A DNA stretch of 62,967 nucleotides, filler included. It is 15 parts of 15 records of this genome, joined end to end, with 100 filler letters (N's around TTAATTAATTAA, not from the genome) between each part and the next. Parts side by side here need not be neighbours in the genome. Positions count along the whole stretch, not along the records: positions 49,693 to 51,884 come from SRR9670534_1424; 14 more parts are not named here. One strand, 5' to 3'. The notes beneath the pieces were generated by a model. The model made no database searches. It saw nothing but the letters and a program-made list of their open reading frames with translations, and was not told where the DNA came from. Within the stretch, counting starts at the first letter, position 1, and each line of letters opens with the position of its first letter. This document shows, one piece after another, positions 1 through 62,967 of the stretch. The position numbers and the translations under genes are program-made.

Positions 1-922
1 ATATTATTAATAATAATATTTATATTAATAATATATAGTCCTTATAAAGTTAGTATATTTGAAGTTGACTGTTTTATATAAGTATAAATTTTCCTTTTAC
101 ATTTACCTTTTGCAATTTCCTTTACATTTGCATGTATAGTTAGTTTTTTACAGTTACATCTACATTTACAGTGTTCTTGTAAAAAAGAAAACACTTTACA
201 GCATTGTAACAGTGCTGTGATTGTAATTGTAAACTTTACATTTAAAACTACAATTACAATGTCATGAGAAATTGGCCTTATTACAATATCTATTTTGTTG
301 TATACAATAGATCTATTATATATTAATTAATAAATAGATGTCGCTGTAATTAGTGCTTTCACTTGTGATAGCCGAGAATGGGAATGTTAGTACAGTCAAT
401 ATGATTATTAATAATAGTAATAATACTCTTACCATGCTATTATAAAAGGCCATAATAATAATAATAATAATAAAGAACATTCTTGGTATAGGCAAAATAT
501 CGATCGATACTACGTACGAACATTATCCATAGCGTTCTGCTGCACTGCTGCAGATACGTAATAAAAGGAAACCATGGAAACTGACCTACTGCTTGCTTGA
601 TTTATCGTAAGCTTGATAAATTACTTGACCTTGATACAGTTTTACGCATACAATGAGTCCGAAGTTCAGACATTTGTAGTGCATATATAACATCCATACA
701 GCTTGTGTTATGGCTTCAGTGCCTTGTTCCTTTCTCTTATTTTGTTGTTACTTGTACATAGGTACATGTTACTTATTATTAAGTACATTTTTTACCCATA
801 AATATGTACCTACCTTAACTACATACCAAGAAATGCCACTTTTATAAGATTGATAAATGTCTCAACACATTTTTTTTCTAGTCTCTTGATTCTCAATCAA
901 ATCAAAGGCAATTTATTTATCA

Positions 923-2929
923 ATGTTTCAAGTGCAATTTGAGAACGGTGATCGTACTTTACAGCAATCATTTGGCAATAATAATGATGGAGCTGAAGAG
1001 AAGCTGATTTTTACTGCTGCTGCTGATATGATACCAGAATATTCTGTTACAAGACCCCGATTCACAAAGCACAGATCATCAAAATTTGGCTCCAAAAGTG
1101 ACAAACCCGACAAATTATGTGGCATTTGTGGGGATAAAGCGTTGGGATATAATTTTGACGCAATATCATGTGAATCTTGTAAAGCATTTTTTAGACGAAA
1201 CGCCCTGCGTAAAAAGGTACCCATTTATTAGTTACCTATGTAGTAATATTTAGTGGGAGAAAAAAGCAACCCTTGTAAACCTATTATTATATTTCTCGTG
1301 TTTTTGCAGCCATTCCATTGTCCATATGAAGGAAAATGTAAAATTGACGTCCACACAAGAAGATTTTGTCAACATTGTCGATTAAGAAGGTGTTTCGAAA
1401 TTGGAATGCGAAAAGATTGGATTCTTTGTACGTGATTAGTAATCAATGATTACTCAACGACTAAATTTATCTGTTGTTTTAGCTGAACAAGAAAAGCATG
1501 AGAGAAAACGCAAAATTGAAGGCAACAGGCAAAAGAAATTGGTGCGTTTTGCCACCAGAAATGGTGACATGTACCGTGAAAGTGGTATCAAATCAATGAA
1601 TATTGACGACTTTTCAAATGACGTTGGTATGCACCAACATCGTCATAGCAGCACCAATAGTGAGAGTTCATCAGAACCATTTTCCATCCAAGATCACATT
1701 GTTGTTGAGGACATAGTTGAAGCCTACAACGAAACTCTTGAACCATGTAATGTAGAACAAGAAGAAGGATATGAAAATGGATCAAATTTGGGTCAAATGT
1801 GTGATCTTGTTGTCAAGTCGTTGATCAAATTCTCTCGAAGAGTTCCTGGATTTACTGACCTCACACAGGATGACCAAATTGCATTAATCAAAGGGGGAAC
1901 ATGTGAAATGATGATTTTAAGGTACAAAATAATTACAGGTTCCTCAGTGATAGGGAACATGTAACATGATTCATGTTGATTCAATTTGATTGAGTGTCTG
2001 AACCATAGTTCAGGTCAAAGTAAGGATTCTGAGGACATTTTACTGACGTCAGTGCATTATTAATAATGCTCTTTTACCATCAACCAATTAGGTAGATGAT
2101 CGAAGGTGAGAGAGATTCACCGTAGGGCTATAGTATAGGGGCCTGGTACATACAATAGTAGTAGCACTGGACAATGGTTAATAATAGAAGATGAAGATAA
2201 TAAGGCACATATTTTACGTCCGAACCTCTGTTACAGTTGTTTCAGTAACTGGGTTGAGGTTTGGTTCGGACCTGACTTATTAATTCAATCTTGTTTGATT
2301 TAATGAGCATAATCTTTATAATTATCATACACGTGTAATCCAAGATAATGAACACGTAAAATGAAACACGTGCAATACTTATTAATATAATTAAAAATTA
2401 ATGTGAATTATTCGCGGTGAATGATATTTCAATGATTCAAAAGAACTTAATGAAATTTATTTATAGATCAGCCATGATTAGCCATTTTTCAAAATCGAAC
2501 TGGAAGGATTGTAACGCAAATCAACAAGACTTCATTGAAAACTTGAATATGGGCATCAAAGACGAAGACAGAGTACCATACCTTATCCTGTTCTGCTTGG
2601 TTCTTTTTGCTTCAGATCGAGAAGGACTACAGGACAGATATGCAGTGGGGACGTTCCAAGAAACATACGCTGCAATTCTTCACCAATACCTGTTGGATAA
2701 TTATGGTTCAGAACACAGCAAGATCTTGTACCCTCGTCTCCTCTTGAAATTAACTCATCTCAGAAGTTTAAGTGAATATTGCATCAATGCTATCAATACT
2801 GATGGGTTACAAAATTCAGCTGATCTTTTAGCAGAAATCTTCGATGTCAGGTCGATGGCTGCCAAGAAGAGAGATTCAAAAAGTGTGGACAGTGAATGTT
2901 CCAGCAAAAGTAGCGAGCTATTTTTTTAG
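923..2929 (+). CDS. Nuclear hormone receptor, NR1J/NR1I group (HR96/DAF-12-like); exons 923-1216, 1310-1427, 1483-1921, 2467-2929
   Basis: C4 zinc fingers CGICGDKALGYNFDAISCESCKAFFRR (CESCKA P-box typical of NR1J) and CPYEGKC..RRFCQHCRLRRCFEIGM. LBD signature FSRRVPGFTDLTQDDQIALIKGG and AF-2 LLAEIF. GT-AG junctions restore the frame. Confidence 0.88.
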
Positions 2930-3539
2930 ATAGCGTTTTTTGTTTATTGCATATACAATGTACAGTGTACATTGTACACCTATCTCTTTCATTATCAACT
3001 TGGGAATTATTATTAATAACGATTCTTCACGTTTTAGAATAGTTTTCAATGTTCACATATTTTTGTTGTTGTTTTTTTATTATCTTTTTGTGGCTACATG
3101 CGTATTCGGAATAATTTTATTACTATTATTATTAATGAGCGACCAATTCCATGTTCTGGCTGGTTCAGTTATTCATTTTTATTACAATTACCTAATTATT
3201 AATGCACATAGGTATTTTTTATACATAATATTATTGTTGTTATCAATTTTTGTGGGATACACTGTTCAATGTTATTTATTGGTATAAAACAATTGTACCA
3301 TCATTATTGATGTTCTAAATCGATACAATTATATATAATATGACAATAAAGGTTAGGAACATGTAATATGACAAAACTTTTAATAATTATAGCTCTAGAG
3401 TCAGACCTTACATGTTAATAAAGGTATAATTTGATAGTTAAAAATTTTGAGGTAATTTCTTAAACGTTTCCTGCTAACTAGTATCTAAATTTGTTATCTA
3501 GTTATTATTAGTTTTTAGGTAATAATAAAAACATTTATT

Positions 3540-3639
3540 NNNNNNNNNNNNNNNNNNNNNNNNNNNNNNNNNNNNNNNNNNNNTTAATTAATTAANNNNN
3601 NNNNNNNNNNNNNNNNNNNNNNNNNNNNNNNNNNNNNNN
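3540..3639. other. Artificial contig-joining spacer N44-TTAATTAATTAA-N44 (first of 14)
   Basis: Identical 100-nt spacers with stops in all six frames at 3540-3639, 11590-11689, 17794-17893, 21904-22003, 25918-26017, 30489-30588, 34503-34602, 38816-38915, 44477-44576, 49593-49692, 51885-51984, 54408-54507, 57111-57210 and 60396-60495. Several genes are cut off at them. Confidence 0.97.
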
Positions 3640-3698
3640 ATCATGTACAGTAGTACTGTAACAGTACATGATGCACATAAATCTTTGCTATTTTAGAC

Positions 3699-5277
3699 CA
3701 GATTGTGGAAAGTGCATTTGAAATGTTCGAATTTGTCTCATTATATATTGTGCTCAACACTGCTGCTGCATTTGCATACATTTGGCAGTATTGAAAAGAT
3801 TGTTTTTGATAAGAAATTATGCAGTAAATTTGTGGATATATTTTGTCAATTGCCAGGACGAAGAGGACTTCAAGTCAAGTTATTGTCAACGCAATTGCTA
3901 GAAACCAGAAAGGACTCTTATACGAATACGTCGGTACTTGTTAGTGTGCCTACACTATAAACATTATACAGCATTGTACATTACAGCTTCACTGTATACA
4001 TATACCACTCTAAATTTTACAGTGGAAAAGTTATTCCCTAGTAGTACCAGGCTGGTACGTACCGTACGGTCCGTAACCTATGTACCAACGTAACTTACGG
4101 AGTGCATTCTTTATTACATATAATGATAAGACATTATGCAGTATTGTAACTTACGTCTGGTAATGTTACAGCGTTTCAGGATACAGTATAGGCTACATAC
4201 TAGGCCTAGTATGTAACATACTCGACCTAATATGTAACCTATACTGTATCCTGAAACGCTGGGTACTACCCAGTGGGTAGTATGTAGTACATACTATGTA
4301 CCCATGTACATACATAGTACATACTATGTATGTACCTATGTACTAATAGCTTGCCGTATGTATTTAGAGAGTGATTGTCGCGTTATTGACTTTGTCGAAG
4401 ACATTTACGAATATTGCAAAGAAAAAAACGTAGACATTATACTGTTCTTTGCTAAAGGATGCCCCGATGACATTAGAGATCATCTCCTTGCCACGTATGA
4501 AGATAAAGTGTTTATTTGTGAGGAATTATTATCTTTTGAAATGACAGTAGCTAATTGTTTACAAATATGCTACAGTACCTGTTCAAATTTTATAAACTTG
4601 GATGTAAGCACCATGATTACGATGGGTAGCATAATTTGTGACCTGAGAAATGACGATGACTCACATTTTTTTACCGACAAGTTATTAAATCAGCAACTTC
4701 AAGAAGAAAAAGCGCGTGCTGTACCATCATTAGAGCATATCGAAAAATTGATTTTTACAAAAACCTTATGTTGTTGTAAAACTGCAATGGATCATTTTCG
4801 TGAAATAACCAGCCTCGTCGCTGGAGAACAAGAAAAAGCTAAGGTTGAAACATTTCTGAAAGATATTGTTGTTTATGACGACGAAGAAGATTATAAATCT
4901 ATATTTAAAGATATTTGCATTAGTGGTAAGATGAGCGATCGCAATTTGGTATGTAGTATTTTTTTGTAGGTATTTATCATACACAAGGGAGAATTCTCCT
5001 TTGTCTATGGTATTTATCATAAATTGTGTGTTATGATAAATGTGAAATTTTTATCGTTAATTGTTTTAGAGAATTTTTGGCTTTGGTGTTATTCGTGAAA
5101 TGCCAACAATAAGTGCTAATGCCAGTTTTGTGCGGGCTTGTTCTTCTCAGGTTTTGCTTAGTCTTCTCCTTTTTTATATGCTTTATTTGTATACAGAATA
5201 ACTCTTTTTAGGGATTGGAACTTAGTGTTCATTTGCATACTGGTTTGGCTTTTGGTGAACAAAAATTACTGTATTGA
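3699..5277 (+). CDS. UPF0415/C7orf25 (DUF1308) homolog, 5'-truncated; exons approx. 3699-3931, 4369-4949, 5070-5150, 5212-5277
   Basis: Motifs HLKCSNLSH, INLDVSTMIT, LLNQQLQEEK, AMDHFREITSLVAGEQEK, IFGFG..PTISANASFVRACSSQGLELSVHLH match remembered C7orf25 blocks (INLDITTLIT, TMTANSGFVRAANNQG..SVFIH). Confidence 0.75.
4169..4261. repeat. Short fold-back element (24-bp perfect inverted repeat), intronic
   Basis: CAGCGTTTCAGGATACAGTATAGG ... CCTATACTGTATCCTGAAACGCTG. Confidence 0.8.
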
Positions 5278-5580
5278 AGTTAATAATAGATTCAATTCAA
5301 TAAATTGTTATTGACAACTTGTCAACTTGTAAAATAGAGTAGTTGCAAAATATAATTTTTCCTTTGAAATTGTTTATGAATTGTTATTGTAATGAAATAC
5401 CTTGTACTATAGTATTTACTTTATTACTCAAATTGACAATGCTTACATGCATTTGTTAGTAATTTTTATTATTACTATAAATAAGCTGTTGTCTTAATAT
5501 TTATTATTATTAATAACTAATAATCATGTCTGTTTATCTTTCCAAGAACAAATTCTTTCTGATAATAAACAGTTTTGAAG

Positions 5581-8500
5581 ATGACATCACCCGGATTAAT
5601 TGTTTCTGGAGAAGAAAGTGAACTGTTGACAATAAAGCCTTTAGGTGCGGGTCAAGAAGTTGGTAGATCATGTATTATGTTAAAATATAAGGGAAAAAAG
5701 ATAATGCTGGATTGTGGTATTCACCCAGGTTTGAATGGTATGGAGTCTCTACCATATTTTGATCTGGAGCAAGCAGAAGAAATAGATCTGTTACTTGTGA
5801 CGCATTTTCATCTTGATCATTGTGGAGCAGTTCCATATTTTCTTCAGAAGACAACCTTCAAAGGTAGATGTTTCATGACGCATGCTACCAAAGCTATCTA
5901 TAAATGGCTTCTATCCGATTATATTAAAGTTAGCAATATTTCCACTGACCACATGCTTTACACCGAGGATGATTTGGATAAGAGCATGTCAAGAATTGAA
6001 ACTGTGCATTTTCATCAAGAAATGCAAGTAAATGGCATCAAATTTTGGGCTTATAATGCTGGACATTTGCTTGGAGCTGCGATGTTTATGATAGAAATTG
6101 CTGGTGTGAAGATTTTATACACAGGTGATTTTTCAAGAGAAGAGGACCGTCATTTGATGGCTGCGGAAGTTCCGAACATCAGACCTCATGTTGCCATTAT
6201 TGAGTCCACGTATGGTACGCACATTCATGAACCAAGAGTGGAAAGGGAGGCTCGCTTTACGGGTAAAATAAGTGATATTATACACAGAGGTGGCCGATGC
6301 TTGATTCCTGTTTTTGCCTTGGGAAGAGCGCAAGAGTTGCTGCTTATCTTAGGTAAGTTTATAAAACTTATAAAATTATATAATTTTAAAATTATAAAAT
6401 ATAATTTATAAAATTTTATTAAAATTTGAAATTTATAAATTAAAATTTAAAATTTATACATTAAAATTTATAAAATTTAAAATTTATAAAATTATAAAAT
6501 TTTAAAATTATAAAATTATAAAATTTTCATTTGATAATTTAATATAGTGTATTATTAAAAGTTCATTTGAAATGTATATTGTGTAATTGCAGTTAGTGAT
6601 TAACGTTTTATTAATATATGGATATATGATAATATTTTTAGATGAATATTGGGAAAATCACCCTGAACTGCAGAATTTTCCTGTTTACTACGCATCATCT
6701 TTGGCTAAAAAGTGTATATCAGTTTACCAGACATACATCAATGCTATGAATGAAAAGATTAGGGAACAAATTGCAGTTTCAAATCCCTTCATTTTCAAAC
6801 ACATTTCTAATTTGAGAGGCATTGATCAGTTTGATGACACAGGTCCTTCAGTTATATTGGCTTCACCTGGAATGATGCAAAGTGGTCTTTCTAGAGAGTT
6901 GTTTGAGACTTGGTGTACAGACAAAAAGAATGGCGTAATTATTGCTGGATACTGCGTTGAAGGCACCCTTGCTAATGTATGTTTTTTTATATTGTTTACT
7001 GTATTTTAAACTTGTTGACTTTTTAGCATATCCTTAAATCACCAAAAGAAATCGTCACCATGTCAGGTCAGAAGTTACCACTTCTTTGTTCGGTTGATTA
7101 CATTTCCTTCTCTGCTCATACTGACTATAAGCAAACAAGTGAATTTATTCGACTACTCAAACCACCACATTTGCTACTTGTTCATGGTGGTGTTCATGAA
7201 ATGACTCAGTTGAAAAGTGCCATACTCAGAGAGTATGAAGATGATGCTGACTTTAAGGTTGGCTATCTAGTTTGTTGTTTTGCTGATTATTGCAAATGCA
7301 AGGATATGTTCGCAAGCGGCATCTTTTGGCACCTTGTAAAAGGAAATTGAGCTATAAATCTTTACAAAAGATGTCGCCTTTAATGTTGCCATAGATATGT
7401 AAGGGATTGATAGTGTCTAATAATTTGACATACTCGGCTATTATACATACTATATAACAGTAATGATATAGTAAAAGGGCATGCAGACTTGCTTGGGGAG
7501 AACAGAAGCATGCTTGCATAAAACATGCCATATCCTAAACATGTTTTTTGATCAGCTTTCTGTTAAAATGTTAGTAAAGGTCAGATAGATACATGATTTC
7601 AAATCATTGATTTGAAATAAAAATAACCTCAGTATAGAAGTTTATGACCTTTGGAAAGCAGATCATAGCTTTGGTTGTAACTATAATATGTTTGAAGAAT
7701 GGTGTCTTTTTAAATTATCGATATGAGTCATTGACACAAATGTGAGGTCAATTTTCATATATTGTACATCTGGCTTTTGTTATCACTTTGAAGTAAAAAT
7801 GATCAAAAACATGGTATTGATGAAATGTTATGGCATATTTTATGCGATTGCTCTTGCAAGCCAATTCAACCACTTAACGCCCACGCACTTTTTATTCTCC
7901 CTCAGTGCATGCAAAGCAGGTCTGGTGTGTCCGTTAAAATTTTATGAATTTTTCTGTATCATCTAAATGTGGTCTATGACTACTAGTCTATATTCCAATA
8001 TCACTAAAGTTATTATAATTTAGATTGAAGTTTACACTCCAAAGAATACTCAAGCCGTCCAGTTAAACTTCAGAGGAGAGAAGAGTGGAAAGGTATATTT
8101 TTGCCCAAGTTATTTACTCTTTAATAATTTTGATTTTTTTATAGGTCGTAGGCAGTTTAGCCAGTAAAAAACCAATCAATAATGACTTGATTTCTGGGGT
8201 GATAGTTAAAAGGAATTTTGCATACCATGTGATGTCAGCTGACGACTTACCAAACTTTACAAACCTTTCTGTGAGCACATTAACTCAGCGACAATCCCTA
8301 AACTTTAAAGGAGGCTCTTTGAGACAGCTGCAATTTTATCTGAATCAGCTTGCGGGCTCACTTGAAGTCATTGAGGATCCAGAGAAGCCCACTTTTAAGG
8401 TTTTTGAGCAGATTCTGGTTTCTTATGTGGAAAGCCAAGAAATGATTGTTCTAGAATGGTCTTCTTCTCCAGTGAATGACATGCTAGCAGATAGTATTGT

Positions 8501-8840
8501 TTGCACCATGTTATGCCTACTGCAAGAAGATGGCGCCAAAGGAGAATCAGAAGAAGAATTTCCAGAAACCATTCCTCAAGGCCAGGAAACATTTGTCGAT
8601 AGCTTAAAGACTGTACTGGTCGATATGTTTGGATCTGATTCATGTATTGAGGAGAGTGAAGATTTTACCAAGTTTCTTGTAAAACTACATGATAGAAAAG
8701 CAGAAATTGACTTAGAAACGCTAGAAGTTCATTGTGATGATAAAGAGTCACATATGAAGCAGATAATAACAACTGCAGTAAAAAAGTTACATGATTCGTT
8801 AATGCCTGTAACTAATAAAAAATTTCCCTTTTGGTCCTAG
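5581..8840 (+). CDS. CPSF3: Cleavage and polyadenylation specificity factor subunit 3 (CPSF73); exons 5581-6352, 6642-6976, 7027-7257, 8024-8092, 8145-8840
   Basis: [22 protein letters not shown] metallo-beta-lactamase motif, [42 protein letters not shown]-terminal [15 protein letters not shown]. All splice junctions are in frame. Confidence 0.97.
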
Positions 8841-8941
8841 GATTTTATAAAATACTGTTATGAAATCTTTTTATTAATAATAAATTATTATTATTAACAA
8901 TAATGTTGAGAATTAAGTTTCTTTTAGAGAAACACTTCAAA

Positions 8942-10706
8942 ATGGATGCTTTAATGGAACAAGTTCCCATAGATGAACTGTTTTTTATTCTTAAAGATGC
9001 CATAGTTTATGGTACCATATTGGTGTATAAATATATAACAACTGTTTGGCTTTTTTCCATAATTTTTGTACTGATTTTGCTGCTACTTTTGCTGAAATAT
9101 TACAAAAAACGAAGTAAGATGCAAATACAAGTAAAATATACATAGGAACATGTATGTAAAATTACATAAGTATATGACTAATGCACTTAATTATTATATA
9201 TTATTCATTGAAGGAAGTTAGTTTTCAGGAAGAGCAGCAGGACTTCAAGTTTCAAATGACGCCCCACAAAAGCCTAAGAAATATCGTTTTCGAAAAAGGG
9301 ACAGAGTCAGGTTTTATGGTAACAAAATGCTCAGAAAAGTAAAGGAGCTTCCTGATAAGGTCAAGTCAACTGGTCAAAGGGAATTTCTTAATCGTAAGCA
9401 TGATGTCAAGGTTATGCTTAGAAAAGTTCTTGGAAAAAGAAGGCCTGTACCTTCTTCGATACTCATGCCAAGGGATAAGCCTATGCTTTTTTATGAAGTT
9501 GATGATGACGCTGAGTACGCAGAATTCAAAAATTTTCCTCCAGAAGTGGCATATATGTTTAAAAGTTTTCGGGTATTGGGTCATTTTGAAAAGCCGGTGT
9601 TTGGTGAATTAATTAAGCATATCACAGAAGTGGAACTAAAACCTGGAGAAATCCTCTTCGGTGTCGAAAGACCAGATGATGGACTGTATGTGGTTCAATC
9701 TGGTTTTGTCGTTTTATACCTGGATAAGGAACCCATAAAAAAACTAAAGGAAGGAGATTATGTCCATAGCTTTTTGACTATTGCTGAGTACATGTATGAT
9801 GGTATGGTAAGCAACTTACAAATTCAGCATTAACAATATAAATAGCAAGCAATTTTAATTATATTTTTAAATGTACAGAAGATTTTGATATTTCATTTTT
9901 TTACAGACACTCTCAGAAGACAATCCTCAAATGTCCACAGCTTTGTTGCATCGTGGAATGATAGCCAGAGCTGCGCAGCATTCAACAGTTTTACATTTGC
10001 CATCAAAAGCCTTTCAAATTGTGATGAATCGTTACCCAGACTCTCTAGTCAGATTTATACAAATGATTGTAGTCCGTTTGCAAAGAATATCATTTTTGTC
10101 TTTAACTCATTACTTTGGTTTGAATGAAGAATTGATTAATAAGGTATTATCTCTATATGCGAAAATTTAGACGTTGTTTAATATTTAAGGATTTATGAAT
10201 TTAGTACCATCATAATTATGAAGTTTACCCAAATATGGAAGTTTTCTCATCTGAATCTGGTGCGAACAGATGTTCTTCTCCCAATGATTCTGGGTTTTCG
10301 CTGTACAGAAGTGATTCAATTTCAAGCTTTAAAGATGCCATGGAAAATCTCATTGATGATGATGAAGTTTTCGCATCTGCTGTAGAAAGACATCCTTCAA
10401 TCCAGACGGATTTTGATGCTGCCATGATTAGAGCAAGAGCATTTGAAGAGGCTAAAAATGAACTATTATTCGACCTACAAGACAACTTGAGTAATATTTC
10501 GGCAGAAACCAAGGAAAAAATTATGACAAATTTCCAAATACTGATGGGCGTGAAAAACAGATCGCTGCTAAAAGACATATTTGTTGTTAAAAGTATCGCA
10601 GATGGAAGATTTCTGCAAAGACAAAGTGCAGAAGAATCTCATTTGATCTTACTTTTATGCGGTAAATTGGAGGCATATCGAACTAAAGCTGGATCTGACG
10701 AAACGG
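8942..10706 (+). CDS. PNPLA6: Neuropathy target esterase / swiss cheese (PNPLA6/7), 5' part; exons approx. 8942-9113, 9214-9806, 9907-10143, 10205-10706
   Basis: N-terminal TM helix, YRFRKRDRVRFYGNKMLRKV, PPEVAYMFKSFRVLGHFEKPVF, cNMP-binding domain, YPDSLVRFIQMIVVRLQRISFLSLTHYFGLNEEL. The patatin domain is not reached before the contig end. Confidence 0.88.
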
Positions 10707-10809
10707 TTTGTATCATCAATTTTTTCTTGTAAATAGCGATTAATAATAAAAGAGCGTTTTTTCAATCTTTCGATAACAGGCGTTTTATGCATAATGCAGA
10801 CAAAATGTA

Positions 10810-11589
10810 ATGCTTTTATCAGGGTTAACAACAATGCCCATATTCACAATACTAACAGCGTTTTCCGTAACTAACAAGATATTTTCTTTTCTTAAAAACA
10901 ACGCCTTCATGGAAAATTTTGTTAAAGTCATTAAAGATTTTCGTGCTGAAATCGCCGGTGCTTCTCCCCCCAGAGAATTGAGTGCAGGAATTGGACATTT
11001 GTCTAAAGAGATAACAAATTACATTGAAGTTGTATATAAAAGTTTGGCAGAGGAGAAACAAAGCCTTGACGATGAGCTGGAGCAAACTGCAAGGGATCTA
11101 GAAAAGGTTACTACCGCCTTGGAAAGTGAAAATGAAAAATACGAAAAGTTGAAGAAGGAAGCTGAAAGTGCTGAAAAAGCCCATGAAGAACACGAAAGGA
11201 TGGTTACCCAATGTAAAGAGATGCTTGCTGAATGTTATGAAGCACTAAGGCAGAAGATTGAAAGACTCACGGACGAGGAAAATTTCAACAAACACCAAGT
11301 TGGCAAATTACTCAAAGTCATCCATAAATACAAGAAGGAGAGAGATGGTGGTGCCAAAGCTGAACAAGAAATGCCCATTGTTAATAAGGGTTCCGTTGAT
11401 GCGCAGAGTCAACCGAAATATGTATCCATCGTTAAATCCTCTGCAAATGCTGATGTGAAGCCTGAAAGAGAACAAGGCAACAAGAAAGATGTGTCTAAAA
11501 AAAGCAAGAATCTTGAGCTTTTGGTCAAGGGAGGCGATTTATATGAGCAAAGTTTGGACGAGTTGTCGAAAAATGTTGCAATTATACAA
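10810..11589 (+). mobile_element. Intronless coiled-coil ORF unrelated to NTE; possible ORF1 of a non-LTR retrotransposon inside an NTE intron (3'-truncated)
   Basis: Open frame of about 260 codons follows an NTE splice donor. Long heptad region, then PKYVSIVKS and LELLVKG, reminiscent of LINE ORF1 layout. No RT is visible before the contig end. Confidence 0.4.
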
Positions 11590-12057
11590 NNNNNNNNNNN
11601 NNNNNNNNNNNNNNNNNNNNNNNNNNNNNNNNNTTAATTAATTAANNNNNNNNNNNNNNNNNNNNNNNNNNNNNNNNNNNNNNNNNNNNTGTACTGTACG
11701 TTATATGTACCTATGTACTACGGTACTTCGAGTATTTTGCAGTACCACGAGAACGATAAGTCATCGTCGATGACGTCATCATTTAGCATTTTTAGAGTTA
11801 CATAATCGGTAACTTACTTATTACTATATAGATGTCGTTATGGATAATCTAGTACGTACATACTGTACTCGACGTATTTTACGTTACAACGCATACTTTA
11901 GGCATTTACAGTACGATGAGTCATCATCGGTGACGTCATCATTTAACATTTTTAGAGTTATGACGGAGCGTTTGCTCAAGAACCATTTGCAGAAGGCCAT
12001 GGTACATTTTTATTAAATACTTTTTAAGTACTACTTTGTATGTATTACGTAATTTAG

Positions 12058-12561
12058 GTGCGTCCACGTATTGCGCAATTGCCTCCCTAAAGCTAATGAA
12101 CCTCTTGGATAAATTTAAACTAGAAAATCCACTCAAATATGATCGACTGGTGGAATGGTGTCTAAATCGACTGCTTCCAAAGGGCGGATTTAATGGACGA
12201 CCAAATAAAGATCAAGACACGTGTTACACCTTTTGGGTGGGGGCGACGCTAAAGGTTATTAAAGACTTTTTAATAATTTCTTTTACCGATGATGTAATAA
12301 AGTCTTTCATTTTAGATACTAAACGTAGAACATATGGTTGATCCAACGTATTTGAAAGAATTTGTCCTCTCCTGTCAAAATCCGATGATTGGGGGAATTT
12401 GTAAGGATAGAGACGCTGATCCTGATCCAGTACATGCATATTTGGGACTTGCAGGGTTAACCTTTTTCTTAACCGAGGAAGAAAAGTCACAGCTTGGGAT
12501 TAAAGAACTTGAACCTTGTCTTAATATTTCTATGGATTCTGTTGACTTATTAAGGTCATGA
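12058..12561 (+). CDS. PGGT1B: Geranylgeranyl transferase type I beta subunit, last two exons 12058-12254 and 12316-12561
   Basis: GASTYCAIASLKLM, GGFNGRPNKDQDTCYTFWVGATLK, DPDPVHAYLGLAGL, EPCLNIS. Confidence 0.9.
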
Positions 12562-12596
12562 AATAGGTATTACTTAATAATGCTTGCCAACGCAGA

Positions 12597-13540
12597 CGCT
12601 GTGGAAAAAACTTCAATTTACCTTTTTTCAAAAAATGAAGAATAACTGTTTTGCATTCGAAGATGCCTCCTAAATGGCCTAAAAATTCTAAAAATGTCAT
12701 TTTGAGCAATAATTTTGCACGTGTGGAATCACGTGATCATCGAGTTTGAAAATTTGCACGTGGTCATTGTGCACGTGTTGCACGTGACGTGCATCTTAGT
12801 TTCACAAAATTGCATTTCGAAAAGTTTAAGCATTGATAACTTCTAATTTTGCACGTCACAAGTCACGTGATCATTATGCACGTGCATCTTGGAGAGCAAG
12901 CTTTGGCCTTTCAAACAGGGTATTACTTACGCAGTTGCATCTTATTGTAAAAATTTTTTGGCCAAAAATGTACTGTTTTGTTGCCTAACCCTATTGTATT
13001 CAATGTGTGTATTTCCTATGGGGACAAATTTATCATTGTTTTCAATGAGGCTTCATTTCTCCATTGGTTTCTATGATAATTTTCTTCCCATTGAAAACCA
13101 TAGGATTTTCAAACAAGTTTATTAAGACACCACTACATTTATACTGTAACATGAAACTGCACAAATGATATCTTGATTGAAAGGCCTAACCTTGCTCTCC
13201 AAGATGCACGTGCACAATGATCACATGACTTGTCACGTGCAAAATTAGAAGTTAAAGATGCTTAAAAATGATGTTTTTCCGAACTTTGAAGCCATTTTTT
13301 AAAACTAGGATGCACGTGGAGATGACCAAATGACTGCTCACGTGCACATTTTAAAATATTACAGACATAACGATCACGTGACTTGTCGCGTGCAAAGTTA
13401 GAGGTTATCAATGCTTAAAAATTTATATTTTTCGTAATGTCATTTTGTGAAACTAAAATGCACGTCGAAATGATCATGCGACTGCTCACGTGCACATTTT
13501 AAAAGTTCTTGTGAAAAAATTGAAACTTATTCCACAGTGT
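12597..13540. mobile_element. Non-autonomous DNA element (MITE/fold-back) with outer TIRs and CACGTG-rich inner inverted arms
   Basis: Outer CTGTGGAAAAAACTTCAATTT (12599) vs AAATTGAAACTTATTCCACAG (13517). Inner inverted arms of about 90 bp at 12826-12914 and 13178-13265, plus further modular copies to about 13500. Confidence 0.7.
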
Positions 13541-14149
13541 AATTACTAAAAATTATAATCATGTCATTAGTAAATCTTTTGTCTTAGTAAACTTTTTGTT
13601 TCATTCTTGATATGAAAACTTTATGTTTCTAATGAATAAACTTGTCATAATTTATTAAAAATTATTAGTAATTAATTTTAATAATCAAATTTTTATGTCT
13701 GATACATCAGGTGACCTGTAGGTGAACTTTTAACAAAGGTCATTTCAGGTTGTACATACCTATGTGAAAATTTACCTGAAATCACCTGAAGCAAGGATTA
13801 CATGCAAAGTAAACCATGTAAACTTGCTACAACTTTTTCTATTCAATGGGGGCATCAGTGCACAACAATGCCTGCCTTATTAATAACATTAACTAGGGTT
13901 TCAGTCACCTACCTGGCAGGTAACATTGTTATTGAGGGTACATAATTGGTCAGGTAATAATTAATAACACCACTATGAAAACTTCAAATTTTCTACATGG
14001 CTTGAGGCTGCACGTGCTACGTTTCATCAAAAACACCCCTTACCCACTTTTACCTCAGAAAGGTTGTTTTTGTTGCCCTAAAAGCACAGGTAGTTTGAAC
14101 AACTAATTACAAAAACAACAAGTCGGCACAAGCCTAAAAAGAAGATTTG

Positions 14150-14850
14150 AAAAGTAAAAGTGGGTAATACCCTCGCTATATGGGTAACCCAGGAAGTGCC
14201 CAAAAGAGCGCATATTATATGCACCCCAAATGGCGATATTTATTTTGGGTGGTAAAATTTTGAATATAAGGAAAAGTGGGTAATACCCTCCCTCCCATCA
14301 TAAGTGGGTAATACCATTGATGTACAGGTAGCCCAGGAAGTAGGTAAGACCCTCCACTTATACAAGCAGCGCCCATCTAATTAAAGTTTCAAGAATGCCA
14401 AAATTTTATCATGAATATGCACCTCCAATGGCGCCATCTATTCATATGTGCATCCGATTACGGTAAAATTTTGAATCTTAGCCCTTAAGTAAAACATGGG
14501 CACTAATAATACCTATTTTGATCAAATACCCTCTAATCTCAAAAGGACCATTTAATCAAACTTCCCAAAATATTCAAATTTTACCTTAAATGGCACCATC
14601 TACGTTATATATGGTAAAAGGTTGAATCTTACCCTTGGAAATAAAGAGTGGGCACTATCAATACCCTCCTTTTGGTGAAATGTGTAAACAAATTGGGTAA
14701 TACCCTTTAATCCTACAGGCAATGCCCATCTAACATAAACATGCACCCAAATGGCGCCATCTATTCATACATGTTCCCAATTACGGTAAAATGTTGAATC
14801 TCAGCCCTGCAAGTAAAGATTGGGCACCGATAATACCCTCCTTTGCTGAA
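14150..14850. repeat. Degenerate tandem repeat with ATGGCGCCATCT and GTGGGTAATACCC modules
   Basis: Modules 'atgcacc..aatggcgccatcta', 'ggtaaaattttgaatct' and 'gtgggtaataccct' each recur about 3-5 times. Confidence 0.7.
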
Positions 14851-15721
14851 ATGTGTCATAATCCTGCCTCAAACAAATTGCAACACACACCTTTGACAAA
14901 AGGAACCCACACCCTTGCAGTAATGCAGAATGTAATTATCTGGGATAACAATATGGTGAAGACTGTAATTAAACCCTATGATTGCATGCCATACATACCC
15001 TCTGGGTATCTTTTAATACACCCCGATACACTTACAATGAAAACAATTACCTCAAGTAGTACTGGCAAAGGTAAGAACTTACCTGAATTAGCTCTCTCTT
15101 ACCTGAAATTTAAGTAGCAGCTAATATTGACATGTAGCACCACTCAAATTGAAAGATACCCATAATCACCTATTAATGGGTAAGGATGATACGGCGCCAC
15201 TATGCAAACTCATTTATTGATTGAAAAGTAGCTGAAGTGAGTCAGTAATGGAAAGAGTACTTTGTGAAATGCCCATATGTCTTGGGCTATTGATTTTAAT
15301 GAGGAATAGATGTTTTGCCCTTCTTATACCCCCTATAATTGAAAGCATACATTGCATAGAAGTGCCCCTTTAATAAATGCTGCTAATGATAACTAATTAG
15401 GTGATTTATGAAAACATGGGAAACATGGGATGAAAGAAGATTTCCGATTTAATACCCCAATTTACCTTCTGCATTTATTTACACACAAACTTTATCATAA
15501 TAATCATCTTATATACAAAATATATCGAAAATCATAAGAAATATTTCAAAGCTCTGATTATAGCTATTAAGCAAAAAAAGAAGCGCCGTTTGCAAATAAC
15601 ATGGTAAAACCCAATTAGTGCTTTGGTACAATTCTTGACATGGTAGTTATGAGTCATCATATCTATTATGCTATTCCGCCGTTTCATGGTATTTGCAAAT
15701 GGCGGACACTAATTAAACTCT

Positions 15722-16902
15722 TTAATAAATATTTTGATGGGTTGGTACAACATGATTGGTTGTGGTCGTCGTCATCAAGTGATTTGTTGGGTATTGAAAG
15801 TTCTGAAAAAATTGTTGCTGTTGTGGCATTTGTTGTGGTTGAGGCTCCATAAAGTCTTTGGGGCTATTACTACTATTGATTATGGGGTTGCATTCAGGGT
15901 TGTTATTATTGCCCCAAAAATTATCAGCAGGTAGCGGTGTCCAAATTTTTGCTTGCCTCACGGAACAATTCTTACCGTGCGGATTTCTGTCATCATCCCA
16001 GGACAATGCATGTTCCATCACAGTTTGAAAACCATTTTCATCCGCTAAAGAATACAACAGATTATCTCATTTACAAATACCCTTTTTACAAATACCCTTC
16101 TTTCCACTTTTCCCATTTAGATATACCCTTTTTTGAAAATACACTTTTTTACCACTTCCTATTTATAAATACCCTTTTTTCCCAATTCCTATGGATAAAT
16201 ACCCTTTCTTCCCACTTTTCAAATAGCCTTTTTGCCCAATTTTCACATTTACAAATAACCTTTTTCCCACTTTTCCAATTTTTAAATATCCTTTTACAAA
16301 TACCCTTTTGTCCCTTTTTTACCACTTTTCCCATTTATAAATACCCTTTTCCCTATTTTTAAATACCATTTTAAGACAAATACCCCTTTTCCCACTTTTC
16401 ACATTTTTAAATACCCTTTCTTCCAAGTTTTTACTTTTTCGCCTTTATATCCCACTTTTCCCATTTACAAGAACCCTTTTTCACAAACACCCTTTTTCAC
16501 ACTTTTCCCATTTTTAAATACCTTTTTACAAACACCCTTTTTCCCAGTTTTTACCCTTTTTGCCCACTTTTCCTATTTACAAATACCCTTTTTACCCCAC
16601 TTACTTTGTTGGGACACCAAAATGATCTTCCTCTCCTCCTCCATCATGGAACCAGATCCAGAACCTTCAGATTCTTGCTTCAAGATGTCACTGAGGAAAT
16701 TGATGTAATTGATGGCAGTCTTTAGGGTATCCACTTTGGAGAGTCTCTTCTCATAGGGCATGGCTGGGATGTGTTTTCTTAAACCCTCAAAAGCCCCATT
16801 AATTGATGACATTCGTTTTCTTTCTCTTTGGTTGGCAGCTTGTCTTTGTTTGATTCTCTTCAAGCCCGGATTTCTGGCGTACAAAAGTTTCTTGGATTCC
16901 AT
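15722..16902 (-). CDS. PTF1A: bHLH transcription factor Ptf1a/Fer1; exons 16902-16605 and 16044-15722
   Basis: b[55 protein letters not shown]. The second exon carries the RBPJ-binding C1 (HALSW) and C2 (AKIWTP) motifs. The phase-1 junction is in frame. Confidence 0.92.
16067..16600. repeat. Pyrimidine-rich minisatellite filling the Ptf1a intron
   Basis: Repeated 'aaataccctttt..cccacttttccca(ttt)' units. Confidence 0.85.
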
Positions 16903-16947
16903 AACAGTAGAAAGTAAAAATAAGCGCAATATCGATTACCTTTCCTG

Positions 16948-17006
16948 TATTTATAGAAAGTAAGATATTTTATTTGCAAAAGGGGCGGAGTTATGAATTG
17001 ACCAAT
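16948..17006 (-). promoter_or_regulatory. Candidate Ptf1a core promoter: TATA box, GC box, CCAAT box
   Basis: TATAAATA on the minus strand at 16948-16955 (about 45 nt upstream of the ATG), GGGGCGGAG at 16982-16990, CCAAT near 17002. Confidence 0.5.
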
Positions 17007-18380
17007 CAATAGCGAGAATGAAGGTCGCGTGAGGCTAAGGCCATATGAGTTTACCTGGTTGAGCTCATTTTATTTAATTATCTCGGTATGAAGGTGCTGA
17101 GTCGCTAAAAGACACAAACTGAGCGTAAGCTTAACAAAACCTATAATTAAGGGGGCATCTAGGTAGGTGCATCCCAGGGGATTAGTGGTGCTTTTGCGAA
17201 ACTTTGGATCGCTTGTAAAGTATATTCACAAGAATGTAGCCAATTACTGAACCTATAAAATATGATATACAATATGATATTTTTTTATATTTTTTTTATT
17301 TATTAATAATATGAATAATTTATATAAAAATTTTTAATTTAGCTTTTAATTTTTAAATAAAGAGCTTAATAAATTTTTTTAGTAAAAATTTTTTAACTTA
17401 GTAATTTTTATATTTTTTTTATTTATTAATAATGTATTTTTATTAATATATTTTATGAATAAATATTAATAATATGAATAATGTATGTTAGAATTATATG
17501 TAATTTAATAATACTCCTTGTGCAATCAAATATAATTATATTATAATTAATTATTTTAATTAAGTTATATTATAATGTTAATATTAATTTATTAATTATT
17601 AATTTTGTAATTGTTTTGATTATTAATTTGTTATCATAATAACATTTAAGTTATTTCATATTAATAATAATTATTTACTTATTAGTTGAAATAATTTTAA
17701 TTTAATTTGATTTAATATTTATATTAATTCATAAATTATAATTTAATAATTTTTAAATAAAGCTATTAAATTAATAATATTAATAAATTAATANNNNNNN
17801 NNNNNNNNNNNNNNNNNNNNNNNNNNNNNNNNNNNNNTTAATTAATTAANNNNNNNNNNNNNNNNNNNNNNNNNNNNNNNNNNNNNNNNNNNNATATTAT
17901 ATTGTACTATTGTTGTACTATTACTATATCCAATATAGTATATTGTAATTTAATAGTACTACACTATAATGATTAACTGTATTGTAATAGTAGTACCACA
18001 GTAATACATTGTACTAAGTACAATATAGTAATAATAATCCTACAATAGTACAAAATATGCAATATCTAGTGCATTATTAATAATACATGGTGAAATATAT
18101 TTTATTGTACTATACTGTATTACAATGTAATAACATGAAATATTATTATAAGGTATTATAACTCATACCATATACGGTATTACCGTACAGTACAATTACG
18201 TTATATTATAAGTATATTGTAAGTTTCAATTTGTAAAACATCATATAGTACTGTAGTACTGTATTGCAGTGTACCCTATTCTGTAATAGTATTATATGTG
18301 TTACAATACAATACAATTATGCAATGGCTTAATTCATCGTATTTAGTACGGTACATTGTACTGTATATAATACACGTAAT

Positions 18381-19447
18381 TCATTTGTATATGAGACAAT
18401 AATATATATTTATATATGTATAGTATTTACATAAATGAAATTTGTTACTGTTTGTAGCTGAACCAATTTGAACAGTTCTCATTCCACTTGTTACAGTATC
18501 ACCCATTTCATCCATTTTTGGTAAGACAAATACCTTTTGAGGTTGTTGCGGCTCTTCTTTAATAACATACTCACTAAATGTGACCACTTTATCTGTACTT
18601 GACTGAACTGGCATTGTTTGACTTTTTTGCAATTTAGGCATTTCACTATCACGATCATTTTCACCAAAACCTTATTATTAATAATATTGAATGACCATAT
18701 ATATCTTTTATATTTTTTTATTATTATTTGCATATTTTATTTTTATTTTATAATTTTCTAATTTATCCATTTAATTGATTTAATTATTCAAAATTTAATT
18801 TTGAAAATTAAATTTAATTGAAAATTAATTTTGAAAATAAAATAATTTCAAAAATTAATTAATTAATTTTGAAGATGAATTAACTAAATTTTTTTTTGCT
18901 TTTAAAAAATAATATTTTGCTTTTTTATTAATGATATATTTTGTTGAATAATGTATTGTATCTATAGCATAGTTTCTAAAAATAGCATCATACCAATGGT
19001 TGTATTAGGCCTAGAGGCCATGTCTCTCTCCACCTTCAAATACCTAATTACATCTCTTGCCTTTTGCACCACAGGACTTCCCAATTCTGGATTTGACATG
19101 ATCCTAGGCTTAAACCTCATTCTCTTATCCAAATAAAAAGGTATTTGATTGTCAGTGATATTTTCAGTTCTCCTTTGAATGGGGGGCAATTGGCCCCTTA
19201 CTTGACTATACTTCCTAATCTTCTTAGGAAAATGCTCCACATTTGCATGTAATTGTCTCAAGTCTGACCTGATCTTGAAGACTTCATACTCCAATTTACC
19301 AATAATTCTATCCTTTTCTCTATCCACAGCAACATACCTTCTTTGGAGGAGCTTTTCATGTTGGGAATTCCTTATTCCAAGAATTCTGTCCACTCCAGTG
19401 ATTCTTCCTCTGACATTTTGGTTATCTCTTCCTATTGGGATTGCCAT
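18381..19447 (-). CDS. Uncharacterised basic/coiled-coil protein; exons 19447-18994 and from 18670 to about 18430-18381
   Basis: Higher-GC ORF MAIPIGRD..RNSQHEKLLQRRYVAVDREKDRIIGKL; a phase-1 GT-AG junction joins it in frame to GFGENDRDSEMPKLQKSQTMP. Confidence 0.6.
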
Positions 19448-19741
19448 TTGGGGTGTAACTGTTGTAAGTGTTTACAACTTTCAGAAATCCTAGTAACATA
19501 AACTCTTTATATGACATGATGAGGTCACACCTGAGATCATCCATTGTAATGCATCAAAGTCTATTCAAACCCTTGACAGGTAAACAACAATAAAACCCCC
19601 CAAGTGGGGTTTTTGTTATATTATACAAAGTACCCAAAAAACATTTTTCCCAGTAATTCCCCTCAATCCAGGTAACCCACTTCAAATGTAATAATATAGC
19701 ATGATTATAAAATGTTTTCATTTTCTACAAATGTTGTAAAC

Positions 19742-20240
19742 ATTATGTAGATGGCGCCTTCTTGGGGACATTGACTTCTATATTTTCATGGCATGGGGTC
19801 ATCTACTTTTAATTTACCTAGAACAATATATTTATAATACAAACTTCAAATTACCATATTAAGGCGCCATCTGTTGAGGGTATTCTAGAAATAAGCCTAT
19901 GTAAACACTATGTAGATGGCGTCTTCGTGCGGGACATGAACTTTTATATTTTCATGGCATGGTGTTATCTACTTCTAATTTACATAAACATCATACCTAT
20001 AATACAAACTTCAAATTACCATACTAAGGCGCCATCTGTTGAGGGGATTCTAGAAATAAGCCCTTGTATACGTCATGTAGATGGCGCCTTCTTGGGAACG
20101 TGGACTTTCATATTTTCATAGCACGGCGTCATCTACTTCTAATTTACATTGAGAAACCTAGACATCATATGCATTATACAAACGTCAAATTGGCATATAT
20201 GGCGCCATCTTTTGAGGGAATTTTAGAAATAAGCCCTTTG
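19742..20240. repeat. Three tandem units of about 165 bp bracketed by TAGATGGCGCC ... GGCGCCATCT
   Basis: Units start near 19746, 19911 and 20076 and end in 'ctagaaataagcc'. Confidence 0.9.
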
Positions 20241-20418
20241 GGTAAAGTGAAAAACCTTAATTGATTTTTAATCATGGGAAAAACTGTGCTCTTTTGTGAG
20301 AATTGGGGCTTAATCGCATGTATGGTAATAAACATTTATTATTATTATGAATTGCTGGAAGGTAGATTTGTCAACTTAATTGAAATAAATAATAATTTTA
20401 TATTGTTTGCCTGCCTAG

Positions 20419-21801
<1,383 letters not shown>

Positions 21802-22303
21802 GTATGCTTTGTTTATTAATTTAATAATTTAACAGTGATTTAACATTAATATTTTAATAATTTTAGTAATCTTAATAATTTTAAATAATTTTAATAATTT
21901 TAANNNNNNNNNNNNNNNNNNNNNNNNNNNNNNNNNNNNNNNNNNNNTTAATTAATTAANNNNNNNNNNNNNNNNNNNNNNNNNNNNNNNNNNNNNNNNN
22001 NNNTTTAAAATTGAATTTAAGGATAATTTAAAACTTTTTAAAATTGATTAAAATTTGAATTTAAATATAATTTAAAAATGAGTTTAAAAATAATTTAAAA
22101 TTTATTTTAAAGACAATTTAAAATTGAATTTAAAGATAATTTAAAACTTTTAAAAATTGAAATTAAAATAATTTAAAATTTAATTTTAGACCAATTTAAA
22201 ATTCAATTTTTAAAATTATTTTAGCATTAAATATAAAGATAATTAAAAACTTTTTTAATTTATTTAAAATTTGAATTTATTAATTGAAAATTGAATTTTA
22301 TAG

Positions 22304-24601
22304 CCTATATGTGTTTCGAAATGTGCCAAAATACAGGATTTTGGTATGTGGGGGTGATGGCACGGTGGGTTGGGTTTTATCCTGTTTGGACAATGTAGCT
22401 CAAGATTCCAAATGTCAAGAGCCCCCTATTGGCATAATACCATTAGGAACTGGGAATGATTTGGCACGTGTTCTTGATTGGGGTGCAGGGTATACTGGAG
22501 AAGATCCACTTGTGCTACTAAAAGAGGTCGCCATAGCTGAAGAAATCAAATTAGACAGGTAAAATAAATTAAAATTTCGATTTAAATATTCTTAAAAGTT
22601 AAAAGTTCAAAATTTTTTAAAAATTTAAAAAGTAAACTTGGGTAAAAAATTGAAAATTAAAGTTAGTGAAATTAAAAAATTAATAAAATTTGAAAATTTA
22701 AATATTGAAAGACTGAAATATAAAAATTTAAAAATTAATTAAATTAAACACATTAAAATTTAAAATTACAATATATTAAAAATTTAAAATTTCAAAAATG
22801 AAATTAAAATTAACTTAAATTCAAATTTAAAACTTTAAAATTAAAATGAAAGATCTTAAAATTAAATTAAAATTTGTTCAAAAATTTGAAAATTTTAAAA
22901 TTGACATTTAATAAAATTAAAAAATTAAGATTAGAATTTCAAATTTAAATTTTTCAAAAAATTTAAATATTCAGATGGGCCACAGTTTTTCGCCACGATG
23001 ACACCAACAAGGATGCCGAATTTCGTAAAAACGTAGCCCAAATGACGGAAACATCACAAACCAATGAGGATACTTCCACCATCTTCGTCATGAACAATTA
23101 CTTTGGCGTTGGCCTGGATGCAGAGCTCTGCCTGCAGTTTCACCTACAGCGCGAGAAAAACCCAGCCAAGTTCAATAGTCGGCTGCACAACAAAGGGGTG
23201 TATTTTTACGTGGGACTGAAAAAGTTCCTGGACAGGAAGAACAAGGATTCTCTGAAGTATGTCCATCTAGAAGTCGATGGAAAAACTGTGGACCTGAAGG
23301 ATTTTCAAGGAATTGCAATTATGAACATCTTAAGGTTGTGAAATGACTATTTTTAGTCGTGGCCATTTCATAACGCACGCGATTCCTTAACTTCTCTATG
23401 ACAAGGCGTTTCTTATGACTTGGCCAGGACTTTTTTGTCGTGGCTATTTCATAACGCACGCGATTCCTTTAATTCTCTATGGGCAGGCGTTCCTTATGAA
23501 TTGGCCACGCCTTTTTTATCGTGGCCATTTCATAACGCACGCCACTCCTTAACCTCTCTATGAGTAGGCGTATCTTATGAATTGGCCACGCCTTTTTCTT
23601 TGTTAATTAGGTAATTGTTATGTGGGTTTTATTGTTAATTAGGGTTTTTGATTGATTTTTAGTTGGGCAAGTGGAAAGGACGCGTGGGGAAGCGAGAAAG
23701 ATGACAGGTTTTCACCCCCAACTCATTATGATGGAAAATTGGAAGTTGTTGGATTGACGGGAACTACACATATGGCTCAAATTCAAACTGGGCTTAGGAG
23801 TGGTATTAGGGTTGCACAGGGTGGACATGTGAGTTTTAAAAAATTTTTAAAACTTTAAAATGATTTAAATTTCAATATTCTTACATTATAACTTAATTTT
23901 TATATCACAATTTAACTTTTTATATTATCTATGGAACATTTTTTAAAAAAATTAGATTTAGATTTAAATTTTTTTAAATTTTTTAATTTTTTTAAAATTA
24001 TTTAAATTTCAATTGTGATGTTATAACTTCATTCAATTCGTTATTGTTTTCATATTTTATGAAATTTAAGAACTTTTTAACAAACTTTTAAAAGTTAAAT
24101 TTGAATTTTAAAAATTTTTAAAATTTTTGAATTTTAATTAAAATAACTTTTTTGTCATTGTTTTAGATAAGAATTAGACTAGATCAAGACACACCTGTAC
24201 AAATAGATGGAGAACCTTGGGTACAGCCTGCGGGTGAATGCACCATCACCAGATCTGCACTTAAGGTGAAAATTTAAATTTTTAAAATTTTTTAAATTTG
24301 ATTTAAATCTTATTTAAATTAGCTTCAATCGATCTCAATTTAACTAATTTTTTTAATTTAGATATATTTTTAAATTTGAATTTAAATATTCTAAAATTGA
24401 TGTGAATTTTGATTAATTAAAATCAAATTTAAATTTTTTAAAAATTTAAATACTTTCAAAATTTAGGCAACAATGTTAAAGAAGTGTAAATCAAAAGTGA
24501 AAAGACGAAATACAGAACCATCCTTGACAGCAGGTGACCCCAAGGTCCCCGAGGACCTGGCTACTGGGGGCGGAAGTGATTTTTCATCATCTCAAGACTA
24601 A
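22304..24601 (+). CDS. DGKQ: Diacylglycerol kinase theta-like, 3' part; exons 22304-22558, 22975-23334, 23663-23828, 24167-24265, 24467-24601
   Basis: [66 protein letters not shown]-terminal ATMLKK..KRRNTEP as in invertebrate DGK-theta. Confidence 0.88.
23356..23598. repeat. Three tandem hairpin units of about 81 bp (DGK intron)
   Basis: GTCGTGGCCATTTCATAACGCACGC...GGCGTTTCTTATGAATTGGCCACG(A/C)C-T6. Confidence 0.9.
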
Positions 24602-24629
24602 AAATTTGCATAATTTTGCTTTCCCTGTA

Positions 24630-24790
24630 GTCGTGGTCATTTCATAACGCACGCTGCTCCTTAACTTCTATATGCGAAGGTGTTTCTTATGAATTGGCCA
24701 CGACTTTTTCTCTTGGCCATTTCATAACGGACGCGACTCCTTAACTTTCCTATGAGAAGGTGTTTCTTATGAATTGGCCACGCCTTTTTC
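24630..24790. repeat. Two more copies of the 81-bp hairpin unit (DGK 3' UTR)
   Basis: Same consensus as 23356-23598. Confidence 0.88.
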
Positions 24791-26074
24791 TTTAGTTTTT
24801 CTCTTTCCTATTGGCTTTTTATTATTAATAAATCATGATTATTATTAATAAATAGGTTGTTTCTGCTTCTTTCTTCTCTCCTAATTAATAATCATATTTT
24901 TATTAATAATTAGTAACAAACATTAATTAATAATTGAAAGACATAGTCAAAATGATGTAATGTTTTTGTTGTCTTGTAATAGTAATGCAAATGTAATGTA
25001 GTAATGCTTTATGTTTTTTATGGAGATTTATGAATTAGCATTTATATTAATAATTATTTGTAAATGATCATTGTTTGTGGCATTATTATTATTAATAAGA
25101 ATTATTATTAATAATAAATCTTTAGCTTTTTTTCAAATGTAGAGGGACATCTTTTTTCAAAATTGCATATAGTTGTGTTTTTGACTTTTTTATGTTAATT
25201 AGTTACATGAGCAGCTGAATTTATTACAATTAATAAAATGTTATTAAAAATTTATTAAAATTTTACTAAATTCATTAAAACTTTTAAAATTTTTTTGAAA
25301 TTTATAAAATTTTATTAAAATCACTAAAATTAACAAAATAATTATGTTTTAAAATTGCATATTAGCTTTGAAATAGTTAAAATTAAATTTTTTTAATTGA
25401 AATTTATATATTATTTATTATTAAAAATTAAATTTACGTAAATTAAAATTTTAATAAAAATTAAACTTAGTAATTAAAATAGTAATAAATTGACTTACAT
25501 TTCTTAAAAAGTATTAAACTATTTAAAAAATTAAACTTGTTTTAAATTTCATTGAAATTTGTACATTTTTTAAAACTAAAATTTAATTTGGACTCAAATT
25601 AATTTAAATTTTAATAATTTTGAAGAAAGTTTTAAATTCAAATAATTTAAATTTAATAATATTAAAATAATTTAAAATTTAATAAATTTTTGAAACTAAA
25701 ACCAATTGCAATTTCAAGAAATGCTTAATTACATTGTTCATATGGTGACATCTTTTTTTGCCATATCCCTTATTTTTGCCACCAAATCAAGAGTGCTGCT
25801 CTTTTATGACTCAATAATAATAATTAATAAAATATTTAAATGCTGGGATATATTCTGCTGGGAATGCACCACATTGTGTATATATGCATATATATATTTA
25901 TTATTATCATTATTGATNNNNNNNNNNNNNNNNNNNNNNNNNNNNNNNNNNNNNNNNNNNNTTAATTAATTAANNNNNNNNNNNNNNNNNNNNNNNNNNN
26001 NNNNNNNNNNNNNNNNNCAGGAATTCTGCCAAGAAACGGATCGTAATAGTAATGATCAAGTTAATACGTTGTAG

Positions 26075-28079
26075 CAATGGCAAGATGAATACCTTATGTG
26101 GAATGCTTCAAAGTTTATGGATCAAGACAGATTTGCAACACCTTCTGAAACTGTTTGGACACCCGACATTGTTCTGTTTAATAGGTAGTAATTTAGTTTT
26201 TTATACTGTATTCCTATTCTTATTGAAAATAAAGTAATATTATTATTAAATACTGCTATGACACAACTTTTTAATACTCTCAGCGTTATATGATACTTGT
26301 TGGTATAATGTTAACTTCTGGAAATATAACGTACACACTTAATAATATCAGTTGAAATAAGTCAATCTCTTAAGATGCACATGGTGGGTTATTACGTAAT
26401 ATATGTAACCTTTAGAGCAGACGAACTACAAAGTATTTCACACAGATTCATTCACTATGCTGCTATATGGTACAATGGCACCGTTACTTGGGCTTTTCCA
26501 GAAATTTATAAAAGTTTTTGCGTGGTCGAAATTGAAATGTTTCCCTTTGATAAGCAGCACTGCATTTTGCAATTTAATTCTTGGTCTTATGCAGTAGATC
26601 AATTCGAAATAGTTGACGTTATTTTTTCAATGCATAACTTCATAGAAAGTGAATGGAGCGTGTTGAACACAACATCATCAATTTTTGTGGCTGATAGATT
26701 TTCCGTTGCTCAAATTGATATCGAAATGGCTAGACATAGCGCCTCATATACTTATGTCATCATCTTCCCCTATATGCTGCTTAGCGTTCTTACCTTATTT
26801 GTGTTTTGGTTGCCGCCAGATTCAGGTGAAAAAATTACACTAAATATTACCCTTCTCCTTGCCTTGACCATATTTTTGCAATTAATTGCTGAGTACATGC
26901 CAAAAGGTTCTGAGAAAATGCCACTAATAGGTAATCTATATTACAATGTACTTATTTATGTTATTGATATTTTTAGTATCAACAAATACTATTTGTCAAA
27001 TAGTATCAATAGTATCAACAAATTTACAGTATTGATATCTTTACGTTTTGCGGCATATGTGCGGCATCTTTTTGTAAAAGTTTTTATAAGCGTATGTGCA
27101 TACCAAATAGGTCATTGCCATATCCGCCATATTTGCTGTGGTTAAACTAACTTTAGTTCAATTTAGAAAGGATGTTGCTTATTAGTATTTGTAGATATCA
27201 AAATGTAAGGTATAAAATTTTTTTTTTGTTTTCGAAAATATTTGGGAAATTGACAGTGATTTGGTAGTACATTATGTACTGTACATGTATTTTGTGTTCT
27301 AAATACTGAAGAAATTACGTACATCATCTATTACCAAGCTTTGATAAAAATATTTTGATATTAACCTGTTAGTAATGATTTAATTGTTAATAATATATTA
27401 TAACATATATTAATTGTTAATAAATGTTATAACAATGCCATTATTAATTAATATTTTAATAACTGACAATGTTGACTACTTTTTAGCCATATTCTTCAAC
27501 ATCAATTTGATTCTCTGCCTACTTTCAGTTATTTTAACAGTATTAATTTTAAACATTCATCACAGAGGACCAAGAATTAAGCCTGTTCCTTATATTCTTA
27601 AAGCCATTTTTATTTCCTTTTTTTCAAGGTTGGTTTTTCTTCATAACTCACAAGAATATTTCCAAAATTTAATTGATGGCATTTCACAAGTCCACAGAGT
27701 TCTTATAGATGAACCTGAAATGCATCAATACGCTGATAACATTGAAGTAATGTCCAAAAATTTGATGACAAGAATAAATGAAAAGGTCTGTGAATCTACC
27801 GAAATAGTTATGGGAAATACCAACAGCAACAACAACTATCTTTATAACAACTACCACCGGGATTTACACAAAATTTTGAAGGATAAAATTCTTTTGGAAA
27901 TTTTGTTTTGTCAAAGACATTTGGTGGAGAAATCTCATTATGAGGAAGTTATTGATGCAAATGTCAACGACTGGCAAATGTTGGCCTTAATTTTTGATCG
28001 CCTATGCTTAATCATCTATATTATTGCAGTTATTGGTTGCACCGCATCTTTATTCCTGAGCGTAAATAGAAATTATTAA
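26075..28079 (+). CDS. Nicotinic acetylcholine receptor-like (Cys-loop) subunit, non-alpha, 5'-truncated; exons 26075-26184, 26416-26930, 27487-28079
   Basis: VWTPDIVLFN, Cys-loop CVVEIEMFPFDKQHC, SWSY, M1-M2 LPPDSGEKITL (cation-type), LNIHHRGP, DWQMLALIFDRL before M4. No vicinal cysteines. Confidence 0.9.
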
Positions 28080-28985
28080 TTACAACATTTACTAATTGTA
28101 CATACTCAAATTTATTATTAATTGTTGTATTTTGATGAAAGGATGAAATCATCACTACACAAGTTAGCTATTTTTCTGTAAAAGATGCAACGTTTTTCAA
28201 ACTTGATGGTTGCTTTTTTCAGTAATAAATAAGCGATATATTGTAACATTTTATTATTAATAATAACTAGTAGATTTAAAATATGATATACGGTATATAA
28301 TTAATAATAAGTTTATCAATAAATAATATTAGTTACTTATATCATTCATTATTCATGATCTTTCTACTTGTGATATGTAATAATCGTATCTCCTGTTCCC
28401 ACGGTTCTGAAAAACTGCAACCCTTGTCTTAGCTGCGAAAATTCTGTAGACAATAGTGTGAAGTTTGATGTTCTTTTTGCGTTCCTCATAATTACTTTTG
28501 TGTTATCTGTCATGTTGAGAGAATTACTTTCATGCAATAAGACAATAATCCAAAAGTATTAGCAAGATAATTAAATCAGTCTTGGGTATTTAACCCAACC
28601 CCTTTCAATTACCCCAGCTCTATTTCCATATAAGTAAGTCCCATCCAGTCTCATTATTACTATAAGCAATAAATGAATGGAATTTGACAGCACGATAATT
28701 TGAAAACCATTATTATGTGTGTTGCCCTCAGATCACTTTTACTCTTCTTTTCTTTATAATCCAGACTGCATGTGTATACCCCAATAAGAAGGGTGTATAT
28801 TATTATTAAAACATTTTTCTACTTATTGCTTGCTAATGCGCTGTAAATTTAATTTATTAGGCCTTATCAAAGCAATTTGATTCAATTTAGGCAATCCTTT
28901 TAAGCCAATTTACATTGCCCATTTAAGCCAATTTGTTACAATTCACCACCAAGCAAAGTAGCACATCACCAGAACTTCTTCAAAA

Positions 28986-29723
28986 ATGACTACCACCCTA
29001 ACCGTTGTGACAACTGCTAGTGAGCTACATTCTAAGGCTGGATCATCAGTGTCGAAGGATTGTTCCAGCAGCAGCAAGCAAAAAAGACATAGGACAAGAT
29101 TCACACCTGCACAACTTAATGAGCTGGAAAGATATTTTTCTAAGACGCATTATCCTGATATCTTCATGCGTGAAGAACTGGCCATGAGAATTGGACTTAC
29201 GGAATCAAGAATTCAGGTAAAGTTCATTTTTGTACACTATTAAAGTTATTGTTTTTTCTCCAAAACACAGGTTTGGTTTCAAAATCGACGTGCAAAATGG
29301 AAAAAGAGAAAGAAGACAACTAATGTCTTTAGAACCCCTGGAGCTTTGCTTCCACCTCATACCATAACTCCATTTGGTCAGTGCTCAACTGATGCATTTT
29401 TCGGAAATCCCCCGCAAGAAATTAGACCTTGGGGAAACTTGACCAGAACTCAACCAGTGGCTCCAAGTTTTACCATTTCAGCAGATAATCAACCAGTTAA
29501 TTCAACGTGTTTTTATCGTCAACCATATTCTACCAATCAGTACCAAAATTCTCCATGTAATACCTCTGGTTTTGTCACACCTGCATCATTTGTCACTGGA
29601 GTTGATGCTGTACCAGTTATGCAAGATGGTATTCAACATTTGCCAGAAGAAAGCTGGAAGGGGTGCAGCATAGCAGAACTTAGAAGAAAGGCGATGGAAC
29701 ATTCAGTGACTTATCCCAAATGA
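28986..29723 (+). CDS. otp: Homeobox protein orthopedia; exons 28986-29216 and 29271-29723
   Basis: [75 protein letters not shown], plus OAR motif [12 protein letters not shown]. Confidence 0.96.
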
Positions 29724-30588
29724 TGGACATGTTTCTATTAGCATTATGGTTATTATTCATAATCAGACTTGTTATGATTAATCAAATGTTATTTATCCTA
29801 TTACATATTAATAATCTATATTGTTACTAACAAATGAAATATGTTTTGTACTGTTGTGAGTAAAATGCCATTTATTACTATTAATCATATAATAATAGTA
29901 TTGTTGGTTTTGTACATTAGTTATTACATGATGATACCACTGGATATTGTGATGGTGCATATTTAATAAAGACCTCAATATTGTGAGTTAATTTCCTTTT
30001 GTGTTTGTGACACCCAGGTTTTTATTACTATTAATAATAATAATAACACAACTGAGTTAATTTCACCTGTTTATGGTATAGCTTGCTTAATTGACTTAAT
30101 CGGAAACTAATATGGATTAGAGAGCGTTGCTGACGGTTTCACTAAAAAGCTATATTATCACGCAACATTGGTCGCACGTACTAGGCTTCTTACACTCATA
30201 ACAACACCTGAATATCAACTGTTGTGAAAGTATTTAATCAATTACGAATTAGCAGAAAGATGTCACTATCGTTCGATAAACACAAAGAGAAATTTCACCA
30301 GTAATTCATATAGTGCTTCTATAGTGTACCTGCGTTCATTTACTTTGTTAGTCTTTGAATGAGAATAGTTTCATCACAAAAAAATAATTCGAATCTTCCA
30401 CAAGATAATTTAATAAAATACCTACTTATAAATATGATGACGTTTTCTAATTCAATTCTCTTTGGGATTTCTATGATAAAAATCGGATNNNNNNNNNNNN
30501 NNNNNNNNNNNNNNNNNNNNNNNNNNNNNNNNTTAATTAATTAANNNNNNNNNNNNNNNNNNNNNNNNNNNNNNNNNNNNNNNNNNNN

Positions 30589-31738
30589 ATGGAATCTCTT
30601 TATTAAACAAATAAACAAAAGATAAAGACCAGCAGAACCTCTCGTGCTTCATCCAGACCCTCACCAGAGCTGCACCAAACAAAAACAAAGCTTCTGTTGG
30701 CCGCGATATCTTCAATAGGCAACGCTTTTATCTACAAATTCGAGAAATAATAAACAAATAATAAACAATATCTAGATAATTACTATATAACCAAATTATG
30801 TATGACATCTATCTGGAAAAGATTATGGAAATTCCATAAACGTACCTCTTCCCAAGTCCAATATTTATCCCATGTAACACCTGTCTGACGTGAGGATTCT
30901 TCTAATGGAGGCTCAATTAATATCACGTCAAACTTAGAATTGAGCTCATTAAAATCCAAAGTTTCTAGTTCACATTTTAGATACATTGGTGGTACATTGG
31001 ACTGTGCAATAGCATCATCTTTTAGCTGAATCAATTCCCGCAATTTAGGGTATTCTTCAAATCTATCTGATAAGCCTGAATCCCTAATAAAATTTTGCGG
31101 TCTCTGGTTAGTATCAACACAGTGTTGAGAATAGTCATTGTGTGGATTGGCACTCTGGGTTCCTTTCAAAAATAGTTTAGAATCTTTATATTCCAGCAAT
31201 TTGTAATCATCACGAACGTTATGGTGTTCGTCATCATTATCATCCACCTTAATCTTTTTCAATGTGAATAACTCTTGTTCAGATCCAAAAAGAGTTGATT
31301 TGTTTCTATCCCTACACATAATTTTAGAATATTATTTGTGAGTTAAATTCGTTAAAACCTTTACTCATTTTTATAAGCACTTTGATTTCTACGTTTCTGG
31401 TTTGAAGTTCCTAGAAGAGGTTCTGTATAGAGAGCGTTTCCCAGTATATCTGGTGATGTTACTCCCAACTAAATAAGTAAGATTAATTATTTAGAGAATT
31501 TGAAGAGCGCCACCTTTCAATAAAATCATCAGACATAACACATGAATTATGGATGAAGTTAAGAGATATTCATCCTAACATAATTAAATTACATAATTTA
31601 CTAATATAATTAATAAAATGACCCTAAATTTAATTATGAGCTAATTACTTATTCTAACAATACCTGCTTTGCAATAAGACCTTTTCTTTTTTTCCATCTC
31701 TCTTTAAAGATAGTATTAAAATTGCCCTTAGAACTCAT
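30589..31738 (-). CDS. METTL14: m6A methyltransferase non-catalytic subunit METTL14, 5' part; exons 31738-31664, approx. 31469-31365, approx. 31310-30846, then a further exon near 30715 and below
   Basis: [80 protein letters not shown]. Confidence 0.95.
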
Positions 31739-31887
31739 GATGGTATCAACTACAAATTTGATTTTTAAAGTAATACGCAAAGAGATAATAAATTCCATGA
31801 ATCCTATGCTATAAATAGAATACTAAACAAGAAGCACAAAATTTGACAAATTTGTTAATGATTACAACATTATTAATTGTTTCATGA

Positions 31888-33513
31888 TTAAATAAATTGA
31901 CCAAGGTGCAAGAATACAGGTTGACACAGCGTTTGTTCTTCGATTTCCGTACCATGTCTGATATCTGACACGATAAGCTTAATGCTATATTGAAGTTGAA
32001 AAGAGATCTAAATATATTAACAAAATAAGGGTAATCAAAATTCTTAAAAGGCATTACCCATATTTGACTTCCAGCTTCAATTTGCTCTTCTAAAGTAACA
32101 AATAGTCTAATGCCAACTTTTGTCCCTTTCCTATAGACCACAATTTCAGGATCATCTATAAATTCTACTTCATCTGTCTAAATTGCAAGTTTCATTACTC
32201 AAGTTAACTATTTATTACTAAATAATTATCAAATAACCAAAAACCTGTAAGTCTCTAGGTTTAAAAGCTGGAAATCCAATGGTTATTTCTTTACTTTTAA
32301 GATCAATCTATACAAAAAATATATAAAATCCCATATAAAGTGTACATCTTTAAAAGATTTTTTATAAATATACTTCTGCGTTAACTTTTGGATAAATGCT
32401 ACCAGACTTCTGTAAATTTAATTTCTCATTCGGCATCAAAGTGACTAAAGTATCGCATTCTAATCTGCTGCTAACCGTTAGTACAACTTCATTTTGACTA
32501 TTAGCAATCCATTTTTCAGGTAACTTCATTATTTTAACTTCAGGTATGTAATAGAGTGCAAAGAAACTAAGCTTAAATTTCGTAGACATTCCAGATATTA
32601 AATCTCTTCGCTTTAAAATATGATCACACTCCTGAAAAGAATAACATTTAAAAATAATAAAAATTAATATTAAAAAACCAACTTTGCATCTAATAGATGT
32701 TTTGCAATCTAATCGTCTTTGCAAAGGATACAATGATCTACATGAAACGATTTGACTTTCTGGAGAAGCCATTCTTTGGCACAAATTTGTGTTCTTGGGA
32801 GACTCTTCAGAAAATGTTTGAAAAAATTCCTCCTCAAATTCAGGTTCAATTTCTTCAAGAGGTTCATCAGGTTCTAATGTCGTTTCAGCTACATTGTGAT
32901 CCAGCAATCCCAAGTTAGTCAACATTTCAGATCTCTTTCTCAAGGCTTTGGTCAGCATATCATCACCATCCTTCTTTAGAAATATGATACTACTAGAACG
33001 ACGATAGCGTCTTTGCTTCTGTTCTGACTTTTCTCTTTTGCACAAGAATTCATAATAATCTCTTAAGGATTGACATCTATTATTAAATTCCACCAAATTT
33101 GGAAAATGTTCTTCACCAATAAAGCTTTCACTCTTTGGTGTCCAGGAGTAACTGTTGTTGGCCTTGGGCATACCAACATCATCTGTTGTCCATTTACACA
33201 CTGGACATGCCAAGTAGTACTTCTTCTGGTTTGTAGATTCTTCCAACAATGCTTTAGGGTATAATCTTTGTTCATTGGAACAACTAGGACAAACGTAGCA
33301 CTTCAAGCATTTATATGAGTTCTTGGCTTTAGCGTCTTCATTCTGAACAAGTTCACCACAAGTTGGGCAGAAATAAATATCTACTTCTGTCTTTGCGCAA
33401 TCGATGCATCGCGTTTTACAACAGTACTTGCAAAAATAAAGGTAATACAACGGCTTCAATTCAGAGCAGGAGCAAATATATGGAATTCTGTTTGCATTAA
33501 AGGTTGTTGCCAT
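31888..33513 (-). CDS. DCTN4: Dynactin subunit 4 (p62); about 5 exons, last exon ending ..TLCQPVFLHLGQFI*
   Basis: LYFCKYCCKTRCIDC..FCPTC, CPSC, YYLACPVCKWTTDDVG, RCK|ECDHIL, ALYYIPEVKI, FIDDPEIVVYRKGTKVG. Confidence 0.9.
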
Positions 33514-33843
33514 TTCCAACGCTATAAAAAACAACAACTTCTACAAGATCAGTAATGTTAAAACTGTAACTAACAAAAGTCTGGATACAAGCTTTCACTT
33601 ATAACTTCTAATGAGCCTATTGACATTTTTTTCAAAAAAAAGTTTAATGAAAAATGAAAATTACAATGAAGTGGTGATGAAGTCGTTTTCTCAATTAAAA
33701 CATGAGGACTGATGATTCAGGAGAAAAAATTGTTAGACAAGTGAATCATACAATTTAAAACTTATCGTTAATAATAATAAAAATTATTACAAATTATAAC
33801 TTTAACTTTATTTTAACTTATTGCTTTTATTTTTTGTAAATTA

Positions 33844-34502
33844 CTAATATCCCTTAGCATTGCCCTTTCTCTTAATGGTATTACTAAGAGCAAATTCAGC
33901 AGCCTTAGCCATAGATCTTGTCCGTATGCCACTATAAAGACCTTCAGACTCTGCAGTAGAGGAAGCCTCAGACTCGGAGTAAGCTACTTTTCGTGGTCTT
34001 CCGCGCTTGCGTTTGATAGTAGTTGACTCAACCACGTCATTGTCATCAACAGAGGTAACTTTTCTCTTCCGACCTCTACTGCTCGCTTTAGCAATTGCCC
34101 TTCGTTCTTCTATAGTGATGAAAGAACTTGACACTTCTTGAAATTTTAGCCCTGGAGAATATTTTGATGTCTTCACTGAATCGATTTCCCAATTAGTTTC
34201 AAATGACTTTAAGGTCTCTTCTTTTTCCATATTGTCACAATAAAGTTCCGATGGGAAATGCATGACACTATTTGATGTTTTGGTCCTGATCTGTGCCAAT
34301 TTTTTTGGGGAAGAAATCTTAACAGGACTACTCTTTTCAGTTTCTTTGGGGGCAAATTCTTCCAAACCTGTTGTGTCCAAAGATTCAAAAGACGTCTCTT
34401 CAGTTTGTTCTACAGCAAATTGAATACAATAATAATCTTCGTCTTCTTCTCCCTCCTCCTCTTCTTCTTCCTCTACCACTTCTGGCTCATCATCGTCCTC
34501 TT
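33844..34502 (-). CDS. 3' exon of an acidic nuclear protein with an AT-hook (5'-truncated)
   Basis: Poly-Glu tract and KRKRGRPRK AT-hook; the frame is open to the contig edge. Confidence 0.6.
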
Positions 34503-35140
34503 NNNNNNNNNNNNNNNNNNNNNNNNNNNNNNNNNNNNNNNNNNNNTTAATTAATTAANNNNNNNNNNNNNNNNNNNNNNNNNNNNNNNNNNNNNNNNNN
34601 NNTTACTAAAAATATAAGCATAGAAAATATATAAAAGTATGCTTTAGTATTAAGTAAAATTTTCATTAGTAAATAAAATAATGTAAAAACATTTTAAAAT
34701 TTATCTTTATTTCTTAATAACAGAAATTAAGAATATTACTGTAGTAATTTATTAGTATTTTATGCCAATATTTAGATAACCATATTTACATTTTCATACT
34801 ATTATTAATTAATAACTATAATAGCTATAATTAATAACTAATAATAACTATATTTCAAAAAGCGAACTCATTTAGTATCATAATTAAACTGTGAAAATAA
34901 GAAATACCATGTCACTTATTATTACAATAGTATAGGTATTCATACTATCACAAGTGTGTAATAATATTGCACTGCAATATCCTTGATTCATATTTTATTC
35001 CACTAATCACATTGACAAAGAGCATCATTGTAACCCAGTGTGAAGCAATTACATCCAAAGATAATTTTATTAACTAGATTTATTACAAACTGTTTGTGTC
35101 TATTACGCAATGGCTGTTATGTAATTAAGATAATTGTATA

Positions 35141-35286
35141 AAGATTTATTACAAACACTTCTACATGTTTCGACCTATTGCCGTCTTCATGATTCATGAA
35201 ATTCATGAGATTCATGACATGAATCATGAATAGTAAGAAATAGTCAACTAGTACAGGTATTTTAAATACTGTTTGTAATAAATCTT
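35141..35286. repeat. Fold-back element with 17-bp terminal inverted repeat
   Basis: AAGATTTATTACAAACA ... TGTTTGTAATAAATCTT, with internal ACATGTTTCG and TTCATGA repeats. Confidence 0.7.
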
Positions 35287-35396
35287 GTTAATAATAATAA
35301 AAGTATCTTTGAAAGAGCATCGTAAAAAGAAGTAACCCGTCCTGTTCTAAATATAAAAATATTGGATAGATCTATTATTAATATTTACTAAATATC

Positions 35397-38300
35397 TTAG
35401 GAACTGCGATATTTTTCAGGTAGTCCTTTCGAGTTTACAGGTATGCCAAGTAATGCTACTAAATCATCTAAATTAAGAACTTCTTTCTTCAAAAGAGCAC
35501 TAGCAACTGAATCTAATCCCTTTCTATTTTCTCTTAACAATTTCTCAACTTTAATGTAAATATCAGATATCAGTCGCTTGACCTCAAAATCAATCATATC
35601 TTGAGTTAAACTGCTAAATGGTTTTGCTCTTGATTTGTAGTAGATCTCTTCAAAGTCGGATTTGTCATAACATAGATGTGGAAAACTTTTGCCCATACCA
35701 TGTTTCAAAATCATGTCATATGCCATTTTAGTGACAGAGTCCAGCTCAGCTTTTGACAGGGTTGAAGGTTTGTTAAAAACGATGTTTTCAGCAGCACGTC
35801 CAGACAACTTTGATGCAATGGCATCCTTCAATTGCTCAGTGTTTAAGATTTTAAATTCTTCATATGCACTTTGTATGAAGCCCAAGGATTGGTTGGTATG
35901 CGGTTTAATGGACACTTTCATCAAAGGTGCAGCTTTTTTCAACAACCAACTTGACACAGCATGTCCAGCTTTATTATACGCAATAACTCTTCTTTCGTAT
36001 TCACTTAGGATACGTGATTTCTTCGTCGCACCAGCTAAAACGCGCTCCACGGAATCTTCAAAATGAGTTATATCAACGAATGGTGAAGCTGCTCTACCAG
36101 CAGCTAAGGCACCTTCATTAGAAATATTTGCAATGTCTGCGCCACTCATTCCAGGTGTCATCGGTGCCAATCGTTCGGCGTAATAATTCGTGTTGTGCTT
36201 GAGCTTTAATTGTTTTAAATGCACATTAAAAATTTCGATTCGTTCCGATAAATCAGGTAAATCAATTAAAATATGTCTATCGAAACGTCCAGGGCGCATT
36301 AGAGCAGGATCTAGCACTTCAGACCTATTGGTGCTTGCCAAAACAACAACTCTTTCCCCACTGGTCATTCCATCCATTTCTACCAGCAATTGGTTTAAGG
36401 TTTGATCATTTTCACGGTTTCCAAACAAACTTGAACCTCTTGTACCACCAACAGCATCTATTTCATCAATGTAAACAATGCTAGGAGCATAGCTTCTTCC
36501 TTTCTCAAAAAGTTGTCTGACTCTAGCGGCACCAACACCAGCATACATTTCTATAAATTGTGAACCACTCATAGTTAGAAATGGAACAGTAGCTTCAGTG
36601 GCAACTGCTTTGGCAAGCAGGGTTTTTCCACATCCTGGAGGACCAAGAAGTAAAACACCATGTGGCACTTTTGCACCAATTTGTTCATACTTTTTAGGAT
36701 TTTTTAGATAATCAACAATTTCCATAACTTCAGCCTTTGCTTCATGCATTCCAGCAACATGTTTTAAGGATACTTTAGCACCACCAGTCTTTAGAAAAGG
36801 ATCAACAACTTTTATATCAGCTTTGGTAAATTGTTGCGATAATTGTCTGAAACTTCTCGAAAGACCAACTCCAGATTTGCCAAAAATCTTGAAAATAACC
36901 AGCCAAACTATGGCGGAAGTAATCAAAGTGGTAAAAAGAAGTTCTCTGAAAAGATGTCTATTTTTCACATCGTAATGAACAGGAACAAACTTGCTAGAAG
37001 GAATACCAAGTCCTTTTTCGGCTTTGCGCAGATCTGTCTCAAATTCTTCGAAATTACGAAGATCCAAAATACCAACAACATTGGAAGAAATAGGTTGACC
37101 ATCAATAATCGCACCGGGCTGAAAGAAAACTCTAGCTAATGACGTAGGATATCTTTTCACAACCACAGAAGCTACTTCACCTTTAGCTAAAACGTTGTCT
37201 ACAAAGTAATTCCAAGATAAATGAAATTCTTTGTAACCTAACATTTCATGGTCTGTGCTTGAAAGGCCAAATACTATATCGATTACAATCATAACTAATG
37301 ATATTTTCATTATCATTTTCACAATATGCTCATCATCAAACTTATTTTCTTTTCCACCATCATCATTTTTTTTCTTATTGTCCTGTTTGTTATCACTACT
37401 AGTACTGCTACTAGAAAATGAACGATTATGTATTTTCGTACAGTCCCTGTTTGCCATATAAGCAAAAATGTTTGCTTGATAAGTATTAGCTGCAAATAGT
37501 GGTTGTTTGGAAATTGATTCACCTAGATACACAAATAAAAAGACGTAATTATTTTTTAAAAAAGAAATATACACTGGATATTATGGTATGTATAATAAAT
37601 ATAAGAAATATACACTGCATATTATGGTATAATATGTAATAATTATACAAAATGTATAACAAAAAGCAAATGCATGTAGTAACAAAATACAGTCTTGTAA
37701 ATTACTTAATTAAAATACATAATTACAAAATTATGTACCACAAGAGCAACTATCTACGTATTCGGAATACAGTATTCCCATGTGCATTTATAATATAAAT
37801 TATATATGTAGATTATCTATATTATGTACAGTTTACAGTTTAAAGTACATTTAATAAGTACCGCTACATACTTTGGTATATCGGTATGTGTAGTACACAT
37901 TGTGTATCATGAAAAACTTGTAATGAAGGTGTACACGTCATATTTTATTAACAAACTGATTATTTATTGTTAATACATACATAATATGTAATAATAAAAT
38001 AATATGCAATAATAAATCTCGGAACATGTTTCGGTAGCTTGTCATTGCCATACTGATAATTGTAGATTGTCGAAACATGTTCCGAGATTTGTTGTACTCT
38101 AAGAGGTTAAGTTTTTAACGAAATATAATAACATAGGTACATGTGTACAAGGGTACTACTTGTTATGTATTATGTATTAATAATAACAAATGAACGTGTA
38201 CACATGTTATGTTGATGTTATCGCCATTTTTATAAATTTTATTGACTTGTTAGTACTAACTAAACACAGCAATTGTGCAATAAATGTCTACTAATGTCCA

Positions 38301-38515
38301 CATTGGTGCGTATCTACGTAACTACGTACATAAAAGAAAATTACATTTGACTAACCATTAGTAGTAATGCAATATTTGCAATAAACTCTTTCTCCAAAAA
38401 CGTATGGTATTGAGCAAAAGCTCATTTCTTGACCAATACGGAGCCGTCTCATGCTGCATCTGGATAATAATAGCAATGATTTGCCGGAGCCAGAACCACG
38501 GAACAATATCATCAT
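35397..38515 (-). CDS. SPG7: Paraplegin, m-AAA protease subunit; exons 38515-38356 (presequence-like) and 37522-35397
   Basis: VAGMHEAKAEV, GAKVPHGVLLLGPPGCGKTLLAKAVATEA and IVYIDEIDAVG (SPG7-type rather than AFG3L2), SRH LDPALMRPGRFDRHILIDLP, two TM segments. The phase-1 junction is in frame. Confidence 0.9.
38011..38093. repeat. Palindromic element (about 23-bp inverted repeat) in the SPG7 intron
   Basis: AATAAATCTCGGAACATGTTTCG ... CGAAACATGTTCCGAGATTTGTT. Confidence 0.8.
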
Positions 38516-38937
38516 ATTTCTTTCTCACTAAACAACTGTCAATTTGAGTATAAAAAGTTCGTACAATTTACACGATACATACCTATTACGAACAGATTAC
38601 AGTAGTAGATACATACCGTATATGTAGTACAGTTTACAGTAGTGTACTTACCTAGATTAGTGTACTTATTAATCTGAAAGTTAGGTTACTTATTATAGAA
38701 GATAGCCTATTAGTACTGTATCTTAGATAGGTACATACTAATCGACAATACCAAAATGATACCCCAAATAAGTACAGTATGTAGGGTATGTACAGTCTGT
38801 TCGGAATACTTTCCTNNNNNNNNNNNNNNNNNNNNNNNNNNNNNNNNNNNNNNNNNNNNTTAATTAATTAANNNNNNNNNNNNNNNNNNNNNNNNNNNNN
38901 NNNNNNNNNNNNNNNATAGGTATGTGAAGTACATAGT

Positions 38938-39606
38938 ATGGAAAATGAAAATGCAAACAGTCAATTTTCTACAAATAGAACACCAGACAACACCTTTGTA
39001 GTACTTGATACCGAAATTTACTGGGATAAACGAAAAACCACCACTAATGGACGTCCACTGTATCTTGGTCGTGAAATAGATGCAGGAAGTGATTTAAAGG
39101 GAAAGACGGAATTTGTGACTTATGGTGTCCGCAACTATTTGCATGAACGAGGACTTCTTGCTCCAAAATTTTGCTCACATAGAGTACACGTTCCTATTGG
39201 CAAGCTGAGAAGGGGCCATTTACAATCTATTCAGAAACCTGTCGAATTGACAGGCCCTACAATCAGTCAATGTAGGGGTATTTTGCCTCTTCCTAAGCCT
39301 AAACCCGTGCAAAAACTTACAAAAAAGTCAGTAATGCAGAAGATGAAGGAATTCGAGAGAGTGAAGAAAGAACGAGAACGAAAGGTTTCTTTCGAAAATA
39401 CCCGAAGCGAACACAGTGATCACAGACCATCATTAGCCTCAAAAGAAGATGATTTCATAGAAACGCTTTTGTCCGACGACAAATCTACCGTTCCTTCTAG
39501 GTTTCACGATGTCCACAAATATTCCGAACTTATGGCTAACAATATCTTGTATGATGTGTTTCGCACTTTAAGTGTGTCCAGTTATTCAGGCAATATAACA
39601 AAGTAA
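38938..39606 (+). CDS. Hypothetical basic protein (222 aa, possibly 5'-incomplete)
   Basis: Long ORF with coding-like composition; no family recognised. Confidence 0.6.
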   Translation: MENENANSQFSTNRTPDNTFVVLDTEIYWDKRKTTTNGRPLYLGREIDAGSDLKGKTEFVTYGVRNYLHERGLLAPKFCSHRVHVPIGKLRRGHLQSIQKPVELTGPTISQCRGILPLPKPKPVQKLTKKSVMQKMKEFERVKKERERKVSFENTRSEHSDHRPSLASKEDDFIETLLSDDKSTVPSRFHDVHKYSELMANNILYDVFRTLSVSSYSGNITK

Positions 39607-39968
39607 GCTTCGCATACTTTTGCTCATTTAATACTTTTTTAATGATTGTTATGTCTTCATTTATGAGATTAGAGTAATTTGGTTTTGATAGCTTTAGTAG
39701 CTTTTATTATTATTACCAGGATTAGTTTATTTTATAACATGCACACTTTTTACTGTTTGATCAATAATAACAAAGGCGGTCGCCATTTTGAAATCACCAT
39801 GGTAACGGCCTTGTAGCACTTTATAATGTATCAATTTCCACTTATTACGTTATTAATACCTAATCATCTGAATATTCTCTATTAATTAAATTGCTAAACA
39901 AGTTGTGTATAAAAATAAAGTACTAACAACAGATTCTGCTGAACAGAAATTTTGATACATCCTTATTA

Positions 39969-42109
39969 TTAATCACTATAGGCTTCCAGGAATTGCCGTT
40001 GGGGAATATTTAACTTGACCGACTTCTTCTTGCCCGTACTTTCACGCTTTCGAACAGGAGTCTCGAAAACTTTACTATAATTTCTTGCAATTTTGCGTCT
40101 CTGGGATTCCACGCTATTTTCTTTTCCATAGCAAAAGTATATTACCAATCCTACAAAAGCATTATAGCTGACGAATAAATGCAACAGTGTTATTAATAAT
40201 AATAATACTCAGGATTAATAACAATAACTATTAATTTATGATAAATTACAATATCATTTTATTAATACTTAATAATACAGGTAAAACTTTTTCTCCCAAC
40301 AATATGCGATTACCGCTATTCGTAACTCTAAGGGCATAATATATTTCGATTATTAATGGATGATTACCTATAAATAACCATATTCCTATCTTGATCCACT
40401 CCTGGTAATCAAATAAACTTATGACTAAACAAGATATAAAAATTGCTGCCAAAGGAGTTATGGGAAACCAAATAGTCTAAAAATGAAGTAACTTATAGTA
40501 ATAATATAGATTAATAAAATTCAAAGTGATAAAAACATGATATTAATAACATAGTTACCTGGAAAAAGCTTTGATTGTCCCTCCATTGGTAACTGTATAT
40601 AACAAGGAAGTTAAAAAGTATACCAATAATCAATACTATAAGTATCAGAATCCCATACCAAGTACCATCAGTGATGATGGAAGAATTTAACATGATAAGC
40701 ATTGCTAAACTGGCCAGAAAAAGTGTTAAAAATATTGTACATATTTTAGGCAGTCGTCCTTGAGTAAAACTTTTGACACAAGGAAACCACGCTTTTAAAT
40801 AGTCCCTAGGTTTACCAACCCAAGATTTCCTCTTTTTAAATTGTAGTTTATATGCAATGTCAAATTCTTCAATTTTAGTAAATCGTAAAAATATGACACC
40901 AATTGCTAATGCAATAACAGCAAAACAATTAGGAAGTGAGTAAAAGCTATAGGGGCTTAGCATATTAAAGCAAGCTCCGACGAAACAACCCAAAATTCCA
41001 ACTGATAAGTTGGAGATCCAAGGCACCCTAAGTTCTTCAGAAACATGGCTGAACCCTGAGAAAAATAAGCCTTCCAAAGAAATGCTGTAAAACATTCTAC
41101 TTATCATGTAATACTTCATCAAAATCTGAGCCAGAATAGACAGTGTAGCCACAATGGCTACAACTAACCCAGATACCGCCATATCGTTCTGAAATAACCA
41201 AGCACTGACCGTTGCACCATTCGCTGGTATTTCAGTATATGGTAGAACATATGACATGGCTAATATTGATGCCAAGAACAGAAAGAACCAAACAAGCATA
41301 GAAACAAAAATGCTCAATGGAACAATTTTCCTGGAATCTCCTTTGCATTCTTCAGAAACTGTTGCGAATGCATCAAAATTGCAGCAAAATGCAAAACTTA
41401 TAGGTAAACTATCATACATTACATCTGCAAAAGTTGTATTGAAAAAGCCACCATCAAGTATCCAATTTGATTCGTCACCACTGATGAAGAAAGCAATGAT
41501 CATATATACAACACCACCAGTACCAATAACGCCACCAAATATAGCCATCAATACAAAATGGCCATTCACAGGAATGCTAGCAAGGAAGGTGCAAGCAATA
41601 ATCATCAGAACTGAAGCCAAGTTAAAATATGGCCAAACATATCCTGAGTAACTGTCAGCGAAAATATTCAGGTTCTCTTCTTCCCATGAAACGATGGTCT
41701 GATTTGTTACTGAGTCAACGTATGCAACTAATAATTGACTAAGAGCAATAATTGCACACGCGTTTTCAAAAATAATTAGCCACCCAACCAAAAATGCTAC
41801 AAACTCTCCGACAACGGTGAACGTGTAGGAAAAGGTTGACCCTGCTTGAGAAAATAAGCTGGAAAATTCCGTGTACACCAAGGCAATCAGGAAGGATATG
41901 AACAAACCAACAATTAATGGAAATATGAACGCTGGTCCACAAACTGCTATTCGTTCAAAAAATAACAAAAATAAGTTACTACCATAGCAAGAACCAATAA
42001 ATGCCAGGTAAATCATCCATGATGAAATAGTCTTATTCAATGGGCTTTGGTACAGGAAAACATCTTCAGAACTTTTAGTTCTGAACAGCTCCTTCAAATA
42101 ATTGAGCAT
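39969..42109 (-). CDS. Cationic amino acid transporter-like (SLC7A/CAT, APC fold); exons 42109-40559, 40476-40368, 40150-39969
   Basis: About 14 TM segments, VYTEFSSLFSQAGSTFSYTFTVVGEFVAFLVGW, SEECK, SRMFYSISLEGLFF, C-terminal WIKIGIWLFIG|LVIYFCYGKENS. Confidence 0.85.
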
Positions 42110-42809
42110 GGCATCAAAGGTGAATATTCATGTTGCAAATTCACCTTTTGAGAAATTTATCACAACAGACACAGTAGACAACAATTGAGGATTGACGAAG
42201 TGAATATATGCTCCCCCCAAAGTTGTTAACAATAGGGGTTCTTTCATTGAAAACTCGCTTTCTGAATAAAATTTAACAATGCGCTGGTTACCAGGGAGCA
42301 TTATTCATATCTACCCGTGCTTCCAATTGTTTTGGATACAATAAGTGGCGTAGCACGCTGGTCCAAAGAATTCTCTCCATTGAATTATGCAACAAGTGAT
42401 ACAATACAATGACCTTTTCACAACTTTTCACCACTTTATTACAATAAAGTCGTAAAACATGCCATCGTTGTATTGCGTGGCATTGGTAGACAAATTGCTT
42501 GATGCAATAATCACTGATACAATATATTCTTAATCATAAAAAGGATTTAGCCTACTTATGTAGCAAAAAAGTCTTCCAAATGAATTAAATACTACAAGAT
42601 GGTTTATGATAACACATAAAAATCGATCATCGTCAATTCATCGGTAACAATTATAAATGTATTGAAATGAGGTAAAATGTAATCATTAGTATGTTAATGC
42701 CTATAACTTCTAGATAACTACATAGTACTAGTAGATAACTAATAGATAACTAGGTAATAGTATCATGTCAATTGAAAAAGGCTCGTTCATTTAAATGTGA
42801 TTTTTCTTC

Positions 42810-44214
42810 TTACTTTGCACCCGTACTGCCAAACCCGCCAGATCCACGTTCAGTATCACTAAGGCTCTGTTAATAAAAATAACAAGTTAACAATTAATGT
42901 TAATCAATTAATACTAATAACTATAGTAATAACTACAGGAGTTGATCACTCTAATAATTAGAGTCTAATTTCGATATTCTCAGTATATCGCTATTTTTCA
43001 TACATTTTTATTAACACATTTATTATATATTCCTTATTTTATACACAATACAGTATATGTATAAATGTAAAGATATAATACGTATACAGTTTTAATAGAG
43101 GGACAATTGCTCTACCTTCATTTGTTCCAATTCAGGGTACTCTATCCGTTCACATATTAGCTGTGCAATTCTTGTACCACGTTGAACTAAAAATGCATTC
43201 ATTGTAATTTGCAGTGCACTTAAAAACTGAAATAAAAGTTAACTCAATGGTTAACCTAGGTCCTAACTAACATTCCAAGTGTATATAAAAATGCTAAGTG
43301 AATAAGTATATGTCTGTACCTTTAAATTCTTCTTCTCCAAAGTTAAATAAGACAACACCTACATTTCCGCGATAATCCCTATCAATAACTCCAGCTAAAT
43401 GGAAAAAGATGTCGCATATAGCATAAATTTCATATCTAAGATTTACCGCCAACATCAATAAACTTCTTTGCAGCAAGACCCGAGCGAGGAGCTATAAAAA
43501 TGGTATATACCGTGTAAACATTATACCGTATAGGTAATCTTTGCAGCATATATCCTCATAATAGATACTCTGTCTAAGTACTGCATTAAAATTTTGAATT
43601 CTAAAGTCTTCTTATTTAAATGTTATTAATAAAGTTCATTATTAACACTGTATTTGCTGTGGCATAATACATAACATGTAATGTACTTTACTGAAAAAAT
43701 CATACCAACACGCCCATACGTTCCCTCTGGCACCTCAATCTGGATATCTGTCTTACAAACACATTTGCCTTTGGCTGGAACAATGTACTCATAAGCACTA
43801 AAAGTACATACAATATAAAGTTCTTGGAATTATAACAGTCTCTATTACAATGTGAAATTGTTTTCTAATGCCTATTCTGCTACAGCGTTGCTGTATCAAA
43901 TTACTGTACAATAGCAGGTATGCATATGTATGTAATATGCATTGCATATACTGTACTATAGGTTGTCTACCTATATGATATAGAATAGCTAATGGTGTAT
44001 GATATACATGTAGGTATCTATTGTAGTTGCTATCCATTAAAATCTAGGTAAAATAAGTACCGTACTGTACGTAATACATATTACATATGTACCCACTTAT
44101 GTATTACCTAAACAGATCATATCCAGCTGCCTCCTTTGATCCACGAATTGGGGGAGTTGCGTTTTCACTTAAACAAGCAAACTTCAATATTTTAGGCATG
44201 TTCTTAGCCATCAT
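42810..44214 (-). CDS. DUT: dUTP pyrophosphatase; 6 small exons (approx. 44214-44108, 43797-43706, 43491-43447, 43394-43320, 43187-43116, 42866-42810)
   Basis: All five motifs: [43 protein letters not shown]. Confidence 0.95.
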
Positions 44215-44672
44215 TCACGAATTGGTTCAATGTACTACAATGCACTTAATGTGTTTCCTAATAAAAGATCATTACGCCTTTATTCATACAAGAAATCTCA
44301 TGATACAGCAACAATAAATTACATAAGTACCTACTGTAACATGATACAGCAACAATAAATTACATACCTACTGTCATACATGTATTATACCTATTTAGAT
44401 TAGGTAGACTACAACTTGTAGTCTACAAGTTGTAGACTATAACACATAAAAACATATAGGTAGGCATAGTAGATTTNNNNNNNNNNNNNNNNNNNNNNNN
44501 NNNNNNNNNNNNNNNNNNNNTTAATTAATTAANNNNNNNNNNNNNNNNNNNNNNNNNNNNNNNNNNNNNNNNNNNNATGGGACACCTATACTTTTCCAAA
44601 AAAATTATTTTTGTGAAACACCCTAGTGTATACCTATGTGTCGTGGCCCATGTTGCTACGATGTCACGATGA

Positions 44673-44756
44673 TTTGTAATTTGATGTGACCACAACTGCA
44701 TCTATACTATACTGTAACCGTATACGGATACAGTTGTGGTCACATCAAATTACAAA
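44673..44756. repeat. 84-nt hairpin with 26-bp perfect stem
   Basis: TTTGTAATTTGATGTGACCACAACTG ... CAGTTGTGGTCACATCAAATTACAAA. Confidence 0.85.
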
Positions 44757-46698
44757 ATCGTAGTATATCACTGGGTGGTCAATTTATAATTATTCAATAA
44801 CATAGGTATTGCAAGTTGTATACCTGCCTAATATATGAAATTTATTTGCTTATTACTAATAATAAGTTTATTAATAAGAACGAAATATTTTCGACAACTA
44901 ATAGCAGCGAAGGTCAAGAAGCCCTTTCATTATTATTAATAATAATAATCTGCAAAATTGGTAAATTTGTCCATAGATGCCTTGCAAATTAGTACTGATA
45001 TACAAACATAACACTACTTGCTTTTAGCCAAGGGTAAATAGATGATGATATGATATAATAAAAACAGTTTCCATTTTCTATAAAAAGACATGTCATATAT
45101 TTTTGTTTTTGACAAGGGAAGACAGCATTATTGAATTTGCTGAGTACTCCATTGCTAAGAATGTGCCCATGTAAAATGAAATATTGCCACTGTCATAAAA
45201 TCAACTCGTGTCATATATTATTAAAAATACTAACTATAGGCAGGATAAAGAAAAATTCGTCACATTTCTTAACAAATTTGTTTGCGCCTAGCAGTTTTAT
45301 TTATTATTATTATTGATACGATTTTTTAATATTTACTAAATGTTTGATTCTTTTTAAAATATTACTGAAGATTTTATGTACTTATTTGCTCTATTTTTAT
45401 CATGCAATAACATGTGTGAAAACTGCAATAAGAGGTCTATCATAGTAGAATTGCCTAGAACAATAAACTCAACATATGTTTTCCTTTAAAATGCTTGGTT
45501 ATACAAAACTTTAGGCATTATCTGCATTATAGGTGTTATTTAAAACAATTTTTAAGTTTTTAATTATCATTATTAATTTTAAAATATCAATGTTTTTACA
45601 CTTCAATTATTTAATTTGAAAAATGTTCAAAACTTTGCAATATTTTCATTAAACATATCAAATATTTGTAAAAAGTGTGAATTAAAACATCTTGTTTCAT
45701 AATAATATTTATACGTGTTTGTTTGTCATGTTACTATTATTTTTAATATTTGACATGTTACACGTGTCTAGGAATGACACAATCAAATTGCCCTGCTATT
45801 ACTGTAGTTCAATACGCAATTGTGTCATTTAATTTGGCCAGCAGTAACGTGTTTTCGAAGATCATTTCAAAGGCAATTTGTTACAATGGTCATTGTTGTA
45901 CTTTATTATTATTATTATATTAATGATGATTAATAACAATAAACACAATTCTTGTAGATAATATGAGGGTAACTTTTGACGATAGAAAGCATTCATTGCA
46001 AGTGCTGAATCCATGTAGAAATGCGACTGATCAACGTCGAAATACAACCCGTCAATTTCAAATCCAAAACAAGACCTTTGCAACGCTCTATGATAGACTT
46101 TCCGAAAAAATCATTGTAAGTATTCATCAAAAAAAAAACATGAAGTTATAAAAGATTCAACAGGACATTCCTACGCTATCCTTATATGACTATTGAGAAT
46201 AATGTTCACATATTTTGTAATGGCCAAAACATGTTTTAAAATATTTTCAGAACATATTTCGAATTTTAGGCCCATAATTTTCGTTGTAAGCCCACAAAAT
46301 AAGATATTGTCATATAACTTATTGTGTAAGTAATAAAAGTAAACAACTTATTTAATAATAAGAGAGGATACGTAGAAATAATGCTATTATTAGAGGGTCA
46401 AATAGCGGCATCTCTTGACAAAATGATCCATATATAGTATAAATTATGCTGATATGTCGTCCATGTAGGTAAGGCTCACAGCTTTATAATACATAATACA
46501 AACAGCTGTGTTACATTGTTATTATTCTTCAACATGCAACTGTCATATTGAATAGTGCCATAGTGTACTATGCTAAAAATATTCAAATACATGTTATTTG
46601 TACATGAAAAGAATGCGGTACAATGGATGACATAGAATTCTCAAGTTCCTTTTTTACCTAATACTGAGTAATAAAATCGTAACGTATTCCACCTGAGC

Positions 46699-48890
46699 AT
46701 GGCAAGAAAAGTTCCAAGATTCCACTACAAGGGGCATACCCTCTCATCTTTGCAACTTAAGGAGGATCTAAGGGTTAATATTAATAATTATCTTAAATTA
46801 TATAATATTAATATGAAATTACATTATATAATATTGCTATTAGAAATTACGAATACGTTTAGTTATCTGAACAAGAAAGAAGATTTTTAAGAGCTTGTGA
46901 AAATGGTGATATACCAACAACTTGCTCCATGCTTCAAGAATTTCCTGCTCTAAATGTTGATGTTGTAGACTGTGTGGGTAGAACTCCGCTAAGAGTTGCA
47001 GTTTATAACGAGCATCTAGAAGTAAGTAGTCAAAAATTTATTAAAATATGTTATCTTTGATATTTAATAATATTGATACTATAGATATTGTTGATGTTAT
47101 AGATAGTTCAACTTTTAATCCAAAGCAGAAGATGTAAAGATACCCAAGGTCTTAAGAATGCCCTTTTACTAGCAGTTGACAGGGGTTATATATCAATAGT
47201 GGAAGAAATTTTAAAAGATCCTTTTTTCACCATATACCCTTCAAAAAATCACTGGTTCATTGATCCATTTCGAAGGAACAACCAAGAAGATCTGCTATCA
47301 TTTTCCGAATATTATTACCCTGATATATCGCCACTAATTTTGGCAGGTCAGAGAAACAATTTTGACTTGGTGCAAATGTTTCTGCAAAAGGAAGAGATTG
47401 AAGAACCGCATGATGTTCATTGTACCTGCAAAGAATATTGCAAAATTTATCATACAATTGATTCTTTAAAACATGCAAAACGACGCCTAAACGCTTACAA
47501 GGCATTATGCAGTGACGCTTACATCTTGCTATCTCACAATTCTTGCAAAGACCCTATAAACAGAGCATTTCATTTGACCAGAAAAATGGAACAAATGGCA
47601 GATGAAGACAAGTCACTGAAGGTTATGTGTTATCATGAAATTCTTATTCTTACTAAAAATACTATTGTCAATAGTCTATTGATCTGCTAAAACAGGTATT
47701 GTATACCCTATTTGAGGAAAAACGCTGATTGAACCTATGAAGCCAACGTTATTAATAAATCAATCGCGTTTTTCCCTCCAGATTTTATTTAGGCATGCAT
47801 ACTATGCATTGCATAGTTCTGTGTAATTACATGAACAAATGACACAATAACATGATTAATAATTATAAGAGAGTATTTACGATAATATATCTAGTTACTG
47901 CTACTAATCTGCTATGGCTTATAGTCTTGTAGTGCACCATGTGCAATGTTGCTTGCAGTACACGTTGTGCAATGTCGCTACTGACAGAATTCCTCAGCAT
48001 GAGCAGTTTTACCACGGCTGTTATTATTATTAATTTAATAAGTTATATTTAATAATTAATATTTAATAATAGTTTATATTATTATCAGAACAAAAAATTA
48101 TAGCAACAATTGCATACCCCAGGTGTGAACATGAAAGGTGAGATGGAAACAGCAGGCTATTGCTGTTATTATTGATAAATTATGCAACAGTTTGCACCTC
48201 AAATATGATTATATTTCATAAATATCTATGACTCATAATTTATTAAATCCATAATAAATTGAAACATTTATATTAAAGCAAATTCATTTAGTATTTACCT
48301 TCTTTGTTAATTATTAAATTCATTTCAAAACTTTATAACTTAAAATTTATTTGTTGTAGACAGAATATCAAAAATTAGCTGCGAATCTGAAACTGTTTGT
48401 AGTCAAACTGATTGATCAATGTCATAGACGTGATGAAATTGCCACCATACTCAATCACCATTCACTACCGGATTCCCGCTTCATATCACAAAGCGCCAGT
48501 CAAGCAACCATACCTGAAGATGTCATCATACACGCCAATACCAGTACCATCAAATATAAGCAGCCTGCTAATACCAAACCATTGGCTTTATTGAAAAAAG
48601 CCATTGATTATGGTCACAAAATGGTATTTGTCTCTTTTACAATTAGTAGGTATATATAATTGCACAGTTTGCATATTTTTGTTTAGTTTGTAGCACATCC
48701 AAACTGTCAGCATATTCTCTCAGAACTTTGGTATCCAAAGTTTGAATCACGGCTAAAATCTAAGAAAATGTCTTCAATTTTTCTAAAATTTCTTGACAAA
48801 AGGGGAACTTTGAAAAGTTATTTGGTAATATTTTGCATAGCTGCGTTTCTACCGCTCCACTTTATATCATGGGTTTCTCCAAAATCTAAC
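46699..48890 (+). CDS. TRPC-family cation channel, 5' part; exons approx. 46699-46773, 46863-47021, 47103-47621, 48360-48623, 48687-48890
   Basis: LSEQERRFLRACENGD and ankyrin repeats, ISPLILAGQRNNF, TRP_2 zinc motif PHDVHCTCKEYC..DSLKHAKRRLNAYKALCS, DPINRAFHL, FVAHPNCQHILSELW. Confidence 0.9.
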
Positions 48891-50106
48891 GTAAGAAGTA
48901 GTTGTTTGTGATATGCACTAGACTTCTGTTATTATTAATTATAATAAATTATTATATAATTTATTAATAATGATAATGTCTGTGAAATGGTCAAAGCTGG
49001 AACTGACAGTTATCATTATTACAACAACTATATTATTTATACAAATTTAAGTTAATGTTATTGTTAAACTGGATATGGATTATGTCTACTATTTACTACA
49101 ACTACAGTAGTACGGTTAAATTATTATTAAAAATAATATTATTAACTAACATCAGTAGTTAATTATAAGTAAGTACCTACTAGTTGATTATAATTAAAAG
49201 TGAGTGATAAGAAATCAAGTCTAATTTGTTACAGATATCTGCTCCGCTCAGATACATTTAAACCGCTGAATTTAATAAATGGTTTATTTATGGTTAATAT
49301 CATTTAATAATATATTAGTAAAAATACATATGTAATATATATGTATCGATCATATAGGTATATTATATATTGATTATTATTAAATGTAGATTAGAATGAT
49401 TTTTCAAAATTATAATAAATAAAAACTATCATACAAAACATATATGATTATTATATTATACTGTATAGTATATAGTATTATATTATAGTATATAGTACCA
49501 TGTAACTCCTTGATTGATTGTTCTTTTTTATTGCAGTGCATATATTATTGATCTTTGCGCTAGCCGTTATTAGTAGTTATATACCCTTACGGNNNNNNNN
49601 NNNNNNNNNNNNNNNNNNNNNNNNNNNNNNNNNNNNTTAATTAATTAANNNNNNNNNNNNNNNNNNNNNNNNNNNNNNNNNNNNNNNNNNNNTAAATTGG
49701 GCACTGCAGAAGAAACATCAATTATAATTATAATTCCTTATCATACAGTAACTTTGACAACAATACCATCTGCACCAACAGCTGATCCTCCATTTATTTG
49801 TAGGAAAAATTTGTACAATACTACTCACATACTATATTATCATTATAATAAATGGTAATGTACAATAAAGTTCAATGGCAATTGTAGCTTGTGACTTTTA
49901 CTAATAAGACCAATCAAGTTTGGACAATATTAACATAATATTGACAAAAAATTGAGCAATTAGATTTGTACTTGTAGTAAGTAACCAGTGTAGTTTCCAC
50001 TCAATTGCTTCACAACATTTCCCATTAATTTTTTATATAAGACAGTTTCCTTTCAATATTGCTACCAGATTGGTTGTAAATTATGCTTGCCCCTTTGGAA
50101 AACAAA

Positions 50107-51336
50107 ATGAAGATGTTTTACCTTTTAGCTGCTCTTTCAATTTTTGGTAATTTAATTTCATTTAAATTGCATCTGAATGAACAGTTATAATTTTAAAAAA
50201 ATTAAATCTCAAAATACTTTAAAATTTTTTAAAATTAAATTTGAATTACTTTAAAAGTTTAATTTCATTTAGCTTTGTAGTTAAATTTTAATTTAATTTT
50301 AAACAGTTTTAATTAATTATCCTTTTTAATTTAGATTTCTAAAAGTATTAACATTTTGTAAATTTAGAATTTCTATGTTGTACAGCAAATGATGACACTA
50401 GAAGATTGTATGATGATTTAATGAGGAATTATAACAATCTTGTTAGACCTGTCAAAAACAGTACAGAAAAAATGGTTGTCAGATTGGGTTTAAAATTATC
50501 TCAACTGCTGGACATTGTAAAATTTTAGTACTTCTAAATATGTAACTTTAATAATTTTACCATACAAACAGGTCAAATTTAAAATTTTATAATAATTTAA
50601 TATTTCAAAATTTTATATATGAATATTATTAATATATTAATGAATGATATAATTATAATTATATTTTTTGAAATATTTATATTAATTTAAATACTATTAT
50701 TAATAATATTTTATTATAGTAATGAATATTATTAATGATTTGCTAGGACGAAAAGAATCAAATAATGACAACAAATATGTGGCTGAGACAGGTATTTATT
50801 AAAAATATTAAAAGGTTATTATTCATTATAAAATATAGCAGGCTAAAAATAGTAACAATAATTATTAACACAGGAATGGCAGGACGTTAAACTGTCATGG
50901 GATCCAACTTTGTATGCTGGCTTAGATGTATTATATGTTCCTTGTGAAAATATTTGGCTACCAGATATTATACTATATAATAAGTATCTATTATTATAAG
51001 AATAATAATATTTCTTTTTATTAATAATAAGCACAATCTGTCCTTGCTAGCACCAATTTTATTTTTTCATTTTATTAATAAATAAAGTTATTAATTAAAT
51101 TAGATTAACTAGATTGAAATTAAATTTCTTTAAAAATATCTATTTATTTTAATTTAATTTAAATCAGTCAACTCATTTCTAAGATATACCATAATTGGGT
51201 CATATTTAAAAAAATATACTTTAAAGTCATGGGATGACTACCAATTGATTTGGAAACCAAAGCACTATGGAGGAGTAACACAAATTTATATGCCAATTGA
51301 TGACTTATGGAATCCTGATATCATGATGCATAATAA
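50107..51336 (+). CDS. Nicotinic acetylcholine receptor subunit (alpha-like N-terminus), 5' part; exons approx. 50107-50146, 50385-50516, 50747-50791, then 50874-50983 or 51227-51336
   Basis: Signal peptide, [64 protein letters not shown]. All exons are too short for the ORF track. Confidence 0.9.
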
Positions 51337-52395
51337 GTAAGGGGATGTAGCTTTTTCTTAATAATCAGCTCATCTAATAACAAACAAAGCCAATTATACT
51401 AACAGCATTAGTTTGCCTTTGACAGAAGGACTTAATTTAGCTAAAAATAATAAAGTTTCTAATTTATTTAATAATACATTGAATAATTTCCTAGCCAAAT
51501 TAAATTACAGAATCACTAATTTCATAAAGAAATATATTTATATTTAGTTAATTATTATTTAATGTTTTAAAATAATTTTTTCTAAATATATTTAAGTTGT
51601 GAATATAAATTATTATGACATTTTATTAATGAAATAAAATCTGATGAAATTTTCAAGTTGGACTTAAAGATTTATTATTTTCTAATATTATAAATGAAAT
51701 TTTGCTGGAATAATTTAAGACTAATTAAAAATGAAATTATATATTAATTTCGATTTATGTACTAATAATGAATTATGAAATAAGGGACTATTTATTTAAG
51801 TACAGAACTAGCAAAAATGTAATCATTAATAATTATTAAGAATTAGAAATTATCATCATGACATGTACTATATAAATTGCATATNNNNNNNNNNNNNNNN
51901 NNNNNNNNNNNNNNNNNNNNNNNNNNNNTTAATTAATTAANNNNNNNNNNNNNNNNNNNNNNNNNNNNNNNNNNNNNNNNNNNNAAAATTTAAAATTTAA
52001 AAATTTAAAATTTAGAAAATTAAAAATTAAAAAAATTAAAAATTAAATAAAACCAAAAATTAATTAAAAAATTTAAAATTTGAATTATTTAAATTTGAAA
52101 TTTAATTAAATTTTTCAGGTAACAGAAGGTTTCACAGTTTTCGCAATTTTCGAACCACTAATCAGCAAGCAAAATGTTTTAAACGTAATTTACCGGATTA
52201 CGGATCATTTCAGCAAAAATTCATCCAAATATTTTATTCAAAAATATCCAGATTTGGTCATATAGGCTTTATTTTGCTTTATTTTTATAAGATTTTCAAG
52301 TGGAGGAAAAGTTTTGGAAATTTTCCCATAGAAATCAATGGGAGAATTTCCAAGACTTTGTCTCCGTTTTCATTATTACGTGTTACCTATCAGGT

Positions 52396-53887
52396 ATGGA
52401 GTTCGCTGATATTTTGACGATATCAGGTATAAAGCAGGTAATTTTCCAAAGACTACCTTTTGGAAAATATCAAGGTAGACTAGCATTGTCAGCACATCAC
52501 GTGGTCTTGTCTAATGTGATTGGATCAATTAATAATGATAATTGCAATGAAAGCAACAGCGGCAGCCTTTACTATGATAATATTGGTGCTATAAATAGTA
52601 ACAATGAATTAACTGATAGCGGAACACAAGGCAGCTATTCTGGGCAAAGCTCACCTACGGAATTTTGGGTAGTTTACATAATTCTTGAAATTTGTGATTT
52701 TAATAAGTTGAATTTTTGAATTTTAGAATGCGTTTTATACTATTACTTAATAAGTTATTTTAATAAAACTATTTCAATAATTTTAATAATTTTTAATATT
52801 TTAATAATTGTTGAAGTATTTTAAATAAACTTAATTTTTAAAATTCTATTTTCTTTTAATTTTTAAAATTTTAATTCAAGTTTGAGTTATTGAAGTTTTT
52901 CAATTTATAATTTTTAATGTTTTAATAATTTTGAAATATTTTAAATAAGCATATTTATAGAATTTAATTAAATTTTAAATATTTTTTAACTATTTTAATA
53001 TGTTAAGAAATTAATATTTCAGTAAGCTTTGCTAATTTAGTAATTTATTAATTGAAGATATTATAATAAATTTTAATAATTCAATAATTTTTGAAATTTT
53101 GCTAATTGAAATGGTTTTCAAAACATTAATGATTTTAATAACATCATTTTATAAAAATTTTCAAGTTGTGAATATTTGTCATTTCTATTATAAAAGTTTA
53201 AATTTTTGAATTGTTGAATTTTTTTAAATTTTCAAATTTTAAAAATTTTTCAAAGTCAATTTTTTTTAATTTTTAAAATTTTAATTCAATTTTGAGTTAG
53301 TCAAGTTTTTCAATTTTTGAACTTTTTATATTTTTTAATTTTTCAATTTTTGAAATTTTTCAATTTTTTAATTTTTAAGTTTTGTTATGATTTTGTATAA
53401 TTTTGTAGATTTTAAATCAAAACATTGACACAGTGGAAAACATTGGTGGAAATACTCTATGCATTAAATGTAAAGACTTTCAAATATTTCACATTAAAAT
53501 CCATGACAGAAATGATCTGGAGAATCTGCAAACTTGTCTAAGAAAATTGATGCTTTTGGATGATGATCTTTTGAAATATCCCTTTTACTATTCACCGAGG
53601 TTTTGTAAGTAATCAAAATTTTGTGATTTTAGATGTTTTAATTTAGATTCAAAATCTATGAAGATGGATACAAATCCTTTCATTTTGAGGAAGAATTTGG
53701 CAATTTTCTATTGAGAACGGATGAATGGCGTTTCACGTTTGTTAACAAAGGATTTAACATTTGTCCCTCGTATCCAGAAATTTCTATTGTTCCCAAAGCT
53801 ATCGGTGATGACATGGTTAAAGAAAGTGCCAAATTTAGACATGGGGGACGCTTTCCTTCTCTATGCTATTTTCATAAAAAGAATGGA
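52396..53887 (+). CDS. MTMR9: Myotubularin-related protein 9, 5' part; exons 52396-52668, 53409-53599, 53647-53887
   Basis: MEFADIL..GRLALSAHHVVLS, IKCKDFQ, YPFYYSPR|FKIYEDG, WRFTFVNKGFNICPSYP..IVPKAI..SAKFRHGGRFPSLCYFHKKNG. Confidence 0.88.
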
Positions 53888-54320
53888 GTAAGATTGCTAT
53901 TTCAGTTTTACATGTAGATGGCGCCATATTGGGATAGATATATTTATTGTGGATTATGTTGTAAACATAGATGGGGCAATGTTTGCGGGATATGAATTTT
54001 TATGCAGTTGTCGCCATAATAGGAAAAACAAAGTTTCAAATTATCCATGTAGATGGCGCCATATTGTAATCCTAAATATTATTATATGGGGACGCTTTCC
54101 CTCTCTATGCTATTTTCATAAAAAATGGAGTAAGATTGATATTTCATTTCTACATGTAGATGGCGCCATATTGGGATATTTTCATTTACATTGTATTTTA
54201 TGTTATGAACCTAGTGGGGGGCATGATTCTAGGTAGCGAATTTTATGCAGATGTCGCCATAATAATAAAAAGAAAGTTTCAAATTATCCATGTAGATGAC
54301 GCCATAGTGTAATCCATATG
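53841..54320. repeat. Tandem duplication of about 245 bp containing the MTMR9 exon end and TAGATGGCGCCAT motifs
   Basis: 53841-54085 is repeated at 54086-54320. Confidence 0.85.
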
Positions 54321-54740
54321 GGAAACAATATTGAAAGTTTAAACATAGATGGTGCCTTGTGAGGAAAATGTACACATATAATAATAATAATAATAGTAAG
54401 ATCTTTANNNNNNNNNNNNNNNNNNNNNNNNNNNNNNNNNNNNNNNNNNNNTTAATTAATTAANNNNNNNNNNNNNNNNNNNNNNNNNNNNNNNNNNNNN
54501 NNNNNNNTTTTTTGCACTATGGTTTAATTTGAAAAAATCTTTGCTTATTAAAAAGAGACAAACTAAATTAATTAACCCTGTGGAACCATCATAAATGTAT
54601 TATTAATAACAATAATTTATTAAGCTTTTATTGTGTCATTACCAGTATAATTTTACGCCAATTATTATTAATTAACTAATAAAACATTTGACAGATTTCA
54701 GTATCATTTTGTAACTGAATTTAACTCTGTCAATAGGCAT

Positions 54741-55783
54741 TCAAAAATTGATTTGTAAAGAAACAATGAAGCTAACCACTACAGGTAAATGCAATTGAAG
54801 CCATCTTGCAATCAGCAACCTACCAGTTGTGCTACTCTTATCCTGGTCATCTGAATCAGTACTTTCAGTCTCCTCATTTTCTCCATTTGAATTTGCAGAT
54901 GGCCCGTCTTTAGCCTTTGACGTTTCATTTCCTTGCGGATGAAGAACGTTTTTCAACCAATCGTAATGGGCAAGAATGTTAGTAAATTTAACAGATACTT
55001 CGTCTTCTCTAGATATACCAACTAATGAGTATGTTGTTTCACCTTTTACTTGGCAAGCTAATGGAATACCTTTGCCATTCTAAACAACAATTTTACATTG
55101 CGAATTAAATAACTTCTTTCAAGGATGTTTTATAATTCACAATGTCAAATTAAGTTAATCATAAACACGACGTGAAGTAGCGTGATTTAAATAAAACATA
55201 CACACTTTAAAGCTCGAAAGATGGCTGTTCTTATAACTAATTTGGATGTTCCCTTGCTTGGCATTAACACGCTTATTAATGTCATCCATGTAGACAGAGT
55301 TAAATATACCTGTAAAAATTATTAGTGTAGTCACTAAGGTATGGTCATAAACAATCAGTTATACTAATAGATTACACTGGTAAACAAATTTCTTTCAAAA
55401 GTTTCTTCAAAAACATTTTTACCTATATTTGATAGTTATGAATATGTTGCCTATAATAATAAGAAGGACACAACTTTGATCAGATACACTGTATCAATGC
55501 ATGTCATTTTGTTTGTACTATTTCTTTTGTTGACCAGTGTTGTGATTACTATATAAATATAAATATGATATTATTAATTAAGCTATTATAAATTATAACT
55601 TGTATGTTTTTCCCTACCAGGAATATTATTAAAGCCGGAGACAATACAGTTGCTAAGCTGTAAACTGTTTGTATTCTTTGGTAAGCAAATGGGGTTCAGA
55701 GTAGCAGCTAAATTTTGAAAAGGTTCATCTAATTCCAGAACCGCAATATTATACTTGTCACCGCCAATTTTGTAACTGGGATG
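54741..55783 (-). CDS. Trypsin-fold serine protease homolog (non-catalytic), 3' part; exons 55783-55618, 55309-55206, 55079-54741
   Basis: HPSY..YNIAVLELDEP..LNPICLP..CIVSGF, NGKGIPLACQ..YSLVGI..FTNILAHYDWL, then an acidic S/T linker and hydrophobic tail. Junctions are in frame. Confidence 0.75.
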
Positions 55784-56752
55784 CTAAAGTAGGTCATACA
55801 AATAAACACTGTATTCATTAAAATTAAGTATAATTTAAAATATAAGATTTAAATTACATAATATTTATTAAGGTGTATCAATTCTGATATATCTTTTTAC
55901 ACCTAATTAATAAGTCCAGACAAGATAGGTACTACTAAAATGATCGTATTTTTATGCACTATGATAGTGCCACTATCCTTCAAATGTTTACGTCATTGAT
56001 TTGGCAAGGGAAAGTTATTATGGCGACATCTATATACTAGTGTTAGCATTACCTAAGATAATTTGCGACTCTGACAGGAGAATTTCCTTAGGAGATAATT
56101 TTGTGAAAAAATTGGCTTATACTTTGAATATATAGCATGTAGTGACTACATTGTAGTCAATTCATGTATGCAATTTTATAGTTGAAATCATTTGAATTTA
56201 ATAATACATGTATTATAGTATTTGGGGATGGGGGCAAGTTTTGACAAAAAAATCTAATACTTTTGTGGCATCGTATGAAAATATATACTAGTCATAATAT
56301 ATATTGTGACATCGTATGAAATTATATAATAATATACTTTTATGACATCGAATGACAAGATAAATTAATATAGTATAGTATTTTGGGATGGGGCAAGCTT
56401 TGACAAAAAATATAATACTTTTGTGACATCGCATGACAATCAGAATTACCAGAAAAGTCTGGTACCTGTCTTTCAAAAACACTTTCGTACCAAGAGCGCT
56501 GCTAGGTAGATGCTTACGTTTATGAACCTATAAGTTTATAAATAAAAATACATTAAACAATTACTACGCTACGTCGTCAAACATTTTCCCATAGAAATAC
56601 AGATGTCCCATATTCATTCTTCCAGATGTCACAGATGGCTTATAATTTCGCATGGTTAAGTTGGCATTATCATAAATATTATTTATTAATAAATAACTAT
56701 GTATTGCAGTATTACTATTGCTAAATGCTATTATAATTACATATGTTTTTAG

Positions 56753-57110
56753 CATGCTAGTTATAAAAATAAAGACACGACTGGATACGATATTGCTGTT
56801 TTACAATTAAGGAAACCATTTTTCTTAAACAAGAACATCAACACCATTTGTTTGAAAAGGGAGCAGATGTACAGGAAGAATTGGAGATGTTATCTTACTG
56901 GTTTTGGGCATACTGATTTCGATGGCAATGGTTACTGTTTATTGTCACTCTATTACATACCAATTTGCATATCTACATATGTCATAGAATAGTGACTATG
57001 ATAATTATAATATTATGTTATGGAATAAATTACAAAATAATGCTTATGGTAGACTGCTTATTTCATTTTTAGATAGCAATTCTAACAAGGAAGGTCTTTC
57101 AGGTGTTACT
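56753..57110 (+). CDS. Trypsin-like serine protease fragment; exon 56753-56930 and start of the next exon at 57073
   Basis: HASYKNKDTTGYDIAVLQLRKPFFLNKNINTICLK..CYLTGFG with AG/GT boundaries. Confidence 0.78.
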
Positions 57111-57464
57111 NNNNNNNNNNNNNNNNNNNNNNNNNNNNNNNNNNNNNNNNNNNNTTAATTAATTAANNNNNNNNNNNNNNNNNNNNNNNNNNNNNNNNNN
57201 NNNNNNNNNNATCTGAAAAGGTGCAACAAAAATAGCGTTCCGGGTGCCACAACTTATGTGTCTCACTGTACCTAATCGTACATCGAATTTCACTTTCATT
57301 TGTGACGTCATAATAACGTAACTATGTTGCCTATTATGAACGTCGTCAACCCTTATTATTGTATAAATAATATACATGTAACATCATTGCTAGGAAAATG
57401 GGATTAAACTATCGATTTTAACAATGTTATAAATAACCAGAGCAATCCTGATTTCTTGATTTAG

Positions 57465-58873
57465 ACGATTTGGAATATACCATGAAACAGAATAAAACGG
57501 CAGAGAAGAAGATTGCAACTTTGGAACGAAAACTTAGAGGCAGTGAAAACGTTGTTGCAAAGTTGAAAGAAGACGTTAAAAATGTTGGTGAAGCAAGTCG
57601 TCCTGTTAGTGTTTATTCTTCCTTGTCAATGAAAGACGTTGAAAACCGTGAAAAGTTAAAAAGTTACGTTGAACAAGTTCACAATTCCTTGGAGAAATTG
57701 TCGAAGATTGAGCAGCTGAAATTTTCTGGTGAATTATTTGATGTTGATTTTGTCCGAGTTGATCTTGACGAATTTGATGAAACTGTGCAAAAACTTCAAT
57801 GTTTATCATCAAAATTATCCAGTTTAGTACCAGCTATTGAAGGTATACTTACGAAGAAGAGTTCTGAAGCGCAATTGAGCAAATTGTTAACAGATAAAGC
57901 TTCTGCTCTGAATTTAGCAAATACGGAAAAGAAGACGTTACAAGATAAAATCGCCGATTTGGAATTAGAGAAAGGTCAATTGGTTGATAAGGTTGAAGCC
58001 CTTACAAATGAGAATGATTCCGTGAAGAAAGAGGTAATCTCGAAAAGCCAAAATCGAGAAATTCTAAACATTGTTTCATTTTTATAAGTAGATGTCGTTC
58101 TATAGCTTTCAGAATTTCGAAGCAAGCACGACAGTGACGTAACGAAAATGTCGACTTCTTTATCCTCCGAAAAGGAAGCAAAGGATTACTTGAGAGACCA
58201 GTTTTATGCGGCCACTTTGCAGTTGCAGCAAAAAGTCAGTGAATGCGAAAAATTGCAAGGAAGATTGGATGAAAAGGAGAAAAGAAGGAAAAGATGGGAA
58301 GAACGATGTAACCAATCCGCGAACGAATGTATGGAATTGATGGAACAGAAAAAGGTTCTTGAAAAGCAACTGATTGACAGGGACGAGATGAACAAGAATA
58401 TCGTCAATGTTATCGAACAAAAGGATGAACAAATTAGAAAAATGGAGACAGACTTGGGTCAGAAACAAGCGGAATTATTCGCGTCAAAGGAAGTCGTCAA
58501 AGGTTTAACAGCAGCTAATGCCGATAGCGAAAAGAGGGTTCGAAAATTTAATAAATTTTGAAATTCCAAAGAATCTTTTTAGGTAAGAGGAGAAGTTGAT
58601 GCCAAGCAAAAATTAGAAAAGGAACTTGATCAATATAAAAGAAGCGCTTTCAGATCATCAACCGGTGGTACTCCCAGAGAAGGTGGTGACATTTCTGGTG
58701 CTGATGGTGCCGAAGATGCGGAGGACGCGCACACAGCAACCATTGTCAACCCAGAAGAAAGAGAGTTTCAATTTCCTAAGTCTGGAGAAGTTAAATGTCC
58801 AATATGTGGTGTAATTCAACCCGATGTTGAAACCCTGCAAATTCATGCGCAAAATTGCGAACTTCATGATTAA
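57465..58873 (+). CDS. Coiled-coil protein with C-terminal NEMO/optineurin-type CCHC zinc finger, 5'-truncated; exons 57465-58033, 58106-58537, 58583-58873
   Basis: Long heptad regions. The last exon (not in the ORF track) ends CPICGVIQPDVETLQIHAQNC, similar to optineurin [21 protein letters not shown]. Confidence 0.75.
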
Positions 58874-59012
58874 ATGCATCTTTATTCATAAGAAATCATT
58901 TACTCAGAAAATTGTTATTAATAACTTTTGAAACCTATTCTCGATAAGATTTACTAGCTTTTTGGATATCTTTTGTACAATGATTATTAATAAATTCCAT
59001 CCTAGATGTTCC

Positions 59013-59978
59013 ATGGCCCAATCTGTGCAAGAAACTCTTGAAGAACATCTTTGTTGTAAAATTTGTGAAGAATACTCAGAGGGGCAACAAATATGTCCTT
59101 GGTGCAGCATCAGAATTTGCCAATCTTGCATTAACAGAATATCTGCTTCACAGGATCTGATGAAATGCCCATTTTGCCAACAATCAGTTACCAGATTCAT
59201 TCATGATAAAACAATGCAAGAAATTGCTGAAGTTTCAAAAATGTTCTCCTCCAAACTTTCCCTTATCCCTGGCTATGACCATTGTCCAGAACATCAAGCT
59301 CTGAAGAAAATTTTTTGCAGAGTCTGCCAGGACATTGTTTGTGCTGAATGTGTCTATGTTCAGCATCAGGACCATTATTTGGAAACTTTTGCCCTAACTG
59401 AAGACAAATTTTCAGAACTCTTGGGAACAATTAGATACACCAAAGATGCTATTGATGTCACCATTTCTGACCTATGCAAAGCTAGGAAAGAATTAAAAAA
59501 TTATTTAAGTAAGTTGGTTTTTGATCGTGAAAAGTTGTCACAATTGGAACATGGTTTGCAGGGTAAAAAATGTAAAAGTTATCAAGAAACATGGTTTTTT
59601 CTTGAAAATTATGACCTTGTAGTGGAATTGGCAAACATCAAGGAGAAATGCATGAAAATCATGGAGGAATGGTTTCTAAATTCAGCCAGAAATAGTGAAC
59701 AAGAACAAATTTTGTTAAATATCTTGCTGAATAACAAATCTGCTGAATTATCAGTTGCTCTTTCAGAAAATGAGCTTTTAAATGAAAAAAATTCAAACTT
59801 AAATTTTGAAGTAAATAAGTTGAAGATTTTGGTTAAAAATTTGGTTGAAGAGAATAATTTGTTAAAGGAAGAACTTCCACATAGAAACAAGCTTTTATGT
59901 CCCATTTGTGGAGCTAAAAAACCAGATTTTGATTCATTGGATCTTCATACTAGAAGCTGTGGAATTATTGACGATTAA
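59013..59978 (+). CDS. TRIM-like E3 ligase: RING, B-box2, coiled coil, C-terminal CCHC zinc finger; single exon
   Basis: CKIC..CPWC..CQSC..CPFC RING, CPEH..FCRVCQDIVCAEC..H..H B-box, C-terminal CPICGAKKPDFDSLDLHTRSC. Confidence 0.85.
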   Translation: MAQSVQETLEEHLCCKICEEYSEGQQICPWCSIRICQSCINRISASQDLMKCPFCQQSVTRFIHDKTMQEIAEVSKMFSSKLSLIPGYDHCPEHQALKKIFCRVCQDIVCAECVYVQHQDHYLETFALTEDKFSELLGTIRYTKDAIDVTISDLCKARKELKNYLSKLVFDREKLSQLEHGLQGKKCKSYQETWFFLENYDLVVELANIKEKCMKIMEEWFLNSARNSEQEQILLNILLNNKSAELSVALSENELLNEKNSNLNFEVNKLKILVKNLVEENNLLKEELPHRNKLLCPICGAKKPDFDSLDLHTRSCGIIDD

Positions 59979-60495
59979 TTAATAACTAATAAAAATGGCA
60001 ATAATATTGTATATACATAATGTAATCTGGGGTTTTTTTTTGTAATTTTGAATGGTTTTTTAATTTGTAGTGACTTTTGTCGAAATGGACAATCTTGATA
60101 ACTTTAAAATTCCTCACGTTTTAAATGTTGTAGATATTTTGTGCAATTATTATTAACAATAATAGAACATTGGATATAAGATGTAATTTATTATCAAAAA
60201 CTTATTATTCTTGATTATATCTATTGTTGCCTTTAATTCTTCATAACTTTGTTAAAAATTTTAATTTTTTTTATTATCATTTCAAAATATGTATTGCACA
60301 TTATCTCAATGTCATTGTGTATTTTTTTTATTGTTTTGTCAAAAATATTTATACTACTAATATTATACATTAGGGCGTTCCAGAAAAAAAATAATNNNNN
60401 NNNNNNNNNNNNNNNNNNNNNNNNNNNNNNNNNNNNNNNTTAATTAATTAANNNNNNNNNNNNNNNNNNNNNNNNNNNNNNNNNNNNNNNNNNNN

Positions 60496-61456
60496 TGTAC
60501 TTTTTGAACTTTACTACGTAAGAGCAAAAGAAATGTGATTTATTATATAATGTTGTATTTTCTAACAAGTTTGCATAATTTTCGATAGCACATAGGTTTT
60601 GCTATAAACGGGTTGTACCTGTCATTTTTACATCATACTTTTTCTAGTTGCACCACGACAGTTTTGCCTTATCAGATATGTTTGGTTTTTTAGTCAGGTG
60701 AATTATAGTTTCATTTATATAAAACTAATAGTAATCTTTTAGAATTTTTCCATGGTTTTTGGGAGCAGTTTAGTTTTATATCGCTTATCATTTTAACCCT
60801 TTATGACTGCAGTCATTATACATAAGAGGTAGTAATTATTTGTTATTTTAATTATTAATATAATTATTAAATTACTAGTAATAATTTGTAGATTTTAAAA
60901 ATGAAACACGATTTGGTAATAATATAAATGAGCAATTGGTAATGAAACTGGGAACATACCATAAACCTGATTTAGCGGACAATGGTTCATGATGTACAGG
61001 TTAATTTTTTTAGATATTACATTAAATAATTTACAGAAATATGTATTTTTAATTAATGTTGTTAACAAAATTTAATTAAATTAATATATAAAAATTTACT
61101 TAGAAAATTCGCTGTAAATTCGCTGTCCTATTGTATTGTATTGAAATTACTAGTAGTTCCTTAGGGAAATACATTTCCTAAATACTGGTTAAAATAGCGA
61201 CACCTTTTTCCTTAGTTTTCTGTAATGAATTGTCAAGGCTTATAAATCATAGTAAAAGCATTCTTATCTCATTATATCCTACACCTAGACAAACTGATCA
61301 AGTATTCAATTTATGTAATAATTTTTGTAACAATTTATGTAATAATTTATGTAATAATTTTTAAGTACCAATGTACTTTTTGAACTTTTCTACGTCACAG
61401 CAAAAGGAATGCAAATTATTATATAACATGTCCTTTTCTAACAAGTTTGCATAACT
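60496..61456. repeat. Two diverged direct copies of an approx. 85-bp sequence (60496-60580 and 61372-61456)
   Basis: TGTACTTTTTGAACTTT..CTACGT..AGCAAAAG..TTATTATATAA..TTTTCTAACAAGTTTGCATAA occurs twice. Confidence 0.75.
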
Positions 61457-62967
61457 ATGATTACCTGAATGGTATAAATATGTGGTAGTTGTACATTTAT
61501 TCCTTCATTCATATTATAGACAGGAAAATTTCCCTCCAAAGGAAAAGTTTTGTTTATTATAATAGTGAGGTAAGTTTTACTTTTACATTTCATTCGCAAA
61601 ATTAGTTATGTTGTAGTACTTGAAGCTTATTATTATTTTAGCACTTGAAGATTATTAGTATTGGAAGACTTTCGTTTGTATGGTTGTTAGTTTTAATGAC
61701 AAATAGTACATACATGTGTATATATATTTGGAAATCAGTGAAAGAGTGAGAACGTGAAAAAGCAGGTAAAAATTATTTGTTTATTTATGATTATTATTAT
61801 AGAAATTCTAAATAAAGTCATACATATGTCTAAAGTAAGTATATAATTTATAGGTTCCTAGAAAGGAAAGATCATTTTATCTTATTCACCATATACAATA
61901 CTTATTCAACTGGCCGAGAAATGTTTCTCATAAGATTTGGAGGAATTTGCTACATGATGTGAAAGTAAGTCTTTTATTATTTATTACATGAAATCATATA
62001 TGGAACTATGTATTTCAAAAGTTGTGAAATTTCAAGTATTACTTTGTGTTTAAAACAGGTATGTACATGTATACTGATCAATTATAATCAGCTATAGCTA
62101 CTAGTTTGAGATGTAGTATTAGGAATGTACAGTTAATATTGCTCAATAGTATGAAAATTAACGACAACTACTTGCTAATATTATTCCAGTTATTGACTAA
62201 ACGTTAATTTGTAGTAAAATTTTGATTTACTTAATCATTTACTTTGTAAATGCCTCCTATTGTTTAAAGAGTACGAATAGCCAAATAGTAGGAAAAATAA
62301 TGACATCTTCTTGCTAAGTTTGTGTAATGTTTGCAGATTGCGTCGACAGCATTCAAAATGATGACTAAGGCATTAGACGTAATTGTTGAAACTTGTTTTG
62401 TAAATTCTCTACGTCGATTGGTATTTACCAACAGTGCGAAAGATAAGGACAAGTTTTTCTTAGAATTTAGGTAAAATTATTATCGAAATACCTTCATCCT
62501 TTTATTACTAATTGTTAATTTAATACATGTCATATCAATGGATTATCAATATTTTATTATGACCTTTGTATTCATTGATTTAATCATAATTTTTAAAAAG
62601 TAATGAACATTGTTTCTTTTTAGGAAAGTTCTTTATGACTCTATTAATAATTAGAAATAATCCATTGAAGTGCTTATTTTTTGTGATGTATTGGTAGCCG
62701 TAGCTAATTGAGCCATAATGTAATACTTTTGAAGATGCTCCAGAATAATCAGCCTCCAGAAATTTTTTGCAATGAAATATTGTGCATATATTTTGATTTT
62801 TGTTAGAAGATGCTTCAGTTCAAGTTGTAAATAAAAAGAAACAGGTAAGTTATAATTCTGCACTAATATTATATGATTATGTATGTATGCTATCAGTGAG
62901 GTGCCAGCTAAGAATGTCTATCAAAACTAGTTTTATTAAAAGTTAGAATTTTATATTTTAAGATTTA

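Follow-up and report, generated by a model that had tools for sequence, protein, structure and literature searches.

The window analysed here is a stretch of 62,967 nt made of 15 contigs of 2.2–8 kb, joined by identical spacers (44 N, TTAATTAATTAA, 44 N). The 14 spacers span window positions 3540 to 60495 (those at 49593–49692 and 51885–51984 are examples); because a spacer separates contigs, the 'genes' on its two sides are not genomic neighbours. The source genome is that of an animal and is AT-rich; genes for a nuclear receptor, a TRP channel and a myotubularin are present in the window, and a search of its whole length against Rfam gave no matches. The receptor gene described below lies on the smallest of the 15 contigs, which has a GC content of 0.22 and is bounded by spacers on both sides. 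The features of this contig are as follows.

49693–51884 (+): contig carrying the 5′ part of the receptor gene, delimited by the spacer map
50107–50146 (+): putative exon 1, read from the sequence, with ATG, hydrophobic signal-peptide start and GT donor, phase 1
50368–50516 (+): exon 2, 149 nt, coding for the N-terminal helix and the first part of the ligand-binding domain (PF02931, AG/GT)
50747–50791 (+): exon 3, 45 nt, phase 0 to 0, loop D strand, from the sequence and related loci
50874–50983 (+): exon 4a (canonical), 110 nt, phase 0 to 2; the alpha1-Tyr93 column holds Tyr
50984–51226 (+): intron between 4a and 4b, 243 nt, AT-rich, GC 0.165
51227–51336 (+): exon 4b (diverged), 110 nt, phase 0 to 2; the alpha1-Tyr93 column holds His
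51246–51248 (+): TGA, in frame if 4a and 4b are both included
51337–51884 (+): start of the next intron, GC 0.192, ended by the contig end, with no receptor-like ORF

All exon boundaries of the gene are of the AG/GT type. Exon 2 matches positions 2–40 of the PF02931 profile (E 1.2e-7, 31.8 bits), and exon 3, present as a single copy in the contig, agrees with exon 3 of related loci at 12–13 of its 15 residues. The GC content of the exons is 0.30–0.36 (0.336 in 4a and 0.345 in 4b) versus 0.11–0.19 in the introns and the 3′ flank. Past 4b the contig runs on for another 548 nt, and exon 5 would lie beyond its end; it was not found on any other contig of the window, where a Cys-loop motif occurs just once more, in a different receptor gene. 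That second Cys-loop receptor fragment (26075–26930, +) has a single 110-nt exon 4 (26075–26184) with Phe at the loop A column, and a large exon encoding the Cys loop, TM1 and TM2, with no vicinal Cys at the place expected for loop C.

The contig placed before the receptor contig has exons of a TRP-type cation channel (46863–48911, +) with ankyrin repeats and a TRP_2 domain (PF08344, E 1.1e-16). A myotubularin-like phosphatase exon is located at 53642–54236 (+; PF06602, E 2.2e-21), and an ORF ∼300 nt past it repeats the same short peptide, which may reflect a local duplication. Trypsin-type serine protease-like ORFs were recognized by eye at 54741–55079 (−), 55586–55783 (−) and 56753–56992 (+) of one contig, and the ORFs of region 57452–59978 (+) include long ones of coiled-coil type and one with a B-box (PF00643, E 1.6e-6); two ORFs of this region close with a short zinc-finger-like motif of Cys and His residues that is similar in both. 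On contig 22004–25917, TCCTTAAC occurs as four exact copies spread over 1.4 kb (23384–24745, +), a hint of a dispersed or tandem repeat.

Exons 4a and 4b are open in the frame set by exon 3, with two spare bases left at the end of each (phase 2), and are flanked by AG at 50872–50873 and GT at 50984–50985 (4a) and by AG at 51225–51226 and GT at 51337–51338 (4b). The first-pass annotation, made from the letters alone, had described two consecutive open 110-nt exons with AG/GT ends, running from phase 0 to phase 2 and encoding the same segment of a ligand-binding domain; coordinates, splice ends and shared identity are all borne out. In comparison with the Pfam profile Neur_chan_LBD (PF02931, cut-off 26 bits), the ORF with 4a matched positions 53–92 (E 3.9e-12, 46.5 bits) and the ORF with 4b positions 55–92 (E 1.2e-9, 38.4 bits). 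Overlapping matches so far above chance show the two exons to be homologous versions of a single segment. Each aligns ungapped with residues 59/60–94 of the Torpedo alpha chain (2bg9_A), and likewise with numerous other nicotinic subunits; the best solved-structure matches of both are nicotinic subunits, and the segment extends from the beta2-beta3 'MIR' loop through loop A. Judged by its ligand-binding domain, the predicted product of the gene is a Cys-loop (pentameric) ligand-gated ion channel of the nicotinic type, whose Cys-x13-Cys loop and four transmembrane helices (PF02932) would be encoded 3′ of exon 4, past the contig end at 51884. The two exons share 61 of 110 nt and 14 of 36 residues; 13 of these 14 residues fall at columns strongly conserved among 174 homologous segments.

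Since 110 is not a multiple of 3, the frame is broken when both exons or neither of them is included. The earlier claim that inclusion of both would shift the frame is confirmed by the TGA at 51246–51248, and skipping of both would be expected to put exon 5 out of frame. Equal length and phase, canonical splice sites, homology and a frame broken by joint inclusion, features expected of mutually exclusive exons, are all found in this pair. Exon 4 is likewise 110 nt long in the second receptor gene of the window and in all 80 related loci.

Several observations bear on whether 4b is maintained as a coding exon. Its GC content of 0.345 stands against 0.165 and 0.192 in its two flanks. Between 4a and 4b codon position 2 is the most conserved, with 26 of 36 positions identical versus 17 at position 1 and 16 at position 3. 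An open frame of 36 codons was found at none of the 135 start positions in the 243-nt intron, at none in introns 1 and 2, and at 25 of the 440 start positions in the 3′ flank. We also simulated drift by mutating 4a to the observed 49 nt differences with the base composition of the introns (20,000 runs): 3.8% of the runs remained free of stop codons and 0.5% retained at least 14 identical residues, the two outcomes coincided in 5 of the 20,000 runs, and all 13 family-conserved residues were kept in none of them. The simulation presumes a 4a-like ancestor and divergence in place; indels were left out, and their inclusion would make decay look less likely still. Composition and simulation favour the interpretation of 4b as a selected coding exon, and the view of the duplication as old and selected, proposed earlier from the strong DNA divergence and the persistence of key residues, gains support.

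We consider it probable that 4a and 4b form a functional pair of mutually exclusive exons. Exon 4 of a nicotinic-type subunit gene would have been duplicated in tandem long ago; the spliceosome would join exon 3, through its donor after 50791, either to 4a or to 4b, and the chosen copy would then be joined to a common exon 5 beyond the contig end. The choice would be enforced by the reading frame: a receptor would be encoded by the either-or products only, and the remaining frameshifted transcripts would probably be lost to nonsense-mediated decay. With 4b used in place of 4a, and with the two exons excluding each other in vivo, the isoforms would differ at 22 of the 36 residues, spread over the beta2-beta3 loop region and loop A, and the difference would include a change from Tyr to His at the agonist-pocket position of loop A.

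A reading that we regard as unlikely, yet the strongest of the competing ones, is that the receptor is made from 4a alone, 4b being an unused leftover of the duplication or else a 'poison' exon, included rarely and breaking the frame. The AAG acceptor of 4b, a weaker one than the CAG of 4a, agrees with it and is a point against an either-or pair. The lower Pfam score of 4b (38.4 versus 46.5 bits) agrees with it too, and so do two residues at the loop A end of 4b, Met in column 34 and His in column 35, which depart from the consensus of the 174 segments. Still, an unconstrained copy should lose its frame, its length, its composition and its family-conserved residues, while 4b has exon-level GC and an open frame with a residue set that drift reproduced so rarely; a poison exon, for its part, has no need to keep the residues of a ligand-binding domain. 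Conservation of second exon-4 copies in related genes, described next, also counts against this reading.

Metagenome contigs were scanned with a profile, and an HMM built from the 36-residue segment was then run over the best 80 of 524 relatives; with at least 1200 nt downstream, 59 of these loci were assessable. In three of the 59 (L004, L005 and L013) another 110-nt copy with AG/GT ends follows further downstream, on the strand of the first and with scores of 51–64 bits, and all remaining extra HMM hits in the related loci are at or below 11.3 bits. By similarity to 4a these three loci rank 1, 2 and 7 of 59; the rank-sum chance is ∼3e-4, but L005 and L013 represent one lineage and the scores differ little (the top locus has 62.8 bits and rank 25 has 59.3). 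Locus L010 is a counter-example, having an exon 4 with 25 of 36 residues identical to 4a and no second copy within its 2658 nt downstream.

The most informative of the three loci is L013, in which tblastn delineates one alpha-type gene made of exon 2, exon 3, 4a, 4b and a single exon 5, followed by the Cys loop, a loop C with vicinal Cys and TM1-3; no sequence similar to exons 1–3 lies between its exon-4 copies. On the opposite strand upstream (L013 2–1142, −) there is a second nicotinic-type receptor gene, so that receptors are clustered on this contig. Locus L005 carries the L013 gene of a related organism, and the two are counted as one lineage and not as two independent cases. They agree, without gaps, at 103 of 110 nt in 4a and at 90 of 110 nt in 4b, versus 438 of 786 columns (about 56%), with 147 gap columns, in the intron between the copies and 109 of 194 columns past 4b; of the codons that differ in 4b, 11 are synonymous and 7 are not. 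By this comparison, the second exon-4 copy, situated between exon 3 and a common exon 5, is under purifying selection in at least one lineage. The architecture of L013 is the one that the first-pass annotation had proposed for the window gene, to which it may extend by analogy.

The tandem layout of the window gene is similar to that of L004, L005 and L013: in each the 110-nt exon with AG/GT ends is duplicated, the first copy being canonical and the second diverged. The copies are 645–1026 nt apart in these loci versus 243 nt in the window gene. The same tandem pair is seen at the protein level in P0003 and P0004 (Tegillarca granosa KAJ8305004.1). The second copies of these five pairs match 4b at only about 13–18 of 36 residues (the count for L013 was made by eye). 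At the loop A column all five first copies carry Tyr; among the second copies, those of L005, L013, P0003 and P0004 carry Phe and that of L004 carries Tyr.

Protein databases provided no orthologue of the window gene. A word-index search with 4a produced six proteins, the best of them 63–64% identical and none orthologous, and the same type of search gave no match with exon 4b and none at E ≤ 10 with exon 2. An exhaustive search with 4b yielded 527 receptor-like proteins (E ≤ 1e-3) with a best single-stretch identity of 57% and without an orthologue; from a scan of metagenome contigs with 4b peptides we obtained 155 pattern matches, none of which was confirmed. Among the matches listed, 16 of 154 proteins have the segment twice, and in four of the 16 (P0004, P0009, P0032 and P0126) the gap is at most 35 residues, a sign that a short intron between tandem exons may have been read through. 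Two transcript-derived alpha-type subunits, P0151 and P0152, have an identical early extracellular domain and differ from the loop C region on; they may represent alternative exon sets or close paralogues.

By identity to 4b, exon 4a ranks 117th of 143 segments, so that 4a and 4b are not mutual nearest relatives. Trees of the exons built on 36 columns lack resolution: the first P0004 copy is the partner of 4a (local support 0.81) and P0042 that of 4b (0.79), and no single clade unites the second copies of the various loci. Given the absence of a common clade, and with 4a and 4b not being nearest relatives, orthology of 4b with the conserved second copies elsewhere is unproven. These relations invite the thought that 4b is an exon 4 that arrived recently from another paralogue, intact because it is young, its divergence from 4a then being that between two genes. 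Many other receptors share more residues with exon 4b (up to 20 of 36) than 4a does (14 of 36), and families of Cys-loop receptors can be large and tandemly arrayed, as reported in PMC6896357. We find this origin quite improbable nonetheless: exact AG/GT boundaries and phase would have to travel along with the exon, which would have to enter the right intron in the right direction; a donor paralogue was not found, the exon 4 of the other receptor in the window being identical to 4b at just 10 of 36 residues; and the order of a canonical first and a diverged second copy recurs in L004 and in L005/L013. That the 2.2-kb contig is an assembly chimera, two paralogous genes joined within a low-complexity intron, has the smallest probability of all, for although the assembly is highly fragmented (contigs of 2–8 kb) and the joining intron is repeat-like with 16% GC, no exon 3-like sequence is present in the 243 nt upstream of 4b and the tandem pair recurs in the independent assemblies L004, L005 and L013 and in proteins P0003 and P0004. 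The related suggestion that 4b is an exon of a separate downstream paralogue was dropped, as nothing similar to exons 1–3 lies between 4a and 4b.

To return to mutually exclusive splicing of 4a and 4b, the means of exclusion were sought in the sequence around the pair. Exon 4a combines a CAG acceptor with a GTATCT donor, and exon 4b an AAG acceptor with a GTAAGG donor; one weaker site in each exon may fit a regulated choice. The GTATCT donor has only a partial likeness to the U12 donor consensus. U12-type splicing was rejected, the TCCTTRAY branch motif being absent from 49693–51884; the 10 matches to this motif in the window, where 10.3 are expected by chance, are all outside the receptor contig. 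The RNA fold of 50792–51226 is not significant (z −0.56, equalled by 24 of 100 shuffles), and for a docking/selector mechanism there is no evidence, the inverted repeats of the region being AT-rich low-complexity sequence only. Steric exclusion was set aside because an intron of 243 nt would be too long for it. Alternative C-terminal blocks of the unc-49 type were rejected, the copies being only 243 nt apart. Either-or splicing under the frame rule, by which any other product would be out of frame, is the most likely mechanism.

The ungapped alignment to alpha1 residues 59/60–94 places alignment column 35 at alpha1 residue 93. Tyr93 of alpha1 is a residue of the principal-face aromatic agonist pocket. 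This column holds Tyr in 4a and His in 4b, just as had been noticed at the outset. His is found there in 3 of the 174 segments and also in the 'Ligand-gated ion channel 4' of Bulinus truncatus (KAH9503287.1, P0115). According to the account in PMC4569296, two spider subunits have His at the loop A Tyr column and are classed by its authors as non-alpha. The spider subunit CsnACh1 (PMC4569296) and the Bulinus truncatus protein thus resemble 4b, with the difference that in these two His is fixed gene-wide, whereas in the window gene it would be switched by splicing. An isoform with 4b could be altered in its response to agonists, as the first-pass annotation supposed, provided that the subunit offers the principal face. 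The vicinal Cys of loop C, by which a subunit of the alpha type is recognized, would be encoded past the contig end; the related gene of L013 has them, its orthology with the window gene being unproven.

Alternative duplicated exons are a known route by which invertebrates diversify Cys-loop receptors, insecticide targets included. In the sources cited here, the documented sites of such exons are loop D, loops E and B with the Cys loop, and TM2 (PMC8505678, PMC2064938, PMC10906874). The first-pass annotation had compared the window pair with exons 4/4′ of insect alpha4, taking them to cover the same segment, and had offered deep conservation or convergence as the explanation. As described in PMC2064938, PMC10906874 and PMC8505678, exons 4/4′ encode loop E, loop B and the Cys loop, while the window pair ends at loop A; the segments differ, and with them the alternative of conservation or convergence falls away. 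What the two systems share, on these accounts (Lansdell and Millar 2000, cited in PMC2064938; also PMC2045683 and PMC10906874), is the tandem duplication of extracellular-domain exons in a nicotinic subunit gene; the insect pair has transcript proof, whereas the window pair is known from genomic sequence alone, and the common exon number 4 is a coincidence of numbering. The alpha6 genes of insects and ticks are reported to have alternative exons 3a/3b at loop D and 8a/b/c at TM2 (PMC8505678, PMC13578988). By these reports, 3a/3b correspond to the 45-nt loop D exon, which directly precedes the exon duplicated in the window gene; alpha6 thus duplicates a different exon, exon 3 of the window gene being single. 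A limited search of open-access full text returned no description of alternative loop A exons of a nicotinic subunit.

We tentatively raise a broader possibility, itself rather doubtful: a group of invertebrate nicotinic genes may share a conserved and so far undescribed switch at the MIR loop and loop A, in which the principal-face Tyr is replaced by Phe or His and one gene gives both a binding subunit and a weakly binding or non-binding 'structural' one. The window pair would then be a member of an old switch and not a private duplication. The practical value of the exon pair is modest until transcripts are shown. If true, a switch of loop A and the main immunogenic loop would be a new site of alternative splicing in this family, one acting directly on the principal agonist-binding face.
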